A stretch of 64,000 nucleotides of DNA from the NCBI GenBank assembly GCA_963772455.1, contig CAVYXJ010000005.1, forward strand, positions 32,001-96,000, read 5' to 3'. Below the pieces are notes generated by a model. The model saw only the letters and a list, made by a program, of their open reading frames with translations. It was not told where the DNA came from and did no database searches. The position numbers were made by a program, and so were the translations under genes. This document shows positions 1 through 64,000 of the stretch, piece by piece. Each line of letters opens with the position of its first letter. Positions within the stretch are counted from its first letter, which is position 1. The stretch is from Candidatus Bathyarchaeota archaeon. Lineage in GTDB: Archaea; Thermoproteota; Bathyarchaeia; Bathyarchaeales; Bathycorpusculaceae.

Positions 1-394
1 ACTGGGTAAAACACGAATATTCTCATTTCTCGGAAAACTAGAAAGAAAAGATGTAACCCCAGTAAACACTGTATTTAGATTTCCCAGATCCTTGCTTACT
101 GTATTGATAAGTGCTTGTTGTTGGGGATCAGTAGAGTTTAATGATGCCTAGCTTATTGGAAAGTGTTGAAAACTTTGCATCCCACATAGTAGTGTACGAA
201 TTGTCTTGGTAGAGGAAGTAATTGTTTGAGATATAATTTAGGTCGCTTGCTCCAGTTTGAATTTCATTTGTGAGAACACTTTGATTGTTCAACTCGTTTA
301 TCTGTATCATCGTTACAGCTATTGATGACCCAATTATGATTGAAACGATGCTGAAAGTTATTATGCTGATTAAGAGTTGGGTCTTTATTCTCAT
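1..394 (-). CDS. Membrane sensor protein, probably the N-terminal part of a sensor histidine kinase (partial, runs off the left edge; +1 frameshift near 147)
   Basis: N-terminal MRIKTQL plus TM helix, then an extracellular helical region. Removing one base at about 147 gives NKLASLNSTDPQQQALINTVSKDLG..., open to base 1. The kinase domain is not in the window, so the function is inferred. Confidence 0.5.
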
Positions 395-400
395 GTCTAT

Positions 401-1587
401 TTCCTCTAGCCGATTATGTTTACTGCCTCAGGTTTAACTGACTTCAAACCATCTTGGTACACATAATTGATAAAGTTAGGAACCGTTGAAGCATTAGTTA
501 ATTGATTGTTTATCAGCCATTGAGCTTCATCACGCATAGCTAAAAGCAAGGATTGGTCAAGCGAAAGAGAAAAATCGTTCTCACTCCACGCTTTGACCAT
601 ATATGCATCGGTTAGATTAAGTTGGTTCTTTAAAATTTCTTTTGCTTCGGCAGGATAATTAATTACAAAATCTTCAGCTTGCGAAAGAGACCTAAGAAAC
701 CTCGTCACCAGTTCAGGATGGTTCGTTATCCACTCGTTGGTGGCAATCGCTTGAGCATAAAGCGGCTGACTGCTTTGAATTGACCAAACTACAGCGTTAT
801 TACCTAAACTATCCTTTGCTAATTCTGCAGTAGGTTGTGCAGTTGCAACAGCGTCTATGGAGCCATTTACTATAGCATTAACCCATTCCGTCGGCGTTTT
901 GAGGTCAATAAGTGTTACATCTTGAAGATTCAAACTATTAAGTTCAAGAAATCTGCCTAAATAGAATTGAGCTATGGTTCCAAAGGCAACACCAATTGTT
1001 TTGTTCTTCAGGTCTGATATTTGGTTAATTCCTCTATCTGCACGCCCGACAAGATAGATAAACTCAGATTTAGAAATGCTTCCAAGTGTGCTGATTTGTG
1101 TTCCGTTGAGTATGCTGTTGGTGAGAGGAAATTCTGTTGTTCCCACAACAATGTCCGCTTCGGCTTTTAAAACGCCATTTAATGCACCTGATCCAGTGTC
1201 GTACTTAAGTGAGGTAACGATTAAGCCGTTTTGGCTGAAAAAATTCTGATGTTCAGCAACCCAAAAAAGTGTAAGTGATTCAAAGGGTGAATACGCAATC
1301 TTAATTGATTCCATTTTCCCCGTGTAAGGCGTCTGTGAATTGAGGTAAACAAATGAACTTAAAACAATGGCTATGACCAAGATGGTAGCAACTAAAACTA
1401 TGGTTTTATGTTTTGAAATTAATTGTCTTGCTTTCATCATTTGCTTCCTCTAGCCGATTATGTTTACTGCTCCAGGTTTAACTGACTTCAAACCATCTTG
1501 GTACACATAATTGATAAAGTTAGGAACCGTTGAAGCATTAGTTAATTGATTGTTTATCAGCCATTGAGCTTCATCCTGCATAGCTAA
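401..1587. repeat. 143-bp near-identical direct repeat (401-543 and 1445-1587)
   Basis: Hand alignment at offset 1044 shows 4 mismatches; covers the 3' ends of both binding-protein genes and the following RBS. Confidence 0.9.
406..1440 (-). CDS. NMT1/SsuA/THI5-like ABC substrate-binding protein
   Basis: N-terminal TM anchor; DLKNKTIGV..GT and G.IDA motifs of periplasmic binding protein type 2. Confidence 0.85.
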   Translation of the reverse strand: MMKARQLISKHKTIVLVATILVIAIVLSSFVYLNSQTPYTGKMESIKIAYSPFESLTLFWVAEHQNFFSQNGLIVTSLKYDTGSGALNGVLKAEADIVVGTTEFPLTNSILNGTQISTLGSISKSEFIYLVGRADRGINQISDLKNKTIGVAFGTIAQFYLGRFLELNSLNLQDVTLIDLKTPTEWVNAIVNGSIDAVATAQPTAELAKDSLGNNAVVWSIQSSQPLYAQAIATNEWITNHPELVTRFLRSLSQAEDFVINYPAEAKEILKNQLNLTDAYMVKAWSENDFSLSLDQSLLLAMRDEAQWLINNQLTNASTVPNFINYVYQDGLKSVKPEAVNIIG

Positions 1588-2469
1588 TAGTTGAGCTTGG
1601 TCAAGAGTAACTGAAAACTGATAATCTGACCAAACGGTTTTCAAGTACTCGCTACTGTAATTAAGCGTTTTTGCCAAGATAACAATCGCTTTCTCTTGAT
1701 TGTTTAAACCAAAGCTTTCAGCCTGAACTATTGCTTTTAGGAAACGTACAATCAAATCAGGATGTGTTACACCCCAGCTTCTTGTGCAAATGGCATCAAT
1801 GTAAGCTAGTTGATTATTTTGTATTGGCCACATTACCGTTTTGTTGCCTAAGAGGCTTTCAATTTGGTTAATGTAGGGTTGAAAAGCGACAGCCGCATCG
1901 ACCGTGCCATTTGCAAGAACATCTGGCGTTTGTACAAATGGGACAACATTAACAAGGTTAACTTCACTTCGACTTATGTCGTTTAGTTCAAGAAATCTCC
2001 CAAGGTAAAACTCACCGTTGGTTCCCATCGGAACTCCAATTGTTTTACCTTTTAAATCTGAAACATTTTCGATACCTCTGTCTGTTCTAGCGACTAAATA
2101 GAACTTGTCGCTTTTGCAATAGCTCCCAAATGTGTAAAGGCTTGAGTTTTCCAAGGCTTTTTGGGCAATAACAAACTCAGATGCACCCGTTATGTCTACT
2201 TCTCCATTTAGTAATCCGTTTACAGCTGCTGCACCAGAATTAAAATTTTTAACTGTTACGTTTAGGCCGTTGGCTGCGAAATATTGCTGATCATCAGCTA
2301 TGTAAACTAAGGCATTCATTTCGGAATTAAAAAACCCGATTGTAACTCGTTCAACTTTGCCAATGTAAGGTTTTTGAGAATTAAGATAAATAAATGAGCT
2401 CAAAACAATGGCAATAACTAAGAAGATAACGGCTGCGATTATGAGATTTCGTTTTTTTGGCACTACCAT
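1450..2469 (-). CDS. NMT1/SsuA/THI5-like ABC substrate-binding protein (tandem paralog)
   Basis: N-terminal TM anchor; DLKGKTIGVPMGT, GTVDAAV; paralogous to 406-1440. Confidence 0.85.
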   Translation of the reverse strand: MVVPKKRNLIIAAVIFLVIAIVLSSFIYLNSQKPYIGKVERVTIGFFNSEMNALVYIADDQQYFAANGLNVTVKNFNSGAAAVNGLLNGEVDITGASEFVIAQKALENSSLYTFGSYCKSDKFYLVARTDRGIENVSDLKGKTIGVPMGTNGEFYLGRFLELNDISRSEVNLVNVVPFVQTPDVLANGTVDAAVAFQPYINQIESLLGNKTVMWPIQNNQLAYIDAICTRSWGVTHPDLIVRFLKAIVQAESFGLNNQEKAIVILAKTLNYSSEYLKTVWSDYQFSVTLDQAQLLAMQDEAQWLINNQLTNASTVPNFINYVYQDGLKSVKPGAVNIIG

Positions 2470-2815
2470 ATTATCTTAGCCTCAGAATACAAAACTTAAT
2501 ACAATGGCATTGATGTACGCATATATAACTATCGAAAAATAACGATTATTTTCAAATTACCAGCAAATTAGAGAATTGGAATTAGAAAAATGCTAAAATC
2601 GGTCTTTTCACTTTTACCCCAAATAACAAGAGGTTCAAGTTACAGTGCAACCCATCCCCACAAAGAACAAAAATTGGGTAGCTGCTCAAGTTCTCTTTAT
2701 AGAAAAGAGAAAATGAATTAAAAAGTGTTCAAATCCCTCTTTGTTGTCGTATTGTTACAGTCACATATACTTAAGAAAGCTGGCAACTGCTAATACATTA
2801 TTTAGGTGAAAAGTT

Positions 2816-3004
2816 ATGCGCAAAAAAGAACATCGTCACACAGACACATTGGGTGCCGCGTCATCTCAAGATATACCAGTAAGAGGAGTAGAACCAAGTC
2901 AAATTCCATGTGAAGTCTGCGGAAGAACATTCAAAACTCACTCGGAAATGGAAAGACACAGAGACACAACGCACCATGAAACAAAAGGACACGAGGAAGA
3001 ATAA
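2816..3004 (+). CDS. Small C2H2 zinc-finger protein
   Basis: CEVCGRTFKTHSEMERHRDTTH fits C-x2-C-x3-F-x5-hydrophobic-x2-H-x4-H; AGGTGA RBS upstream. Confidence 0.8.
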   Translation: MRKKEHRHTDTLGAASSQDIPVRGVEPSQIPCEVCGRTFKTHSEMERHRDTTHHETKGHEEE

Positions 3005-3204
3005 TTATTCAGTTCACGCCCAATGATGTGGGATTATATAACTATCTAAACTAACCACAAACTTGCTTACTTCATATTTTGATGCAATTAAGAATTACAT
3101 CTCAGGTATTTGGTTAATGTCGATCTTTTTCTATCAGGACCAACATAAAAAAAGTAAGAAATGATTTTAAGATACTAATAATTCAGAAACTCTGCATACA
3201 TTAG

Positions 3205-4488
3205 GTGTCAATGTTGGTTGTTGAAAAAGCTGTACATTTTTATTCTTGTCAATTAGCGACATCTAAATCTGTACAACAACACAAACTCCGAAAGCGTATA
3301 GCTTGGTTGTCAAATAAAGAGGGACAGGGCAGAGAGTTCATCTCACTTTTCATACCTCCAAACACTCGAATAGATGAGGTAATTGCCAACCTGAAGAAAG
3401 AAGCTGATTTAACTATCAGGGAACCTGAGAAGGTTAAAGAACGATTACAAAGTTCCTTTAAAGCTGTAATCCTTAATCTAAAACAGGTTAAGGAAATTCC
3501 GGAAAACGGGTTAGCTCTATTTGCAGGATTTTTTCCAGTTAACGAATCTGAAAAAGAAGTATTAAGCTTAGAAGAGATAGTTCCACTTGAACCGTTTAAC
3601 GCCTATTCTTACTCAATTGGCACCCATTTTGATTTAATGCCACTTAGAGAAATGCTAAGAGACCAAAAAAATATTGGAATACTCGCTTTAGATTCTAAGC
3701 AAGCTAGTTTTGGATTATTAAATGGTGAACACATTGAAATTTTAGAGAATATTTCTTCTGGAATTTCCGGAAAATCTGGAAAAGGCGGGTCGAGCCAAAG
3801 AAGATATGAACGAGAACGCGACTCCTCAATCGAAAACTTCTTTCACAGAATTGCGGAACACGCAAACAACCAATATATCAAGAAAAAAGTTAACATTTTG
3901 ATAGTCGGGGGACCTGGTCAAACTAAAAATGATTTCTTGAAAGGTGAATATCTTCATTATGAACTGAATAATATGCTTCTAAACATAGTTGACACCCAAT
4001 CCGCAGGCAAAGAAGCGCTAAAAGAGATTCTAAACAAATCATCTGAACTTCTTAAGAATATGTGTGGACCTGAAGAAAAAAGAATCGTTCAGAATCTAAT
4101 GACAGAGTTGAGTAAACAAAGTGGTTTAGCCATTTATGGTTTAGATACAGTGTTAGACGCGCTTAGAAATGGTGAAGTGCAAATTGCTATAGTGACAGAT
4201 AGCACCGATATGATTGAAAATGTTGCAGTTTGCAAAAGATGTGGGTTTTCAAAAAGGAAGATAGCAAATAAGAAAATTCATGCCATCCGAGAAATGATTG
4301 AGAGTCCATGTGAAAAGTGCAATGGGGTTTCATATGAATATAGAGAGAAAGACATTGTTGATGTTTTAGAAGATATAGCTTCTCAAACTGATGCAAGCGT
4401 TGAGGTAATTTCATCCATTTCTGATGAAAAAGCATCACTCACAGCGTTGGGTGGCTTTGCAGCTCTTTTAAGATACAAATCAGGATAA
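3205..4488 (+). CDS. Peptide chain release factor aRF1-family paralog with degenerate motifs
   Basis: ISLFIPP, PENGLALF, KGGSSQRRYER, IVGGPG.TK, YGLD.V, C4 zinc minidomain and LGGFAALLRY give the full three-domain aRF1/eRF1 architecture. Confidence 0.9.
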   Translation: MSMLVVEKAVHFYSCQLATSKSVQQHKLRKRIAWLSNKEGQGREFISLFIPPNTRIDEVIANLKKEADLTIREPEKVKERLQSSFKAVILNLKQVKEIPENGLALFAGFFPVNESEKEVLSLEEIVPLEPFNAYSYSIGTHFDLMPLREMLRDQKNIGILALDSKQASFGLLNGEHIEILENISSGISGKSGKGGSSQRRYERERDSSIENFFHRIAEHANNQYIKKKVNILIVGGPGQTKNDFLKGEYLHYELNNMLLNIVDTQSAGKEALKEILNKSSELLKNMCGPEEKRIVQNLMTELSKQSGLAIYGLDTVLDALRNGEVQIAIVTDSTDMIENVAVCKRCGFSKRKIANKKIHAIREMIESPCEKCNGVSYEYREKDIVDVLEDIASQTDASVEVISSISDEKASLTALGGFAALLRYKSG

Positions 4489-4792
4489 ACATTGTTTTTC
4501 AACAATTAATTTCAACAGATATAATTTTCAAAAGTTTTGAATCATAAAAATGTCTTTGTAAAAACTAAAGACATAAGTTGCCATACCGTTTTCAAAGCCG
4601 AATGATATTCTAAAAACAATTGTTTCTAGAACTATTTTGAATACTTGCATGATTTCAAGCTTGTTTCAACCTATAATTTTAAATGGAATGAAATCATTCT
4701 TTTTGATAAAAAATTTACTTTCAAATCCGTCAAAAAATTTGCAACTCTTGACACGGAGATCCAGAACGCTGAATGAAAGAGGAAAAGACCGC

Positions 4793-5491
4793 ATGAATAA
4801 TGAAGTAAAATTATTATCAATAGGGGTAATGATCGTTATTCTTCTATTAGGAGTTGCAACTTATTTTTCTTTTGAGGTTGTATCAGCTAAACAGATTCGC
4901 GTAGCTTGCGTGGGCGATAGTATTACTGAGGGAAGCGGTTATCCCTTCCAATTAAATTTGATGCTTGGTTCAAACTACGTCGTTGGCAATTTTGGGGTAA
5001 GCGGATCCACTGTTTCACTTGATTCTACGAAACCTTACATGAATGAAAGCAAATTCAAAGCAGCTTTGGATTTTAACCCTGACATTGTTGTTATTATGTT
5101 GGGAACTAATGATGCAAACACAGAAGTCACTCCAAATGAAAATGGCGTTGATTCTGATTATTCAAAGCTGGTTTCGGCGTTCCAACAACTTGAAGGTAAG
5201 CAACTAATTTGGATTGCAAAGTCACCGCCGATCTTCACAAACAATTCAAGTTACAGCAATACAATTCTCACCACGAATGTACTTCCACAAATTGACAATT
5301 TAGCTGATGAAATGAATTTACCTACAGTTGACATGTACAATATTCTCAGCGACCACTCGGATTATTTTGCTGATGGCATACATCCAACTCGTGATGGCGC
5401 CGCTTTGATTGCCACTAATGTTTACAATGCAATAACTTTGCCCGATGGATCTCCAGATACGTCTTACTTTGATTTTGGTTACTCAGATTGA
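4793..5491 (+). CDS. Membrane-anchored SGNH/GDSL hydrolase-fold protein (esterase or acetyltransferase)
   Basis: GDSIT, G.SG, GTND and DGIHP blocks; N-terminal TM; start moved to ATG 4793 after a GAGG RBS. Confidence 0.85.
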   Translation: MNNEVKLLSIGVMIVILLLGVATYFSFEVVSAKQIRVACVGDSITEGSGYPFQLNLMLGSNYVVGNFGVSGSTVSLDSTKPYMNESKFKAALDFNPDIVVIMLGTNDANTEVTPNENGVDSDYSKLVSAFQQLEGKQLIWIAKSPPIFTNNSSYSNTILTTNVLPQIDNLADEMNLPTVDMYNILSDHSDYFADGIHPTRDGAALIATNVYNAITLPDGSPDTSYFDFGYSD

Positions 5492-5584
5492 TATTGGTTG
5501 GAAATTACTCTCTATTGCGGATATTACGCAAACTGTTTATAGTAAATCGTGAGTAAAGAAAGATACAGGTTATTGGGATCTTAA

Positions 5585-6649
5585 GTGAACCTGAATAATG
5601 AAAAATTAGTTCTCCCTGTTGATCTCATCCGTTCTGTGGCCATAATTTTAGTTATCTTGCTTCATGCCTCAACTCAGTCTTACTCGGAGGTTGATTTGAT
5701 GTCGCCACAAGGAGTACAAATCTGGTGGGCATCAAATATCTATGATTCTCTAGCTCGAGTATGCATCCCTTTGTTTGTAATGTTGGCAGGTGCACTTTTG
5801 CTTCAACCCAGCAAAGCAGATGAACCACTAAAAATCTTCTTCAAAAAAAGGCTATATCGAATCGGACTGCCTTTCATCTTTTGGGGGGCAATATATTTTG
5901 CTTGGCGATTCTTCGTAAATGGCGAAGCATTAACAACTAACTCTCTTATTCAAGGACTGTTAAATGGACCTTACTATCAATTTTGGTTTCTCTACCTAAT
6001 AATAGGATTATATCTCGTCACACCTATCCTGCGAGTACTAATAAAACATGCAGAACAAAAAATAATCAAATACTTAATTTCCATTTGGTTTTTAGGCACA
6101 GCTATAATTCCAATATTAACATTGTTCGGATCTTTCAATTTGAATGCCAATGTCTTCCTTTTGACAGGATGGTTAGGCTATTTTGTTTTAGGCGCATACC
6201 TAATGAAGGTACATTTGAGATCTTCAATTCTAATCACAGTTTTTGCAGCGGCTTTTCTCTGGACAATAATTGGGACATACCTAATCATTGGCAATTTAGG
6301 TGAAATATTTAATCAGTTTTTTTTATCAGGTTACAGCTTCAACATCATACTGGGTTCAACTGCATTATTCTTACTCATGGCTTCTATCCCAGCCTCTAAA
6401 ATAGAAAAAAGATTTCCAAATGGCAATCGAGTACTTAGAGTAATAAGTCAAAACACTTTGCCGATATTTCTATTCCATCCAATTGTACTGGAAACCTTGC
6501 AGAAAGGTTACTTAGGATTTGCCATAAACATAACATCAATTAACCCAATTGTAGAAATCCCACTTATCACCGCTCTCACTCTGCTCATCTGCCTCGCAAT
6601 AATTGTTCCTTTAAAGAAAATACCTTATGTAAAAAGAATCATTGGTTGA
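5585..6649 (+). CDS. Acyltransferase family 3 (WecH-like O-acetyltransferase)
   Basis: DLIRSVAI..VI.LH, R.CIPLFVMLAG and FWFLY motifs; about 10 TM segments. Confidence 0.85.
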   Translation: MNLNNEKLVLPVDLIRSVAIILVILLHASTQSYSEVDLMSPQGVQIWWASNIYDSLARVCIPLFVMLAGALLLQPSKADEPLKIFFKKRLYRIGLPFIFWGAIYFAWRFFVNGEALTTNSLIQGLLNGPYYQFWFLYLIIGLYLVTPILRVLIKHAEQKIIKYLISIWFLGTAIIPILTLFGSFNLNANVFLLTGWLGYFVLGAYLMKVHLRSSILITVFAAAFLWTIIGTYLIIGNLGEIFNQFFLSGYSFNIILGSTALFLLMASIPASKIEKRFPNGNRVLRVISQNTLPIFLFHPIVLETLQKGYLGFAINITSINPIVEIPLITALTLLICLAIIVPLKKIPYVKRIIG

Positions 6650-6753
6650 AATAAAAAATTTTCAAGTCAATTTCTACAATAAATTTCTCTTACTTTTCTA
6701 GCAAAACTATTTCTTGAACAAAGTGGGGCTAATCTAAGGAAAAAAGCTGTACC

Positions 6754-8169
6754 TTGAAAATAATTAAAGAACAAATCAAGTTGCAAACAAACGCATTTCG
6801 CGAAAAATTTGAAAGAAATAACTTGAAAAAAATCTTTGCTGATAATTATCCTCTCTTAAGCATACTAATTGGCTACTTATTTGTAGCATTAACAATAGGA
6901 CCGTTCTACAATAGTGATACTGCAACTGAATACAACGCTGTATCGGGAGTATTGAAATATGGCTTGCCAAAACTGGATAACGGCAATTTCATTAATCAAC
7001 CCCCATTAGGATTCTATTCTCAAGCCTTTTTCTTCAACATGTTCGGTTCTTCAATAAGCAATGGCACGTCCTTGGTCACCTTGTTTGGGCTTGGATGCAT
7101 CGTCTTAGTATATGGAATTGCCAATACCGTGTACAATAAGACTACAGCTTTTTTCGCAGCTACCCTTTTTGCTTTTAGCCCATGGCATCTGATATTGTCA
7201 AGGACTTTCCTAATTGATGTTCAATGTCTCTTCTTTAGTCTGTTTTCGCTATTTCTTGGAATATTTGCCGTCCGCCGAGATTCAATTAAGTTATTTTTGG
7301 GTGGAGGGATCATTTTTGCAATGGCTTTTAGCACAAAATTATATGCTGTGTTTATTCTTATCCCAATTTTGGCTTTCTTTTTCTTCTATAGATCTGAAAA
7401 AATAAGACAAAAATTAATTTGGTTGGGTGCATTTTCCGCGCCAACATTGTTGTTTTCTTTTTTGTGGTATCAAACAATTGCGAAAGTCGGAATGGGAGCT
7501 ATTATTTTTCACACCGATTTTGCAATCCATGAATCTAGCGGTATAGTTCCTTCTTACTTTTTTGTAAGCAATTTCCTCACTAACTATGGTTTAGGCTGGT
7601 TATTTGTGGATGCAGCAATTCTATCACTATTACTATGTTTCACCCAAAAACGTTTATTTCGCAGATTTCTTGCTTTTGATATAATCAGCTTGTTAACCAT
7701 AATTTGCATATTAAGTGTGAACACTTTTTTGGGAGCAACCTTGAAACTTAATTCCCCTTATCTGACCGCGATAAAATATGATTATCAATCATTGCCTTTC
7801 TTTGCTTTCTTAGCGGGATCATTGATAACAAAAAGCATTTCACTCATTAATTTAAGCAAGCTAAAGAAAAAATTAACTAAAATAACCTATGTTTTTGCCG
7901 CTTCATTAGGATTAATCCTTGTGCCACTTTCAATAGGAATCAACATGAGTTATGTGAATCTATTTTCCACTTGGACCTATTTACTTTTCAAAGCGGACTC
8001 AAACATTAAAGTGGGGTATTCATTTTTTAGCGATACTCCAGTTGGTTTAAACAGCGTTCTGTTTAATTTTCAATATTTAGGGTATGCATTAATGCTATCA
8101 GGAATTGTTTGGCTAAGCAGGCATAAAATATTTTCATTACTGAAAACAGTAAATGTTAAAATCCATTAA
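6754..8169 (+). CDS. GT-C fold glycosyltransferase (ArnT/PMT, GT39/GT83-like)
   Basis: QPPLGF motif, FSPWH..SR...D, TKLY; multi-TM. Confidence 0.8.
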   Translation: MKIIKEQIKLQTNAFREKFERNNLKKIFADNYPLLSILIGYLFVALTIGPFYNSDTATEYNAVSGVLKYGLPKLDNGNFINQPPLGFYSQAFFFNMFGSSISNGTSLVTLFGLGCIVLVYGIANTVYNKTTAFFAATLFAFSPWHLILSRTFLIDVQCLFFSLFSLFLGIFAVRRDSIKLFLGGGIIFAMAFSTKLYAVFILIPILAFFFFYRSEKIRQKLIWLGAFSAPTLLFSFLWYQTIAKVGMGAIIFHTDFAIHESSGIVPSYFFVSNFLTNYGLGWLFVDAAILSLLLCFTQKRLFRRFLAFDIISLLTIICILSVNTFLGATLKLNSPYLTAIKYDYQSLPFFAFLAGSLITKSISLINLSKLKKKLTKITYVFAASLGLILVPLSIGINMSYVNLFSTWTYLLFKADSNIKVGYSFFSDTPVGLNSVLFNFQYLGYALMLSGIVWLSRHKIFSLLKTVNVKIH

Positions 8170-8214
8170 ATTAAATATTGAACAAAAACAAGTTACATAA
8201 TGAAGAGAATATAT

Positions 8215-8258
8215 TTAAGAGAAGAAGAGTGAAAAATTTGCACTTCTTCTTCTCTTAA
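8215..8258. repeat. Palindromic intergenic element, copy 1
   Basis: TTAAGAGAAGAAG (8215-8227) pairs perfectly with CTTCTTCTCTTAA (8246-8258); homologous inverted copy at about 15073-15127. Confidence 0.7.
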
Positions 8259-8490
8259 CATTCTTCTACCTTTAACAGTTGCTCTTTGGATGAAGCAGAG
8301 ACTATGATCCTTTCATAGCTGAAAAAATCCGAAGGGCTTGATTCAACATGTTAGTGTAGGCGCAGATTACGATGCATTGGATTTTGTGGATGCAAAGATC
8401 GCCCAGTCTTATCCTCAAGTTAAGCCTATAGCCATTCCTTGTAAAAACAAGTCTTATTTATTTGAGGGACATACAAGAAAGTGATGAATT

Positions 8491-8862
8491 ATGCAAAACG
8501 ATACAGAAACAAAAATTAAGCAAGACCTTTTGGCTGAAATTCAAAACTTAGAACAAAATTACATAGTAATTCAGGGTTTTATCGCTGGAAAAGAATATGA
8601 GGTTACAGTAATCGGATCAAGCCTTCAATCATTCAAAGACAGCTTAAGTAGAGCAAGCGCATTTGTCCTTGCATTATACAACTTTAAAGGCAAAAGAGTC
8701 AACATTCCATGGGAACCGCTCTTCACTAACTTGGATTATGCACTCGCGACTTTATCAACTACTCCAAAGAAAGAAGCTGTCCAAGTAATCTTATCCATGG
8801 CTAAAGAACAGATTGAACAGGTATTATCATATTTCTCAGCTCTAAAAGAATCACTCAAATGA
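8491..8862 (+). CDS. Hypothetical helical protein
   Basis: 123-aa ORF with ATG, plausible RBS and normal composition. Confidence 0.65.
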   Translation: MQNDTETKIKQDLLAEIQNLEQNYIVIQGFIAGKEYEVTVIGSSLQSFKDSLSRASAFVLALYNFKGKRVNIPWEPLFTNLDYALATLSTTPKKEAVQVILSMAKEQIEQVLSYFSALKESLK

Positions 8863-9090
8863 CATTGATTCTCAGCAACGCTTAATCAGAATTAATGCCT
8901 TTTCTTTTTGATTATTATGGTTTCTTTTTCTGTAGCTCAAGTAGACTTAGTTTCGCAAATTTTCATTTTTGTTTTTCTTACTGTTGGATTATTTGTGGAG
9001 CGGGTTTCCTGCTGGATTCGAAGGCAGAGACTAACTGTATTCAAGGATGAAGAGTTAAGTATAACCCAAATCAAACATTTGTGAAGAAAG

Positions 9091-9456
9091 ATGGCATATT
9101 TACGTAACGAGAAAGAAAACCTCGAAGTATCATATCCATTGGAAAAGATTTGGGCTGTAATACCAGAAACCGTCAAGATTTTGGAATGGACAATAGAGGA
9201 GCAAGACGACACAGCCCACAAGGCTAAGATCAAATCGAAAGGTGGTTTCTTAGCCTACAATTCAATTCTTTTCCTTGAAGCGTCTTCGGTTGATGAAAAT
9301 ACAACTAAAATGTCTATCTATGCAGAAACACCAGTAACCACAATAACATCAATTATTGATTTCGGCAGGACCAGAGACCGCGTAGGTCAATTTATTGAAA
9401 CATTAGGTAGGCTTATGGAAAAGAAAGATAAACAAAAGAAATCTCAAGCGGATTAA
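9091..9456 (+). CDS. Hypothetical protein
   Basis: 121-aa ORF, globular alpha/beta pattern; preferred over the antisense ORF. Confidence 0.7.
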   Translation: MAYLRNEKENLEVSYPLEKIWAVIPETVKILEWTIEEQDDTAHKAKIKSKGGFLAYNSILFLEASSVDENTTKMSIYAETPVTTITSIIDFGRTRDRVGQFIETLGRLMEKKDKQKKSQAD

Positions 9457-9494
9457 GCAAAAATCTAATAACATTAGCAAATGTTTGATTATTT

Positions 9495-10461
9495 ATGATA
9501 CGTGTTCTCAACTTGGGCGACAATTCTGAAAGAACAGTGAGTCATGAAGAATTAACAGGATTAAACCTCTCGAGCCTTTGGCTAGAACTTGTTGACCCTA
9601 CTGAAAACGAGTTGAGATCGGTATCAAATGCAACACAGTTTCCCATTACTTTTTTGAGATTACCAACAACTGAAGGATACGTCAATTTACGATTAGAACC
9701 AGATTACGGTGTCATTAATTTTCTTAGTCATGCAAGACATTGTATCAACCAAAAAAACACACCCAGTTGTCCTAGTTTTTTCGAAGACTTTGCTCGTAAC
9801 CGTCGCGACAAAAGAAACTCAGAAAGTCATTGATATTGCTAAAGAACGAATGAGCAAAGCTAAAATAGACCCCCCATCCCACGTTATCTATTTTATCATT
9901 GATGAAATAGTTTCCTCTCATTATATTCAAATTGAAAAACTCGAAAACCTCACCGCAAAAATGGAAGAGGAAGTCGTTGAGAAAACCTCTGCTGACACAT
10001 TAAAGAAAATATTTAGACTTAAATCAAACATGGTTAGCTTTAACAAGCTACTTTGGTATGAACGAGGACTAATTTTTAATATTAAAAAATTCGAAGAAGT
10101 CCACTTGTCTCCAAAAGCCCGAGCCTTATTTGACACAACACATGAGGATTTGACTCGGCAAATAGACATAGTTGAAACTTATAGAGAAATACTTTCAGAC
10201 GCCATAAATGTCCATTTATCAGCAATTTCAAACAAAATTAATCTCTCAATAAAAGCTTTAACAATCGTCATATTCTACTTAACAATTGTAACTACAATTA
10301 CTTCTTTCCCAAACACCGTTGCCACCTTCTTTGGAATTGCCCAGTTTGGAAACACAAATATCCTAATTATCACAACTGCATTATTGCTATCAATTGTTTT
10401 ACCTCTCGTTTGGCTTTGGAAAAAGAGTTGGCTTACCTCGAAGAGACTTGATTACCAATAA
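9495..10461 (+). CDS. corA: CorA-family divalent cation transporter (+1 frameshift in the T-run at 9719-9722; about 321 aa joined)
   Basis: WLEL.DPT..E N-terminus, long stalk helices, two C-terminal TMs; removing one T joins GVINF to LVMQDIV. Confidence 0.8.
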
Positions 10462-10569
10462 CTCTGAAAAATAATAATTCACCTCGCACCATCCAAAACA
10501 TATTCTAACTATAAAACAGGAAAGCTACTGCGATAACTTGGATAAACTAAACAATAATTTGGGAATAAC

Positions 10570-10995
10570 ATGAGCCAAAAACAACCACCCATAATCACTT
10601 ACAAAGGCAGAAGAATAGGCATCGTCATTTTAGTTGTTTCACAATTAATTATCGGAGCTATCCACGCTTTCTTCGGGTTACTTCTTCTTGTATATGAAAA
10701 CTTTTCGTTCCTTCCAACAACAGCATTTTACGACATCAACACTTTTATTTTTGGGTTGTTAGCTTTAGTATTCGCAGTCTTTATTTGGCAAGACAAAAAG
10801 ATTGGGTGGATAGGCACAATTGCAGTTTCGTTATTTGTGATTGCTGCAGATTCTTTGACTCTTCTAGATTTACCAAGTATCCCAGGGATTCCAAAGTTTG
10901 CAGGATTTACTGAAATAGCTTATAGTGTTTTGGTTGTGGGTTATTTGCTTCAAACCAGAATAAGAAGAAAATATTTCAATCATAAGAAAAATTAA
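10570..10995 (+). CDS. Hypothetical 4-TM membrane protein
   Basis: 141 aa, four hydrophobic segments. Confidence 0.7.
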   Translation: MSQKQPPIITYKGRRIGIVILVVSQLIIGAIHAFFGLLLLVYENFSFLPTTAFYDINTFIFGLLALVFAVFIWQDKKIGWIGTIAVSLFVIAADSLTLLDLPSIPGIPKFAGFTEIAYSVLVVGYLLQTRIRRKYFNHKKN

Positions 10996-11024
10996 ACTTC
11001 TAAAGATATTAGAAAAACCCTAAT

Positions 11025-11690
11025 TTATCTAAGGGTTGCATTGTTGGGGTAGCCTCTGCTTTCCCAGTAACCCAGATAATCAGGGTTATCTGTTAATTCA
11101 ATGTTGGTAATCCATTTCGCCCATTTGTAGCCATATTGGCTTTCAGCGACGAGTTCGAACGGGAAGCCACGTTCAGGTGGAAGTGTCAAACCATTCATCT
11201 TGTAAGCAATAATGATGTTTTTGTCTGTGATGTAATCGATCGGGAGCTCAGTTGAATAGCCATCGTATGCGTAAAAGATTGCTGCCACCGCACTCGAGTT
11301 GACGCCTGCTTCTTTCAGCAAATCGTTTACGAGAAATCCTTCCCAAAGAATCTTAACCGACCAACCTTCAACACAATAAAGGGTTACGACTTTTTCATAT
11401 TTCTGGAACTTGCTAAGTATCTCGTCGTAAGTGTAATTCACTGTTTTGTTAACCAATCCAGTTATTGACAAGCGATAAGTGGAGATGTCGACTTGTTGTG
11501 GTCCCTTAATCGAGTTTTCCCTAAAGTCTCCGATTGAAGAAAGGTTTTCGCCTTGGTAATCGCGGATTTCTCCGGGATACAACCTTTTAGGCTGATTCAC
11601 TCCATAGTAGACGGCTAAGAAAACAAGCACTAACAACATTATTGTTAAAGAAACCGCAATTAATTTTTGATAGCGATTTTTTTTCTCCAT
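11025..11690 (-). CDS. Molybdopterin-dependent oxidoreductase, sulfite oxidase/MsrP-like, membrane anchored
   Basis: CVEGWS, DGYST, LPPERGFP, GYKWAKWI and GYWE.RGY motifs. Confidence 0.9.
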   Translation of the reverse strand: MEKKNRYQKLIAVSLTIMLLVLVFLAVYYGVNQPKRLYPGEIRDYQGENLSSIGDFRENSIKGPQQVDISTYRLSITGLVNKTVNYTYDEILSKFQKYEKVVTLYCVEGWSVKILWEGFLVNDLLKEAGVNSSAVAAIFYAYDGYSTELPIDYITDKNIIIAYKMNGLTLPPERGFPFELVAESQYGYKWAKWITNIELTDNPDYLGYWESRGYPNNATLR

Positions 11691-11782
11691 TCTTATTCAG
11701 CTCAAAAAAGTAAGAACCCTTTAACCCACTGAATGGATGTCCATCATACTTAAAAAACCCAATCCTTATTCAAAAAATTTAC

Positions 11783-12229
11783 TTACCAAAAAATCGAAAG
11801 TTGATTCGCAGGATAACAAAATATTAAGCTTTTTTTTAGCGTACTCAAATACTTAGGCAATCCTTCGATGCATTGAATTTCTCTGCCTGCAATTGCGCGT
11901 AGAGCATGCCAAAACTTCAGGTTCACCAAGATTTTTTCCCATTCCAGGCTCTCTTGAAGATGTTTAGTACCTTCTTGTCCTCGTCGATCAAAATCAAGTA
12001 ACAGAATAACTTCTCTTGAACATAGCCTTTGGATTTCTACCGTTGCTTCAAGAAAAGATTTACCTCCAGTCTTCACCATTAAAATCGGGCCTTTAGCGCC
12101 CAATTCTTGAAGAGCATCAGCATCTTTCTTGCCTTCAACAATTAGTGGAGTACCTTCCGATGATTTTTCTATCAACTGTGTTATGATTTGCTCTATTTTC
12201 TCTAATTTTTCTTTACGGTGTGTAGACAA
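11783..12229 (-). CDS. Archaeal small TOPRIM-domain protein
   Basis: IVEGKKD and DFDRRG TOPRIM motifs; the C-terminus may be extended by an extra base in the homopolymer at about 11830. Confidence 0.85.
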   Translation of the reverse strand: MSTHRKEKLEKIEQIITQLIEKSSEGTPLIVEGKKDADALQELGAKGPILMVKTGGKSFLEATVEIQRLCSREVILLLDFDRRGQEGTKHLQESLEWEKILVNLKFWHALRAIAGREIQCIEGLPKYLSTLKKSLIFCYPANQLSIFW

Positions 12230-12234
12230 AACAG

Positions 12235-13323
12235 TTACCGGGTAATCTTTGCATTGCGTACAGTCTCTAAACAGTCTTTGGCTTCTTTATTATTTTCAAA
12301 GTAGCGTCTAACTGGTTCAAGGATGCTTGCAAGTTCAGTTGCAACACCATTTTTAAGATCCATCGGATGCAATTTGCCATCTGAATAGGCTGCCTCAAGT
12401 TCTTGGAAGCACTGGAACTCTGCATTTCCGCCGAATTTAGCTGGACGCTCTATTCTAAAGACTGGTTTTTCCCTGAAAATAATGTATTTGCAAATGTCCA
12501 TTATAGGATTGTACTTTACGGTTCTTTCTGGACAGAACGCTTTACTCATCTTTTGCTTGATTTCCTCTGGTGAATCATAAATGAAGATGCAGGTGTCTGG
12601 TTTACTCTTAGACATTTTTGCTGAAGCAACTGCTTCTCTTTCTTGTCCTTCGGGAATTGGCCAAATTCCAGGTTTAGCTAAGCCCTGCAACAAATGGTGA
12701 TGTACGGAAACCGGTTTCCAGCAACCGATTTTTTCTCCGATTTCTCTTCCAACCATGTTTGCTTTGCGTTGATCCATGCCTAGTTGACAAATTTTGACTT
12801 TCATATGGAAGATATCGGCCACCTGCATAGGTGTGTAGAGATAGTCGGAAACGTAGTGGGCTTCACCCTCTTTTCTACCGGCGATTTCAAGAGTTCGAGT
12901 TGTTCGAGCTAAAGTCAGGTTCTTGGCTATTATCACTGTTTTTGCCCAATAGTCAATGTCTTTGTAGAGTTCATCCGAATAAATGAATTCGACTTTATCG
13001 CCTGGCACCCCAAGGGCGAGCCAGGAATGTCTAAAGAGGTCTGCGGCTTTGCGGATAAGGGTTAAGTCGCCACCAAGTTTGTTGTTTAACCATGCATGCC
13101 AAGTTGCCAAGAACGCTTTGAAGTGGATTCCAGCTTCCGCAAAGTCTTTCATTTTATAGGCGCAAATAACGCCTGTTCCTAAATGTGCTAGACCAGAAGG
13201 TTCCCAACCGTTATAGGCGATTGGGTGTTCTTCAGTTTCTAGAAGCGCTCTCAAATCCTCTGCAGTGACTAATTCTTCAGTTGGTGGTCTGCAAATTAAT
13301 TCAATTTTCTTTTCTATGTCCAA
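12235..13323 (-). CDS. tyrS: Tyrosine--tRNA ligase (archaeal type)
   Basis: YNGWEPSG.AHLG (HIGH-like), YTPMQVAD, GMDQRK, KMSKS, LHPMDLK. Confidence 0.97.
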   Translation of the reverse strand: MDIEKKIELICRPPTEELVTAEDLRALLETEEHPIAYNGWEPSGLAHLGTGVICAYKMKDFAEAGIHFKAFLATWHAWLNNKLGGDLTLIRKAADLFRHSWLALGVPGDKVEFIYSDELYKDIDYWAKTVIIAKNLTLARTTRTLEIAGRKEGEAHYVSDYLYTPMQVADIFHMKVKICQLGMDQRKANMVGREIGEKIGCWKPVSVHHHLLQGLAKPGIWPIPEGQEREAVASAKMSKSKPDTCIFIYDSPEEIKQKMSKAFCPERTVKYNPIMDICKYIIFREKPVFRIERPAKFGGNAEFQCFQELEAAYSDGKLHPMDLKNGVATELASILEPVRRYFENNKEAKDCLETVRNAKITR

Positions 13324-13509
13324 ATTGGCACCAAACCCTTAGTGGTTATAGGTTTAATGCTAGTGATGAACTTAAAAATTCGCTTTCTACTCTAAATTCG
13401 CTAGCTGAATTCTGCCTCTTTAAGAGGAAATAATAAAAAACATTTTTTTTCAAAAAAAAATAGTTTGCTAAGGTATCTGGGTAAATATAATTACAAATAG
13501 GTTCACAAT

Positions 13510-14502
13510 ATAATTGTTAATTAGGTTACAAAAACCCAAGATAATTATTGATTAAAAAAGGAAAAGATGTAGTTTGCGCGTATAGCATTCAAAATCTGGT
13601 CGGTGATAGTACTATTGGAGTCATTTTTGACTATACCGATTATGATGAGTGAAGTCTCCAATATCTCTTCTGACGCGCAAGTCCTTTGCGGGTGCGGGTA
13701 TTGTTGGATATCCCAGACGAATTGTGTAAGAAATCTTTAACGGGTCAGGGATATCAAGAATCTGCTTCAGTTCCTCCTCTACAGATACCGTTGCTGATAG
13801 ACTTAGAATCTGCATGCCAATTCCCAAAGCTTGTGCAGTCAGCCAGATATTTTCCATAAGGCAGCCTAAACCGATAAAGCCGTAAATATCCACAGCAAGA
13901 GCGGGTGCTTTCTTTCTTGGGTCATATAAAACCATTAGAAGAGTTGGGCTCCCTCTAATGGAATTACTAATCGGTATTGGGGGAGAACGCGCGATTTGGC
14001 TGAATTTGGCTGGGTCAACCCAGTCCGGCGGAAAACCAGTTGACAAAATCCCTGCCTTCTTATGCTTGAGCTCCTCCTCTGAGAATGACAAGTGCCCATA
14101 GTTATCGCGTAAGAAATCCTCTAAAACGCATGATTTTATACTGCTTATTCTTCCAAGCACCGCTCTGTCGTCGACAACCATGATTTCGTAGTTCTGCATG
14201 TTGTGTCCTGTAGGCGCCCAACGTGCAGCCTCCAATAAATGTTCGAGATTCTCCTTAGAGATTGGTCTATTTGGGTCAAATGGAACACGAACGGATTTAC
14301 GTTCCTTAATAGTCTTAAAAACGTCTTTCAAACGAAAACCCTTTAACACATAATTTATTCTGGAAAATGAACTTTTCGTCCAAAATATCCTTTATATTTC
14401 GAAATTGCCTGCTTTTCTTGTAGCCATAACACTTTGGCATAATTATCAAAGGATTTACCAACATAATTCTCAATTAGGTTAGAAAAAGCTGAGATAATTA
14501 TT
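13510..14502. repeat. Imperfect 40-bp direct repeat flanking the nitroreductase gene (13510-13549 and 14463-14502)
   Basis: 34/40 identity by hand: ATAATTgttAATTAGGTTAcAAAAAcccaAGATAATTATT vs ATAATTctcAATTAGGTTAgAAAAAgctgAGATAATTATT. Confidence 0.7.
13621..14331 (-). CDS. Nitroreductase family protein
   Basis: RKSVR, AARWAPTGHNMQ, ENIWLTA..LGIG, LGYP; probable TTG start at 14331. Confidence 0.9.
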   Translation of the reverse strand: MKDVFKTIKERKSVRVPFDPNRPISKENLEHLLEAARWAPTGHNMQNYEIMVVDDRAVLGRISSIKSCVLEDFLRDNYGHLSFSEEELKHKKAGILSTGFPPDWVDPAKFSQIARSPPIPISNSIRGSPTLLMVLYDPRKKAPALAVDIYGFIGLGCLMENIWLTAQALGIGMQILSLSATVSVEEELKQILDIPDPLKISYTIRLGYPTIPAPAKDLRVRRDIGDFTHHNRYSQK

Positions 14503-14763
14503 AACCCAAAACAACCCTTTTCCTTTTATTGTTTTTAAAGTAAAGTTAGGTATAGCATATGTGGAGTGTGAGAGGAATGAAAGCGATAGTGGTAACTCCT
14601 TCATCTTGAAAAAATAAACGTTTTCTCTTTAAATTATCATTTATTTTTGAAATCATCCTTATCTCTTAGTTCATTATTGTATATGAAGTATCCAGATTTG
14701 GTTCATTGAGCAGAAAGCTTTTCTCTTTTTGAATGGCATATTTGGAAAGTATGTGAATCAAAT

Positions 14764-14985
14764 TTGGATATTATGAAAGCAATAAAATTAAGGAAAGACC
14801 TTCAAATCACCAATTTTCCACGAATGCAACTTCTTGGCACTTGTAAAGAAGGTTATTTGCTATGCATAAGCGCAATTTTAGTTAATGCTTTGCTTCTTAG
14901 GCAGATAGAACTTGTTGCTAAAGAAAACAAGTTATCCATAGTTTTTGAACAGGGTTACTGGATGCTTATTGGTCAAAGCAACTAG
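14764..14985 (+). CDS. Hypothetical small protein
   Basis: 73-aa ORF only; no motif. Confidence 0.4.
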   Translation: MDIMKAIKLRKDLQITNFPRMQLLGTCKEGYLLCISAILVNALLLRQIELVAKENKLSIVFEQGYWMLIGQSN

Positions 14986-15072
14986 CGTTCAGGTCGCTGT
15001 GAAACTAAAACACGTCCACTTCCCAATAGCTCTTTGACCTGCCAAAGGCGAGTTATGCACCTAAAACTCAGA

Positions 15073-15127
15073 GTTAAAAGTAGAAGAAGCGCAAATTTTT
15101 TTCTCTTCTTCTTCTAATGAATATATT
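15073..15127. repeat. Palindromic intergenic element, copy 2 (inverted relative to copy 1)
   Basis: Aligns with the reverse complement of 8208-8259; TAGAAGAAG (15081-15089) pairs with CTTCTTCTA (15108-15116). Confidence 0.65.
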
Positions 15128-15451
15128 TTTCGAGTTCGTGTTGATAAAGACTAAATAAAACAATTTGCAACCACTTTTCAGAAACTACAAAAATAAGGTC
15201 GCTGAGGGCTTGAAACCTAAACTAAATTCCATCCAAAAATATCCGTTTATTTTCTACTAATTTATAGAAGAGCAGTATTCCTTAATTAAATTAGGATTGT
15301 GTTTTTAGGGACCATAAGAAGGGTATAACTTGGGAACTCAGGAACAAACCTTACCATCAAAAACTTATTTTTTGCCTTATGATGCTATTATTTGAAAAAA
15401 GAAAAGATTGGTTTTTAAATTAAGATTTAACCAAATCAACTTTGCAGGAGT

Positions 15452-16042
15452 TTATTTTTCTTGCAGCACCTGAAGTTTAGCCTTGTATTCTTCTTCAGAT
15501 ATTTCTCCCTTAATAAACCTCAATTTCAACTGAACTAACGGATCTTCAACAGATTGAGACTGAACAGAAGTATTCTGCCTAAAAATCATCTCCTTAGGTT
15601 TATTAAACTCCCAATCCGCCATACCAAGAAGCTCACCCTTACGCTTCATTGAAACCGGCTCAACCGCGATACCATTATAAGCAATTTCCAAAGCATCAAT
15701 AAAATTCGCCATATCCCCGCGATTTACTCTCTCCACCGTAAAAATAGCACCATCCTCCATTTTAACCGTAACTTCTCCCCACACAACTGCCCCTCTATGC
15801 GCACTAATTTGAAGCACCTTCTGCAAAGGCAAGGATTTGAAGTCGTATCTACCCAAATGTTTCTCATCAAAATAGATAAGGCGAATGTTCGTAAGCACTA
15901 TGTAATTTGTTCGTTCAGCTATAACAAAGCTGTTGAGGGAACTGATAACTTCTTCGCCAGGGGAAAGATTCTTCTTTAAACCGCCGGGTAACTTATCAAC
16001 TAAATTTTTACTAGAAGGTTTCTCACTCACTTTATACACCAT
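15452..16042 (-). CDS. Prokaryotic PH-domain protein with C-terminal SHOCT domain
   Basis: L.PGEEVI, VLTN.RLIY (bPH-like) and LKLRFIKGEISEEEY (SHOCT). Confidence 0.8.
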   Translation of the reverse strand: MVYKVSEKPSSKNLVDKLPGGLKKNLSPGEEVISSLNSFVIAERTNYIVLTNIRLIYFDEKHLGRYDFKSLPLQKVLQISAHRGAVVWGEVTVKMEDGAIFTVERVNRGDMANFIDALEIAYNGIAVEPVSMKRKGELLGMADWEFNKPKEMIFRQNTSVQSQSVEDPLVQLKLRFIKGEISEEEYKAKLQVLQEK

Positions 16043-16247
16043 CTTACAAGATTAATGGTATTTTATTCCTGTATTAAAAAGTATGCAGATCACAAAAATA
16101 ATGGATTCCTTCAAAGGCGCTTACTCGTTTTAAATGTCTGCCTGTAACTCTCTGTTGACACACGCTTGTAACTATAGTTCTACAGTCACAAATCGTTAAG
16201 TAGACTCGAAAAAACAATAAATCAGGTATACAAGAGGTGATTAGCCA

Positions 16248-16366
16248 ATGAAGTTTTTCCGTAATATCAAAGCTGGTTTAGCTGGATGGCTCTGGTATGC
16301 TATTATATAGTAGTATTAGTAATAGTTCTCATCGTTGCTTTAAGATTCCTTTTTAACCTGATATAA
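16248..16366 (+). CDS. Very small membrane peptide with a class III (prepilin-like) signal; 20 aa as read, 39 aa if one base is missing near 16305
   Basis: GAGGTGA RBS; MKFFRNIKAG-LAGWLWYAII, then VVLVIVLIVALRFLFNLI in the shifted frame. Confidence 0.5.
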
Positions 16367-16667
16367 ATTAAGCTAAAAAAGAGTCAGTTAAAATAAACCC
16401 ACACCAGCCATATTTTCTCACCACAATTAATTTAAAAGAAAACAAGCATTCGCTTTTGATTTTAACTTCCACAATCAACTTAGTCTTTCTTAGGGTGAGA
16501 AACCACTACGTTAAATCCTTATTTCTTTATTTGCCGACAAGGTGGCGCAACGGCGGTGAAAAATTCCACAGCCACTCTCAAACTTTGAAATGCAAGAGGT
16601 AAGCCGCAGAAAAATTCTTCTTGATGTAACCAATTATGTCTTAACCTAAGCGAGAGTCACGATAATT

Positions 16668-17441
16668 ATGTCTGAAAAAAAGACGCCAACAGTCTTGGCT
16701 ATCTCAGGTTCTCTAAGAAGCCCCTCTTTTACTGATAAAATGTTAGATAGCTTGCTTAAAGGAATGGGTGAAGTGGAAGTTCACAAGTTTTATCCTCATA
16801 AGATGAAGATTGGACCTTGCACAAGCTGTTGGAGCTGCTGGCAAGGAAAAAACAAAGGTGAATGTGTCCAGAAAGACGATTTTCAATCAATATACGATAT
16901 TTACAAAAAGTGTGATTACTTTATCATCGCTGCACCAGTTTACGTTTTTGGTTTTCCAGCAACTGTCAAAAACGTGATAGATAGGTTCTTTATAAACTTG
17001 GAACCTTCCCAGATTTTAATGGAGAACGGGATAACTAATCACCCTCAACGGCATGCATCTAAGGCAAAAGGTGTCTTGGTTTCATCTTGTGGTTTTCCAG
17101 ATATGGAGAATTTTACTCTAATGAGTGAACATTTTAAGAAGTTTATGATGCACTTTGGATTAACTTGGGCAGGCGAAGCTCTAATACCATCAGCTGGGGC
17201 AGCAAACGTTCCTCATTTGCTTGATGGCAACATTGAGGCAGTTAGACAAGCTGGTGCCGAATTGGTTAATGGCATAATATCTTCTGAAACAATGCGCATT
17301 ATTAGTGACGTTCCAATATCTAAAAACGATTATAGGGAAATGACTAATGCCAGCTTCAAAGGAGGACTATCTGGAAAAGCAAAGACTTTTGCCATTGGAA
17401 TCAAAGCAATAAGAAATAAAGGTAAGAAAAAACAGTTTTGA
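16668..17441 (+). CDS. Iron-sulfur flavoprotein / NADPH-dependent FMN reductase family
   Basis: GSLR, CTSCWSC-x7-C, APVY, K..IDR. Confidence 0.85.
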   Translation: MSEKKTPTVLAISGSLRSPSFTDKMLDSLLKGMGEVEVHKFYPHKMKIGPCTSCWSCWQGKNKGECVQKDDFQSIYDIYKKCDYFIIAAPVYVFGFPATVKNVIDRFFINLEPSQILMENGITNHPQRHASKAKGVLVSSCGFPDMENFTLMSEHFKKFMMHFGLTWAGEALIPSAGAANVPHLLDGNIEAVRQAGAELVNGIISSETMRIISDVPISKNDYREMTNASFKGGLSGKAKTFAIGIKAIRNKGKKKQF

Positions 17442-17521
17442 TGATTCTTCCAATGGCATATGTAATCTTCAAAGAGTGTTAAACTCAAATTCTCCACGAA
17501 AAACGTCATTTCATGAGTTAA

Positions 17522-17800
17522 CTATTTTTTCAAATCAATTAGCATTTTTAACACCAATTTAAGTGCAGAGTCATAGCCATCGCAATATTCTTTGCTGGAG
17601 TCTTTGTCCGCATAGATTTGCTGCACAATTTCTTTTCCAATGCCTTCATTAGTTAGCTGGATTGAGCCTTCTTTTAGCCATATCAAAGCATCAATATACC
17701 CGTGTTCTGAGTCTGAAAGCTCATCTGTTGTAGATGATTCTGCTTTCTGCCTGATTATTTCCTCAATCTTTTCTTTTAACTCGTTCTCAACCTTGCTCAC
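17522..17800 (-). CDS. Hypothetical protein with an internal GY.DAL/GYDSAL repeat
   Basis: 92 aa; GGTGA RBS upstream of GTG. Confidence 0.65.
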   Translation of the reverse strand: MSKVENELKEKIEEIIRQKAESSTTDELSDSEHGYIDALIWLKEGSIQLTNEGIGKEIVQQIYADKDSSKEYCDGYDSALKLVLKMLIDLKK

Positions 17801-17837
17801 TTCTTCTCACCAATTCGATTACTTGTTTGTTATAGAG

Positions 17838-18742
17838 TTAAGTAGCTATCGGATTACCCAAGCGATTTCGACTCCATTTAAATTGATTTGTATTAAACCA
17901 TAGAGCCACCCCAAGAATTGGCAGCGTCAGCATCCAAAAATCCGTTAAAGGCAAGAAATCACGGTAAACAGGAACCCAAACAGAAACCACATCATAAATG
18001 ACAAAATAAACTCCAACTAGACATATGGCAGCCCCAACAAAGCGAAAGTTGGGTTTTCCATGGCGCCAAAAATCTAAGCAAACAACAGATGTAACTATGG
18101 CAGCAACAAGTAAGGTCAACCAAGAATTCAAAAACCCAAGGAACTCAAAAAAGCCAGTTTGAGGTGGCGCCAAAGATGAGAGCGCATAAACCCAAAACAA
18201 ACCATGCCTAACCCAAAAACCAAACAAGTACAAAGGAGCGACAATAACTACCCACTTAATAATCGAAGAGGTATATTGAGTGTGTTTTAGTTTGTGACTC
18301 AGCATAAACAAAGCAGGGAAAATAAGCAGGGATTGAAGCAGAACGGAAACACCCGAGTAAGAAATTCAAGAAGGCACTCGTTGAAATAATGGACCCGATC
18401 AGATGATTTACCGCCGCAGGTAACAGTAGCAGGAAGTAGAGCGATTCAAAAAGCAAAACAAGCCTAAACTTTTGGAGATATTTAGGGTTATTTTTCAGAT
18501 AAAGTATAGCAGAGTAAACGGCTAAGATAGCAGCTATTAGGCGAAGGTAGCTTCCAACAGAACCAGCGAGTTCTTGGAACAAAAAAAGAACAAGTTGTAG
18601 CTCGGGTTGGCTACTAGTTATGAAATGTGGCAAGACAACAATGTACGGTTGGGAAATTTACAACAAATAGGGTTGTTGTAATTGCCTGATAAAAAGTGTA
18701 GAGCAAAAAAGAGATAGCGACAACGATTAGCGCTGTTTTCAT
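17838..18742 (-). pseudogene. Multi-TM membrane protein broken by several frameshifts
   Basis: Hydrophobic frames MKTALIVVAISF / YTFYQAITTTLF / PHFITSSQP / YSGVSVLLQSLLIFPALFML join across indels near 18710, 18640 and 18360. Confidence 0.6.
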
Positions 18743-18881
18743 AAAAGAGTTCGTTTGTGGATTCACCGCCAATCAGTTTCTTAACAGGTTATTATCCCAA
18801 ATATCAGCTTTAGCTTTTTCACTTGATTTAATAGTAAGGATAGAGAAATCGATAAAGACTATCATATTTTAATGTGCAGAA

Positions 18882-19081
18882 ATGTCTAGTAACAGAAAAC
18901 CAAACTTATCTCAATCAGAGTATTTGTAATATTTCTTGCAGTCGCAGCTATAATCTTACTCAACGAACAATATTGGCACTTCTATACCATATTGGCGGCA
19001 GTCGGATCCATTATCCTTGGCTCAAGTTATAAAAAAACTAATCCACACAAAATACTTAACCTGATAGTTTCTTCAACATAG
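18882..19081 (+). pseudogene. Possible small 2-TM membrane protein, frameshifted near the 5' end
   Basis: Frame IRVFVIFLAVAAIILLNEQYWHFYTILAAVGSIILG follows an out-of-frame ATG at 18882. Confidence 0.3.
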
Positions 19082-19177
19082 TTTTGACAGCAACGCCATA
19101 TCGATTTAGACAGTTTTCCCAAGCACTCAATGTAAGACAAATTAAGAACAAAGAACTATATAATTTAGGTGAATGTT

Positions 19178-19339
19178 TTGCGTAAACAACACAGACCAGA
19201 AGGAAATACAATCTCCCCAAACAGGAGCAGTTTAGCAAGAAAAGCAAATGCCGCCAATAGTTCAAGACAAAAGCAAGCCAACGCCAATCGTTCAAGACAG
19301 ACCCAAGCTGACAATTCAAAGAAGAAAAACAGTGCCTAA
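19178..19339 (+). CDS. 53-aa highly basic low-complexity protein (below the ORF-track cutoff)
   Basis: AGGTGA RBS plus TTG; MRKQHRPEGNTISPNRSSLARKANAANSSRQKQANANRSRQTQADNSKKKNSA. Confidence 0.6.
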   Translation: MRKQHRPEGNTISPNRSSLARKANAANSSRQKQANANRSRQTQADNSKKKNSA

Positions 19340-19445
19340 ACAAAATACAAAAAATCAATGAACTGCACAATTATGCATCGAAAGATTGGGCGTCAAAAAA
19401 AGAAATCTGATGCTAAGAAATTAGAAATATGGAAATTTAGGTTTC

Positions 19446-19745
19446 CTATCCTTTTGTAAGCACTATTTCAATTGTTGAAACCATTCGTGATCTAGTTTCG
19501 CCTTCTCTTGCCGGCATCTCTTCTGTACCTATCGCGATTTTGCTCACTTTGAGGTCTTTTAGGAAGCGATTTCTTGTTATTTCAGCTGCGTCAACTGCTG
19601 TAGTTATTGCTTGTCCTCTGGCCTTCAAAGTTATTTCTTTTGAATTGCTCGATGACATTCCTGTGATAATCGCTAGAACATAGTCCATGGGCATTTTATT
19701 TCCAATATATACAATTCCTGATCTTTCAGTCATTTCAATCACCAT
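19446..19745 (-). CDS. albA: DNA/RNA-binding protein Alba
   Basis: VYIGNK.PMDYV, LKARGQAI.TAVD.AEI, IGTEE, VSTIEI. Confidence 0.95.
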   Translation of the reverse strand: MVIEMTERSGIVYIGNKMPMDYVLAIITGMSSSNSKEITLKARGQAITTAVDAAEITRNRFLKDLKVSKIAIGTEEMPAREGETRSRMVSTIEIVLTKG

Positions 19746-19958
19746 TTCAACAAAACGTTATGCACTATACAATACAACATTACTTATAAGAACAATTAAA
19801 GAAATAGGCGCGTCCAGTTTTTAGTGTTATCAATAGTTGCTTCTTGAAATTGGTCTAAGGTTTTCGATTTTTAATTGTACCATATGATACACATATAGTA
19901 CAATTTGTGCCATAAATGTCGCAATATTTAATAGTTCGCATCCACAATCCAATATTTA

Positions 19959-20179
19959 CAGGCTGAGGAGCACGCTTTAAGATATGCGTTAAAGCAAAGG
20001 AGCGTATTAATTGAAACAGCTGAAAATTGATACGCGACTAATACCTTGCTTTAACGGGCTGGACATAACAGCGTTGCAAAGAAGCAATGAGCTCTATGGT
20101 CTAAACGGTGAAAGATCATTTAGCGATTAAGACATTGCTTTGATGGACCGAAACGCAGTTAAGGCTTAGACTCAGCCTG
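19959..20179 (+). ncRNA. Candidate ~220-nt structured RNA, divergent from alba
   Basis: Nested helices: 19959-67/20171-79, 19987-20000/20044-56, 20002-12/20025-35, 20067-75/20152-60, 20082-89/20133-40, 20101-09/20115-23; TTTAATA about 26-32 nt upstream. Confidence 0.65.
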
Positions 20180-20307
20180 CTCTAACTAATTCAACTAATC
20201 CTTCTTCTTCTACCAGACAAAAACAAACAATTAAAAGAAGACTTTGAAATCCTGCTACAACAACGCACCGATACTATGGGTATCAGTACCTAAAAAGTTA
20301 GTTTGCT

Positions 20308-20571
20308 TTATCTTAATTTAGACCGTTTTTGGTTTATTCTTTTCGTGAAACGTATCATGTATTTTTCTGCATCGATAGTTTTTGTTCGACTATCAATAAG
20401 CCCTTGTTTTTTTGCCTCAATCAAAGCTTGGTCAAAGGATAATGGTTGTGGATTAGCAGCTTTCTTTTTTGTTATAACTATCCAGATTTCATGATAAATT
20501 TCTTTGTTGTCCTCAAAAAATTGTTTAAGCATTGAAACGTTCTGAGGCTCAAAAGTTATTGATTCACCCAT
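20308..20571 (-). CDS. YdeI/OmpD-associated (bacteriocin-protection) N-terminal-like protein
   Basis: EIWIV..KK, A..EA...G.IDS, RFT.R pattern; start reassigned to ATG 20571. Confidence 0.65.
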   Translation of the reverse strand: MGESITFEPQNVSMLKQFFEDNKEIYHEIWIVITKKKAANPQPLSFDQALIEAKKQGLIDSRTKTIDAEKYMIRFTKRINQKRSKLR

Positions 20572-20599
20572 ACTGATTCCTTTTTTGCGGGCTGTTTGT

Positions 20600-20795
20600 C
20601 TCCCATGTGACCAAACGCTTAACTTCACTGTTGGGCGTTGCCCACCTTTGCTAAGTTCTCTCGGCACGGGAATTTTGCCCTTTGCCCCACCTGTTCCATA
20701 ATTGGGTAGAACTCGATCGTCATAGGCGCAAGATTTGTGTTTCTTACGTTCCTCTGTTGAGTCCGTCTTTATGGGTGCTCATTTTTGGTGAGGCG
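20600..20795 (-). ncRNA. Candidate multi-hairpin structured RNA or leader
   Basis: GC-enriched non-coding tract with four hairpins inside a closing CCCAT/ATGGG stem; wobble pairs are G-U only on the minus strand. Confidence 0.45.
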
Positions 20796-20948
20796 AATAA
20801 AAGTAGGTGGTGGGTAATTTATGAGTTCCTTTATTGAAGCAAATATCTTATTTCAGAAAGTTGATAAGATTATCGATATTTGATAATTATCGTTTAAATA
20901 AACTAAGTCATTATGAGAAGTACAGTACAAGCTAAGAAGTGAGTTAAC

Positions 20949-21320
20949 TTGAGTCACAAACATGATATAAAGAAAACCCATGTTTCATTCATTGAATTTG
21001 ACGATGTCATGTTTAACAAACTTGCACAAGATGTCAAATACTTTGGTGAAGGCAACTCAAAGGAGAGGGTTTTAGAGTTTGATTTTGAGTATTGCCTTAA
21101 TTGTGACTTAAGATTGCTTGATGGCAAACCAATTATGACTCGAGACATTTTTGAGGAAGAGTTTGAAAGATTAGTTACCCAAGCCAAAAACAACAAATAC
21201 GTATGTAGCGAGCAAATCACATTGCAGCATACTGATTTTGAAACATTTGAACGATTAATTAAATGCGCTTTAGAATTGGGCAAACTAAAAGAATGCAAGT
21301 TTGAACAAGAGGTTGATTAG
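20949..21320 (+). CDS. Hypothetical protein, overlapping the downstream regulator
   Basis: 123 aa, CLNC motif; TTG start. Confidence 0.6.
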   Translation: MSHKHDIKKTHVSFIEFDDVMFNKLAQDVKYFGEGNSKERVLEFDFEYCLNCDLRLLDGKPIMTRDIFEEEFERLVTQAKNNKYVCSEQITLQHTDFETFERLIKCALELGKLKECKFEQEVD

Positions 21321-21948
21321 ATTGGCTGATACTTGGCGCGAACCATACCACGTTGTGATCGAAGTGGAAAATAAACAATGTAAAATGGTCGGCAAATTAG
21401 CTTCTTTAGGGTTTAAACACCTAAAAGTCGTTGATGTCCGCAGTTCAAGCAGCGGCTCCGTTCGGCACTTGATGGATGTTGGCGAAGACCAAACAAATAA
21501 AGTCCCCAAAGAACTCGCTGCCAAAGGTCATGTGGAAGGCAAATCTTCAGTTTGGCTAGAGAGCGAAGGCTGCGAGGTTTGCAACACTATTTTGGCACAT
21601 GACGCCTTTTTGGTATCCGGTAAAAGCATGCAGGACAACCTTATAACCTACAGCTTCATGGTTCCAACGTTTGAAGCCTACAAAGGGATAATAAGCGACC
21701 TAGAGAAAGCAGGACATCCAGTTAACGTGCGCAAAATCGGCAAATTCGAACAACAGATCGGCGTTTTAACCGAGAATCAGGAACGAATTTTTTGGTTAGC
21801 TCTTAAAAGCGGTTTTTTTGATTATCCACGCCAAATTGGAATGGCTGAACTTGCAGCTAAATTAGGAATCAGCGCAGCAACACTATCCGAAATTATTCGG
21901 CGAGGTACCCGAAGGTTGCTTGAGCACTTTTTCAAACGGGAATTATAG
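21301..21948 (+). CDS. HTH_10 (bacterio-opsin activator-type) transcription regulator with a Cys-containing sensor region
   Basis: LTENQ..I..LA..GFFDYPR..M.ELA.KLGIS..T.SE.IRR; CEVC in the N-terminal domain. Confidence 0.9.
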   Translation: MNKRLIRLADTWREPYHVVIEVENKQCKMVGKLASLGFKHLKVVDVRSSSSGSVRHLMDVGEDQTNKVPKELAAKGHVEGKSSVWLESEGCEVCNTILAHDAFLVSGKSMQDNLITYSFMVPTFEAYKGIISDLEKAGHPVNVRKIGKFEQQIGVLTENQERIFWLALKSGFFDYPRQIGMAELAAKLGISAATLSEIIRRGTRRLLEHFFKREL

Positions 21949-22031
21949 ATCATTGACAGCACCAGTAATTCAGAATAGCACAACGCAAAATAAGGTGTCT
22001 GTAGTTAAGTACTTTAACAAGTTTTCAGGCA

Positions 22032-22058
22032 TTTTAAAAATCCCTAACATATTAGGGA
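22032..22058 (+). promoter_or_regulatory. TATA-like box followed by a perfect palindromic operator upstream of hcp
   Basis: TTTTAAAAA (22032-22040), then TCCCTAA-CATA-TTAGGGA (22041-22058). Confidence 0.65.
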
Positions 22059-22106
22059 CAATTGCTATCTGCAAACTTGGATATAAATTATTAAAGGTGT
22101 AAAAAT

Positions 22107-23715
22107 TTGAGTCAAAACCAAATGTTCTGTTACCAATGTGAACAAACAGCTAAAGGACAAGGCTGCACAATTGCCGGTGTTTGCGGCAAAACCTCTGATG
22201 TTGCAAACCTTCAAGACCTACTAGTATACAAACTAAGAGAACTTAGCCAACTTGTAATTCAGAGTGGATTAAAAGATGAAAAAATAGGCATTTTTACCGC
22301 TGAAGCATTGTTTGTTACTTTGACAAATGTAAATTTTGATCCAGAAGCAATAGTTGCTTACATTAGAAAAACCGCAGAATTACACGACCAACTGCATAAA
22401 CAACTCCAAATCAAAGCCGATTACTTACCATTAGAAAACACACTCGAAGGCTTAATTGCACAAGGCAAACGCTATGGCATAAATGCTGATTCAACAATTA
22501 ACCCTGACATCCACTCCCTCCAATGGATAATTACATACGGTTTAAAGGGAATTTCAGCTTACGCATATCATGCATATCTTTTAGGCAAAAAAGATCAAAA
22601 AGTCTTCGATTTCATCCATGAAGGATTAGTTGCACCATTCAACAAGTCACTTGGTGCAAACGAGTTAGTAAGTTTAGTTTTCAAATGCGGTGAAATCAAC
22701 ATACGTGCAATGGAGTTGCTTGACGCTGGAAACACTGAAACCTATGGTCACCCAGTCCCAACCAAAGTACCCTTAGGGCACAAAAAGGGCAAAGCAATTG
22801 TAGTTTCAGGCCATGACCTTATCGATTTAGAAAACATCTTAAAGCAAACCCAAGGCACAGGCATAACCGTTTATACACACGGAGAAATGCTCCCAACCCA
22901 CGGCTACCCAAAACTCAAAGCATACCCCAACTTCTATGGCCACTACGGAACAGCATGGCAAAACCAACAGAAAGAATTCGCACAATTTCCAGGCGCAATC
23001 TTAATGACAACTAACTGCATCCAACGCCCAGTCGAAAGCTACAAAGGCAACATTTTCACAGCTGGACCAGTAGGTTACCCAGGGGTTCAACACATCGAAG
23101 GCAAAGACTTCTCGCCAATAATTAAGAAAGCTATTGAAATGCCAGGTTTCCCCGAAGACGTCGAAGGCAAAACAGTCTTAGTCGGCTTTGGCAGAAACGC
23201 AGTACTAAGTGTAGCAGGCAAAGTAATCGAATCCGTTAAGAACGGGCACATAAAACGCTTCTTACTCGTGGGCGGATGCGACGGCGCAAAACCCGGACGA
23301 AGCTACTATCACCGAATTCGTTGAAAAAGCCCCCAGCAACACAATCATACTAACTTTGGCATGCGGAAAATTCCGATTCTTCGACAAAGAACTAGGCACA
23401 ATCGATGACATTCCACGACTACTCGATGTTGGACAATGCAACGATGCATACTCGGCAGTCAAAATCGCTCAAGCCCTAGCAGAAGCATTCCATGTAGAAA
23501 TCAACGATTTGCCACTTTCACTAGTGATTTCATGGTATGAACAAAAAGCCGTTGCAATCTTGCTATCGCTGCTGTACTTGGGTTTAAAGGACATTCGCCT
23601 TGGACCAAGCTTACCAGCTTTCATAACACCAAACATCCTCAAAGTGCTGGTCGACAAATTCAACATAATGCCTATCTCAACACCCGACGAAGACCTCAAA
23701 GCCATAATGAAATAA
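22107..23715 (+). CDS. hcp: Hybrid cluster protein / hydroxylamine reductase (+1 frameshift near 23310; about 535 aa joined)
   Basis: [10 protein letters not shown]...[42 protein letters not shown]. Confidence 0.95.
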
Positions 23716-23943
23716 GAGATTTTTTTCTCTTTTCACTTTTTTATCTTGACAATACAAAAAACGATTAAAGCTCAAATATTTTTTTTACTTTAATCAATTG
23801 TTGAGTTTATTGAACTTTTACAATACTAGCTTTTAGATAGATGAAGTGCTTCATAATCAAGTTTTGTTTTGTCGACAATAATGTTTTATTAAAGCTCCAG
23901 ACTATCACAAAGCAAAACAGGAAGAGAGAAGGCACTACATCCA

Positions 23944-24843
23944 TTGCTAAGTAAAAAATCCAAAGCAGTACTTTACACACTATTAGCTGGAGCTTTGTGG
24001 GGCACATCTTTTCCAATAATAAAAATCGGTTTGGAAACCATTGATCCTTTCACTTTTGTGTTTTGGCGTTTTTTGGTATCCGCGGTCACACTAATAGCTG
24101 TCATGCTAGCTCTTAGGAAATTTGAGTTCAAGGTACCGAATAAGAAGCTATTGGTTTTTTTGGGAATTGCAAACGCCGCAGGCTACCTCCTCCAATACGC
24201 TGCAATGGACTATACAACAGCTGCAAAAGCTGCATTATTCATCAATTTAAGTGCTATATGGGTGGCGCTTCTCTGCCCAAAATTGTTGGGAGAGACTTTT
24301 TCTCGTAAAAAGATTATTGGTGTTATTATGGGTTTGATGGGAATTGTTTTTGTTAGCACAAACCTTGATATCTCCAGTTTAGCTCAAGGTCAGATAGTCG
24401 CCGATTTAACACTTATCATTTCAGGTTTCACATGGGCAATCTTTATGATTTATAACAAAAAATTAGTGATGAATTCAACTTCCGCCACGTTCCAGTCGAT
24501 GACCTGGGTTCTACTTGCAACATTTCTTTTCATAGCACCTTTCGCACTACTGGCAGGTCCCGGTTTCTTTCAATTATCAGGTTGGGCATGGCTAGCAATT
24601 ATTTGGACAGCTATTGTCTGTTGGGTTATACCCTATTATTTATGGCTGGAGGGACTTAAACATCTGTCAGCATCAGTTTCAACAGTTTTATTGTTGTCCG
24701 AAATCGTTGTGGCCGTTATTTTATCAATAATTGTCTTAAAAGAACCTATTACGATATTTTCTACCATAGGTGCTTTCTTTATAGTCATTGCAATAGTCAT
24801 AGTTTCTGTTCAAAACAAGAAAATAAAATCAAATAAAACTTAA
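23944..24843 (+). CDS. DMT/EamA family transporter
   Basis: LWGTSF start, two EamA repeats, about 10 TMs. Confidence 0.9.
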   Translation: MLSKKSKAVLYTLLAGALWGTSFPIIKIGLETIDPFTFVFWRFLVSAVTLIAVMLALRKFEFKVPNKKLLVFLGIANAAGYLLQYAAMDYTTAAKAALFINLSAIWVALLCPKLLGETFSRKKIIGVIMGLMGIVFVSTNLDISSLAQGQIVADLTLIISGFTWAIFMIYNKKLVMNSTSATFQSMTWVLLATFLFIAPFALLAGPGFFQLSGWAWLAIIWTAIVCWVIPYYLWLEGLKHLSASVSTVLLLSEIVVAVILSIIVLKEPITIFSTIGAFFIVIAIVIVSVQNKKIKSNKT

Positions 24844-24919
24844 GACAAGCTCTTGCTTGCCTAATGCTTAAGCTTAAATATCAAAAGGATTGAAATATTG
24901 GGGCTAAGGAGAACAAAAA

Positions 24920-25753
24920 ATGGCAAAAATATTAACCGTAGCTATAGTTGTAATAATGCTCGTTGTAGGATTCGTTGTAGGATTAGTTGCAAGTCCATTT
25001 ATAATGGCGCAAAACACATCACATACTGATAGCGTATGGGACAATATTCAGCAAACAAAAGTAATCAAAGTCGGCACAGACCCAACATGGCCACCATACC
25101 AACTACGCGACAATGTTACTGGCGAAATCGTCGGTTTCGAAGTTGACTTAGCAAATGCATGTGCACAAAAATTAGGTTTAACAATCGAGTGGAACGATGT
25201 TGGCTTTGATAACATTATCCTCTCAGTGCAACAAGGTTCGCTTGATATGGGTGTTAGCGGCTTCTCAATAACGCCAGATAGATTAGACCAAGTTTCATTC
25301 ACTATCCCACATAGCACCACCGAAGGGCAAGTCGTAATGCTTCAGAGCACTATGGCAGCAAAAAATTTAGCTGGTGTTCACTCTCTTGAAGAATTCAAAA
25401 CTTTAGGCATCACCGTTGGAGTACAAGCTGGAAACGTCGAACAGAAAGAACTTGAAGATGCAGGTGTGAGTATCAGAACTTGGAGTGATTCAGCATCACC
25501 ATTCCAAGATATGACCAGCGCAAACCCAAGCGTACAAGCTGTATACGCTGAAACACCAATCACCACATGCTGGATTGCACAATTCGAATCAGAAGGAAAA
25601 CCAGTTGGCGTTGTCTACAGTCACCCATACTACCCAGTTGCATTTCTCACAGCTAAAAACTCACTTACACTTCTTGACAACATAAACGGCGCGCTGACAG
25701 AACTCATCTACGACGGAACAGTAGATCAATTGAAGGCAAAATGGAACGCTTAA
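24920..25753 (+). CDS. Polar amino-acid ABC transporter substrate-binding protein
   Basis: VGTDPTWPPY, GFEVDL, ITPDR...VSFT.P. Confidence 0.9.
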   Translation: MAKILTVAIVVIMLVVGFVVGLVASPFIMAQNTSHTDSVWDNIQQTKVIKVGTDPTWPPYQLRDNVTGEIVGFEVDLANACAQKLGLTIEWNDVGFDNIILSVQQGSLDMGVSGFSITPDRLDQVSFTIPHSTTEGQVVMLQSTMAAKNLAGVHSLEEFKTLGITVGVQAGNVEQKELEDAGVSIRTWSDSASPFQDMTSANPSVQAVYAETPITTCWIAQFESEGKPVGVVYSHPYYPVAFLTAKNSLTLLDNINGALTELIYDGTVDQLKAKWNA

Positions 25754-25769
25754 GCATACGTGATTAGTA

Positions 25770-26423
25770 TTGGACGTTGGGCAACAATTAGTCTTCATCT
25801 TGGAAGGAGTTCCAATAACTCTTTCCATCTCCATTATTTCTTTTTTAATCGGTATAGCAGTAGGATTACCTCTTGCATTCATCAGAGTTTATGAAAAAGA
25901 AGTCAGTTTCTTAGTTGACGCTTACGAAAAAATCTTCCGTGGCATTCCGGAAATCGTTTTGTTATTACTTTTCTATTTTGGGTTACGACCTTTTATGCCA
26001 TTCCCATTTGGAAACGCGTTTTTTGTAGCATGCATGGTGCTAGGATTAAGAAGTGGAGCTAACCAATCGCAGATTTTCAGAGGAGCAATCAGAGGTGTGG
26101 GAGATGAGCAAATGATTGCCGGGGTTTCTGTTGGTTTCTCAAAGTGGAGAGCAATATGGCATATAATGATTCCACAGGTTTTCAATTTCTCCACTGCAGG
26201 TCTTGGTAGCGAATATGCTTTGCTCATTAAAGATTCAGCTTACGTTTATGTAATTGGCTTAGCAGAAGTTGTGACGCGATCTTTACAGTTGTCCAGAATT
26301 CCGCCAACAGATTATGTTACACCATTCGTGCTTGCAGCAGTAGTTTATATTGCAATAACATTCCCCATTGCCTTCTGGCTCGACAGATGGGGAAATAAAA
26401 GAAAGAAGAAAATTGGGTTGTAG
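25770..26423 (+). CDS. Amino-acid ABC transporter permease
   Basis: FRGIP, EAA-like loop, LIKDS. Confidence 0.9.
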   Translation: MDVGQQLVFILEGVPITLSISIISFLIGIAVGLPLAFIRVYEKEVSFLVDAYEKIFRGIPEIVLLLLFYFGLRPFMPFPFGNAFFVACMVLGLRSGANQSQIFRGAIRGVGDEQMIAGVSVGFSKWRAIWHIMIPQVFNFSTAGLGSEYALLIKDSAYVYVIGLAEVVTRSLQLSRIPPTDYVTPFVLAAVVYIAITFPIAFWLDRWGNKRKKKIGL

Positions 26424-26426
26424 AAA

Positions 26427-27239
26427 ATGACAGATTTCGTGATGGAAGCAAAACATGTATTCAAAAACTACGGCAAAAATGTCAAGAAAGCCGAAAAAAT
26501 AGATACAGACATTTGTGTTGACAAAAAGCATCTTGTGGAGGCCGTCAAAGACGTTTCACTGCAAATCAGGAAAGGAGACATAAAACTAATTTTTGGACCA
26601 AGCGGTTCTGGGAAAAGCACATTCCTACGCTGCATGGCCATGCTTGAAATTCCAGACAAGGGTGAAATCTATCTTGGTGATGAATGTTTAACTGCCCCGG
26701 GTGTGGATCTCAACAAAGCTCGAGCAAGAATCGGATTCGTCTTTCAGCACATCTACCTTTTTCGACACTTAACTGCATTGGGAAACGTCGAGTTAGCCCT
26801 TAGGCAAGTATTGAAATTACCAAAAGAAGACGCACGCAAACGCGCGTTAGATGCCTTAGCCGAAGTTAAAGTAACTGACTGCATCCACAAATTTCCCTCG
26901 CAAATGTCGGGCGGACAAGCTCAGAGGGTGGGCATAGCCAGAGCCATAGCTCGTAATCCAGATATTATTCTTCTTGATGAACCTACTTCAGCATTAGATC
27001 CGGAGCTTACTGGAGAAGTTATCGATACACTACGCGACTTAGCAAATGAAGGCATGACAATGCTAATTGTGAGCCATGAAATGCCTTTTGCAAGAGAAGT
27101 TGCCGAGGAGATGATTTTCTATGATGAGGGCTCTGTTGTGGAGACAGGACCTCCATCACTTTTCTTTAATGCTCCAAATACTGATCGAGCTAAGAAATTT
27201 ATGACAAGAATTATAAATCGGACAACTCGTGAATATTAA
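26427..27239 (+). CDS. Amino-acid ABC transporter ATP-binding protein (GlnQ-like)
   Basis: GPSGSGKS, MSGGQ, LLDEPTSALDP, VSHEM. Confidence 0.95.
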   Translation: MTDFVMEAKHVFKNYGKNVKKAEKIDTDICVDKKHLVEAVKDVSLQIRKGDIKLIFGPSGSGKSTFLRCMAMLEIPDKGEIYLGDECLTAPGVDLNKARARIGFVFQHIYLFRHLTALGNVELALRQVLKLPKEDARKRALDALAEVKVTDCIHKFPSQMSGGQAQRVGIARAIARNPDIILLDEPTSALDPELTGEVIDTLRDLANEGMTMLIVSHEMPFAREVAEEMIFYDEGSVVETGPPSLFFNAPNTDRAKKFMTRIINRTTREY

Positions 27240-27917
27240 ATGTTCGAATTCCTCCTCAATCCAATGTACCAAATGTGGATCATCCAAGGTCTATTTCTAA
27301 CAGTGGCAATTACGCTGTTTGGGGTTCTATTGGGTTTAGGATTGGGAACATTGCTGGCTGTAGGAGACATTTACGGCAAAAAACCCGTTAGAACTGTAAT
27401 TGCCGTTTACGTTGAACTTTTTAGAGGAAGCCCATTGTTTGTTCAGCTTCTTCTGGCGGTTTATACTGTGCCAGCAATATTTAACATCCAAGTGGACCAT
27501 GCTTTTTTGGCTTTCCTAGTATTTGGGCTAAACAGTGCAGGCTATCAAAAAGGTTACATGAAAGGTGCGATGGAAACCATACTTAACGATCAAATGCAAG
27601 CTGGACAATCAGTCGGATTGTCTAGAACTCAAACACTTCGCCACGTAATACTTCCACAGGCTTATCGCATAGTTATCCCTTCGTGGACTAACGAGTTCTG
27701 TTCTTTAACGAAAAGCACCGCTACCTTAGGATATTTGGGTTTTATGGACTTGGTCGGGGCAGGCGTTTCAATCAAAGGCGGCACCTTTGAAATCCTACCT
27801 GTATGGATTGTTATTGGGGGTATCTATCTGGTTTGGATAACTGGATTTACTAAATTGATGGATATGATTTATGAGAGAAAGAAGATACCAGGCGTGGAAC
27901 TTGCTATGCAATCATAA
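27240..27917 (+). CDS. Amino-acid ABC transporter permease
   Basis: FRGSPLFVQL, VILPQA.R, NEF..LTKST. Confidence 0.9.
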   Translation: MFEFLLNPMYQMWIIQGLFLTVAITLFGVLLGLGLGTLLAVGDIYGKKPVRTVIAVYVELFRGSPLFVQLLLAVYTVPAIFNIQVDHAFLAFLVFGLNSAGYQKGYMKGAMETILNDQMQAGQSVGLSRTQTLRHVILPQAYRIVIPSWTNEFCSLTKSTATLGYLGFMDLVGAGVSIKGGTFEILPVWIVIGGIYLVWITGFTKLMDMIYERKKIPGVELAMQS

Positions 27918-27930
27918 AAGCCCAGCTTTA

Positions 27931-28507
27931 TCATGCTTTAAGTTTCTTGATTAACCACGCCATGTTATTGCCTAAATCATCCATGGTTTTTAGTCCTTCC
28001 TCGTCTTTTTCCACGTCACCTTTGTTTAAGCCTATACCAACATTCCAGTAGGAAGACCCTGGAACTATCATTTGGCTGATAAAGAAAAAGTGGTTTATTG
28101 CGTCAAATGTTGGAATCCCTCCTGCCCTACGCACAGCCACAACTGCCGCACCCACTTTGCGTTTATACAAATCCCCATTTGCTCGTCCAACAAAACCTGC
28201 ACGATCAATGAGAGCTTTCATTTCAGAAGTCATCATAGAAAAGTACGTTGGCGAACCAAGAATTATTCCATCTGCCGCCAGCCATCTTCTCAATATAGAG
28301 GTTAACGTTGTCATTAACGATCTTACACTGTTTGTTTTGGATTTTTCGGCAAGTTCCACACGCCATGCAGCCATGAATTTGTTCGCCAGCCAACTGTATG
28401 AGTTCAGTTTCAATTCCGTCGCTTTCAAGAACACTCAAAACTCTTCGAATCAAAATGGCTGTATTCCCATCTTTTCTTGCACTTCCATTAAAGGCAACTA
28501 CTTTCAA
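27931..28507 (-). CDS. Iron-sulfur flavoprotein (+1 frameshift near 28279; about 191 aa joined)
   Basis: GSARKDGNT and CMACGTC...C in one frame; [18 protein letters not shown] and RRAGG in the next. Confidence 0.9.
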
Positions 28508-28561
28508 TCAAAATCACAAATTAACAATTATAACATCTGGATAAAAGAATAGCGCAAACAT

Positions 28562-29503
28562 CTATGTTTTCTTTCTTCTACTCCAAACAACTACAACAAT
28601 AGCCACGATTGCAATTGCCAAAGCAACTAAAACCGCGATTTCAACGGGAAAGTTCTCTACTGGAACTGGCAACTTAACTGGGGATTGCATTAGAGGAAAA
28701 CGGTCTTGGTTCAATACATCGATTACGTAGCGTGTATCACCTATCCCGTCATTATTGTTATCAGTGCCATTGTAATCACTCCAGAAGTTGCCTTGTTGCC
28801 CATCATCCCAGCTATGCGGAGGCTCCGTTGTGTTATAATCTTTACATTCACAACCATTTAACTGCACAATGTTGTTTTCAAAGTCATTATGATTAATCAC
28901 GATATCAGAAGGAATTATATCGCCTACATTGTTGAAGCCAAAAAACAATCCGCGATTATTATCTGCTATGTAGTTATTCGTTACAGTTTGATTTGATCCT
29001 GAAAGCAAAATCCCAACGATATTGTTAGTTACACCATTTCCTGTTATGGAGTTATTCTTGGTCCAAATGTACATACCAATACTGAAATTTTTGACGTTCA
29101 AGTCCTTGACCGTTACACCTTCAACGTTTGGGCTTGCCAAATCAATACCTATGACGTATTGAGCCAAAGCTCCGTTAGGCAATTGATCAGGTCCTTGACC
29201 AATAAGCCACACATCCATTGCTGTACCATTATAGGGACCTGAAAGAGTGAAACCTGCACCATCAAGTATAATGTTGCTTTTCTGGATTTTTATTGCTGCA
29301 TACAGGTTATCTGTGAAAGTATAGGTGTTCCCATTCTGTACAATTGGCGCTGAAATTGGACTAACACTACCATCAGCCCGAATCACCACTGTTGATAGAG
29401 GCGCTTGAGAATCTGCGGAACCAACAAGAAAAGTTGATACCAACATGAACACTAAGAAAACGAAGGCTAAAATCAGCCTTAACCTTAAGTTTACCACTCT
29501 CAT
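28562..29503 (-). CDS. NosD-like / CASH parallel beta-helix surface protein
   Basis: Signal peptide, Asn/Gly-rich beta-helix repeats, WD.G..GNFWSDY.G.D...DGIGD..Y, C-terminal TM. Confidence 0.85.
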   Translation of the reverse strand: MRVVNLRLRLILAFVFLVFMLVSTFLVGSADSQAPLSTVVIRADGSVSPISAPIVQNGNTYTFTDNLYAAIKIQKSNIILDGAGFTLSGPYNGTAMDVWLIGQGPDQLPNGALAQYVIGIDLASPNVEGVTVKDLNVKNFSIGMYIWTKNNSITGNGVTNNIVGILLSGSNQTVTNNYIADNNRGLFFGFNNVGDIIPSDIVINHNDFENNIVQLNGCECKDYNTTEPPHSWDDGQQGNFWSDYNGTDNNNDGIGDTRYVIDVLNQDRFPLMQSPVKLPVPVENFPVEIAVLVALAIAIVAIVVVVWSRRKKT

Positions 29504-31126
29504 TATTCCACCATTACGCTATCGGATTTATTTAACCAATTCCTTGATTTGCAAACTGTTTTGCCAGCAAATTTGAATTGCAAGCAATCTTCACTGGGAC
29601 ACATTTCTACACATCGCAAACAGAAAATACATTGTGAAGACGCAACGTCTCCTTTTCTTTGTTCATAGACTTCTTTTACTTGGGTGGGGCAAACACGTTT
29701 GCATATGCCGCATTTAGTACATTTTTCTTCTACCTTATTTAGACGTACACCGCTGATCCATTTGAAGGGTGGAAAACGATTAAACAAGGCGATTAATCCT
29801 CCTAATGGACATATTTTGCACCATGATCGACGGAAGAAGAACGCCGCTACCGTAACTATTCCCAATATAATGATGTTGGTTGAGGTTATGAAATAACCTA
29901 GTTGCCAGAATTGCCCAGCGGTATCTTGAGTTATCCATTCTGGCTTCATCAATCCAACGCTTGTCTCTGTTAAGACACAAAGTGGTTTCATAGGGCAGAC
30001 TTGGCAGAATGGTGCTGAGAAATATTCGTAAACAAAGCCCCCTTTTTGGGTTCCAGCCACCAATTGTGTACCTGTTATGGCCTGAGAAGCAAAAACCACA
30101 CTTAAAATTATCAACAGTGCCAATATGAGGTAGCTTAACTGATGAAAACGCTCATTAAATCTGTCTGAGAAGTTACGCCGCTTAATCCGCAAAGCCTTTC
30201 GCAAACGCGTCATTAAATCAACATACAAGCCAAAAGGACATACCCAACCACAGAATACTCTACCCAAAACAACCGCTGCCAAAATGATTACTCCAAAAAC
30301 AATCGCTAACCTAGCCAAACCTGTAGAGTCATAATGAACTCCCCAACCACTACCAGCATTGAAGAAGGGGTAAATGTAAGCTTGAATTTGCCATAATGCG
30401 CACGTTACGGTTCTTCCGCATGGATAGAAACAGCCAAAGAAAGGCGCAGGAAAACCATCTGGCATATCTACTCCAAGAACATTGGTTCCTAATTCGATTT
30501 CATGAGCTGCAATTTGAGAGGCAGGCACAGGCAACATGTAGTGATCGATAAATATTCCAAAGAAAATGATGAATATCAAACCAACCTGGATGAGGAATCG
30601 GAAGGAACTTATTTTTCGGGTTTTGTTTCTTGTTCCAAAAAAAGCAATAATTCCCCCAACGCTGAGTAAAACAGCGGTTAAGCCAATAATTGACCAGTTA
30701 GCCTTGTAATTTATTGGTACACTCGGAGTTGGCGGCGGAGCATCAGGATTAGCGGGGTCAGTTACTTGGGCGAATAATCGGTCGCAGATGTGACCGTCTA
30801 TGGCGAATATGTTCCAGTATCCTGCCATGTCAAGTTTTTGGTTTACAGTAAAATTGCCTGTTACGGAATCCGTGAGTACATATTGTTCTATATAGGTGTA
30901 GTCTGGTCTGGTGAAAGCTACTCTTACCGTTTTGTTTAGATGCTGCCGGACACACTTGCCCTGACACCGTGACAGTTTCGTTGAGGTTAATTTGAGTTTT
31001 ATCTATATCTGCTGTTATGTGCGGTCCATAACAAGAATCTGCAGGGGCAACCTGTACACTTAGAAAATAAACAGCGATGAGGACAGCAATAGATAAACAG
31101 AAAACTGTTCGCTGTTTAATATTCAC
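29503..31126 (-). CDS. Membrane 4Fe-4S protein (NapH/MauN-like) with an N-terminal extracellular Ig-like domain (+1 frameshift near 30936; about 540 aa joined)
   Basis: GRVFCGWVCPFG, CQVCP, WCKICPLG and two CxxCxxCxxxCP motifs; removing one base joins CPAAS-NKTVRVAFTRPD...KLD-MAGYW. Confidence 0.85.
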
Positions 31127-31327
31127 TCACCCACATAGTCCCATATGGAATCTTTATCTTCATATATCTTTTCAAACAACCGCTAATTAATTTTTAGCTA
31201 ATTTTGTTTCTCACTTGAATTCAATTGGCTTGGAAATAAAACCTTTTTCGTAAAGATTTCTGGACTAACTCTTCAAAAAACAAAAATGAAAGTTTAGTTT
31301 TAAGAGTTTTTAATTCTTACTAATTTA

Positions 31328-32548
31328 TCATTTCATAATTTCAGAGATTTTTTTAAAAGCCAAAACTAAAGGTACAATTGCTACAGAAATTGCTGCTGAA
31401 ACCAAGAAAGCCAACCCATTAAATCCAGCTGAAACGCCAATAGAAAATACAGTCGCAGCTAAAACAGGTGAAATGGTTTGCGCCAACCCAGCAATTGCCC
31501 AAGCAACACCTAATGCTCCACCTTGAGCGTTTTCAGGAGTATTTGTAGAAATCAAAGTGTTTAAAGTAACGATTTGTATTCCAAAACCAATGGAAATCAC
31601 CGCTGCAACCGCTAACATAACAGCGAAATTTGGTACAATCGACAAAGCTACAAGCCCAACTATCAAAAAAAGGATACCCAGCAATGTTATACTTAATCTG
31701 TTTAATCTCTTCCCAAGAATTGGCAAAAGGACTGCCTGAGTAAACACACTTATCCCACCGAAAAAAAAGAAAACCAGCCCCGTTTGAAATGCACCAAACC
31801 CAAAAACCGCCTGTAGCCAAGGCGACAAAGATGCCTGAAGAAAAACAAACGAAACAAAAAACAAGAAATAAATTGCCAACAACAAAACAATTTTCCGTTT
31901 CCTTAAAACACTTATTAAAGCGTCCAAAGAAACCACGGTTCTCTTTATGTTGAAACTAACTGGTTCAGGCAACAGAAAATAAGCTGAAACCAAGTTAGCA
32001 AAAGCCAGAGCTGAAGCCAAAAAAGAAGGCACACCGTAACCAAAAAGGCTGCTTAGAGTTCCACCAATTGCTGGACCCAAAATAAAAGCTAACCCTGCAG
32101 CAGCACCCAGAAGTCCCAAGTACCTTAACCTTTCATTTTTAGTAGTGAGGTCTGCAACGTAAGCTTGCGCAACTGGAACAGTAGCAGCGGTAGTTCCTGA
32201 TAGCATTCTACCCAAAAACATAAGCCAAATACCTTGGGACGCACCAAACAAGAAATAACTGAAGCTTGACACTGCCAACGCTGAAAGCAAAATTTTTCGG
32301 CGTCCATAGCGGTCGCTCAAACGTGCAAGAAGAGGGGTGAAAACAAAGGACATTAGGCTGTACGAAGCCAAAAGGACGCCATAAAGGAATGTAGAACCAC
32401 CAAGCGAAAGCACGTAGAAGTACAAGTAGGGCACGACAATGGCAAAACCCAAGTTATCGAGAAACACAACCGAAAACAAGATTGCAGAGACAGAACGGTT
32501 AACGGAAACTCCGCTAAATGCCTTATCATTGTTGGACAAAAAGTTCAC
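31328..32548 (-). CDS. MFS transporter (TetA/DHA1-like)
   Basis: LSDRYGRR motif A, GPAIGG motif C, 12 TMs. Confidence 0.9.
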   Translation of the reverse strand: MNFLSNNDKAFSGVSVNRSVSAILFSVVFLDNLGFAIVVPYLYFYVLSLGGSTFLYGVLLASYSLMSFVFTPLLARLSDRYGRRKILLSALAVSSFSYFLFGASQGIWLMFLGRMLSGTTAATVPVAQAYVADLTTKNERLRYLGLLGAAAGLAFILGPAIGGTLSSLFGYGVPSFLASALAFANLVSAYFLLPEPVSFNIKRTVVSLDALISVLRKRKIVLLLAIYFLFFVSFVFLQASLSPWLQAVFGFGAFQTGLVFFFFGGISVFTQAVLLPILGKRLNRLSITLLGILFLIVGLVALSIVPNFAVMLAVAAVISIGFGIQIVTLNTLISTNTPENAQGGALGVAWAIAGLAQTISPVLAATVFSIGVSAGFNGLAFLVSAAISVAIVPLVLAFKKISEIMK

Positions 32549-32713
32549 TAACTAAATTAGTCTAATTAAGCAAATAAGCGTTTTTCTAAGCTGTCTGCCC
32601 AAATGAAATAAGAAAAATAATAGTCACCAATAAGATGACTTAAAAAAAAATTATAAGTGAAGAAAGGAAAATGGCGCGTTGATTCATGTGACCTATTGAT
32701 TATAGGGGCAGTT

Positions 32714-33217
32714 TTATGTTTGATGTTGTTTAATGAATTTGGCAAAGCTTATGATTTCTAAGTCGCCTTTGCATCTGGAACAAGTGCTTGGGATTTCCGA
32801 TGATTTTCCACCAATTTTTATTGGTGCACCACAATGGCAACAGTAGATTGTTAGTGTTTGTCCTTTATCAGAAAGTCTTTTTGTGAGGGCAGCTGCTTCT
32901 TTTTGTTCTTCAGATAATTCATTTTTCTTTTTTAAGCTTGCTTTTTGTTCGGTTGAGAAGTTTCTACAAGTTTCGGCTTGAACAAAATACGTATTAAACC
33001 CAGCTTTCACCGGCACCAATTTCTGCCCAGTTTTCCCGCAGGACTCATCATCAAAAAGACCGCAATCTTCACAGGTCTTCTTTGAACTATACTCCTTCTG
33101 AAGTTTCCACAAACAATCCGCACAGTAAGTATGTTCTTCTTTGTTAATGTTTACTGTTAGGCCTTTGCCAGAGAAGGTTTTTTGGCATCCATAACATTCT
33201 GACCGCATAATGTTCAC
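32714..33217 (-). CDS. Cys-rich multi-zinc-ribbon hypothetical protein
   Basis: CYGC, CADC, CEDC, CCHC and CSRC pairs. Confidence 0.7.
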   Translation of the reverse strand: MNIMRSECYGCQKTFSGKGLTVNINKEEHTYCADCLWKLQKEYSSKKTCEDCGLFDDESCGKTGQKLVPVKAGFNTYFVQAETCRNFSTEQKASLKKKNELSEEQKEAAALTKRLSDKGQTLTIYCCHCGAPIKIGGKSSEIPSTCSRCKGDLEIISFAKFIKQHQT

Positions 33218-33352
33218 GTTAAAAACTAATATTTGTTGGGCTTTTATTTATTGTTTGATTAGACATTTACGGAAATGTTCGTAACTCAGCCTAACACCGT
33301 TTAAATAATTCGGTTTTAGACTCATTTTCGTATAAGCCAATGATGGACTTAT

Positions 33353-34261
33353 TTACTTAACGATTTCTTCCCAGCTTGCCACCCGATCAAGAACTTCCTG
33401 CCCAGGTTTTCCGCCATAACTCTTCAATCGTTCTCTTAACTGAATATCCTCAACCACAGCTTTCTGGAAGTCAAGCATCTGACTTGCTCCATCAGTTAAA
33501 TATAGAAATCCATCTGCTCCGGCTCTTGCACAACGAACACTGGTGGTAAGAACTTCAGCTGGGGTAGGCACATCCTTCGGGCTATCACCTGGACCATAAA
33601 CGTACAGACTTATGTAAAATGGTTTTTTAAGCAACTTTTTGAAGTTGCGTGCAAGCATTTCAAAATACCATGGCGTAGCATAGTTCTTACTAAACATAAC
33701 AACATTGAAAGCATCAGCGTATTTTGCTAAATCGTCAAAGTCTACCCCATAACGTTCGTACGAAGTTACGGAGTCTGGTTGAATTGACAAAATAAGTTCC
33801 TTTTTTACCACATCGCGTATTTGACCAATGTAATTGGTGACTTCTTTTCTCCGCCATTCAAGCCAACCAAGTCCGCTTTTCTGCCATAAATCTTTGCAAC
33901 GTGGACATGTGCAATGGTCGTGGTCAGCAAAGTATTGACTGTTTAAGCATATTCCAGAAGACTGTCGATCAACTTCTGCAATATATTTTAATTGTTCAGC
34001 TCTATGTTCAGGTTGTGTAGCGCACACAACATCCCAATAAATATTAAAATTCGCATTTCCCATCTTGGCTGGACCCAACGGAGACTGAGAAATCCAATCT
34101 GGATGATTTCGGACTGCGACATTGTCAGCGAAAACAGCAATGTTGCTAATCATATCTGGAACTGGAGTAAGCCTGATACCTGTTTCGAGTTTTAATCGTA
34201 AAACGTGAAAGTCGAAACCTTGAGGTTTTTGTGGTTGAAATGTGAATGAGCCAAACTTCAT
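33353..34261 (-). CDS. Hypothetical protein, probable glycoside-hydrolase-like TIM barrel
   Basis: HPDW, HCTCPRC...W, W.EWR, YGVDF..L; the fold is inferred from resemblance only. Confidence 0.5.
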   Translation of the reverse strand: MKFGSFTFQPQKPQGFDFHVLRLKLETGIRLTPVPDMISNIAVFADNVAVRNHPDWISQSPLGPAKMGNANFNIYWDVVCATQPEHRAEQLKYIAEVDRQSSGICLNSQYFADHDHCTCPRCKDLWQKSGLGWLEWRRKEVTNYIGQIRDVVKKELILSIQPDSVTSYERYGVDFDDLAKYADAFNVVMFSKNYATPWYFEMLARNFKKLLKKPFYISLYVYGPGDSPKDVPTPAEVLTTSVRCARAGADGFLYLTDGASQMLDFQKAVVEDIQLRERLKSYGGKPGQEVLDRVASWEEIVK

Positions 34262-34672
34262 AAGTATGCACCTTTTACCGCAAAGAAGTGCTGTTGATAT
34301 TATAAGGTTTTTGTGAAAACGATAAAATAGATGGATTTATTTTTGTGTCTTGTTTCTTATGGCGGCAAGTTGGAGTTTGCTATTAAGGTGTTTTATTGCA
34401 TTAAATTTGTAAATTTGGTAAAATGTTGTAATAATTACTTAATTTTGGTTTTTTTACGTCTTTATTTTAATCTTATTTTTGGACATCTTTTTAATGTTAA
34501 TGTTTTTTTCGGAAGAATAGTGTGCATTAGTCACGATTTATAGCATAATAGTGAACGTTTGTTAATAATATGTTAAAATCGTTTTTCACATGAGTATATT
34601 TTAAATAGAAGAGTGTTTATTTGTAGAGATAATAACCAAAAAGTTAAACGAATGTTAAAGAGGAAAATGAAA

Positions 34673-35980
34673 ATGTCATCAGGAGACATATCTTGGATAA
34701 TAACGGCAACAGCCCTAGTCATGTTAATGACACCAGCATTAGGCTTCTTTTACGGAGGCCTAGTACGCAAAAAAAACTTAGTATCAACAATCGTTCAATG
34801 CTTCGTTATCTTCGCAGTCATAAGCATAGTTTGGGCACTCTGGGGCTATAGCCTAGTATTTGGACAATCAATCAACGGCATCATAGGCTTCAGCCCATCA
34901 CTACTGGGCTTGGGCACTCTTGGCATACACGACGTAAATTCAGCCCTAGCACCTGCAATACCTGAACTCCTATTCTTCGCCTTCCAGCTAAAGTTCGCCG
35001 CAATCACACCAGCACTAATAATCGGTGCCTGCGCAGAACGATTCCGCTTCAGATCACTACTAATCTTCATGGTTTTGTGGTCAACACTCATCTACGCTCC
35101 AATAGCTCACTGGGTATGGAACCCAAGCGGATGGCTACGAGCCTTTGGCGCCATCGACTTCGCTGGAGGCATTGTAGTACACATTTCCGCAGGTTTGTCT
35201 GCCCTTGCAGCAGCACTAGTTATTGGTAGAAGAAAAGGAGACTCATGTCCAGCCCCACAAGGAAGTTCAATTCCATGGAAAGCCCATATGCAAAAACTTG
35301 ATTCCCCACCACCCGCCTTCAAACCAACTAACATTCCATACGTGCTACTTGGTGCAGCTCTGCTATGGTTTGGCTGGTTCGGATTCAACGCAGGAAGTGC
35401 ACTTGCTGCAAACGATCTTGCAGTCTCAGCTTTAGTAACAACAAACATTGCGGCAGCGGCAGCGGCAGTAAGTTGGATGATTGCCGACTGGTTGAAAAAG
35501 GGAAAACCCTCAGCAGTAGGTATAGCAATTGGCGCAGTAGTTGGGTTAGTCGCTATTACACCAGCAGCAGGCTATGTGAGCGTTTCATCAGCATTGATAA
35601 TTGGTTTGGCAGCAGGAATAATATCAAACTTGGTAGCCGGTTGGAGAGCAGGCAGATCAAAAATTGACGATACACTAGACGTATTCGCATGCCACGGAAT
35701 CGGGGGGATATGGGGTTCCCTCGCAACAGGTCTCTTCGCATCAGCAGCTATCAGCGTAGCAATAGATGTTCCAGGAATAAACGGTCTATTCTTTGGAAAC
35801 CCAGGTCAACTACTCGCACAAGTACTAGCAGTTGCCATAGTGGTACCGTTTGCGTTCTTTGGCTCCTACTTGCTGCTTAAACTGGTGAACGTGTTTTCAC
35901 CATTAAGAGTTAGCGAAAAAGCAGAAGACGCAGGCTTAGACCTTGCAGAACATGGCGAAGAAGCCTTTCAACTAGAATAG
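34673..35980 (+). CDS. amtB: Ammonium transporter
   Basis: FYGGLVR.KN, FQLKFA, DFAGGIVVH, WFGWFGFNAGS, DDTLDVF..HG, GLD.AEHGE.A; start moved to ATG 34673. Confidence 0.97.
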   Translation: MSSGDISWIITATALVMLMTPALGFFYGGLVRKKNLVSTIVQCFVIFAVISIVWALWGYSLVFGQSINGIIGFSPSLLGLGTLGIHDVNSALAPAIPELLFFAFQLKFAAITPALIIGACAERFRFRSLLIFMVLWSTLIYAPIAHWVWNPSGWLRAFGAIDFAGGIVVHISAGLSALAAALVIGRRKGDSCPAPQGSSIPWKAHMQKLDSPPPAFKPTNIPYVLLGAALLWFGWFGFNAGSALAANDLAVSALVTTNIAAAAAAVSWMIADWLKKGKPSAVGIAIGAVVGLVAITPAAGYVSVSSALIIGLAAGIISNLVAGWRAGRSKIDDTLDVFACHGIGGIWGSLATGLFASAAISVAIDVPGINGLFFGNPGQLLAQVLAVAIVVPFAFFGSYLLLKLVNVFSPLRVSEKAEDAGLDLAEHGEEAFQLE

Positions 35981-36250
35981 CACATTTCTGTGCTTAATTT
36001 TTTCCTTTTTTTGTTAAATGGTAAAGCATTTTTCTATTCTTAAATTTGACAAGATGTTGTTGAAAACCCTATTCTTTGGACAATTTTGCGAATTAAGCGT
36101 TCAACATTAGAATTATTCGCATGAATATATCGTTTATTCCTAACAGATTGGACATTTATCTATATTTAGCCTTCAATTCAATTCGAATGTATAGTTTAAA
36201 TATTTGATTGTACAAAAAAGGGGAATAACTAAGCGCAAAAAGGGGAAAAC

Positions 36251-37541
36251 ATGTCCTACAATCCAGCTGATGTCGCATGGGTTCTAACCTCAACAGCTCT
36301 AGTCATGTTGATGACACCAGCCCTAGCATTCTTCTACGGTGGCTTAGTTCGAAGAAAGAACCTTGTTTCAACACTAGTTCAATGCATAGCTATTTTTGCT
36401 GTAGTAAGCCTAGTTTGGTTCTTTTGGGGTTATAGTCTAGTATTTGGCCCTAGCGTTGGCGGAGTCATCGGAAATCTGTCTCTTGTCGGCTTAAATGGCA
36501 TCACAATAAATCAAGTTAACACTACATATGCGTCGGGCATTCCAGAAATCTTGTTCTTCGCATTCCAACTTAAATTCGCAGCAATTACCCCCGCTTTAAT
36601 CATAGGTGCTTGCGCCGAAAGAATCCGCTTTAGATCTTTGCTAATATTTGTATTATTGTGGTCCACTCTCATATATTCACCAATTGCACACTGGCTTTGG
36701 AACGTTAACGGCTGGTTGCATGTTTTAGGTGCTTGGGATTTTGCAGGTGGCATAGTGGTACACGTAGCTGCAGGACTTGTCAGCGTTGGCAGCAGCTCTA
36801 ATTGTTGGCAGAAGAAAGGGTTGTGTTTACTGGAAAGACCAGATGAAAGCATTAGATCGAAAAGAACCTGGCGCACCAGCAATGGGCACTGAATTCAAAC
36901 CAACAAACATTCCCTATGTCATTTTAGGTGCAGGTTTACTTTGGTTTGGCTGGTTCGGATTCAACGGAGGCAGCGCCTTAGCCGCCGATAGTATTGCTAT
37001 TTCTGCCGTCATTGCTACTAACTTGGCGGCGGCAGCAGCAGCGGTAAGTTGGATGCTTTTAGATTGGCTAATAAAAGGCAAACCTTCAGCAATCGGAATC
37101 TCAGTCGGCGCAGTATGCGGAATGGCTGCAGTTACTGCAGCGGCAGGTTACATTAATTTCACATCAGCAGTCATCATTGGATTAGCTGCAGGAATAATTT
37201 CGAATTTGGTGGCTAACTGGCGTGCTGGCAGATCCAAAATCGATGACACCCTTGATGTTTTTGCTTGCCATGGAATTGGCGGAATTATTGGTGCAGTATC
37301 AGTTGGTTTGTTTGCAACTGCTGCAGTTAATCCAGCTGTACGTGGGATATTCGATGGTAACACAGCTCTACTTGGAATTCAAGTTCTCGCAGTTGTGGTT
37401 GTAGCTGTTTTTTCGTTTGCTGGTTCTTATTTACTATTGAGGTTAGTGGATGTGTTTTCTCCGATTAGGGTAAGTGCAAAAGAAGAGGATGAAGGCTTGG
37501 ATATGAGCCAGCACGGCGAAGAAGCTTATAACCTTGACTAA
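36251..37541 (+). CDS. amtB: Ammonium transporter, second copy (+1 frameshift near 36776; about 429 aa joined)
   Basis: Same Amt motifs; removing C36776 joins HVAAG to LSALAAAL. Confidence 0.93.
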
Positions 37542-37693
37542 TTTTTTTGGGGCAGTACAGTGATAAATCGGTTATTTGAGGAGCAAAAAATCTGAAAAAA
37601 TAAGCTTCTCCTGCAAGGGTTTTTTTGAGTGCCAAAATTACGAAGGTTGAGACTGGTTAAGCATATATAGCGAATGTTAACAATTTCTTTTGG

Positions 37694-38275
37694 TTGACCC
37701 TTAGAATGGACGCTTTCTCCTACGTTTCGGGTTTCACGACTGTTGTACTTGCATTAGGCGTTGCAAGGCTGTTAGTTGGGGTGGGAAGATTATTAGAAAA
37801 GCGTGGCTTAACCCGTTTGTATTGGGTTCATTTAGTCTGGGTAGTCAATACTTTCTTATTTTTAGCATTGCAATGGTGGATCCTGTTTCGGTGGCAGAGT
37901 GAAACAGAATGGACATTTTTCTTATTCATCTTTTTGTTAGCAAGTCCTACAGTGGTTTTTCTCCTATGTGTAATGCTATTTCACGACCCCATAAGTGAAC
38001 ATACAGATTTTAAAAGCCATTTCTACCAAAGCAGACGTGCATTCTTTACACTCGCAACTTTTCTAAGTCCATTAGATTTCGTAGATACATGGCTAAAAGG
38101 AACCTCACACCTTATCGCACAAGGTCCATTTTACTTTGTCACAATAGCGTTAACAACTGTGCTAAGCATAATAGCAGCTACAACTAACAACGAAAAATAC
38201 CATAAATTTTATGCAGTATTTTTCCTAATCTACATAACAATATTCATTAGTGTCAACTTAAGTGCCCTGCAATAA
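37694..38275 (+). CDS. Hypothetical membrane protein
   Basis: About 6 TMs; LYWVH..W, QWW. Confidence 0.7.
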   Translation: MTLRMDAFSYVSGFTTVVLALGVARLLVGVGRLLEKRGLTRLYWVHLVWVVNTFLFLALQWWILFRWQSETEWTFFLFIFLLASPTVVFLLCVMLFHDPISEHTDFKSHFYQSRRAFFTLATFLSPLDFVDTWLKGTSHLIAQGPFYFVTIALTTVLSIIAATTNNEKYHKFYAVFFLIYITIFISVNLSALQ

Positions 38276-38323
38276 AGCTCAATCTTCCCTCGCATATCTA
38301 CCAACATTTTCTGACATTTCTTT

Positions 38324-39622
38324 TCATCTACCACTTTTTTCATGCATAATTTTTCTGGTAACCCTCAAAGACAAAGCCGCAGCAGTTAACATAGTTGGTA
38401 AACCTTGAGAACGAGGCATTAACGAAAGGTCAGCAACCCAAAGATCTTGAGGTAACCATGATGGATGCATTGTTTTTACATCGTCTTTAGTTAAAGGTAC
38501 CGTGCCGCCAAGATGACCTCCATGAATCATGCCGTCAACGAAGGGTCCCATTACTCCTGACGCTTCCATTATCAATTTTGCTTCAGCTTTCGCTTTACTT
38601 AGATTCGCGTGGTCTGCTTTAGTTAGAGATTTTGTTACTGAGCCGTCGGCTGCAACAGAACCTTGTTCAGTGTCTGCAAGTTTAATCATCATGCCAACTC
38701 TGTCTTGCATTGATACATCTTTCCAGGGTTTGTGAAACCAAAAAGAGAGCAGATCGAAATATGGTGATAGAATGTAGTTTTCTTTTTTTATAAACCAATT
38801 CATGGGAGGTTCATTTAGCATATGAGAATTCTTTAATACTCCACCGATAGTGAGGACAACATCAACCCATAGATTTTCTTTTGGAACTAAATTTGACCAT
38901 TGCAAAATCTGGGCAGTGCCGATACCACCTGCCGATAAGATGACGACATCAGCTTCGAGTTTTTCTGTTGAAGATCCATGAGAAAACTGGACTCCGCAAG
39001 CATGCTTTCCATCCAAGAGTATCTTTTGGACTTTGGCATGAGTGATAAGTGAGATACCTTTTCCCAAGTAATCTCTGTAGACCCTTCTACTATCCCATTT
39101 GGCTCCGGTTATGCAGCCTAATTCGCAGTATCCGCAACCTATACATTTGCTTAAGTCAGAAACTTTTGGTGTTGGTTTTGGCCTATACCCTAATTGTTCA
39201 GCTTTATCGTACATTTGCTGCGTAAGAGGGCGCCATCTTTCCCTGGGTATAGGTAAGATTTTTAGGGTTTTCTCGATTTCTTCGTATTCTGAAGATAGGT
39301 CAAGACCGATTTCCTTAAGACCATTTTCAGCCCTCACCATGTTACCGCATGCAATTGATGTACAACCACCTTCTGTTACACCTCTGAAAATTGCCAAATC
39401 TTGGCTTGAACGAGTAACATCATAATGTGGAAAAAGATGTTTGATTGAGCTCTCATCTTTAAGAAACCAAGAACCCCTCAAAGAACTTAGCCATGAAACT
39501 TTGTGCGTGAGAGGATCAAAAGGCTTTCCTGCCTCTAAGATTATAACTTCAAAACCATTCTGGACCAGTTCTCGTGCTGCCACTGCCCCTCCAGCTCCAG
39601 ATCCAACCACAATCGCTTTCAA
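38324..39622 (-). CDS. GMC-family FAD oxidoreductase with a Cys cluster
   Basis: GSGAGG FAD motif, C.GCG.C..GC, LSAGGIGT, H.GGT, VADLSLMP...G.PT.LT. Confidence 0.9.
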   Translation of the reverse strand: MKAIVVGSGAGGAVAARELVQNGFEVIILEAGKPFDPLTHKVSWLSSLRGSWFLKDESSIKHLFPHYDVTRSSQDLAIFRGVTEGGCTSIACGNMVRAENGLKEIGLDLSSEYEEIEKTLKILPIPRERWRPLTQQMYDKAEQLGYRPKPTPKVSDLSKCIGCGYCELGCITGAKWDSRRVYRDYLGKGISLITHAKVQKILLDGKHACGVQFSHGSSTEKLEADVVILSAGGIGTAQILQWSNLVPKENLWVDVVLTIGGVLKNSHMLNEPPMNWFIKKENYILSPYFDLLSFWFHKPWKDVSMQDRVGMMIKLADTEQGSVAADGSVTKSLTKADHANLSKAKAEAKLIMEASGVMGPFVDGMIHGGHLGGTVPLTKDDVKTMHPSWLPQDLWVADLSLMPRSQGLPTMLTAAALSLRVTRKIMHEKSGR

Positions 39623-40240
39623 GTCACAGTCACTTCTCCACTAAAGTGAATATCGGCTCTACAATTTTTACAGCCTTTGGTCATGAATTCTCCAAACTTC
39701 ATTGTTACGTTTGGTTGTAATCCTTCAATGACTCCTTCGTCGGTGGCGCTTAAGATCTCACAAGTAAGCTTAGAATATTGCTTTGCCAAAGCACATCGAT
39801 AAATAATTATTTTTACGTTTGATTTATCAACCCATTCTAAATGAAATTCTATTCCTAGTATGCGATATAGAATTTTAGCTGCTTTAGTTAAATCTCTTGG
39901 ACTATTGCCGACGCCAAGTTTAGCACGAGTTTGTTTGCCTAAGTCTTGCCCTACTGAAAACAAAGCTTTTCTGCCAAGTCTGATAGTTTCTTCGTGTCCA
40001 ATTGCACTTTCTAATGCTTCAACTAGGTATGATTGAGTTTGAGCCATAATTGTTCTTTGTTCGTTAATATTTTTTGCAGGTCTGCTGTTTTTGGTTCTCT
40101 ATGTTAAAGCTATTAAGTGTATTTTTTGTGAGTAAGGTTTTGAGCGCTGTTGTTGTTTGGTCAGATATGTTTTTGAGTTCTTTGCGAATGATGTATTTTG
40201 GCGTCCACCAAGCCAAGAGGAGAAGTCTAAGACCCAGCAT
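39619..40240 (-). CDS. V4R / ATC-hydrolase-like small ligand-binding protein (+1 frameshift near 40073; about 206 aa joined)
   Basis: ATG 40240 overlaps the upstream TAA; MLGLRLLLLAWWTP... joins the 142-aa ORF; RC.L, TCEIL...DEG..EG, G...C pattern. Confidence 0.65.
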
Positions 40241-43042
40241 TACTCACCTGACTTTTCAGTTCCTCCGATGTGTAATTCGCCCTCGGGAACGACACCAGTA
40301 TAGAGTGAGTTAATAATTTTTGTGTATTTTTGGGAAATAACATTGCGTTTTAGCTTTAGAGTAGGTGTCAATTCACCGTTTTCGATGCTTAAGTTGTTAG
40401 GGAGAATTGCCCATTTCTTTATTTTTTCAGGGTTAGAAAGACGCTTATTCATTTCTTCCATAGCTCTATCAATGCATTCAAGTGTCGTTTGGTCGTAGTG
40501 TTTTTTGTCAACCCATGCAAGAGCTGAGCAATAGGGCTTTGATTCACCTATTAGAATGGCTTCTGCAACATTAGGCAGTTCTCTTATCATGCCTTCGATT
40601 TTTCCAGAATAGATACATTTACCATAAGAGGTTTTAATCAGTTCTTTCTTACGACCAAAAATAATTAAGCTTCCTTCATCGGTTAATTTGCCGATGTCAC
40701 CAGTCATTAACCAACCTTCTTTTAATGGTGGCTCAAGGGTTTTATCAAAATAACCAACAGTCACCTGAGGACCCTTTACCATTATTTCTCCGTCTTCTGC
40801 TATCTTTACTTCTGTATATGGCATTGGTTCCCCTACTGTTCCAATTCTGTTTCTTCCCAGTTGATTTATAGTAGCCAAAGGAGCTTCAGTCATTCCATAT
40901 GCGTTGTGGATTTCTATTCCGAGTTCACGATATTTTTTTAGAAGGTCTTCGTCGGAGTTTGCTGAACCAGCTATCAGTTGTGTGCATTTGTTCAAGCCTG
41001 CACGTTTTAGGGTCATGTTTCGTAAAATTTTCCGGATTGATCTTTTGACTATAGCGTTGTTTGTTTTAATGTAGAATCTTCCGAACGAGTTCTTTTCCAG
41101 GGCTTCCCATATTTTTTCATAAACACGTGGAACCGAAAAGAAAACGGTGGGTTTAACGCGTGGAAGTTCGCCTTGAAGTCTTCTGAAATCTTCTAAGTAG
41201 TAAATTTCTATTGGTGCTGGGATGTAATAGGGAGAGTAAGCCGCCAAAATTCCTTCAACTACATGTCCCATTGGCAAAAATGATAGATATTTTGAAAGGC
41301 GGTTTCTGCCTTGCCAAGAGGTTATTGACACTATCGATTCAGCCATATACCTGAGGTTTGCATGTGTAAAAATAACCCCTTTGGGTTTACCTGTTGTTCC
41401 AGAAGAGTACCTTAAAGTTGCTATGTCTCCAAAACCTATTGGAGCTTTAATTGGAACTTGATTATCTTTGCCTTTAGCAAGGAGTTCTTCCCAAGAAAGA
41501 ACATGGTCTACTGGTAGTTGAAGGAGCTGGCGCCCAGCAAATCGAAATGATTGGTACGTCTGTTGTGAGTTCTGGAATTCGAGCTAAAAGACTTGGCATA
41601 CCAATAAAGAAGAGTTTAGCTCCACTTGATTTCAAAACATCATTTACATCTGAGGGCGGAGTGGTATAGTAGAGTGGAACACTAACACCTCCAACAAGCC
41701 CAATTGCAATGTCCAATGCAAAGTATCTGGAACTATTTAGGCCTGTTAAAGCCACTCTATCACCTGACATAATTCCAAGAGCTTTTAATGCACCACTTAT
41801 AGCTAAAATTTCCTTGTGCATTTCTTGGGCCGTTTTCTTTTGGATTCTGCCCTCGATTAAGTCAAAGTAGGTGATTGAGTGGCTTTTGCTATTTAGTCTG
41901 AAAAGAACTTGTTCGTGTACTGTGCGATTCGAGCGGTGGAAGAAGCTATTATATACGGCGTATTCAAGAAGTTTTGGCATTATTTCTTTCCATTTGAAAT
42001 TGTATTTTCCAAGAAGATTATCCATGTTATCTCGATTGAATTGGCGGTTCTCGCTAAAATATGGAGAAAGGGAAATTAGGGCATCTGAAACCTTTCGGTT
42101 TCCAGTGAATGCGCGTTGAAGCTTTAGAACAGTTTTCATTGAAGAAGGTGACATAGGTAAATACATTGGGTTTGGAAGTTTACATAATAATTCAGTCTTT
42201 GCCCATTTTTGAGCTAAATCCAATAGTTCTCCGAGCTTTGGAAGTGAATCGTAGGGTGCTACTATATGGAAGGTCATTCCTTGTGCTTTGGGTTCAAAGG
42301 TGAGTTGCGCTATAGACATTGCCACATAATCAACAGGAACTATGTTAATTCTTAATGATCTACTTACCGGCATCAATCGCATTTTACCCGTTAAATATAG
42401 CCGTAATGGGAAGTAGAATGTGTTAAATGTCTTAATAGCGCCTGTTTGAGAATCGCCAACGACCATTGATGGGCGAAAGATTGAAATTGGAAACTCATTT
42501 TTCATCGACTGAACTATTAGTTCTCCCTCGTATTTGCTGCGTTCGTAATTGGTTAAGAACCCTAATTTGTCAGTTAACTCTGATTCAGCGATGATTCCAG
42601 TTCTGGCTCCAGCTACATAAGCAGTGGAAATGTAAGAAAATCGTTCCAAAGAATGATTCTTGTTGGCTTCTTTGGCTAACTCCAGAACGTTCACAGTTCC
42701 TTGGACATTAGTTTTCCTAAGTTCCTCTAATGAAACAAAACGCCAATCCGCTGCAGTATGTATGATGTGAGTTACCTTTGATGCAAGATCAAGGTAGGTG
42801 GTCTCGCTTAAGCCCAAACGGCTAGAGCTAACATCGCCGTAAACAACTTCAATTCTTGTTCCAATTGCACCATTTAGTTCGGGCCAATCCCACCAATCCC
42901 GTTCGACTTTCTTTACATCTACATCTGAGTCATTTGTTCTGACTAACGCTAGAATAGTTAAGTCAGTATTTTGCAAGAGATAGCGAACTATTTGTGTTGC
43001 AATGAAGCCGTTGGCGCCTGTAACCAACACGGTTTTTTTCAT
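40240..43042 (-). CDS. Fatty acyl/thioester reductase (extended SDR) fused to a long-chain acyl-CoA synthetase-type adenylation domain (+1 frameshift near 41520-41535; about 933 aa joined)
   Basis: TGANGFIA, IIHTAA, ISTAYV and YERSK (SDR); YSSGTTGKPKG in the gap 41347-41473; YGMTE, TGDIG, GRKK and ELTPTLKLKR (ANL). Confidence 0.88.
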
Positions 43043-44265
43043 TCAAGCCACTCCGGGTAATGTGTTTCAATAAAGGCTCTGAATAATTGTAAATTACAAG
43101 TCTCGCGTTCTCGGTATTGCTCAAATCCTTTCTTAAGTTTATCCTTAACTGAATCGTAATGGTCGAAAATGTCGCCAACATCGTTACTAAGTTCCCAGAA
43201 TCTGAGTGGATCTTCATGATCAGTGAATAGCTCACTTATCTCTAAATCAGCATAGAGATCTCTAATTCTAAGGTCATGCCCTATTGCAGTCTGAGGAACA
43301 TAATTCGGAAGAGAAAGCACTGCTGCATGGTATCTTGAAGTAATTAACAACTCCAAACTTCTGAGTATGCTAGTCATTTGTGAAGCATTATATTCTATTG
43401 AAGTGAATATTTTTGTCCGTTCAGGGTGCTTCATTAATCCTTGAACTTTATTAACGAAGCTTTTGTCCAAGCCCTCCAAGCTTAAAAGTGCAATATCTTT
43501 GTCGTGCTCCATTATGATATCGTCAGCTTGCACGGCCAAAACTTTTGCGAGAACGTCACTTTTTTCAAGACTCGCCTTAGAATGCGTATAGTAGTACGGC
43601 CATCTATAACAGTATTTTTTTCGATCCCAAAGTCTAATGTGAACAGGCCAAACATAAATGTCCTCAGCTGCAACCCCAACGACGTGAGATGCTTCTGGCC
43701 AAACTCGTTTAAGTAAGCCATTATCTTGAGGGTTTGGTTGAAATGCGAAAGCATTGTCGGCTGTAACTTCAATCGGAGCGGTTACACCCCATTTTTTAAG
43801 TCGTTCAGCAGCCGACTTGGTTCTTGCCAAAATAAGGTCAGTTTTACTCGCTTCACGTCGAATCAGCCAACTATTAAAATGACTAGCTGACCCTGCATCT
43901 ACCGAGTAAGCTATGCAAGGTTTCTTCATTGAGTGAGCATATCTGGTTGCGAGCAAGTAATACCAAAGAAGGGCTGAGCCCCAGGTATCCATATAGCAGC
44001 TTCCTTCAACAAGCATGATTAAATCGTTTTCTTTTACAAATTTTCTAATATCTAAAAAGAAAAGGGAAGGTCTGATAGATTTAATTTTGAGAGATGGGCT
44101 TTCTTTGAGGTATCTTCTAAGGTTAACTTCATTTAAGGAAGGAACTGTAATGCAGGCATCAGGTCCAAGAACGGAACGTATCTCATCAATAATTACTAGA
44201 AGTTTTGCTTCTGCCCCAGTATTATTCGCACCATTATAGCCTACAAGTAAGATCTTCGGTTTCAA
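43039..44265 (-). CDS. Polysaccharide pyruvyl transferase family protein
   Basis: GYNGANNTGAEA, L.R...A, TADNAF and TSRYHA motifs. Confidence 0.85.
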   Translation of the reverse strand: MKPKILLVGYNGANNTGAEAKLLVIIDEIRSVLGPDACITVPSLNEVNLRRYLKESPSLKIKSIRPSLFFLDIRKFVKENDLIMLVEGSCYMDTWGSALLWYYLLATRYAHSMKKPCIAYSVDAGSASHFNSWLIRREASKTDLILARTKSAAERLKKWGVTAPIEVTADNAFAFQPNPQDNGLLKRVWPEASHVVGVAAEDIYVWPVHIRLWDRKKYCYRWPYYYTHSKASLEKSDVLAKVLAVQADDIIMEHDKDIALLSLEGLDKSFVNKVQGLMKHPERTKIFTSIEYNASQMTSILRSLELLITSRYHAAVLSLPNYVPQTAIGHDLRIRDLYADLEISELFTDHEDPLRFWELSNDVGDIFDHYDSVKDKLKKGFEQYRERETCNLQLFRAFIETHYPEWLE

Positions 44266-44571
44266 AGTAATCGGTTACAAAATACGCAGGCATATACTAT
44301 TTAATTTTAACTTAAAAAAATTGGAATAGCTTTTAGAACTATCGCTTTCAATAATGATATCAGTCAATTTCTTAGTAGAATAAGCAGAAGATTTCGATAT
44401 TCATAGTCATACCATAAAGAATGCAAGAGTAGCCAAGTTAGCAAAAAGTAACTTTACGTTCTCTTTTTGTAATCCTCTCCATAAGCAACCACCGATGGAG
44501 AGTACAAATAACCGAAAGACAGTTAAGCAATTGCAGCCCTGAAATTGTCTAATATAATACATTGAGCTCTA

Positions 44572-45773
44572 TTGGAGTTTAAGAAAATGACAGGACCAGA
44601 ACAAACTGACACATCATCGCAAACTAGTTTCTCTGCATCACCAGCAGCTCCCAGTGCGCCTTTAGAACTTATGCAGAAACGATGGTTCTGCATGGGCATA
44701 GAGCCTTCGGGAAAAACCTTTAAACATGAAGCTGAATCTTCGGCAACCCTTCTGGAAAAAATAAATCAATCGATGGTTACGTGGGTAGATTACATCACTG
44801 ATAATCCAATGAAAGATCTTCCTGCTGTGGCGGCTCAAATGGGTTTCAGTGAATCTTTTATTTCCAATCTTTCTTGTTGTGAACAACTAAATTATGAAGA
44901 CTTTGACAATGAGATGTGGATGAGTTTTCCCTCGGTACAGATCCGTGGAACGGAGGTTAAAGCACATCCGTTGCTTATTTTAATCAAAAAGAACATGGTT
45001 TTTACTCTGCACATGCGTTTGGTTGACAAAAGATTCATCCGACTACGAAGATACTCTGAAGCGATTCTTAGAAAAATACCCATCGACGCTAATCCAGAAG
45101 ACAAACTGACAATTCTCTTATCACGGATAATTGATGCAAACAACGACAGCAATTTTAGACATCTTCGAGTGATAGAAGAATTCGGAGACGAATTAAACAA
45201 GGATTTAATGAATCAAGATACTGACAAAGCCCAATTGGGTCCAAAAATATACATAATGAAGCATGCCCTCATCATTTACATGAACGCTCTCTGGGAAAGC
45301 GTTGACGTACTTCAAGCTATTCGATATGGGGATGCTCAACTGCTAACAGATGACCAAAAAATTGTGAACCTCTTCAGCGCGATGGTGGAGCAAGTTAAGA
45401 GCCAGATTGGATTATCAGAACACATGTCTGAGGTTTTGGCTTCAGGAATAGAAGCTACCCAAGCAATATACAATAACCAGTTAACAACAGCAAATAATCA
45501 ATTAACATATCGAACAATCAATTGACTATTCTCAATAACCGTTTTGCTAAACTTGCAGCTTACCTCACAATAGTAGGCACAGCACTTTTGATACCTAACA
45601 CCATTGCAACTATTCTGGGCAACTCTGTTTGGGTGTATGGACCAGAAAGTCTGGGGGTGTACTTGCTTTTAATGATTGGCACTACTTTAGCTGGAAGCAT
45701 CTTTATGTGGTATTGGATAAGCAAGAAAGGTCTATTGCCGCAAGACAAAGAGATCTGCACTGAACAATCATAG
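44572..45773 (+). CDS. corA: CorA-family transporter (one base missing near 45507; about 400 aa joined)
   Basis: WVDY, stalk helices, LTIVGT.LLIPNTIAT, two C-terminal TMs. Confidence 0.8.
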
Positions 45774-46070
45774 CCACCATTTTAACTTCATTTTGACTTA
45801 AAACTCAAATTAGATCGAGGTTTGAAATCTCATTGAACAAATTCTGTGGTCTAACAAAATCACTTCCTTCTCTATTATTTTATCTATACAATTTATATGA
45901 AATCAAATATTCATAAAAATTGTATTAGTAAAAAGTTAGTGCGCGAATAACAGAAGAAAAATTTTGCAATCTATTAAATAGAGTTTGAGTAAACCTTGAA
46001 TAATTTGATTCCACCTTTAAGTGCAAAAATATTATAATCTCAAAAGCTAATGCTACTTGAGTAAAGAAAA

Positions 46071-48014
46071 ATGGGTAATCACATATTCGGTTTTGTTCTC
46101 ATAGCATTTTTTCTTAGCGCTATAATCATATCAAGTGATGTTTGTGTTTTTCCAGTTAACGCCTTAACTTATGGACCGCTTTCTGGAGGTAATTCAAATT
46201 TTGGAGGAGTAGCTGATGATGCTGGTTTTTCAATCAAACTGACACGGGATACTGGTTTGATTTTTGCTGGATACACAAAGTCATTTGGCAATGGTGGCTC
46301 AGATCTCTGGTTACTCAAAACTGGTTTGTCCCCGTATACAATGCAAAATGGAGTTACAGGAGCATTCCAGAGGGAACAATGGAATGTAACTTTCGGCGGG
46401 GCTCAAGATGACGGCGCATACTCGGTTATTCAAACAGCTGATGGCGGGTACGCTGTGGCAGGGTTTACTTATTCATATGGTGCAGGCGGAAGTGACGCTT
46501 GGCTAGTTAAAACAGCAGCTGATGGTACTCTTCAGTGGACAAAAACTTTCGGAGGTCCATATAACGACGCCGCAAACTGCATCCTACAAACCAACGATGC
46601 AGGTTACTTGATAGTTGGTTATACTTCTGATGTTTCAAAACAAAGCACATGGGCAATAAAAACAGACTCCACAGGAACAATTGAATGGACTAAAACTTTC
46701 TCTGGAAAAGCAGCAAATTCAGTTATCGCCACCAGAGATGGAGGAAACGCCTTTGCCGTAGAATATGACGATTCTTTTGGGCTAATAAAAATCAACTCTT
46801 CAGGCGATGAGCTAATAAATATGAAATATGAACCTTCAGCCTTCAAAACGGCATCCGCCCAAAGCCTAGTTGAAGCCAACGATGGAGGCTACATAATTAT
46901 TGGCTGGATAAATTCCAACGACTCAAGCATACACTATACTTGGATGGTAAAGACTAATTCATCAGGAGAATTACAATGGAGTAAAACTCTCTCTGACCTT
47001 GGAGCCGCTGACATCATTAAAATAGCCAACGGCGGCTATGCATTGACTGGCGACCGTGCATTCTTAATCTTAACTGATGCAGAAGGTAACATCGAATGGA
47101 ACAAGATTAATGACGGAAACCCCTCAAACGATACCCGATACGCAACTTTATACCCAACTAACATGCAATCAATAATTGAAGCCAGCCCTAACCATTTTGT
47201 AATGACAGGCTCTGAAAATGGCGGCGAATATGTTAAAATACAGGTAAGCTGGGTTCAAGTCGCACTTAAATCAGGTGAGCAAACCTACCCACCCCAAACA
47301 ACCATTCTCTCACCAACCAACACAATTTATAACCAGAGAAATTTACCCTTAACATTTTATGTTAACGAATCAACAAAATATCTAGCCTACAACTTAAATG
47401 GTTTAACCAATAAAACGATTAATGGAAACATGACTTTAACAAATTTGCCAAATGGTGATTATTCAATAAGGGTTTACGCGACTGACCAAGACCTCAACCA
47501 TGCCGTATCACAAACTGTCCTTTTCACGATAAAAAGCACTGAGCCTTACACAGTTCCTTTAGTAACAATAGAGTCGCCCAAAAACCAGATCTATAATACA
47601 ACCCAGATAACCTTGACTTTCTCTGTGGATCAAGAAGTTGCATGGACTGCTTTTAGCTTAGATGGCCACGTCAATCAAACAACATTTCCCAATAATAACA
47701 TGTCATTTTTTGCAGCTAATGGCGAACATACCTTGACTGTTTATGCAGGACAAAGACAGGATGCAGCAGGATCAGCAACTATTAACTTCACCGTTAACGC
47801 TCCACAACCAACCATACGGAGCCAACCTTATCCACCAGTAAACTCTCAAACGCAAGAAGAGATTAATGCCTTTCTCGGAAGTATTTTGGGCGTCTTTTCG
47901 TCTTCAACATTTCTTATTGTTGCATCAGTGTTTCTAGTTGCAGCCATTTGCCTTATTATTGCCTTATTATTGATTGCGAAAAGGATGACTAAGAAAGAGC
48001 CAAATCAAGCATAA
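46071..48014 (+). CDS. Cell-surface protein: beta-propeller-like repeats, two Ig-like domains and a C-terminal TM anchor
   Basis: Signal peptide; repeated FGG..D.A.S.IQT.DGGY...G and W.VKT...G..QW; two I.SP.N..YN modules. Confidence 0.8.
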   Translation: MGNHIFGFVLIAFFLSAIIISSDVCVFPVNALTYGPLSGGNSNFGGVADDAGFSIKLTRDTGLIFAGYTKSFGNGGSDLWLLKTGLSPYTMQNGVTGAFQREQWNVTFGGAQDDGAYSVIQTADGGYAVAGFTYSYGAGGSDAWLVKTAADGTLQWTKTFGGPYNDAANCILQTNDAGYLIVGYTSDVSKQSTWAIKTDSTGTIEWTKTFSGKAANSVIATRDGGNAFAVEYDDSFGLIKINSSGDELINMKYEPSAFKTASAQSLVEANDGGYIIIGWINSNDSSIHYTWMVKTNSSGELQWSKTLSDLGAADIIKIANGGYALTGDRAFLILTDAEGNIEWNKINDGNPSNDTRYATLYPTNMQSIIEASPNHFVMTGSENGGEYVKIQVSWVQVALKSGEQTYPPQTTILSPTNTIYNQRNLPLTFYVNESTKYLAYNLNGLTNKTINGNMTLTNLPNGDYSIRVYATDQDLNHAVSQTVLFTIKSTEPYTVPLVTIESPKNQIYNTTQITLTFSVDQEVAWTAFSLDGHVNQTTFPNNNMSFFAANGEHTLTVYAGQRQDAAGSATINFTVNAPQPTIRSQPYPPVNSQTQEEINAFLGSILGVFSSSTFLIVASVFLVAAICLIIALLLIAKRMTKKEPNQA

Positions 48015-48114
48015 CACAGGAAATAATAATTATTTAGCGTATAACACTATATCTTTGAAATATTAGTCGCAGATAATTAATCCAATTAAATTAAAGAAGG
48101 ATTGGTAGGAAAAT

Positions 48115-48531
48115 ATGTTGAAAACTATTCCATTTCTTTTATTTGATGGCAACTGTGCAGAAGCAATGAACTTTTACCATAAATGCATAGGAGGAGAATT
48201 ATCATTGACAAAACTTGGAGATAGTCCCATGAAAGACATGCTTCCGCCAGAAAAACACAACAGAATTATCAATGCACACCTCAAAAACGGTGATATCGAA
48301 ATATCAGCCACCGACTGGATGGCATCCCCAGCGCTTAATCCAATAAAAGGAAACACCTTTGCCATATTTTTAACAGGCAAAACCACTGATGAATTATACG
48401 TGATATTTGACAAGCTGGCAGAGGGGGCAGACAAAAAATGGTTCCAAAAATTACATGATATGCCAATAGGAGTCTATGGGCAATTTTTTGATAAGTATGG
48501 CATTCAATGGATTTTTTTAGGAGCAAAATAG
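48115..48531 (+). CDS. VOC family protein (PhnB-like)
   Basis: P.L.FDGNC.EAM.FY, G.F.DKYGIQW. Confidence 0.9.
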   Translation: MLKTIPFLLFDGNCAEAMNFYHKCIGGELSLTKLGDSPMKDMLPPEKHNRIINAHLKNGDIEISATDWMASPALNPIKGNTFAIFLTGKTTDELYVIFDKLAEGADKKWFQKLHDMPIGVYGQFFDKYGIQWIFLGAK

Positions 48532-48612
48532 ATAATTTTAGCAAATGTCTGCTCAAATCCATGGCAAGCATTTCAGTACTGCCTTCAGAATACTTGGACA
48601 ACCCAATGATAG

Positions 48613-49323
48613 TTAGGGAAGCAGCTTTTCTCTGCGAATCAAGCGACCAATAGATAGCAACAGCGCTGATGAAGCAAGCAAAACAACTGCGGCAATAGTT
48701 AAATCAACAACTATGGCATAGCTTGGAAACACAATTGGAAGTATTAGAGCGGGAAACATTGGGAAAATGCCTACTATTACGCCTAATGGCTGGTTTGCGC
48801 CCATAGGTGTTCTCTGAAGGGAACTAAAAGCTATCATGCAGACACTCACGAGAAAAACTTCTGAGATACCGATTCCAAATGTTAGGACAGCGATACTTGC
48901 CAACACGGCCAGACTGGTTCCTAAAAGAACGCCCACAACTGTGTTTAATATTATTGCAAAAACTAGCAAGTACGTTGCAAGAACTAATGAGGCTTTTATG
49001 TAGCCTTTGAAAACGTCCAATTGGTCAAGTCCAGTTGAGAGGAGATATTCTAAGACACCGTTGTTTTTGTCATATACATAGAGCATGATTACTGGCATTG
49101 CAAATAGAACAGTTGAAAGAGACAGCAAAGCTATTGAGAGAAGTGGAAAATTGCTTGTTAAGTCAATAGGTACAGGCGAATTCACTTCGGGGGGGATTAT
49201 TGAGGGAATTATTGTCATAAGATTTGCGAGAATCACGCCATAAACAGTTGTAATTAAGCCAATGAAAATATAACTTCTACTAAGACGAATGCTTCTCTTC
49301 ATCGTAACTTGCCAAAAACTCAC
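48613..49323 (-). CDS. ABC-2 type permease
   Basis: 6 TMs, DKNNGVLEYLLS; directly downstream of the ATPase. Confidence 0.75.
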   Translation of the reverse strand: MSFWQVTMKRSIRLSRSYIFIGLITTVYGVILANLMTIIPSIIPPEVNSPVPIDLTSNFPLLSIALLSLSTVLFAMPVIMLYVYDKNNGVLEYLLSTGLDQLDVFKGYIKASLVLATYLLVFAIILNTVVGVLLGTSLAVLASIAVLTFGIGISEVFLVSVCMIAFSSLQRTPMGANQPLGVIVGIFPMFPALILPIVFPSYAIVVDLTIAAVVLLASSALLLSIGRLIRREKLLP

Positions 49324-49325
49324 AT

Positions 49326-50174
49326 TTATCCCTCCTCAAAGAACTCCTGCAATGGATTATCCAATTCACGAATCTCAATTATTTTAGCGCCCTCCGCTAC
49401 AATTCTATTAACAATCTCAGCAACTTCCTCTGAACTTTGAACAGTAACTACGAAATATCCATTTTCAAGCTTGGATTTAGGAAGCATCTTTGATAAATCA
49501 TTTAGAGCCTTGAAACCAACACGATACTGCCTGGTCTTAACATTTTCTATTTTATCAAAAAAAGTTAAGACACCATTCTTTATCACGATTAGATAGGTGC
49601 CGATTTCTCTTGCTTCATAAAGATTATGAGAAGAATATAGAACAAACTTGTTCTTGCTTAAATCAGTTAGCAATTGTCTTATTTCTTTGGAGATTTTTGG
49701 ATCCACATTCGAAGTCGGCTCATCTAAAAGGTACAGATCTCTTTCCCTCAGAAAGATCTTGCCAACAGAAACCCTCTTTTTCTGTCCTTGTGACAAAGAA
49801 ACAAATTTTTTATCGCGAAGACCTTCGAGATTTAAAATGTCAATGACATGCTCAACATCTCCACCTTCGATATCCGCATAATACTTCAAGGCGTTGTAGA
49901 CAGTCATTTCTTCTGGAAGTGCATTCAAATGAGAAAGATAAGCTACCTTCTTCCTAGCTTCTTTAGAATTAAACAGATCAGACTCATCTAGCCTGACTTG
50001 ACCAGAAAAAGGCTTTAAAATACCACAAATTGCCCTAAAAAGAGTAGTTTTTCCAGCTCCATTAGGACCCAACACAACGTAGATTGACGGTTCAGTCAAC
50101 TTTAGATTAATTTTATGAATTATTTCTTCTAGACCATACCCAGCACTAAGATCCTGAAGCTCTAGCTGCCGCAT
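49326..50174 (-). CDS. ABC transporter ATP-binding protein
   Basis: GPNGAGKT, LSQGQ, LLDEPT, SSH. Confidence 0.93.
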   Translation of the reverse strand: MRQLELQDLSAGYGLEEIIHKINLKLTEPSIYVVLGPNGAGKTTLFRAICGILKPFSGQVRLDESDLFNSKEARKKVAYLSHLNALPEEMTVYNALKYYADIEGGDVEHVIDILNLEGLRDKKFVSLSQGQKKRVSVGKIFLRERDLYLLDEPTSNVDPKISKEIRQLLTDLSKNKFVLYSSHNLYEAREIGTYLIVIKNGVLTFFDKIENVKTRQYRVGFKALNDLSKMLPKSKLENGYFVVTVQSSEEVAEIVNRIVAEGAKIIEIRELDNPLQEFFEEG

Positions 50175-50410
50175 TCTGAATTACCCTCTGCGATATCTAA
50201 TAATCATTTACTTTTAAGATCTTACCAAAGAATCGACATAATTTATGTTATTACTCAAAAAAATATGTAAGTGAGACCGTATTGAGTCCGTTTCTTTAGA
50301 ACAAAATTTGCATTTCAACTTAATGCCAGATAAATACAGTAAATTGCGGCATATCGCAATTAAAGCTCAACTAGTAAAAAATATATTCATATGTTAGGCG
50401 AATTGGGAAA

Positions 50411-50497
50411 TGGCGCGGGATGTGGGAATTGAACCCACGCGGCCTTTCGACCACGGACTTAGCAGGCCCGCCCCATACCAGGCTTGGGGAATCCCGC
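50411..50497 (-). tRNA. tRNA-Ser(GCT), intron-less, CCA encoded
   Basis: GCGGGAT/ATCCCGC acceptor stem, anticodon loop CT-GCT-AA, long variable arm, GGTTCAATT T-loop, G discriminator. Confidence 0.95.
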
Positions 50498-50760
50498 ACG
50501 CGCTCAAAACAATTTAGTTTGTGCCTATTTTGCCTGCATTCTGTAGACTGTAAGTATTCGGCTATTTTTTGTTTTCTATAAACCTCTTGTGTAATGATTC
50601 GAAAAATTAGATTTGGAAACGCCTACCAGTTTATTCTTAGGCCGTCAGTTTAAGAAATGGACTTTCGCATTAACTCTCCAATATAGTTTAAAAGGGTGAC
50701 CTTGTTAACTATTCTCTTGCAGATTTTCCTGCACTTATACAATGTCACAATGGTGGTCAA

Positions 50761-51192
50761 ATGGGGATTAAACTTTCAAAGTCCGATATAGCGTTCATTA
50801 AACAGTTACCAGTTTGCCGTCTTGCAACAGCAACCGAGGAATGTGAACCTGTTGTGAGACCTGTTTGGGCTATTTTCGATGGTGCAAACATCTACTTTGC
50901 ATCAGAACCAGACACCCCCAAACTTGAACATATAGAAGCTAACCCCCAAGTATCACTTGTCTTTGATGATTATGACGAAAAAAACTGGTCAACCATCAAA
51001 GGTATCCGTGTTCAAGGCGAAGCAGAGATCATGCTAAATGGCAAAGAATACCGCTATGCACATGACTTGCTCAAAGAAAAGTATCCCGAATACGCAAGTC
51101 CTGAAGGCAGCTGGAAAGAGGGCGATGTACCGATAATCAAAGTTACGCCAGTGTCATTCAACAAATGGGCTTCAGGGCAATGGAAAAAATAA
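50761..51192 (+). CDS. Pyridoxamine 5'-phosphate oxidase-like split-barrel flavin/F420-binding protein
   Basis: RLAT...P..RPVW, K...IEANPQVSLVFD, V.G.A. Confidence 0.88.
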   Translation: MGIKLSKSDIAFIKQLPVCRLATATEECEPVVRPVWAIFDGANIYFASEPDTPKLEHIEANPQVSLVFDDYDEKNWSTIKGIRVQGEAEIMLNGKEYRYAHDLLKEKYPEYASPEGSWKEGDVPIIKVTPVSFNKWASGQWKK

Positions 51193-51332
51193 TCCTGCCT
51201 AATTTTCATCACTTAAGCATAATGAACAAAATCTACTCCCAAGAAAACAACCAATTCCGAATTATCGCCCGTTTTCTTTTTAACCTCAACTTCTAACAAG
51301 TTTCTTATAATCCTCCAAACAATCTTGTGTCT

Positions 51333-51554
51333 ATGAAAAATTCTGAATGCACAATCTACATCTTTTACAAAGATAAATGGCTGCAGAAATTTAGAAAAGA
51401 ACAGGATTGTTGGAAACTTTACAGTCGAAACGGGACAGTACGTCCATGCACTGCAGAACAATTTATCTCTCATCTTCTTCCACCGTTAGCTGGAATAAAA
51501 GGCCCAAACGTAACGGTAAAGGTAGAGCCAGACAAAATTGAAAACAAAAAATAA
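51333..51554 (+). CDS. Hypothetical small protein
   Basis: 73-aa ORF from ATG 51333. Confidence 0.5.
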   Translation: MKNSECTIYIFYKDKWLQKFRKEQDCWKLYSRNGTVRPCTAEQFISHLLPPLAGIKGPNVTVKVEPDKIENKK

Positions 51555-51665
51555 TTTACAACCTAGAAACGCATAGGAAATAAATAAGCCAAAAACAAAC
51601 ACCCAATAGTTTATAACGAAAAGCTTATCCCCAAAATACCACTAATAAAGTCTGAGGGCTGAAGG

Positions 51666-52445
51666 TTGTCACTTGAATCGGGCAGAAAATTAGGGTATAT
51701 TGCAAGTTTAATATCGATTATTTTGCCAGTTGTTTCAATTGTGGGTGTAATAGTAATTTTCTTCTCAATATTTGTCACTGCTGCAACAAGGATCGGATCA
51801 GGTACAACTGCACCCAATCCCCTTGGACTCCCACTGGGATTAATTGGATTTACAGTTGCTCTAGCAGCCATCGGCATAACAGGTTTTATCTTATTTATGG
51901 TAGCAATGTATCGCCTTTCAAACTATTATAATGAACCAAGCATTTTCAAAAATGTTCTATACGCTTTTATAATAAACTTAGTCAGCGGCATAATCATTCT
52001 AATAGTGTTTTTCGCACTCACTTTAACGTCAATAGGAAGAATCACTCCTACAAATCCATCCTTTATAACCACGTTTATTGCACAATTAGTCATAACATAC
52101 ATAATCGCTTTTGCAATAGGCATTATTTTTGCAATAATAAACGGCTTACTATACATGCGCTCATTCAATAAACTTGGAGAAAAATCCGGAATCGAGGATT
52201 TTAAAACCGCAGCATTACTCTTCATAATAGGCGGCATAATTCCTTTAGTAACTTGGATAGCTTGGATTTTTGCAGCATTAGGCTTCAACAAGCTTAAAGC
52301 CACTCCACCACCGTCAACATATACCCCCAACACTTATCAACCAACACCATCAAACCCTTCACAGACCAAACGCTGCCCCAACTGCGGAGCAGAAAACCGA
52401 GCAGACTCTATCTTCTGCGGAAATTGCGGAAACCAACTACAATAA
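51666..52445 (+). CDS. DUF996-like membrane protein with a C-terminal zinc ribbon
   Basis: LS.YYNEP.IFKN.LY, L.EKSG...FKTA, Pro-rich linker, CPNCG...FCGNCG. Confidence 0.8.
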   Translation: MSLESGRKLGYIASLISIILPVVSIVGVIVIFFSIFVTAATRIGSGTTAPNPLGLPLGLIGFTVALAAIGITGFILFMVAMYRLSNYYNEPSIFKNVLYAFIINLVSGIIILIVFFALTLTSIGRITPTNPSFITTFIAQLVITYIIAFAIGIIFAIINGLLYMRSFNKLGEKSGIEDFKTAALLFIIGGIIPLVTWIAWIFAALGFNKLKATPPPSTYTPNTYQPTPSNPSQTKRCPNCGAENRADSIFCGNCGNQLQ

Positions 52446-52554
52446 AAAACCAATCAACAAACAAATAAGAAAACTAAATCTTTGCGCAAACTTTAATTTC
52501 ACAAAAATTTTATATCTCTGTGCGTTCTCCAATTAAACATTAAGTTGTGATTAT

Positions 52555-53535
52555 ATGGCAGTCAAAATTTCACCAGATTATATAGACCTTTTAAACAAGG
52601 CAGTCGAACGCGAAATTCAAGTTTCTCTACAATACATTCTTCAACACGCAAAAATGGAGAAACTTGTAAGAAGAACCATCCCTGAAAACATCCTCTTAGA
52701 CAAAACAACATATGATGCAGTTGGAAAATTCCTAAGAGAAATCTCAATCCAAGAAATGAAACATGCCGCCGCAATTATCGAACGTATCTACTATCTTGGC
52801 GGAAAAGCATCAACTAAATCTAGCAAAATCACCGTCGGCAACAGTATAAGCGAATTCTCAAAGCTCAACGCAAAAGCAGAGGAAGAAGCATTAGTGCTCT
52901 ACCGCGAAATAATTGAAACATCCGGAAAAATAGGCGATTGGGAAACTCGCGAACTTTTCGAAAAAATCTACGGTGAAGAAGAGCAGCACCTGTTCAAATT
53001 CCAAGAATACACAAAGTTCCAAGACGAGAAAGAAGAACCAAGCAAAGTACCGCTTCCTGAATGGCGAGAAATCTACACAGAAGACTACTTCACACTCCTC
53101 AACAAAGCTGTCTCCGCAGAAATAGCAGGCATCATCCAATACACAAACCAACATGAAAAAATGGCATTACTTGAACTTAGAATGAAAAATACAGCACTTG
53201 AAACAATCACAGAAACCAACAAAACAGCAGTTGTAAGCAAAATACTCAAAGAAACCTTCATGCAAGAAATGGATCACCTTGAAAAAATCAGCGAGCGCAT
53301 CTACCTCCTCGAGGGCGAAGCCACTTGGAAACCAGACCCATTACCAGTTGTCGGCAATACAGCACAAGAATTTCTAGTCCTAGATCACGCACTTGAAAGC
53401 AGCGCAATAACCCTCTACCGCCAAATCATCGCTGAAGCGCTTAAACGCGGCGACACATTAACAAGAAGAATGTTCGAAGACATCATTATCCAAGAAGAAA
53501 ACCACTTCTGGACCTTCGACGACTTCATAAGATAA
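52555..53535 (+). CDS. Ferritin-like protein with two tandem bacterioferritin-type domains
   Basis: Two repeats of LNKAV..E...QY..QH / EM.H...I.ERIY.L / E......Y / EE.H. Confidence 0.88.
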   Translation: MAVKISPDYIDLLNKAVEREIQVSLQYILQHAKMEKLVRRTIPENILLDKTTYDAVGKFLREISIQEMKHAAAIIERIYYLGGKASTKSSKITVGNSISEFSKLNAKAEEEALVLYREIIETSGKIGDWETRELFEKIYGEEEQHLFKFQEYTKFQDEKEEPSKVPLPEWREIYTEDYFTLLNKAVSAEIAGIIQYTNQHEKMALLELRMKNTALETITETNKTAVVSKILKETFMQEMDHLEKISERIYLLEGEATWKPDPLPVVGNTAQEFLVLDHALESSAITLYRQIIAEALKRGDTLTRRMFEDIIIQEENHFWTFDDFIR

Positions 53536-53616
53536 AAAAAATCTTCATCTCCCATTTTTTGGGAGACATTCTAATTTTCAATAAACTCTGAAAACCTTTC
53601 TAAAAGAACTGAAAAT

Positions 53617-55554
53617 GTGAAAACCATGGTAATTGAAAGCATAAATTGGATGGCAGGCGGTCCCCAAGGAAGCGGCGTAGATTCAGCTTCCAATATATTT
53701 GGCAGAGCCTGCGGTTATGGCGGTTTGTATGTTTTTGGTAGAAGAGAATACCACTCAAACATCAAAACAATGCACAGCTACTTTCTACAACGAATATCCA
53801 AAGAACCCACGTTAGCAAACATTAGCGATGTTAACTTACTTGCGGCATTCGATGCAGAAACCATAGTACGCCACATCGGCGAAGTCATAAGTGAAGGCGG
53901 TATAATAGTTGATTCACGCGATCTTAACTTAAATGTCCTAAAGGATATTGCAACTTTTAGTGAAGATTATAAAAATCAAATCCAAACTTACATGAAAGAG
54001 AACAATATTGGCGAAACCATCAATGACTTCCTAAGCTATGCCAAACAAAAAAATATCCAGATTTTCGCAATCCCCTACATGGACCTACTAAAAAAAATCG
54101 GCGAAAAACTCGGAATCGAAAAAACCAGTTCACTTGCAAAAATGATAAATGTCTTAACAATAGGAGTGTCTTTTGCCTTACTAAAGTATGACCGAAAACT
54201 CGTAGAAGACGCCATCAAAGCTACCTTCCCCGAAAAAATCGCCGACATGAACGTCGTAGCCGTAAACACTGCATACGATTATACTGAAAAAAACTTCAAC
54301 GTTAACAGTTTCAAACACAAACTTGAAAAAACGGAAATTAAAGAACCAAGAATTTTCTTAACCGGCAACCAAGCTGTCGCCATGGGCAAAGTTCTAGGCG
54401 GATGCAGAGTCCAAACTTACTACCCAATTACCCCTGCAGCTGACGAGAGCGAATACTTGGAAGCCCACGAAATCTTAAAAACTAAAAAAGGCAGCGAAGA
54501 AGCCATAATTGTTCTTCAAACAGAAGATGAAATAGCAGCAGTAAACTCTGCGTCAGGCGCATGCTTAACAGGGGCTAGGGCAGCAACAAGCACATCAGGT
54601 CCAGGATTTTCATTGATGGCTGAAGGTTTAGGATGGGCAGGCAACAACGAAGTACCATTAGTAATAACTTTTTACCAGAGAGGCGGACCTGCAACTGGGC
54701 AACCAACACGCCACAGCCAACAGGACCTACGGTTTGCTATGCATGCTGCACACGGAGAATTCGCAAGAATAATCCTTGCTTCTGGAGACATCGAAGAGTG
54801 CTTCTTTGATGCCGCAGAAGTCTTCAATTTAGCTGAGAAATACCAAATGCCAGTTATTCATCTTCTCGATAAAGGAATGGCAAACTCATCACAGACATAC
54901 CCAGTCTTTGACTACTCAAAAATCAAAATAGACCGCGGCTTAATCGTAAACGAGAAAGATTTAGAAGGCAAAATATACAAACGCTTCCAATTTACCGAAA
55001 CAGGAATATCTCCAAGAGCATTTTTGGGAACAAAAAACGGTATTCACTGGTACAGCGGCGACGAACACAACGAATCAGGCAACATAAATGAAGAGCCAAA
55101 TATCAGAAGGAAAATGATGGATAAACGTTTGAAAAAACTTGAACTAGTCGATAAAGAGGTACCCTTGGAAATGAAAGCAAAGTTTTTCGGCGATAAAGAC
55201 TCTGAAAACATTGTAATCAGTTGGGGTTCACCCAAAGGCGCCATAATCGAATCGCTCAACCAATTAAAAGACGAAGGTTTCAGCTTGGGCTATATTCAAG
55301 TGCGCATGATTCAACCTCTTCCATCAGCTTACCTAAAACAGATATTAACAGGCAAAAAACGAATAATTGACATAGAAGACAATGCAACCGCTCAACTCAG
55401 CGGCGTGATAACAGAGAATACAAGCATCGAACCCAACTTTTACATTCTCAAATATACAGGAAGACCCATGATGACAACAGAAGTTTATGAAGCAATAAAA
55501 GCAATTTTAACTGATAAAGCAACTAAGAAGCAGGTGTTAATGCTTGGCGCATAA
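53617..55554 (+). CDS. 2-oxoacid:ferredoxin oxidoreductase subunit alpha (gamma-alpha fusion)
   Basis: GGPQGSG, YYPITPA, QTEDEIAA, TSTSGPGFSLM. Confidence 0.95.
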   Translation: MKTMVIESINWMAGGPQGSGVDSASNIFGRACGYGGLYVFGRREYHSNIKTMHSYFLQRISKEPTLANISDVNLLAAFDAETIVRHIGEVISEGGIIVDSRDLNLNVLKDIATFSEDYKNQIQTYMKENNIGETINDFLSYAKQKNIQIFAIPYMDLLKKIGEKLGIEKTSSLAKMINVLTIGVSFALLKYDRKLVEDAIKATFPEKIADMNVVAVNTAYDYTEKNFNVNSFKHKLEKTEIKEPRIFLTGNQAVAMGKVLGGCRVQTYYPITPAADESEYLEAHEILKTKKGSEEAIIVLQTEDEIAAVNSASGACLTGARAATSTSGPGFSLMAEGLGWAGNNEVPLVITFYQRGGPATGQPTRHSQQDLRFAMHAAHGEFARIILASGDIEECFFDAAEVFNLAEKYQMPVIHLLDKGMANSSQTYPVFDYSKIKIDRGLIVNEKDLEGKIYKRFQFTETGISPRAFLGTKNGIHWYSGDEHNESGNINEEPNIRRKMMDKRLKKLELVDKEVPLEMKAKFFGDKDSENIVISWGSPKGAIIESLNQLKDEGFSLGYIQVRMIQPLPSAYLKQILTGKKRIIDIEDNATAQLSGVITENTSIEPNFYILKYTGRPMMTTEVYEAIKAILTDKATKKQVLMLGA

Positions 55555-56506
55555 ACCATCCGAATACAAAACAGATGTCTACACTGACTGGTGTCCAGGC
55601 TGCGGAGACTACGGAATCCTAAGCGCACTACAAATGGCTCTAGCTGACTTGAACCTTGAACCACATAATGTTGTTGTTGTTTCAGGAGTGGGTAACGCGG
55701 CAAAAACGCCTCACTTTGTGAAAGTCAACGGTGTGCACACACTTCATGGTAGACTACTTCCATTTGCAATGGGAATTAAGGTTGCAAACCCAAACCTAGA
55801 AGTAATCGGAGTCGGAGGAGACGGCGACGGACTTGGCATCGGGGCAGGCCATTTTGTTAACACTGGACGAAGAAACATAGACATGACCTACCTACTCTAC
55901 AACAACGGAGTTTATGGCTTAACAAAGGGACAAGCTTCACCAACACTTCGCCTCGGCATGCAGACAAAATCACTTCCGAACCCAAACATTAACGATGCTA
56001 TCATCCCAGTTGCCCTCGCAATCACGTCTGGTTACACATTTGTTGCAAGGTCTTACGCTTTTGATGTTATTCACTTAAAAAACACGATCAAACAAGGAAT
56101 TGACCATAAGGGCTTAGCGTTTGTCGAGTGCTTACAGCCATGCCCAGTCTACAATGACATAAACACTAAAGACTGGTATGCAGGTGAAGACCGCAAAGAT
56201 GCTGCAGGCAAACCTCAACCAAGACTCTACAAGCTGGAAGAAACAGGGTTTGATCCAGTTGTCCATGATGAAAGCGAAGAATTCAAGAAAAAAGTCGCGG
56301 GTTTAGAAAAAGCGCAGGAATGGAACAACAAAATCCCAATTGGCGTTTTCTACAAAAATGGGTTAAAACCCACATTCCAAGAACGCTTTTCCCAAAGAAT
56401 ACCATTCTACATCAAGAACCCACCAGCGAAACAGCAACTAAAAGACGAAAACAACAACTCTACTCTTGACTTAAGCGAGTTCATGGATAACCTAAAAACA
56501 AGTTAG
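55544..56506 (+). CDS. 2-oxoacid:ferredoxin oxidoreductase subunit beta
   Basis: WCPGCGD, HGR, GGDGD...NNGVYGLTKGQ (TPP motif), LQPCP. Confidence 0.95.
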   Translation: MAHKPSEYKTDVYTDWCPGCGDYGILSALQMALADLNLEPHNVVVVSGVGNAAKTPHFVKVNGVHTLHGRLLPFAMGIKVANPNLEVIGVGGDGDGLGIGAGHFVNTGRRNIDMTYLLYNNGVYGLTKGQASPTLRLGMQTKSLPNPNINDAIIPVALAITSGYTFVARSYAFDVIHLKNTIKQGIDHKGLAFVECLQPCPVYNDINTKDWYAGEDRKDAAGKPQPRLYKLEETGFDPVVHDESEEFKKKVAGLEKAQEWNNKIPIGVFYKNGLKPTFQERFSQRIPFYIKNPPAKQQLKDENNNSTLDLSEFMDNLKTS

Positions 56507-56526
56507 CGTTTCTTGGCTAAGAAACG
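56507..56526. terminator. Hairpin immediately after the OFOR beta stop, between convergent genes
   Basis: CGTTTCTT-GGCT-AAGAAACG, a perfect 8-bp inverted repeat. Confidence 0.4.
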
Positions 56527-56606
56527 TAAGGAGCTTCTCCTTTCTCCTCAAAACACATAACGTTAGTTTAGCTTATAACCACTATTTCCGAAGTCGACAT
56601 ATATCA

Positions 56607-56978
56607 TTAAGACTTCGATTCTGCTTCATCATCAAAGTAGCAGTCTTCAGTGAATCTAGGCGTACAAACGCAGTAGAAAACAAGGTCGGTATGGCCCGTG
56701 TTGGTTATTTTCTGCGATGTCTCAGCAGGAATGACGATAACATCACCAACACTCACATTAGTTGATTCAAAGTCACTAAAGGTTACTTTGCCCTCTCCCG
56801 CCGTAATTATATAGATTTCCTGGATTTTTTTTAGGTGATGTGCTTTAGTTGTAATGCCTGGCTTAACTGTTGCACGCGCTATTGAAACGTCTTTGTCGCT
56901 GAAATTTTCAGCAATGTAGCATCTTTCAGGTGTCAAATATTCATATGGTATGTTGGCTTTTACAATTTTTGGCAGCAA
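56607..56978 (-). CDS. Cupin domain protein
   Basis: PG..T.AH.L...QEIY....GEG, GD.I.IP. Confidence 0.88.
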   Translation of the reverse strand: MLPKIVKANIPYEYLTPERCYIAENFSDKDVSIARATVKPGITTKAHHLKKIQEIYIITAGEGKVTFSDFESTNVSVGDVIVIPAETSQKITNTGHTDLVFYCVCTPRFTEDCYFDDEAESKS

Positions 56979-57205
56979 ATTTCAACATTCCTGGTCTTGT
57001 TTGTTTACAGAAAACAAATACTGAATATTTGTACTTTTAATTATATTGTTTACGCAAACCTTAACCAATGGATTAATTGGTTAAAAAAGGGTTTTTGGCG
57101 GAAAAGAAGCTTGTTTCAGATTTTTTTATTTGTGGTTTTTTGTTTAAACTTCACGGTATTGACTATGAGTTTAATCGTAGTTTTGCATGTTTAATGTGAA
57201 ATCAA

Positions 57206-57263
57206 CTTATATATGCGCTAAATGTAGTGTGTACAATAAGCTTACTTACACTACACATTAACA
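57206..57263 (+). promoter_or_regulatory. TATA box followed by NrdR-box-like sites
   Basis: CTTATATAT (57206-57214), GCGCTAAATGTAGTGT (57215-57230) resembling the NrdR box, and a weaker ACACTACACATTAACA (57248-57263). Confidence 0.65.
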
Positions 57264-57281
57264 AAAGCATGAGAATTAAAA

Positions 57282-57728
57282 ATGAGATGTCCCTACTGCA
57301 ATTCCGATAATTCAAAAACCCTCGAAACACGCGACTCCCCAGAAAATACCACACGCAGACGAAAAGAATGCATCAACTGTAACAAACGCTACACTACCTA
57401 CGAGTACCTTGAGACAGTCGAGTTAATGGTCAGAAAAAAAGACGGCGAACTCCAACGCTTCGACGTCAATAAAATAATCCGTGGTTTACAGAAAGCCTGC
57501 GAAAAAAGACCCATAACTATGACTCAAATTAACGAGTTAGCTGGACAAGTACGCCAAGATCTCATGCTTAAAGGAACAGAAGAAGTCGCATCAGGAGAAA
57601 TCGGCGACTTAATCATGAAATACCTCAAAAACGTGGATCGGATTGCATACATTCGATTCGCTTCAGTTTACAAACAATTTGAAGAACCTGAAGATTTCAG
57701 GCGATTACTATTGGAAGTGAAAAAATGA
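57282..57728 (+). CDS. nrdR: Transcriptional repressor NrdR
   Basis: MRCPYC, RRRKEC..C..RYTTYE, ATP cone, AYIRFASVY. Confidence 0.97.
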   Translation: MRCPYCNSDNSKTLETRDSPENTTRRRKECINCNKRYTTYEYLETVELMVRKKDGELQRFDVNKIIRGLQKACEKRPITMTQINELAGQVRQDLMLKGTEEVASGEIGDLIMKYLKNVDRIAYIRFASVYKQFEEPEDFRRLLLEVKK

Positions 57729-59851
57729 AGTTTGTATTAAAACGTGATAGCAAATTAGAACCCTTCGATCAAGAACGTATTACAATTGCCATTTGGAAAG
57801 CCGCTAAAGCAGTTGGCGGAAAAGACAAAGAACAAGCTAAACGAATCAGCGACGAAGTTGTAGCTCAACTAAACAAATTGTATGGCGATGACGGCGTTCC
57901 CACAGTTGAGGAGGTCCAAGATGTTGTTGAAAAACGCTTAATCGAAAATGGCCATGCTTCAACATCTAAAGCCTACATCCTCTACCGAAAACAACACACT
58001 GACATGCGCGAATTAGCCGCATTATTGAGCTCTTCAGATATGGTGGATCAATATCTCGAAGTTGAAGATTGGCGTGTGAAAGAAAACAGTAACATGAGCT
58101 ATTCACTTCAAGGCCTCAACAACTACCTCTCATCTACAGTTATCGCCAAGTACTGGATTGCTAGAATTTACCCCCAGAAAATTGCAGAATCACACTTCTC
58201 AGGCGACATGCACATCCACGATCTAGGCGTACTTGGACCTTACTGCGTCGGCTGGGACGTAAGCGATTTGCTACTTTCAGGCTTCGGAGGAGTAGCAGGT
58301 AAAATCGAGAGCAAACCTGCCAAACATTTCCGCACAGCACTGGGACAAGTAGTAAACTTTTTCTACACACTCCAAGGAGAAGCTGCTGGTGCACAAGCAT
58401 TCAGCAACTTTGACACATACCTAGCACCCTTCATCCGATATGACCACTTAAGCCAGAAAGATGTTGATCAAGCGCTACAAGAGTTCTTCTTCAACATGAA
58501 CGTACCAACCCGCGTTGGTTTTCAAGCACCGTTCACTAATTTAACTTTGGATTTAACAGTTCCAGACTTTATGAAGAATGAAGCGGTACTATACAACGGC
58601 AAAATTACACAAGATACGTACGGCGATATGACCAAAGAGATGGACATGTTCAATTTAGCCTTCGCTGAAGGTATGCGCCAAGGCGATTCCAAGGGCAGAG
58701 TCTTCACATTCCCAATTCCAACATACAACATAACCAAAGACTTCGATTGGGAGTCACCCGTATCTCAAGCAATTTTTGAAGTCACCGCCAAATACGGAGT
58801 ACCATACTTCTCAAACTTCGTTAACAGTGACATGAAACCTGAAGACGTACGCAGCATGTGCTGTCGCCTACGAATAGACAACCGTGAACTACGCAAACGT
58901 GGAGGCGGATTCTTCGGTGCCAACCCATTAACAGGCAGCATCGGCGTTGTCACCCTCAACATTCCAAGAATTGGTTACTTATCAAAAGATGAAGACGAAT
59001 TCTTTGAAAAACTAGAAGGCTTAATGGAAATTGCTAAACAAAGCTTAGAAATCAAACGCAAAGTACTTGAAACCTTCACTGATAACGGTTTGTACCCGTA
59101 TTCAAAACGTTATTTGAGACATGTCAAGGAAGCTTACGGCAAATTCTGGAAGAACCATTTCTCAACCATAGGCATAGTAGGCGTCAACGAAGCAATAATA
59201 AACCTAATAGGACAAAATATTGCCTCGCGCGATGGACAAGCCTTCGCCCAAAAAACGCTTACCTTCATGCGTCAACGCTTAGCAAACTTCCAAGAGGAAA
59301 CAGGCTGCATATACAACCTTGAAGCAACCCCCGCCGAAGGGACCTCTTATCGACTTGCACGCTTAGATAAAAAACGATACCGAGACATAATATTCGCCAA
59401 TCAAAAACATATTAACTCAACCCGCGCCGAACCATTCTATACTAACTCTTCCCAGCTACCTGTGGACTTCTCAGGTGACCTCTTCGATGCTCTCGAGCAC
59501 CAAGAAACCCTACAATCACTATATACTGGAGGCACAGTGTTTCATATTTTCCTTGGCGAACGTCTACCATCTTGGAAATCAGCCGCTGAATTAATTAAGA
59601 AAGTCGCTTGGAACTCAAAACTACCCTACTTCACTTTGTCACCCACCTTTAGCATTTGTCCAACCCACGGATACACAAACGGAGAACACAAACAATGCCC
59701 AGTCTGCGAAGCAACCTGCGAAGTCTACTCGAGAGTAGTCGGTTACTTGCGACCAGTTGACCAATGGAATGATGGAAAACAAGCAGAATTCAACATACGC
59801 AAAACCTTCGATCGATCCACCATAGTTACATCCGCACCCTTAACTTCTTAA
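57725..59851 (+). CDS. nrdD: Anaerobic (class III) ribonucleoside-triphosphate reductase
   Basis: ATP cone, HIHDL, RSMCCRL, EATPAEG, C..HG / CP.C and the YSRVVGYLRP glycyl-radical motif. Confidence 0.97.
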   Translation: MKFVLKRDSKLEPFDQERITIAIWKAAKAVGGKDKEQAKRISDEVVAQLNKLYGDDGVPTVEEVQDVVEKRLIENGHASTSKAYILYRKQHTDMRELAALLSSSDMVDQYLEVEDWRVKENSNMSYSLQGLNNYLSSTVIAKYWIARIYPQKIAESHFSGDMHIHDLGVLGPYCVGWDVSDLLLSGFGGVAGKIESKPAKHFRTALGQVVNFFYTLQGEAAGAQAFSNFDTYLAPFIRYDHLSQKDVDQALQEFFFNMNVPTRVGFQAPFTNLTLDLTVPDFMKNEAVLYNGKITQDTYGDMTKEMDMFNLAFAEGMRQGDSKGRVFTFPIPTYNITKDFDWESPVSQAIFEVTAKYGVPYFSNFVNSDMKPEDVRSMCCRLRIDNRELRKRGGGFFGANPLTGSIGVVTLNIPRIGYLSKDEDEFFEKLEGLMEIAKQSLEIKRKVLETFTDNGLYPYSKRYLRHVKEAYGKFWKNHFSTIGIVGVNEAIINLIGQNIASRDGQAFAQKTLTFMRQRLANFQEETGCIYNLEATPAEGTSYRLARLDKKRYRDIIFANQKHINSTRAEPFYTNSSQLPVDFSGDLFDALEHQETLQSLYTGGTVFHIFLGERLPSWKSAAELIKKVAWNSKLPYFTLSPTFSICPTHGYTNGEHKQCPVCEATCEVYSRVVGYLRPVDQWNDGKQAEFNIRKTFDRSTIVTSAPLTS

Positions 59852-59865
59852 GGAGAAAATAGCCA

Positions 59866-60543
59866 ATGAAGTTTAGTGGATTACAAAAAGTCAGTCTCGT
59901 AGATTACCCAGATAAAATAGCATCAGTACTATTCACCCCAGGCTGCAATTTGCGCTGTCCCTTCTGCCATAACTGGCGAATCGCTGTTGATCCTCAACCG
60001 CCGTTTCTGCAGGAAGGTATAGCTTTGGAGATTTTAGAGAGCCGCAAAAAATACGTTGACGCAGTAGTAGTAACTGGTGGCGAACCATGTATGCATAAGG
60101 AGCTGCCAAAGTTTCTTGCTAAACTAAAAGATCGAGGTTTTATGGTAAAGTTGGACACGAACGGGTTCTTCCCAGATAAACTCGAAGAATGCCTCGGAAG
60201 CGTGGATTACGTAGCAATGGACGTGAAAACATGCAGAGAAAAATACAAGCTTTTGGGCGCTAACGAAACGACGGGGTTAATGCGTACAATGGAAATCCTT
60301 AAAATGGGTAAAGTACCCTACGAATTCCGCACAACTGCTGTTCCAGAACTCGTTACAAAGCAGGATGCCACATGTATAGGTGAGATGGTTAAAGGCTCAA
60401 AAACTCATGCAATCCAACAATTCATCGCCCAAGACACCCTTGATAAACGTTATCAAACACTCAAACCCTACGCACCGGAAACAATCGATGACTTCGCAAA
60501 AATAATCCAGCCCTTTACTGAAAAAGTCGTTGTCCGAATCTAG
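59866..60543 (+). CDS. nrdG: Anaerobic RNR activating radical SAM enzyme
   Basis: CNLRCPFCHN, TGGEP, KLDTNG; follows nrdD. Confidence 0.93.
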   Translation: MKFSGLQKVSLVDYPDKIASVLFTPGCNLRCPFCHNWRIAVDPQPPFLQEGIALEILESRKKYVDAVVVTGGEPCMHKELPKFLAKLKDRGFMVKLDTNGFFPDKLEECLGSVDYVAMDVKTCREKYKLLGANETTGLMRTMEILKMGKVPYEFRTTAVPELVTKQDATCIGEMVKGSKTHAIQQFIAQDTLDKRYQTLKPYAPETIDDFAKIIQPFTEKVVVRI

Positions 60544-60716
60544 TTCAACATTTAGATTAGTTTTTTTGATTACTATCCTTCTTCAAGATATCAATAGTTT
60601 TTAAATTTCTTCAATTTATTAACCCCTATATTTCCAATAGAAGCACTTGTTGTAGTCACTCCACAGTCACAACTTCTAAAAAACCCCAGCAAAGCTTCAT
60701 TATTTAGGCAAAAACC

Positions 60717-61298
60717 ATGAAAATTGCTATTATTGGAAAAGGCAATGTTGGAACAGCACTTCATAACGGCTTAAATAAAGCGGGATACGAAACAAAATTT
60801 GGACATCGAGACCCTGCAGAGCCAGTCGCAGAAGCTGCCAAATGGGGAGATGTAATAATCCTCGCGGTGCCCCATGAAAACGCAGACAATGCCAGAGAGG
60901 CAATAAAGCAATTTGCAGACGGAAAAATCGTTATAGACGTTATGAACGCTATTGGACCAAACATGAATTTAGGAATCGAATGCACAACTTCCTCTGCAGA
61001 GCAAACACAGAAAACACTTCCTAAAGCAAAAGTAGTAAAAGCGTTTAACACAGTGTTTGCTCAAAACCAGAGTACAGGCAAAGTTTTAGGTGAACAATTA
61101 ACTGCTTTCATAGCCGGAGACGACCCAAAAGCTAAACAAACCGTAGCAAAATTAACAAAAGATATCGGTTTTGACCCAATTGATTGTGGACCACTAATTT
61201 CAGCTAGGTATCTTGAAGCTATGGCAATAATGATAATCAACTTAGCGTACAATTATGGGATGGGCAACAAAATAGGTTACAAATTGGTAAAAGCCTAA
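60717..61298 (+). CDS. NADPH-dependent F420 reductase-like (dinucleotide-binding) protein
   Basis: GKGNVG, ILAVP, VVKAFNT, AGDD..AK, GF.P.D.G. Confidence 0.88.
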   Translation: MKIAIIGKGNVGTALHNGLNKAGYETKFGHRDPAEPVAEAAKWGDVIILAVPHENADNAREAIKQFADGKIVIDVMNAIGPNMNLGIECTTSSAEQTQKTLPKAKVVKAFNTVFAQNQSTGKVLGEQLTAFIAGDDPKAKQTVAKLTKDIGFDPIDCGPLISARYLEAMAIMIINLAYNYGMGNKIGYKLVKA

Positions 61299-61590
61299 CC
61301 GTCAATTCTCACTATACAAAGCAAAAAACTTAATTGGAAAAATCAGCCCAAATCCAACTCAGAGAAGTTGTTGTTGCAACTCACTCGCAGCGCATAGTGA
61401 CAACAACAATCAAAGACAACCCTTCTAAAACCCAAAACAAAAATCATTTTGTCAAATAAAAACAACGAATTGCAAATCTACTCAACATAAAAAAATTAAG
61501 CCTCATCCATTCTTACGTTTTATTAACCATAAAGTTTAAGGGTAAATGTTTGTTTTAGGTTGCGAGTATTCTACCTTTGAGGTTTGTGGT

Positions 61591-62142
61591 TTGAGCACTA
61601 AAGTTGAAACAATCGAAGAAAGAAAAGCAGAAGTTCTAATTAAATTAAGAAAATACAAGCTTGTTGAAAAAGAAAAGTTTGAAGGCGCATACGCTTACAT
61701 CATTGATATTCCGCAAGACAAGGAAAGAGCAATAGTCTGGTGCATCTTAGGCGAAGCCACAGTCGGAATCGCAGCTATGAATACTCTCTACAAAATAATG
61801 AAGGAAAAAGACCTTGATCGAGCTATCGTAGTCACCGAAGGACGATACACTCACGCAGTTAAACTAGGAGCAAAAAAGAAAAAGGTAGAGTTATTACCCA
61901 AATCTTTCCCAGTATTCGACATATTTGAGCACGCATTAGTTCCTTTCCATGAAATCCTTACAGAAAAAGAAAAGAACCAGTTGCTCGCACAATTCAAAGT
62001 TAAACCATACCAGATGCCGCAAGTCAAATCAGGCGATCCAGCGGTTAAGGCAATAGGTGCAAAACCAGGGGATATACTAAAAATTACCCGAAAAAGTGTA
62101 ACTGCCGGCGAACACATAACATACAGATATGTTGTAGAATAA
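61591..62142 (+). CDS. rpoH: DNA-directed RNA polymerase subunit Rpo5/H with an extra N-terminal RPB5-like domain
   Basis: C-terminal H.LVP.HEIL, DPAVKAIGAKPGDILKITRKS.TAG....YRYVV; about 105 extra N-terminal residues; probable TTG start at 61591 after GAGGT. Confidence 0.92.
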   Translation: MSTKVETIEERKAEVLIKLRKYKLVEKEKFEGAYAYIIDIPQDKERAIVWCILGEATVGIAAMNTLYKIMKEKDLDRAIVVTEGRYTHAVKLGAKKKKVELLPKSFPVFDIFEHALVPFHEILTEKEKNQLLAQFKVKPYQMPQVKSGDPAVKAIGAKPGDILKITRKSVTAGEHITYRYVVE

Positions 62143-62153
62143 AATAAAAAAAA

Positions 62154-62711
62154 TTATTTTGCAATCATAATTTCTGTAGATTTCACGATTGCAGTTACTT
62201 CGTCACCCACTTTTAAATCCAATTCATCAACTGCCTCTTTTGTAATTACTGCGGTGACTGTTACGGGCATTTTTATTTCAACTTTAACCTTAGCTGTTAT
62301 AACGCCTTTTTCAACAGCAAGAACTTTTCCTTTAAATTGATTGCGTGCACTTAACTTCAAATTTTTCACCTCCAAACAACGTGGATTAGATAAAACTTTA
62401 TCTAAGTAAATCTCCGCTTGCTTATATTCACCAAGCAAACTTTTACCTAAATCAGTTAGCTTAGCACCGCCTCCACCTGATTTTCCGCCCTTATACGTTT
62501 CAACTATATTTTCTTCCATGGCTTTCTGGATTTCTTGAATATAATTCCAAACGTACCGATAAGACATCCCAAGTTTTTCTGCAGCTTTAGAAATCGAGTT
62601 TTCTGTATTGATGCTTTCAAGAATTTCAGCTCCGCCTTTGCCTATTAGAGGTTTTCCTTTGTATTCAATCCAGGCTTTGCAGGAGAGCGTGTGCTTTTTG
62701 TTGCTAAGCAT
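62154..62711 (-). CDS. modE: ModE-like regulator (wHTH plus TOBE)
   Basis: SISKAA..LGMSYR..W, GG..GGGA.LT, SARNQ.KG, TA.IT..AV.L.L..GD.V.A.VKST. Confidence 0.88.
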   Translation of the reverse strand: MLSNKKHTLSCKAWIEYKGKPLIGKGGAEILESINTENSISKAAEKLGMSYRYVWNYIQEIQKAMEENIVETYKGGKSGGGGAKLTDLGKSLLGEYKQAEIYLDKVLSNPRCLEVKNLKLSARNQFKGKVLAVEKGVITAKVKVEIKMPVTVTAVITKEAVDELDLKVGDEVTAIVKSTEIMIAK

Positions 62712-62768
62712 TCTGATAGGTTATTATCTAAAGCAGATATAAATCTAATTACCACCGAAACAAACATT

Positions 62769-62987
62769 TTAGACCTTGTGGTCTTGCATTAACTCATTCA
62801 GTATTACGAATGCTTCGCCAAGAGGCATTCCCAACAGCTCGGAAAGCTCAATTGCTGAAATATCGGCTTTTTGTGGAAGTATGCAGTCGCGGGTATAAGC
62901 CTTATGAGTTGGATACATAACGGAAGCGTGGACTGCTTCAACAAGTAACTGCAAGAGTTTTTCTTTAGAATAATCTTCCAAATTCAA
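62769..62987 (-). CDS. Hypothetical small protein, possible HTH
   Basis: 72 aa; ISAIELSELLGMP; GGTGA RBS. Confidence 0.6.
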   Translation of the reverse strand: MNLEDYSKEKLLQLLVEAVHASVMYPTHKAYTRDCILPQKADISAIELSELLGMPLGEAFVILNELMQDHKV

Positions 62988-63201
62988 TAGACATCACCAT
63001 TGGATACACCTTTAGGGGTTATTAGTCTACCGCCAAATTCGCCATCTACTAATTATTCAGTTATGAACATGTAGCCTTAATAAAATACAATCGTGTTTTT
63101 CATTAGACACGGGCATTTTATCCATCGCAGATCAAACAGGGAGGCTACAACAAACTTAATACCCGTCAGAGGCTTTCTAAATTATTAGAGGTTGACTCTT
63201 T

Positions 63202-64000
63202 TTGAAGGCTGCCATTTATCATGGACCACATAACATCAAAATCGAAGACGTACCTGAACCCGAAGTTAAAGGCAGAAAGGTGTTGGTGAATTTTAAGGCT
63301 GGAAGCATCTGTGGAACCGACATGCACTTTTACAGGGGCGAATGGGCATTAAAGAGAGGTAGAATCCTTGGACATGACGCTTGCGGAGTAAAAGCGGATA
63401 CCGGCGAACGAGTCGTTATGGTTCCAATTGTGAATTGCGGACACTGCCACTTCTGTCTTCGAGGTTTCCCAAGTCTGTGTGTTCGAGCTAAACTCTATGG
63501 TTTGACAAGAGATGGATTTTTCGTTGAATCCAAAGCCATGCTCCCTCGAAGCCTTATTCCAATCCCCTCCAATGTCAGCGATGAAGAAGCAGCTATTGTT
63601 GAGCCAGTTGCTTTGGCAGTCCGAGTAATAAATAATTTTAAACCAAATTTAGGTGATTGGGTAACCGTGGTTGGGCAGGGACCAATAGGTTTGCTAATGA
63701 CTCAGGTTGCGCTGCTTAAAGGCTGCAGAGTTATAGCAGTGGATTTAGAAGATTACAGACTTGAATTCTCGGAAAAATACGGTGCCGACGCGATCATAAA
63801 TCCCAAAAAAGAAGATATGATAAAAGCAGTCCGTAAATTAACCAAAATAGGTTCTGACTTTGTGATTGAAGCTGCAGGAACTACGCACACAGTTGAACAA
63901 ACGCCGTTTTTGGTGCGGAAAGCAGGCAAAGTTGCGTTAGTAGGAGAGTCTGATGGTTATTTGAATTTAGGAGAAGCCGACGAAGCTAACTTTTTTACAA
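63202..64000 (+). CDS. Zinc-dependent alcohol dehydrogenase (MDR family), partial at the right edge
   Basis: Hand translation MKAAIYHGP...SICGTDMH...LGHDACG, CGHCHFC...C, GQGPIG; absent from the ORF track because there is no stop in the window. Confidence 0.9.
   Translation, partial: MKAAIYHGPHNIKIEDVPEPEVKGRKVLVNFKAGSICGTDMHFYRGEWALKRGRILGHDACGVKADTGERVVMVPIVNCGHCHFCLRGFPSLCVRAKLYGLTRDGFFVESKAMLPRSLIPIPSNVSDEEAAIVEPVALAVRVINNFKPNLGDWVTVVGQGPIGLLMTQVALLKGCRVIAVDLEDYRLEFSEKYGADAIINPKKEDMIKAVRKLTKIGSDFVIEAAGTTHTVEQTPFLVRKAGKVALVGESDGYLNLGEADEANFFT

Follow-up and report, generated by a model that had tools for sequence, protein, structure and literature searches.

A selected aRF1 variant without the stop-codon-reading motifs, confined to one archaeal family

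What becomes of an archaeal release factor that lacks the motifs with which stop codons are read? A gene on the forward strand of the window, i.e. the whole 64,000-nucleotide stretch of Bathyarchaeia DNA analysed here, raises this question. Its product is built like the termination factor aRF1, and the original prediction had described it as a full three-domain aRF1 carrying GRE, TIRE, YSIGTHF and GGSSQ at the motif positions, all of which we recovered.

The gene, its product and the decoding motifs

The reading frame at 3205..4488 (+) is uninterrupted and encodes a three-domain aRF1 homologue, with a maximal length of 427 aa from a GTG and a likely length of 424-425 aa. The protein passes the aRF1 model TIGR03676 (329 bits, cut-off 234.7) and matches Pfam eRF1_2 (114 bits) and eRF1_3 (60 bits), while eRF1_1, at 21.8 bits, stays under its cut-off of 23.8. 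An AlphaFold2 model computed from a 45-row alignment (mean pLDDT 79) has aRF1 (4af1) and eRF1 as its top Foldseek matches, Balon chains ranking 21 and lower.

Across the genus, 85 matches to this gene were obtained at E 8e-114 or better, canonical aRF1 following at 2e-75 or worse. Of the 84 examined, 77 were full length and seven disrupted (six carry a frameshift or stop codon, one has an internal deletion); the disrupted ones were left out of residue and motif counts, so that n = 77 for the protein family throughout, against a canonical set of 48 aRF1s (41 from the genus, seven from the order). eRF1_3 was found in all 45 family members scanned and eRF1_1 in 37. The fold of the N domain (residues 24-153; 3274..3663, +) is retained, as are the M and C domains, the GPG patch, the four-cysteine zinc ribbon of the C domain (4231..4320, +; all four cysteines in 77/77 family members and 48/48 canonical proteins) and, as ALLRY (4462..4476, +), the equivalent of the C-terminal GILRY motif, with Leu422 and Arg423 in 77/77.

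The GTG at 3205 sits within a Shine-Dalgarno-like AGGTG (3203..3207, +), and the aligned start in relatives lies 11 codons before Cys15 (TTG in 59/77, ATG in 6, GTG in 4), which makes ATG 3211 or TTG 3214, both preceded by this site, the likely start. A loose pattern of the same kind is present in 73/77 loci. Further upstream, at 3162..3186 (+), lies a BRE/TATA-like element with a consensus of about AATTCTRRGAAACTRATAAATT, whose core pattern recurs in 41/77 loci, 28-60 nt ahead of the start and, in 36 of these 41, at 46-49 nt. A matrix derived from 34 such sites in other genomes gives the window site 19.9 bits, joint second among 24 matches in the genome, compared with seven and 15 matches in shuffled sequence; no regulon is evident among the 24. 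The element, a putative promoter, and the Shine-Dalgarno-like site appear to travel with the gene.

The decoding motifs of the N domain are lost. GRE (G42-R43-E44; 3328-3336, +) occupies the GT(S/E) position, where threonine is found in 6/77 family members and 48/48 canonical proteins, and TIRE (T70-I-R-E73; 3412-3423, +) occupies the NIKS position, where NIK[S/D/N] occurs in 0/77 and 48/48, respectively; the NIKS segment itself varies from 50 to 59 residues in the family but is fixed at 57 in canonical aRF1. Alignment of the 77 members places YSIGTHF (Y136-S-I-G-T-H-F142; 3610-3630, +) at the YxCxxxF position, where cysteine is absent throughout (valine in 63) and tyrosine and phenylalanine are kept in 59 and 76 members. 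Since the roles of NIKS, the GTE threonine and the YxCxxxF cysteine in stop decoding are established (PMC2613156, accessible sections), and the family has lost the first and third entirely and the second mostly, its proteins are very unlikely to read stop codons.

Nei-Gojobori dN/dS was computed on 26 disjoint family pairs (from 408/2926 pairs with dS of 0.05-1) and nine canonical pairs (from 66/820). For the whole gene it is 0.198 in the family, ranging from 0.115 to 0.318 across all 26 pairs, against 0.048 in canonical aRF1, a fourfold difference; for the N domain it is 0.237 against 0.037. The contrast between the NIKS region (0.359 vs 0.016) and the catalytic loop (0.070 vs 0.068) indicates that decoding has been freed from constraint, which on the loop is as strict as in the terminator. 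Purifying selection rules out a pseudogene, and the unconstrained decay of the loop that would have spoken against the original prediction is not what we see.

Beyond the decoding motifs, eight residues are newly invariant in the family (77/77), namely Cys15, His26, Lys165, Lys193, Gln198, Gln265, Cys287 and Lys304. Cys15 precedes the N domain closely. Cys287 belongs to a C-x-P peculiar to the family, in the helix that joins the M domain to the C domain (4063..4071, +; Cys287 in 77/77, Pro289 in 76/77), where canonical proteins have Arg and Ile/Val. A new metal-binding or redox site could be made up of Cys15 (3247-3249), His26 (3280-3282) and Cys287 (4063-4065); residues 1-20, among them Cys15, are modelled by AlphaFold2 at low confidence.

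Genomic setting, distribution and origin

The gene is not the only aRF1 of its genome. A canonical aRF1 with TASNIKS, YRCDSRF and GGQSA lies on contig C7, to which the window protein is 33% identical, bearing out the expectation that the terminator would be found elsewhere in the same genome. Near the canonical gene, a 545 aa frame (L002:5505-7142) has the look of what we take to be a type IB topoisomerase. A second copy of the window gene, on contig C15, is 91% identical and has the same loop codons; together with the loop codons themselves (below), this rules out an indel or sequencing error as the source of GGSSQ, as had been predicted. The C15 copy lies within about 13 kb that match the window's contig, C5, at 92-95% and include a tyrosyl-tRNA synthetase gene, which makes a recent duplication within the genome doubtful and is consistent with the bin containing a sibling strain. 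In coordinates, G000:C15:4033-17916 and window 3022-17852 share two 92-95% identical blocks with housekeeping genes, likely from such a strain.

The host also encodes pelota, an Rqc2-type NFACT protein, Pth2, a HemK2-type methylase and a HibA-like CBS-HPF protein (G000:C13:28821-29999), the name of the last being our reading of its sequence and of a weak HPF match in relatives. Some genomes of the genus have a second HibA-like gene, 47-50% identical. The host pelota gene (G000:C12, about 63650) has a one-base frameshift in an A run near codon 46, probably an assembly error. In the 81 near-complete genomes of the genus, pelota was found in 78, Rqc2/NFACT in 80 and the HibA-like protein, counted with a protein query because the Pfam HPF model PF02482 is too weak (4/81), in 79. 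These genes are found in genomes with and without the aRF1 copy, and no sign was seen that the copy substitutes for any of the three.

The copy itself is patchy. It occurs in 76/120 genomes of the genus and in 52 of the 81 that are at least 90% complete; it was not found in the other 44 of the 120, among them the single-contig, 97% complete G003 and G081, and a genome with three partial matches (G083) was scored as lacking it. Nor was it found in 24 genomes from other families of the order, and a phylum-wide sample of 401 genomes yielded it in only five genomes of the genus and one of a sister genus. Three genomes (G027, G079 and G125, all GGQSQ) have the copy as their only aRF1. That it has replaced the canonical gene there can be rejected: the canonical gene's flanking gene is missing as well, so these assemblies are incomplete at that place, and the same flanking gene is missing in two genomes without any aRF1. 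Reassignment of a stop codon can be set aside too, all three stops closing long frames (TAA 627, TGA 260, TAG 237).

The gene stands alone, the commonest neighbourhood being shared by 18/77 loci, and no partner gene, for rescue or repair or otherwise, recurs among the neighbours of the 77 loci. Of 151 adjacent reading frames, the 70 that were scanned include transporters, metabolic genes, three OsmC proteins, two AlaX-like proteins and one CBS protein; HPF and RtcB were absent from these 70. In the window, a GDSL/SGNH esterase, an acyltransferase-3 and a PMT-type glycosyltransferase follow in a row (4637-8169, +), suggesting surface glycan acylation, and such an esterase lies downstream of the aRF1 copy in 9/77 loci. 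On the other strand (406-2469, -), two NMT1/THI5-like substrate-binding proteins, encoded in tandem and almost the same at their C-terminal ends, lie upstream of a probable sensor protein, and like blocks are present on several contigs.

Where did the copy come from? A family profile scores Nitrososphaeria aRF1 at 462 bits and Bathyarchaeia aRF1 at 393 at most, and in a 62-row tree as well as a 40-row mixture-model tree, both quick searches without bootstrap and without VLRF1 sequences, the family nests in a Nitrososphaeria-type clade with an SH-aLRT of 100. That clade contains members of clusters named Nitrososphaerota as well as proteins from four genomes that carry amoA; the family is sister to P0169, P0002 and P0004 (support 97 and 95), and its nearest donors carry GGQSA. 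AU tests, for which 30 of the 62 rows were used, reject a duplication of the host aRF1 (p = 4e-8 for the host family's aRF1, 1e-49 for that of the order). The family was probably acquired horizontally from Nitrososphaeria, the exact donor being soft given the quick trees and the long family stem; old paralogy followed by repeated loss would be the less probable alternative. Third-position GC follows that of the host aRF1 (rho 0.84, 35 genomes), which indicates that the gene has been resident for long.

At least 30 of the best 150 database matches are aRF1s in which an intein follows immediately on GGx. Several aRF1s of Nitrososphaerota type have a second one just before the YxCxxxF cysteine, and a Pfam intein domain was detected in 13/15 proteins tested.

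Patchiness, varied gene order and the seven disrupted copies among 84 might be taken to mean that a redundant transferred gene is slowly decaying. Alternatively, the protein might serve off the ribosome as a decoy for the partners of aRF1 or for intein homing, inteins of the donor lineage sitting exactly after GGQ and before the YxC cysteine, both of which are altered here. We hold this pair of accounts to be distinctly improbable. Every one of the 26 pairs is under purifying selection, new invariant residues have arisen, and the tracking of third-position GC likewise speaks against both; frameshifts in the same assemblies also hit pelota, Rqc2 and HibA-like genes, and an escape from inteins would leave the loss of NIKS unexplained. 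Judged by distribution, trees and selection, the family is real, i.e. a selected, probably transferred aRF1 variant confined to one archaeal family.

The catalytic loop

The catalytic-loop region GISGKSGKGGSSQRRYERERD (3760..3822, +) contains GGSSQ (G194-G-S-S-Q198; 3784-3798, +; codons GGC GGG TCG AGC CAA) and comprises 21 residues in 77/77 family members and 48/48 canonical proteins. Because the alignment to canonical GGQSA is gapless, GGSSQ is best read as GG[Q>S]SQ and not as a longer, VLRF1-type loop; the solved A. pernix aRF1 (3agk) has GGQSQRRYER at this place. GGxSQ is found in all 77 members, divided into GGSSQ (48) and GGQSQ (29). In a 45-row alignment, G194, G195, S197, Q198, R199 and R200 do not vary. 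On a FastTree phylogeny from which the loop columns were left out, glutamine and serine at position 196 swap at least four times, and position 191 co-varies with 196 (Ser-Ser in 48, Thr-Gln in 27, Ser-Gln in two). One database relative carries GGESQ, and proline at 196 occurs in no family member. Gln198 is present in 77/77 family members, 0/48 canonical proteins and 4/48 other rows.

Would such a loop still release peptides without the glutamine of GGQ? In bacterial release factors, the main-chain amide at the position of this glutamine is described as catalytic, Gln-to-Pro abolishing release and Gln-to-Glu leaving activity (PMC4691834, accessible sections). Among the best 120 relatives of P0018, several of them named Aenigmarchaeota, GGW occurs in 114 (GGWSQ in 82; GGWSA, which has no loop glutamine at all, in 30), and 93 combine GGW with NIK and YxCxxxF; single aRF1s with GGF, GGS and GGE were seen among P0050, P0114 and P0026. 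That GGW goes together with intact decoding motifs may be taken as support, though not proof, for release without glutamine, and the copy number per genome matters here: if GGW proteins are sole copies, the GGQ glutamine would not be universal in true terminators, which bears on the textbook claim of GGQ universality.

The original prediction had linked GGxSQ to baeRF1/VLRF1-type factors. The motif is indeed that of aVLRF1 and acVLRF1 (PMC6514570, accessible sections), and for these and Vms1/ANKZF1 a codon-independent role has been proposed or shown. In that form the link is not supported, as the family nests within Nitrososphaeria aRF1, keeps the C domain and the canonical loop length, and has GGQ in 29 members. 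By the accessible accounts, aVLRF1 is without a C domain and bears a long coiled coil at its N terminus, acVLRF1 is without an N domain, and VLRF1 loops are longer than classical ones, whereas the family has both domains and a loop of canonical length; the NCBIfam model for acVLRF1 failed on the window protein. By these comparisons, the GGxSQ of the family is probably independent of VLRF1, recent and derived from a classical aRF1.

A functional parallel could still have arisen by convergence, i.e. an enzyme in which Gln198 is catalytic and which acts on 50S-bound peptidyl-tRNA, possibly cutting the tRNA end much as Vms1 cleaves CCA on the 60S subunit (PMC7026593, in part). The gain of Gln198 by all members from donors with GGQSA would suit such an enzyme, as would the near-constant presence of Rqc2. 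However, GGQSQ is also found in true aRF1s of A. pernix and other families, the loop has not lengthened as in VLRF1 (PMC6514570, accessible sections), and the N domain is still selected (dN/dS 0.24), so that we regard this reading as highly improbable.

What a stop-blind factor may do on the ribosome

Set against classical aRF1 (TIGR03676; structures 4af1, 3agk/3vmf), the family shares the N-M-C order, the zinc ribbon, the loop length with its Gly-Gly, the SxRRYER helix, the GPG patch, the LRY end and membership of the Nitrososphaeria-type clade. It differs in the decoding motifs, in the change of the GGQ glutamine to serine in 48/77 members, in its new invariant residues, in being accessory and patchy beside a canonical copy and in one further residue. 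This is Ser266 of DTQS (3991..4002, +), which by counting on the alignment replaces the tyrosine equivalent to A. pernix Tyr257, reported as necessary for aEF1-alpha binding (PMC3467058, accessible sections). Position 266 is Ser in 66, Phe in nine, Tyr in one and Thr in one of the 77 members, but Tyr in 48/48 canonical proteins and in 48/48 non-family rows of the tree alignment.

Among the rescue, quality-control and hibernation roles put forward in the original prediction, the data lean towards peptide release. In our view, the family protein is best explained as a factor that would release peptides from stalled or split ribosomes whatever the codon, a tentative reading to which we would give a little less than an even chance. 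The factor would enter a vacant A site by way of the conserved arginine helix that follows the loop, on a substrate that would be a stalled 70S ribosome or a 50S subunit with peptidyl-tRNA. Delivery by aEF1-alpha would be poor or nil, keeping a codon-blind factor off elongating ribosomes. The Gly-Gly-(Ser/Gln) backbone would then position the water and free the chain, more slowly with serine, and ABCE1 would recycle the factor through the retained C domain.

Several observations argue for release. The loop is kept at canonical length and constraint, unlike the loops of inactive superfamily members, which in baeRF1 families and Dom34 are poorly conserved and free in length (PMC6514570, accessible sections). 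GGQ is retained in 29 members and exchanged with its serine form repeatedly; the main-chain amide is the catalytic group in bacterial factors, and no member has proline at 196, one database relative having Glu. Natural GGW aRF1s with intact decoding motifs (93 of the best 120 P0018 relatives) point the same way, as does the loss of Tyr266 in 76/77 members. With HibA-like proteins in 79/81 genomes, moreover, there is no hibernation gap to fill.

Other observations pull against it. Glutamine is missing from 48/77 members, and the mutagenesis cited above concerns bacterial factors and reaches us second-hand. A rescue route is already provided by pelota, Rqc2 and the host Pth2, the gene is dispensable, given its absence from 44/120 genomes and the disrupted copies, and no recurring rescue or repair gene accompanies it. 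Constraint on the loop would also fit tight but non-catalytic binding in the peptidyl-transferase centre, and overall dN/dS is four times the canonical value.

Binding without release is what a Balon-like hibernation or stress factor would do, filling the A site whatever the mRNA and shielding the decoding and catalytic centres. Balon is described as an aeRF1 homologue that has neither NIKS nor GGQ and binds to both vacant and translating ribosomes (PMC10901736, accessible sections), and potential archaeal Balons have been defined by the same absences in genomes that also hold an aRF1 (PMC13324472, in part). The aeRF1 fold without NIKS, in a gene extra to the real release factor, is thus common to the family and Balon (Rv2629, Msmeg1130); the 48 members without Gln196 and the stand-alone gene with its own conserved upstream element would fit as well. 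Yet the loop of Balon differs from that of aRF1 (PMC10901736, accessible sections) and its identity to aeRF1 is about 10%, whereas the window protein is 33% identical to the host aRF1, and the family has a loop of aRF1 type and length under canonical constraint and keeps GGQ in 29 members. The Rv2629-family model NF052289 gives 40.6 bits against a cut-off of 320, Balon structures rank no better than 21 in the Foldseek search, and HPF is absent from the 70 neighbours scanned. There is no exclusion with the HibA-like factor either, though Balon coexists with RaiA too. The potential archaeal Balons reported are from Halobacteriota and Thermoplasmatota (PMC13324472, in part); a search of four supplement files of that study gave no match, while its figure 7 and source data could list the family as a potential Balon. 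Taken together, we rate a hibernation role, the main rival to release, as unlikely but credible.

The protein might instead act as a pelota-like splitting adaptor that enters stalled ribosomes and recruits ABCE1 to split them, leaving peptidyl-tRNA intact. Pelota/Dom34 belongs to the same superfamily, is a codon-independent A-site factor and likewise lacks the Tyr257 equivalent (PMC3467058, accessible sections), and the parts that the family retains, with both its M and its C domain, the GPG patch and the LRY motif at the C terminus, would serve such a task. This seems improbable nonetheless. Pelota is present in 78/81 genomes regardless of the copy, it lacks the loop tip (PMC2613156, accessible sections) that is the family's most conserved part, and its second acidic EF1-alpha contact position is the invariant Lys165 in the family. 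Pelota also differs in its N domain, which has an Sm fold, and in having no loop that is conserved; the window protein scores 67 bits with TIGR00111 (cut-off 177.65), and its profile alignment to the host pelota begins only at residue 209.

For codon-independent release, bacterial ArfB and ArfA-RF2 offer a comparison: they too bring about release without a stop codon, but their fold is unrelated and there is no homology. The family would most likely resemble ArfB or Vms1 in purpose, not in descent. A more far-reaching version, rather improbable by our estimate, is that a captured terminator has been rebuilt into an EF1-alpha-independent factor that frees chains from split 50S subunits, as Vms1/ANKZF1 does in eukaryotes, with catalysis shifted from the GGQ glutamine to Gln198. 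If true, the GGQSA donors and the GGQSQ and GGSSQ members would represent surviving stages on the way to a GGxSQ loop that arose independently.

No description of the family was found in the full-text literature searched, which largely leaves out subscription journals. The known codon-blind members of the superfamily, such as pelota, Balon and Vms1, are too diverged for their path from terminator to a role in rescue or hibernation to be traced. The present family is young enough to be aligned residue by residue to its donor, and both GGQ and GGS forms of it occur naturally. It allows the contribution of the GGQ glutamine in archaeal-eukaryotic release factors to be tested directly, along with the way in which archaea free chains from stalled ribosomes.

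Follow-up and report, generated by a model that had tools for sequence, protein, structure and literature searches.

In a 64,000-nucleotide stretch of a Candidatus Bathyarchaeota genome (here called the window, to whose numbering all positions refer), the interval 19925-20214 has a gene on the minus strand at either side: Alba (19446-19745; Pfam PF01918, E = 1.1e-15) and an open reading frame (ORF) of 119 amino acids (20308-20667), for which no Pfam family was found. This raises the question of what kind of RNA, if any, is encoded in the interval. In soils and sediments, few uncultured archaea are as widespread as Bathyarchaeia, and to our knowledge almost nothing is known of their RNA biology. 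An earlier note on the same DNA had proposed a non-coding RNA at this place. In what follows, features are given on the plus strand unless the minus strand is named, and PMC numbers denote the papers cited.

Fold and modular structure of the RNA

The comparison with shuffled sequences that the earlier note had suggested favored a structured RNA. The plus strand of 19959-20180 has a minimum free energy (MFE) of -74.6 kcal/mol (z = -6.06), and none of 200 dinucleotide shuffles was as stable; the minus strand of the same segment gave z = -4.43. We also performed covariation analysis on homologs, which the note had suggested as a second check. In a hand-curated structure laid over 58 model-aligned homologs, 91.8% of cells pair, compared with 80.5% in shuffles, and 64 of the 76 hand-drawn pairs show changes on both sides. 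None of 500 shuffles reached any of the five measures, and when the partners were slid by 1-3 columns, pairing fell to 28-39%. RNAalifold, applied to 13 sequences, found 20 of 59 pairs to be compensatory. The structured RNA is thus real. Because many G-U pairs occur on the plus strand across the 58 homologs, as the earlier note had already remarked for its own wobble pairs, the plus strand can be fixed as the sense strand. The unpaired nucleotides are highly conserved, and the A-rich loops are invariant. Depending on the homolog, the longest frame without a stop spans 30 to 75 codons, and the substitutions are those of compensatory pairing; a protein-coding gene is ruled out on these two grounds.

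The RNA carries two arms with the same layout and the same loop motifs, and by this comparison the arms are homologous. We call them module 1 (19981-20069; covariation in helices 3-7) and module 2 (20071-20156; covariation in helices 9-12). Each module consists of a closing helix of 5-6 bp, a lower stem of about 10 bp, an asymmetric and conserved internal loop, an upper stem of 11 bp and an apical loop of 12 nt. In module 1, the closing helix is formed by 19981-19986 / 20064-20069, the lower stem by 19987-20000 / 20044-20056 and the upper stem by 20002-20012 / 20025-20035, with the apical loop at 20013-20024; the lower and upper stems are the two helices that the earlier note had drawn for this arm, and both were confirmed in the sequence. 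In module 2, the base of the arm had been given as AACAGCGTT/AACGCAGTT, the core of which, GCGTT/AACGC (20071-20075 / 20152-20156), is indeed the closing helix, and the second helix, AAGCAAT/ATTGCTT, is contained in the lower stem (20080-20088 / 20134-20142). However, the third helix proposed for this arm, CTAAACGGT/ATCATTTAG, was in the wrong register, and the family pairs GCTCTATGGTC with GATCATTTAGC instead. This pairing forms the upper stem (20091-20101 / 20114-20124), which ends in the conserved, 12-nt, pseudoknotted apical loop TAAACGGTGAAA (20102-20113).

In the internal loop of the modules, a 5'-strand GA faces the motif G-N-N-W-A-A-R-A-C; the GA lies at 20000-20001 opposite GACTAATAC (20036-20044) in module 1, and at 20089-20090 opposite GATTAAGAC (20125-20133) in module 2. 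The apical loops follow the pattern xAAA-NNNN-xGAA, and the four bases at their centre are paired with the strand that follows the lower stem immediately on its 3' side. Pseudoknot 1 joins CAGC (20017-20020) to GCTG (20058-20061), with 99.1% of cells paired; two of its four pairs are changed on both sides among the 58 homologs, and the variants include CGGC/GCCG and UGGC/GCCA. Pseudoknot 2 joins CGGT (20106-20109) to ACCG (20147-20150), with 99.5% of cells paired and three of four pairs changed on both sides, as in one pair that occurs as U-A (25), C-G (18) and U-G (11). Such pairing brings the apical loop down to the base of the hairpin to which it belongs, and each module would therefore have to fold back on itself at the internal loop. 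The earlier note had missed both pseudoknots and the homology of the arms, as well as the bulge-helix-bulge (BHB) nature of the terminal stem and the adjacent internal loop, which is described below.

We also compared the internal loop of the modules with known motifs. A simple K-turn has a three-nucleotide bulge and tandem G.A/A.G pairs, with the GA abutting the C helix on the other strand. Inspection argued against this motif, because in the modules the 5' GA abuts the upper stem, whereas on the opposite strand six nucleotides precede the GA and there is an extra C; the inspection concerned the simple K-turn, and the loop may still form a complex K-turn or a k-junction. Judged by eye, neither the 11-nt tetraloop receptor nor the UAA/GAN motif fits fully.

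Bulge-helix-bulge ends and the joined RNA

The terminal stem P1 (CAGGCTGAG / CTCAGCCTG; 19959-19967 / 20171-20179) pairs perfectly, as the earlier note had stated, and all nine of its pairs are compensatory among the 58 homologs, with 97.6% of cells paired. It is followed by a central helix of 4 bp (GAGC 19968-19971 / GCTT 20164-20167), a 5' bulge ACG (19972-19974), a 3' bulge AGA (20168-20170) and an inner helix CTT/AAG. In 58 sequences, the central helix is paired in 100% of cells and varies only among G-U, G-C and A-U, and the inner helix is paired in 97.1% of cells; the 3' bulge is AGA in 61 of the 64 sequences of a first census. These nucleotides are nearly invariant, whereas P1, the outer helix of the motif, is conserved as pairing only. 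In tRNA introns at position 37/38, the cut falls after the second nucleotide of the bulge, and both cut sites predicted here, C19973/G19974 and G20169/A20170, likewise lie after the second nucleotide of each bulge.

The form of the motif known as hBHBh' consists of a four-base-pair helix between two three-nucleotide bulges on opposite strands, closed by an outer and an inner helix of at least two base pairs each (PMC7714728). In a census of 82 distinct family members, 76 showed the full hBHBh' and 81 showed the 3-4-3 layout of bulge, helix and bulge. The six members without the full motif are four from one family with an inner helix of only 1 contiguous bp, one truncated hit and one degenerate copy. 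By its sequence and pairing, the terminal stem together with the adjacent internal loop is a canonical BHB processing motif.

Next, we aligned the contigs of four metatranscriptome runs from four studies (X15, X16, X17 and X19) on 19400-20700. These are assembled contigs from relatives (88-100% identity) and not raw reads of this strain, and RNA libraries can contain DNA; the contigs show that a joined form exists, and the ratio of circular to linear RNA, the strand and the true ends are not readable from them. Around the locus they cover 19974-20169 only. In X15, X16 and X19, the contig passes from 20169 into GCTTTAAG..., that is, into 19974 onward, and in X17 position 19974 is preceded by the loose letters AACGCAGTTAAGGCTTAG, which correspond to 20152-20169. 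The join was read from these loose ends of the contigs; the letters of the relatives near the junction are too diverged for formal alignment. In the RNA, therefore, G20169 is joined to G19974, and the joined ends coincide with the two cut sites predicted by the BHB. In none of the 120 assembled genomes of the genus does the DNA of the RNA locus contain the 16-mer that spans the junction. Its one match among these genomes lies in an unrelated place with no match to the covariance model of the family, and the reversed control also gave one match. The earlier note had expected RNA ends near 19959 and 20180; the contigs instead end at 19974 and 20169, and the two ends are joined together. Of the linear, Y-shaped RNA of about 220 nt that it had drawn, the two arms stand, whereas the paired ends are removed and the form found in the RNA runs is a 196-nt circular one.

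The fold of the joined form was also analyzed. P2 (GCTTTAA 19974-19980 / TTAAGGC 20159-20165) is paired in 95.4% of cells, with three of seven pairs compensatory (for example, U-A to C-G), and after ligation it is capped by the tetraloop TTAG (20166-20169). Folded as a circle, the 196 nt give -53.3 kcal/mol (z = -4.41), and the circular MFE structure sets a tetraloop at the junction. In the family, the predicted junction tetraloops are UUAG in 61 sequences, UCAG in 18 and UCUG in one, and the predicted circles measure 106-111 nt in 26 sequences and 192-205 nt in the other 54.

The genome itself carries two tRNA_int_endo genes (PF01974; 99.6 and 76.5 bits) and one RtcB gene (PF01139; 596 bits), all over the cut-off. 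A heterodimeric endonuclease is typical of the TACK group (PMC7714728), and EndA, RtcB and circular rRNAs have been reported in Bathyarchaeia (PMC12918454), the circular rRNAs indicating that the BHB-EndA-RtcB pathway is active in the class. EndA and RtcB are presumably the acting enzymes here.

We propose that the locus is very probably a stand-alone gene, the product of which is the 196-nt circle of 19974-20169, excised and ligated by the tRNA-splicing enzymes. The promoter at 19927-19933 would drive a primary transcript of about 225 nt, and the ends of this transcript would pair as P1 and form hBHBh' with the adjacent nucleotides. A tRNA-splicing endonuclease with two EndA-type subunits would then cut at C19973/G19974 and at G20169/A20170, and a ligase of the RtcB type would join G20169 to G19974, freeing a circle that lacks P1. 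In the circle, the former BHB nucleotides would re-pair as P2, with the tetraloop UUAG over the junction, and P2 would lead to a three-way junction with the two homologous modules.

Other readings of the internal loop between P1 and P2 were dropped. A sarcin-ricin-like docking loop, similar to the L1 loop of the yybP-ykoY Mn riboswitch (PMC6754395), was given up because the RNA contigs show that the loop is the cut BHB. A K-turn was dropped on the same contigs, and the P2 covariation (U-A to C-G) rejects its register for the mature form. As for the sequencing runs, the share of sampled words was small in every run with matches (0.08-0.21), and word depth, which reached about 957 in X16, is no measure of expression. 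The bins 19576-19971 and 20192-20543 are without contig cover, which by itself proves nothing.

Gene context, distribution and relation to known RNAs

The terminal stem is preceded, at a distance of about 28 nt from its first base, by a TATA-like promoter box, TTTAATA (19927-19933). An A/T box occupies the same alignment columns in 15 of 15 aligned homologs, and one-module forms of the family have the box too. On the other side of the RNA there is a pyrimidine-rich trailer (20180-20214), which from its letters is the probable termination region; T-runs or pyrimidine tracts directly follow P1 in the homologs. Both the box at promoter distance and the tract had been pointed out in the earlier note and are present in the sequence. 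The flanking genes change from genome to genome. In the window, the next plus-strand ORF after the RNA is far off, and in comparisons of 15 and 64 loci the downstream genes were differing or convergent. ORF clustering around the 64 loci found no conserved partner gene, and such synteny as there is stays within lineages. Two families, with 16 loci between them, have a convergent gene for an ATP-dependent DNA ligase (assigned by motif) together with an ORF of about 215 amino acids upstream, and the neighbours in Bathyarchaeum presumably encode HypE/HypD-like proteins, judging by eye. Four recurrent neighbour ORFs had no Pfam family. Because the TATA-like box stands at a conserved distance and the flanking genes change, the reading of the locus as an independently transcribed non-coding RNA, with its own gene and its own promoter-like box, is supported, in agreement with the earlier note.

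To describe the distribution of the family, we used blastn, two covariance models and a pattern scan. With blastn, homologs at 71-93% identity were found in 11 of 24 genomes of the same genus, and no homolog was found in 16 other genera. The covariance model R1, built on 13 sequences, matched 96 of 120 genomes of the genus, where each positive genome has 1-4 matches and 64 of the 73 genomes of high quality are positive. In the order it matched 74 of 151 genomes, from 19 of 63 genera, and in the class 25 of 151, from 13 of 79 genera. The model R2, built from 25 one-module forms, matched the same 25 of 151 genomes in the class. In a phylum sample of 151 genomes, R2 matched seven, all in the window's own order, and gave no match in the genomes listed as 'same class' or 'same phylum'. 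The pattern scan, which covered one genome per GTDB species, gave 80 loci that were then checked with R1, and 45 of them matched at E = 1e-7 or better. The matching loci are titled Candidatus Bathyarchaeia or Bathyarchaeota, save four class-less titles and two outliers, titled Limnocylindrales and Methanolinea, which are probably mis-binned. Ca. Bathyarchaeum tardum M17C-01 is among the genomes with pattern-scan loci. The pattern matches in Microcoleus, Alistipes and Acinetobacter did not match R1 and were set aside as chance. As far as these sequence searches reach, the family occurs only in Bathyarchaeia, and there in a scattered subset; this patchy distribution (13 of 79 genera of the class) argues against an essential housekeeping role.

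The number of copies per genome ranges from one to five. The window's own genome holds two, the second at G000:C12:49116-49347. One-, two- and three-module forms occur in the family; in other genera, the usual form is a one-module gene of 133-139 nt, and the three-module form was found in one genome, with module 1 duplicated in a gene of 316 nt.

We also compared the RNA with known families. At gathering level, Rfam 15 gave no match at the RNA, and only a tRNA elsewhere in the window. A permissive scan of the RNA region (E up to 10) gave chance-level matches only; the best sub-threshold matches were GOLLD, which scored 15.9 bits where 150 is required, and narK, with 11 bits where 43.2 is required, and the permissive scans otherwise gave plant and animal miRNA models at chance level. 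In five other loci, the permissive scan found no match at E<=1. The scans of the window region, the five other loci and one one-module form concern the unpermuted sequence. The genome has its RNase P RNA and its SRP RNA at other places, with scores of 198 and 158 bits, respectively, and the earlier note's view that the RNA is neither of these, nor a tRNA, holds. An H/ACA sRNA has a two-sided pseudouridylation pocket with an ACA box about 14-16 nt downstream; here the 5' side of the internal loop is just 1-2 nt long and the ACA that follows the arms is part of the closing helices, so an archaeal H/ACA guide was rejected. A C/D guide was rejected because the RNA has no such boxes, and a riboswitch or cis-regulatory leader because no coherent gene set lies downstream (15 and 64 loci). 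A full-text search of the literature found no description of this RNA. The family matches no Rfam family and is, by these searches, so far undescribed.

Circular RNAs of other kinds have been reported from archaea. Thermoproteus tenax has a permuted, circular SRP RNA in which ligation likewise completes a terminal loop (Plagens et al. 2015, eLife; PMC4731332). However, the T. tenax RNA is described as a rearranged copy of a universal RNA with the partners SRP19 and SRP54 (PMC4731332), whereas the Bathyarchaeia RNA matches no known family, its gene is unpermuted and modular (1-3 repeats), and its genome has a canonical SRP RNA elsewhere. Archaeal pre-16S/23S and 23S rRNAs also become circular, through a BHB of leader and trailer, cleavage by EndA and ligation by RtcB (PMC12918454, PMC7714728). 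Those circles are of kilobase size and come from rRNA loci, whereas the RNA described here, of 106-205 nt in the family, has a promoter of its own and does not resemble rRNA. The motif geometry is also shared with circular tRNA introns and with a BHB intron in a Haloferax 5' UTR, and there too the excised part circularises (PMC7714728, PMC3326292). In contrast to these introns, the gene here is without a host gene: its 'exons' would be a leader of about 15 nt and a short trailer, both unconserved in sequence, and the excised part holds all of the conservation. Circular C/D box sRNAs and other circular non-coding RNAs (ncRNAs) of Sulfolobus, Pyrococcus and Thermococcus are also small and stable (PMC3326292), and depend on an ATP-dependent RNA ligase, Rnl (PMC9014305). 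These circles are not known to involve a BHB, and the RNA described here is without C/D boxes. In Haloferax, circular RNAs have been surveyed by circRNA-seq (PMC7714728).

Possible roles of the circle

If the circle is the product of this gene, then it introduces the question of what it does. The one to three self-contained repeats, the several gene copies and the nuclease-proof topology led us to a tentative guess, the leading one, namely that the circle resists nucleases and acts as a scaffold or sponge, with one copy of a protein bound by each module. A bolder reading, which we consider rather unlikely, takes the locus as a member of a circular-RNA gene family in which the pseudoknot modules are new functional units, aptamers for a ligand or metal or a ribozyme, that act in trans and are tuned in number by duplication. 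If this speculation is true, BHB processing would be a general archaeal route to stable structured RNA machines and not just a step in the maturation of tRNA and rRNA.

In a separate reading, each module is an aptamer and the circle works in trans to sense or buffer a small molecule or a metal ion; the fold would then be like that of a riboswitch but lack an expression platform. The modules have a compact, pseudoknotted, folded-back fold with invariant A-rich loops, and compact pseudoknotted folds with invariant loops are typical of ligand-binding RNAs. Tandem homologous domains, moreover, occur in some riboswitches (PMC10702441). However, there is no conserved downstream gene and no clue to a ligand from the gene context, and no riboswitch family in Rfam matches, so we regard an aptamer as improbable. 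We also considered a catalytic RNA in which the modules form active sites and circularity has a stabilising effect. This would suit the conserved unpaired nucleotides and the complex tertiary design, but the RNA bears no likeness to known ribozyme families and a module number of 1 to 3 suits binding valency better than a single active site; such a catalytic role is quite doubtful.

The circle, rather than the linear form, is presumably the functional species, because conservation is concentrated in the circle and the sequence of P1 is free. The opposite reading, that a linear transcript of about 222 nt with intact P1 is functional and the joined form is a minor by-product or a re-opened intermediate, seems very unlikely to us. 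It is true that contigs cannot quantify the circular against the linear form, that archaeal pre-rRNAs go through circular intermediates (PMC12918454) and that the P1 helix is strongly maintained. Nevertheless, P1 is kept as pairing only, with nine of nine pairs covarying and a free sequence beside nearly invariant BHB nucleotides, contigs in all four RNA runs link one cut site to the other, and the covarying P2 gets its closing loop only after ligation.

The locus shows that Bathyarchaeia keep a conserved, expressed and elaborately folded RNA, and if the proposal of a circular product is correct, the sole product of its gene would be an excised, circularised 'intron'. The BHB circles known so far are introns, rRNA intermediates and a rearranged SRP RNA, and a modular circle with its own promoter would widen the use of the pathway. 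With 106-205 nt and one to three pseudoknot domains, the circles would offer a compact natural scaffold for structural study, and circular-RNA expression tools, which already use archaeal BHB motifs, could profit from such an RNA scaffold. The role of stable archaeal circular ncRNAs would also become testable, given the clear sequence constraints and the enrichment culture of Ca. Bathyarchaeum tardum, which has several copies of the gene.

Two further explanations have little to recommend them. The presence of 1-5 copies per genome, the patchy distribution in varied contexts and the existence of tandem module duplications might recall a selfish or mobile element, either a MITE or a BHB cassette that derives from an intron, stands free and has no function in the cell. 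This is highly improbable, because the own genome has only two copies, each with its own TATA box, the aligned flanks show no target-site duplications or terminal inverted repeats beyond P1, purifying selection acts on the helices and pseudoknots across order- and class-level divergence, and synteny is kept within families, with the DNA ligase gene adjoining in 16 loci; the many copies with target-site duplications by which the earlier note would have recognized a MITE are thus not what the genomes contain. Equally remote is the idea, partly that of the earlier note, that the RNA is a cis-regulatory leader or ribonucleoprotein (RNP) partner of the adjacent Alba gene: that gene lies 213 nt upstream on the opposite strand in the window, but the next plus-strand ORF is distant, and an Alba-like ORF of 99 amino acids stands upstream in only three of the 64 loci, namely those of the window and its two closest relatives.

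A second RNA candidate and other RNA genes

Beside the circular RNA gene, conservation and the cover by contigs assembled from the metatranscriptome runs point to a second candidate for a conserved, expressed RNA, located on the minus strand of the window at 20581-20790. The sequence is present in 22 of 24 genomes of the same genus, with identities of 71-99%, and a sequence search found it in none of 16 other genera. Metatranscriptome contigs cover positions 20581-20700 and further at 99-100% identity. The alignment includes indels whose lengths are not divisible by three, and upstream there is a TATA-like box. Five of the 52 predicted pairs are compensatory, the z-score from single-sequence folding is only -1.99, and the comparison with Rfam returned no match at E<=1. 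Other genomes show no linkage between this candidate and the circular RNA.

The sole Rfam gathering-level match within the window is an 84-nt tRNA on the minus strand (50414-50497, 49.9 bits). The window's own genome (G000) contains two SRP RNA matches with identical scores of 158.2 bits, at 8678-8992 of contig C2 and 140801-141115 of contig C5. One of them sits on a 9-kb contig, so the pair possibly reflects an assembly duplicate.

Variation in the number of modules

Three-module variants of the circular RNA exist in the relatives. The gene in genome G013 (L010:1504-1819, minus strand) is 316 nt long and carries a tandem duplication of module 1; two further loci, L088 and L096, each gave two matches in the pattern scan, spaced 90-95 nt apart. 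Locus L059 harbors both a full copy (1501-1729, minus strand) and, about 1.25 kb away, a partial degenerate copy on the plus strand (2979-3203, 66.9 bits), which retains module 1 and lacks both module 2 and a proper 3' half of the BHB motif. This partial copy is possibly a decaying paralog.

Gene neighborhood, leader motif and taxon labels

At 16 loci in two families (e.g. L074, L062 and L078), a gap of 13-71 nt separates the circular RNA gene from the 3' end of a gene in convergent orientation, which a KYDGER-type motif, recognized by eye, suggests to be an ATP-dependent DNA ligase. At these same loci the RNA gene is found downstream of a divergent ORF of about 215 aa, which matched no Pfam family. 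Several one-module copies from Bathyarchaeum-type genomes (L216, L217, L220, L221 and L226) share a conserved GTGCTGAGAATAT-like motif that follows the TATA box and precedes P1, the outer helix of the BHB motif; the conserved motif could be an operator or leader element.

Two contigs carrying the Bathyarchaeia circular RNA are filed under other taxa, namely a Limnocylindrales bacterium (L101, 221 bits) and a Methanolinea MAG (L107, 55.7 bits), and both labels are likely to be binning errors.

Follow-up and report, generated by a model that had tools for sequence, protein, structure and literature searches.

As reported, ElbD of Myxococcus xanthus comprises FAR-like, ACS, ACP and AGPAT-like domains (PMC9131029). 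Pyruvyltransferases share the conserved motifs NxGD, RxxxS/T and H, and D106 of Pvg1p contacts galactose (PMC10629545). Enzymes of PF04230 act mostly on sugars, and the K328R variant of CsaB remains active (PMC10435577); attachment of pyruvate as an acetal to a lipid 1,3-diol has been assigned to a putative enzyme of the pyruvyltransferase family (PMC13291983). For V4R folds, binding of hydrophobic ligands has been suggested (PMC2253512). Here we compare these systems with a four-gene cassette in the window, that is, the whole stretch of 64,000 nucleotides of a Candidatus Bathyarchaeota archaeon that was analysed.

The four minus-strand genes named in the original prediction are present where it placed them (Table 1), and the three overlaps are as described: ATGA at 43042-43039, TAATG at 40242-40238 and TTGA at 39622-39619. 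Translational coupling, also predicted, agrees with these overlaps, but the third junction is coupled only once the V4R-fold gene is repaired as well, the ATG of TAATG opening only 58 codons in the window (stop ~40064). Thus, the single indel repair that had been envisaged does not suffice; two genes each carry one extra base (~41505 and ~40082).

Table 1. Features of the cassette in the window
Feature	Positions	Strand	Basis
Pyruvyltransferase-like GT-B protein, 408 aa	43039..44265	-	PF04230 2e-17 (above cut-off)
R-A: thioester reductase (R) + acyl-CoA ligase-type adenylation (A), ~930 aa read through	40240..43042	-	PF07993, PF00501, PF23562
V4R/Bet3-fold protein, ~200 aa read through	39619..40240	-	PF14196 2e-10
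Short GMC flavoprotein, 432 aa	38324..39622	-	PF00732 4e-20 + Fer4
Extra base splitting R-A, ~41505	41500..41512	no strand	missing from contigs of 3/4 runs; frame switch
Extra base splitting V4R-fold gene, ~40082	40075..40090	no strand	one contig; gap vs L026

Both extra bases are probably assembly errors. The one in R-A is absent in contigs ~95% identical to the window (three of four runs; two samples from two studies), and five of seven matching genomes encode R-A as a single open frame of 928–940 aa; in the remaining two, the gene is frameshifted at another site or ended by the contig edge. For the V4R-fold gene, the extra base is supported by one ~95%-identical contig and by a gap in the alignment to L026, and the V4R-fold proteins of relatives, ~200 aa long, have the same MGLRL...WWTP N-terminus as the 58-codon frame of the window. 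We consider it unlikely that the cassette, while genuine in other genomes, is decaying in this one. Two frameshifts within four genes, neither of them in a long homopolymer, and the known decayed copies in genomes G354 and G388 would fit such decay; in contrast, unrelated genes nearby are frameshifted too (the second amt gene and a Cys-motif membrane gene), several relatives are broken at different positions, and, the two frameshifts aside, the window copy has no in-frame stops and its motifs are intact. The dS values between the window and intact relatives were saturated in 11 of 15 comparisons.

Across 90 R-A loci, which are not independent of one another, all four genes occur in 41 (in the order of the window in 40), whereas 37 other loci are partial or cut by contig ends and 12 hold R-A alone. 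A genus survey of 120 genomes revealed the complete cassette in 27 and R-A alone in seven, and V4R was never observed there without the transferase and GMC. The dN/dS of stand-alone R-A copies (0.11–0.13) is similar to that of cassette copies (0.10–0.14). R-A is kept alone under purifying selection, which indicates that it needs no dedicated carrier from the cassette. Within Bathyarchaeia, the cassette is limited to a single family, where 24 of 147 genomes carry it, against 0 of 253 from the remaining families; it is also found in cultured Methanobacterium, for example Methanobacterium subterraneum. Named bacterial homologues belong to Bacillota, Chloroflexi/Anaerolineae, Ignavibacteria, Spirochaetia and WOR-3. 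When 251 genomes were sampled from the phylum to which genome G061 belongs, G061 itself was the sole match. Full R-A was absent from plasmids, where 0 of 200 matching records reach 80% coverage. The four genes travel together in this archaeal family, in methanogens and in some bacteria, and the pathway is not archaea-specific as had been supposed. A search for a matching characterised pathway returned none, and no description of the cassette was found in the literature covered, which lay mostly outside subscription journals. A sigma-70 promoter scan, a type ill-suited to archaea, gave nothing usable.

Over 32 loci, the distances of the transferase correlate with those of R-A (r 0.85, partial 0.70) and the distances of V4R with those of GMC (r 0.94, partial 0.88), with shared ancestry of the loci causing these values to overstate co-evolution. 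In locus L064, V4R and GMC have relocated as one block. Collectively, the cassette behaves as two modules, the first consisting of the pyruvyltransferase-like protein and R-A and the second of V4R and the Fe-S GMC.

The fusion of R to A without a carrier domain, as originally read, is genuine and conserved, and relatives encode it in a single open frame. Of 31 two-domain representatives, 26 have R ahead of A, and all 26 are from the R-A family. In the 55 near-full-length relatives checked, the R motifs (TGxxGxxG, S-T-A-Y and YxxxK) and the A motifs (P-loop, YGxxE, TGD, GRKK and the terminal Lys) are kept, and we take them to have the catalytic roles usual for such motifs. The carrier motif GxDS[LI] occurs in none of the 55 R-A sequences, and Pfam yielded no PP-binding match in the window protein or full-length members. 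The name fatty-acyl reductase is loose, because the best matches of the R domain are the thioester reductases of CAR, NRPS and PKS and the C-terminal Pfam domain of FAR gave no match. The Sterile domain PF03015 defines the FAR type, and it had no match in the window protein (E 0.01) or full-length members (E 0.001). The best solved structures for the two halves are those of CAR (PDB 5mso and 5msc; E 1e-34 and 8e-34), while R-A reaches only 206 bits against the CAR model NF041592, with a cut-off of 1300. The A domains group in a single clade (support 1.0), and its neighbours are stand-alone ligases of 500–700 aa, which score best on FadD11. Two long branches (L076 and P0130) meet in the R-A tree, and no conclusion rests on them. 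Judged by domains and motifs, R-A is neither a CAR nor an ElbD, and it is likely that A makes acyl-CoA and that R reduces the thioester to an aldehyde or alcohol.

We tentatively propose that the conserved two-module cassette converts an acid via acyl-CoA to an alcohol, adds a PEP-derived cap and carries out one flavin/Fe-S redox step. A would turn a fatty-type acid and ATP into acyl-AMP and then acyl-CoA, a role suggested by its nearest relatives, the stand-alone FadD11-like ligases; a preference for long chains is read from family likeness at ~30% identity. The acyl group would be held on free CoA instead of a carrier domain, and R would use NADPH to reduce the thioester to an aldehyde or alcohol in a two- or four-electron step. 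The GT-B protein may bind PEP through R148, R311 and H313 and move a C3 unit onto a lipid hydroxyl, forming a cyclic acetal with a diol acceptor or an enol ether with a single-OH acceptor. V4R might bind or process the hydrophobic intermediate at a predicted metal site. GMC could oxidise a CH-OH of that intermediate, with electrons leaving via a predicted 4Fe-4S cluster and perhaps reaching flavodoxin-like proteins, which are often encoded upstream of the cassette. If they acted on the same carbon, the reductase and the alcohol oxidase encoded in one operon might undo each other's work.

In the GMC protein, the GxGxxG FAD-binding motif accompanies the PF00732 domain, and the CxxCxxCxxGC motif and His370 are invariant in 40 of 40 sequences. 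The second active-site residue of GMC enzymes is usually His or Asn; here, the invariant Pro409 aligns with the second active-site Asn of cholesterol oxidase, and one subtype has an Asn one place before this position. Scores against the mycofactocin MftG models (51.8 bits, cut-off 400; 34 bits, cut-off 300) place the protein outside MftG. Cholesterol oxidase is its best solved profile match, which would suit a role in detoxifying or salvaging a hydrophobic compound from outside, such as a long-chain fatty acid or an acid of sterol-like or aromatic type. In that case, a TetR sensor would induce the operon, GMC-V4R would oxidise a hydroxyl, R-A would reduce the carboxyl and the transferase would conjugate the product. 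Among 93 loci scanned, a TetR gene adjoins the cassette in 12, and FMN-reductase-like proteins and flavodoxins are encoded nearby in 11 and 7, respectively; long-chain fatty acids are toxic to methanogens, and both the patchy distribution and the decayed copies (G354 and G388) are in keeping with such a function. However, the cholesterol oxidase match is weak (E 1e-12), no transporter recurs among neighbour clusters in at least three loci, and steps consuming ATP, NADPH and PEP look biosynthetic. We regard detoxification or salvage as improbable.

The transferase scores 96.8 bits against the CsaB model (cut-off 213) and also falls below the WcaK cut-off, and its family comprises 1,834 proteins at E 1e-60 or better. 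PDB sequence and profile searches with the transferase alignment yielded nothing significant. Its AF2 model (pLDDT 93.8) adopts a GT-B fold with a Z of 17.8 to Pvg1p (5ax7), and UDP-GlcNAc 2-epimerases and glycosyltransferases are the top fold matches, above Pvg1p, with Z up to 24; the same pattern was noted for WbbZ (PMC10629545). The putative PEP-binding residues R148, R311 and H313 are invariant in 42 of 42 aligned transferases, while the S/T position of RxxxS/T is mostly Ala. R211 is nearly invariant and is a candidate for the loop arginine, which is R207 in CsaB. A family Arg presumably matches K328 of CsaB.

At the NxGD site, the window transferase reads NTGAE, and the 42 aligned copies read NTGAE (23), NTGSE (18) or NTGAD (1). 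The aspartate is missing in all 42. In a wider set of 120 matches, all 119 that could be scored lack it too and have SE at the site, and the remaining one lacks the N-terminus. In controls from the same genus, the aspartate is kept in 22 of 26 scorable sequences (30 loci examined), and separate NxGD-type transferases coexist there. The absence of this aspartate across the family renders doubtful the prediction that the enzyme uses PEP on sugars. Its loss, with the PEP-binding Arg and His kept, points to a non-sugar acceptor, and could instead mean a different donor or a non-catalytic transferase. The tailoring of a glycan or surface polymer, in which the transferase would pyruvylate a sugar, R-A would reduce the pyruvate carboxyl or supply an acyl group and GMC would oxidise a sugar hydroxyl, is accordingly a rather poor prospect, despite sugars being the usual PF04230 substrates (PMC10435577) and a membrane acyltransferase-3 gene lying upstream in three bacterial loci (L032, L041 and L064). 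In addition to the lost sugar-contacting Asp and the separate NxGD-type enzymes of the same genus, genes for glycosyltransferases or nucleotide sugars are found repeatedly next to the cassette in one close group at most.

A variant of the lipid route that we hold to be quite unlikely would be a new way of making an ether bond. In this variant, R-A would supply a fatty alcohol, the aspartate-less transferase would form an enolpyruvyl ether, and R-A, the Cys-metal V4R and the Fe-S flavoprotein would hydrate, reduce or oxidise the C3 head to an alkyl lactyl or glycerol-like ether. If true, non-isoprenoid ether lipids would be produced in archaea and anaerobic bacteria independently of AGPS, ElbD or Ger.

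PF14196 scores 41.9 bits in the V4R protein (cut-off 28.1). The model of the intact relative in locus L022 (pLDDT 93.2) resembles Bet3 (2cfh; Z 10.2, rmsd 2.8, 139 aligned) and the PoxR sensor (Z 9.7), and three cysteines and one aspartate (C149, C160, C193 and D167) are invariant in 47 of 47 V4R proteins. PDB sequence and profile searches with the V4R alignment returned nothing significant. A search for longer proteins with V4R in fused form came back empty, which is weak evidence. Complex prediction of GMC and FAD with V4R scored 0.00 in two runs, a result that neither supports pairing nor speaks against it. The invariant cysteines, the structures of the top fold match Bet3 with covalently bound palmitate (title of 6aq3) and one R-A-V4R read-through protein, P0293, might suggest that V4R is a cysteine acyl carrier that takes over the acyl group at A and hands it to R, in place of CoA or ACP. 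This is very improbable, as R-A is kept without a V4R homologue in seven genomes and V4R tracks GMC rather than R-A; P0293 was rejected as a true fusion, being a single record with a C-terminus frameshifted relative to its sister protein.

The least likely option is a pathway to alkyl ether lipids of the ElbD type in which the missing ACP and acyltransferase would be provided in trans, for although the predicted likeness to ElbD stands as regards the first two domains and their order (PMC9131029), R-A lacks both an ACP and an acyltransferase domain, neither HAD nor AGPS genes are among the recurring neighbours, and no protein of ElbD length (1,300–1,600 aa) is among the best 150 representatives.

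The proposed two-module pathway is frequent and has cultured hosts, which makes it testable now. If methanogens and Bathyarchaeia form a product derived from a fatty acyl group, this would be relevant to the lipid divide between archaea and bacteria and to the orphan lipids of soils and sediments. An R-A able to work with free CoA would reduce acids with no need for a phosphopantetheinyl transferase and would be useful for making aldehydes or alcohols. In the pyruvyltransferase clade that lacks the conserved aspartate, the chemistry may be different.

Compared with known systems, R-A shares with ElbD a reductase followed by an acyl-CoA synthetase in one chain. However, ElbD has four domains according to its published make-up, whereas R-A open frames of ~910–970 aa stop after A; ElbD has elbB/C/E-type neighbours, while those recurring beside R-A are the transferase, V4R, GMC, TetR and flavodoxin-like genes. 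CAR contains adenylation and thioester-reductase domains of the same kinds, and the same net chemistry would result, but its order is A-T-R with a phosphopantetheine carrier; in R-A, the order is reversed and the carrier is absent. Cholesterol oxidase (1coy) and MftG have the FAD motif, PF00732 and the conserved His in common with the cassette GMC, which differs from known GMC enzymes in its length (~430 aa), its invariant four-Cys motif, a Pro that aligns with the second catalytic residue and scores far below all NCBIfam cut-offs. V4R/Bet3/H-NOX fold proteins, including the PoxR and DmpR sensors, share the fold of the cassette V4R (Z 10.2, 9.7 and 9.4) and a Cys-rich putative metal site; the cassette V4R differs in that it stands alone, has a helical N-terminal extension and is tied to the GMC gene. 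ChtnH (chitinimine) and its megapolipeptin relative, likened here by description, are putative pyruvyltransferase-family enzymes assigned to lipid hydroxyls (PMC13291983) and, unlike the cassette, lie in PKS-NRPS-PUFA clusters. Finally, CsaB, Pvg1p and WbbZ resemble the cassette transferase in PF04230, the GT-B fold and a PEP site of Arg and Arg-x-His, whereas the cassette enzyme has NxG[AS]E at the motif and lipid-type enzymes instead of glycan genes as its neighbours.

The cassette occupies a minus-strand run of four genes, and its three junctions overlap exactly as the original prediction described.

Genes of the window's cassette
Gene	Product	Location	Strand	Domains
1	pyruvyltransferase-like protein (transferase)	head to tail with the others, 44265 -> 38324	-	PF04230
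2	R-A (thioester reductase, R, fused to an acyl-CoA ligase-type adenylation domain, A), in two pieces	minus-strand run 44265-38324	-	PF07993, PF00501, PF23562
3	V4R-fold protein	minus-strand run 44265-38324	-	PF14196
4	GMC flavoprotein	minus-strand run 44265-38324	-	PF00732 + Fer4 motif

Gene 2 is interrupted near 41505 by a single extra base, which is absent from contigs of three of four sequencing runs that are ~95% identical to the window, and five relatives carry R-A as single open frames of 928-940 aa. The single indel repair originally proposed holds for gene 2; a second split, in gene 3 near 40082, had been missed. There, the ATG of TAATG opens just 58 codons, and the relatives' V4R-fold protein is ~200 aa with the same N-terminus. 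Because other genes nearby are also frameshifted, both splits probably stem from assembly error rather than from decay. A second ammonium transporter gene (36200-37541; 63% identity to the first, 34613-35980) is frameshifted near 36800, and a membrane protein with CxxCxxCxxxCP motifs (29503-31126) shows an apparent frameshift split near 31000. The upstream CorA-like gene (44572-45773) aligns to no more than positions 4-236 of its 292-position profile, precedes a hydrophobic ORF of 83 aa and probably carries one more frameshift.

In 55 near-full R-A sequences, the R domain retains TGxxGxxG, S-T-A-Y, YxxxK and, mostly, the Arg after the second strand, while the A domain retains the P-loop, AYGxxEAP, TGD, GRKK and the terminal Lys. 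As predicted, no carrier domain is present: Pfam finds none in the window or the members, and GxDS[LI] is absent from the 55 sequences. The best solved-structure matches are CAR, the MxaA and mycobacterial NRPS reductases, a PKS reductase and acyl-CoA ligases. The best 150 of 1.84 billion representatives comprise the R-A family, stand-alone ligases, most of them 500-700 aa long, a handful of giant NRPS-type proteins and a single carrier-free A-R protein; none is 1,300-1,600 aa long. The A domains of the family form a single clade (support 1.0), and the three nearest ligases tested all score highest on the FadD11 model, under its cut-off. Record P0155 (959 aa) has the A-R order, its domains ~20 residues apart without a carrier, at 28-29% identity to R-A. 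On a Granulicella plasmid (L110:6010-8705), a reductase with 33% identity to the R domain and an adenylate-forming gene are adjacent but separate, next to a glycosyltransferase-like gene and an ABC transporter. Record P0293 (1,115 aa) was rejected as a true R-A-V4R fusion, being a single record with a frameshifted tail.

Seven of the nine stand-alone R-A copies in the tree make their own clade (SH 100) with a mostly changed P-loop. The clade (L014, L015, L096-L100; same genus) mostly reads xxGSTG there and often lies beside one conserved ~670-aa gene; genomes G333 and G386 carry both its R-A and a cassette R-A. The dN/dS of four stand-alone copies is 0.11-0.13, like that of cassette copies, so R-A serves a purpose even in the absence of its three cassette partners, favoring free CoA as its acyl carrier.

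The transferase structure is predicted with confidence (pLDDT 93.8) and is GT-B; epimerases and glycosyltransferases, at up to Z 24, match it better than Pvg1p does (Z 17.8). Pyruvyltransferases conserve NxGD, RxxxS/T and H, and Pvg1p D106A is nearly inactive (PMC10629545); in CsaB, R148 and H308 are important for PEP, and K328R remains active (PMC10435577). Across the aligned transferases, R148, R311 and H313 are invariant. At the NxGD position, 42 transferases read NTGAE (23), NTGSE (18) or NTGAD (1), and 119 of 120 additional matches have SE. Other PF04230 proteins of the genus (30 loci) retain the Asp in 22 of 26 scorable cases, mostly one ortholog group, with the crude pattern possibly missing it in the remaining four. 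The neighboring Glu was rejected as a shifted stand-in for Asp, since NxGD proteins have it too. A precedent is a putative family member that converts a lipid diol to its pyruvate acetal (PMC13291983). We infer that the transferase binds PEP and uses a non-sugar acceptor, which makes the use of PEP on sugars, cited for pyruvyl transferases in the original prediction, doubtful here.

The V4R structure predicted from an intact relative (pLDDT 93.2) matches Bet3, PoxR/DmpR sensors and H-NOX; hydrophobic ligand binding has been proposed for such folds (PMC2253512). All 47 sequences keep the same three Cys and one Asp, suggesting a metal site. In the GMC protein, CxxCxxCxxGC and His370 are invariant in 40 sequences; among solved structures it comes closest to cholesterol oxidase (E 1e-12), in which an Asn aligns with Pro409, and it scores far under every NCBIfam cut-off, MftG included. 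For anaerobes, a dehydrogenase linked to Fe-S would be likelier than an oxidase.

Profiles over 120 genomes of the genus detect R-A in 35, transferase in 31, GMC in 30 and V4R in 28. By hand count from these lists, 27 hold the complete set; seven have R-A without the other three genes, two (G354, G388) have decayed-looking cassettes and another three retain a single gene that is partial or lies at a contig edge. A draw across the class places R-A in 24/147 genomes of the window's family and 0/253 of other families. Source names extend to Methanobacterium, Methanothermobacter, Methanothrix, Methanomassiliicoccales and Thermoplasmata, and also to Anaerolineae, Bacillota, Ignavibacteria and Spirochaetia, so the pathway is not exclusively archaeal as first described. 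The V4R proteins of L038 and L055 are identical to those of Methanobacterium subterraneum and Methanobacterium sp. ACI-7, and the cassette is present in cultured hosts.

Linkage extends beyond the window: of 90 R-A loci, some closely related and hence non-independent, 41 contain the complete set of four, another 37 are cut short or incomplete, and the remaining 12 contain R-A without the rest. The window's order is kept at 40 of the 41; at L064, V4R-GMC stands in front. At 32 loci with four near-full genes, pairwise distances correlate most strongly for V4R-GMC (r 0.94, partial 0.88), with transferase-RA at r 0.85 (partial 0.70), values that shared ancestry inflates. Moreover, at five loci the GMC that accompanies a short-V4R subtype is AGHPGG-type; neither the R-A tree nor the transferase tree shows this group. 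The genes fall into two modules, transferase with R-A and V4R with GMC, and the L064 rearrangement agrees, as does L076, where an unrelated gene lies behind transferase-RA.

Across 93 loci scanned, accessory genes encode TetR (12), FMN-reductase-like (11), flavodoxin (7), acyltransferase-3 (3) and small Cys-motif membrane (18) proteins, none adjoining the window's copy. The last, ~150 aa, hydrophobic and CxxCxxCxxC-bearing, comes after GMC in numerous copies from Bathyarchaeia (L022:12743-13216 and a further 17 loci), lacks a Pfam match and is distantly related to proteins encoded on contigs C7 and C9. Acyltransferase-3 lies upstream at bacterial-looking loci (L032:677-2002, L041:3654-5057, L064:1883-3025). 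Judged from ORF starts, an energy-converting hydrogenase-like operon adjoins the cassette downstream of GMC at L048, L054, L075 and L081.

R-A probably converts an acid through acyl-AMP and acyl-CoA to an aldehyde or alcohol. More tentatively, and somewhat short of an even chance, the transferase would then attach the C3 unit of PEP as a cap, while one more redox step would fall to GMC with V4R. Detoxification of an outside compound is an unlikely alternative to this route, and glycan tailoring, against which the replaced NxGD Asp speaks, is somewhat less likely still. The V4R protein as acyl carrier, in place of the favored free CoA, is highly improbable.

Our literature search, confined to main texts, found no published description of the cassette or characterized pathway matching it, as the original prediction had anticipated; passages from the ElbD/FarA homologue literature (10.64898/2026.06.23.733905, PMC11948995, PMC11868695) do not mention the two-domain R-A or the cassette. 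R-A would work like CAR, yet it falls outside CAR's defining domain tests. Similarly, the predicted likeness to ElbD (PMC9131029) stands for its front half, yet ElbD's own defining domain tests exclude R-A, and an ElbD-type route is the least probable reading of all. Every part of the cassette comes from a known family, and its novelty would lie in the combination and the product.
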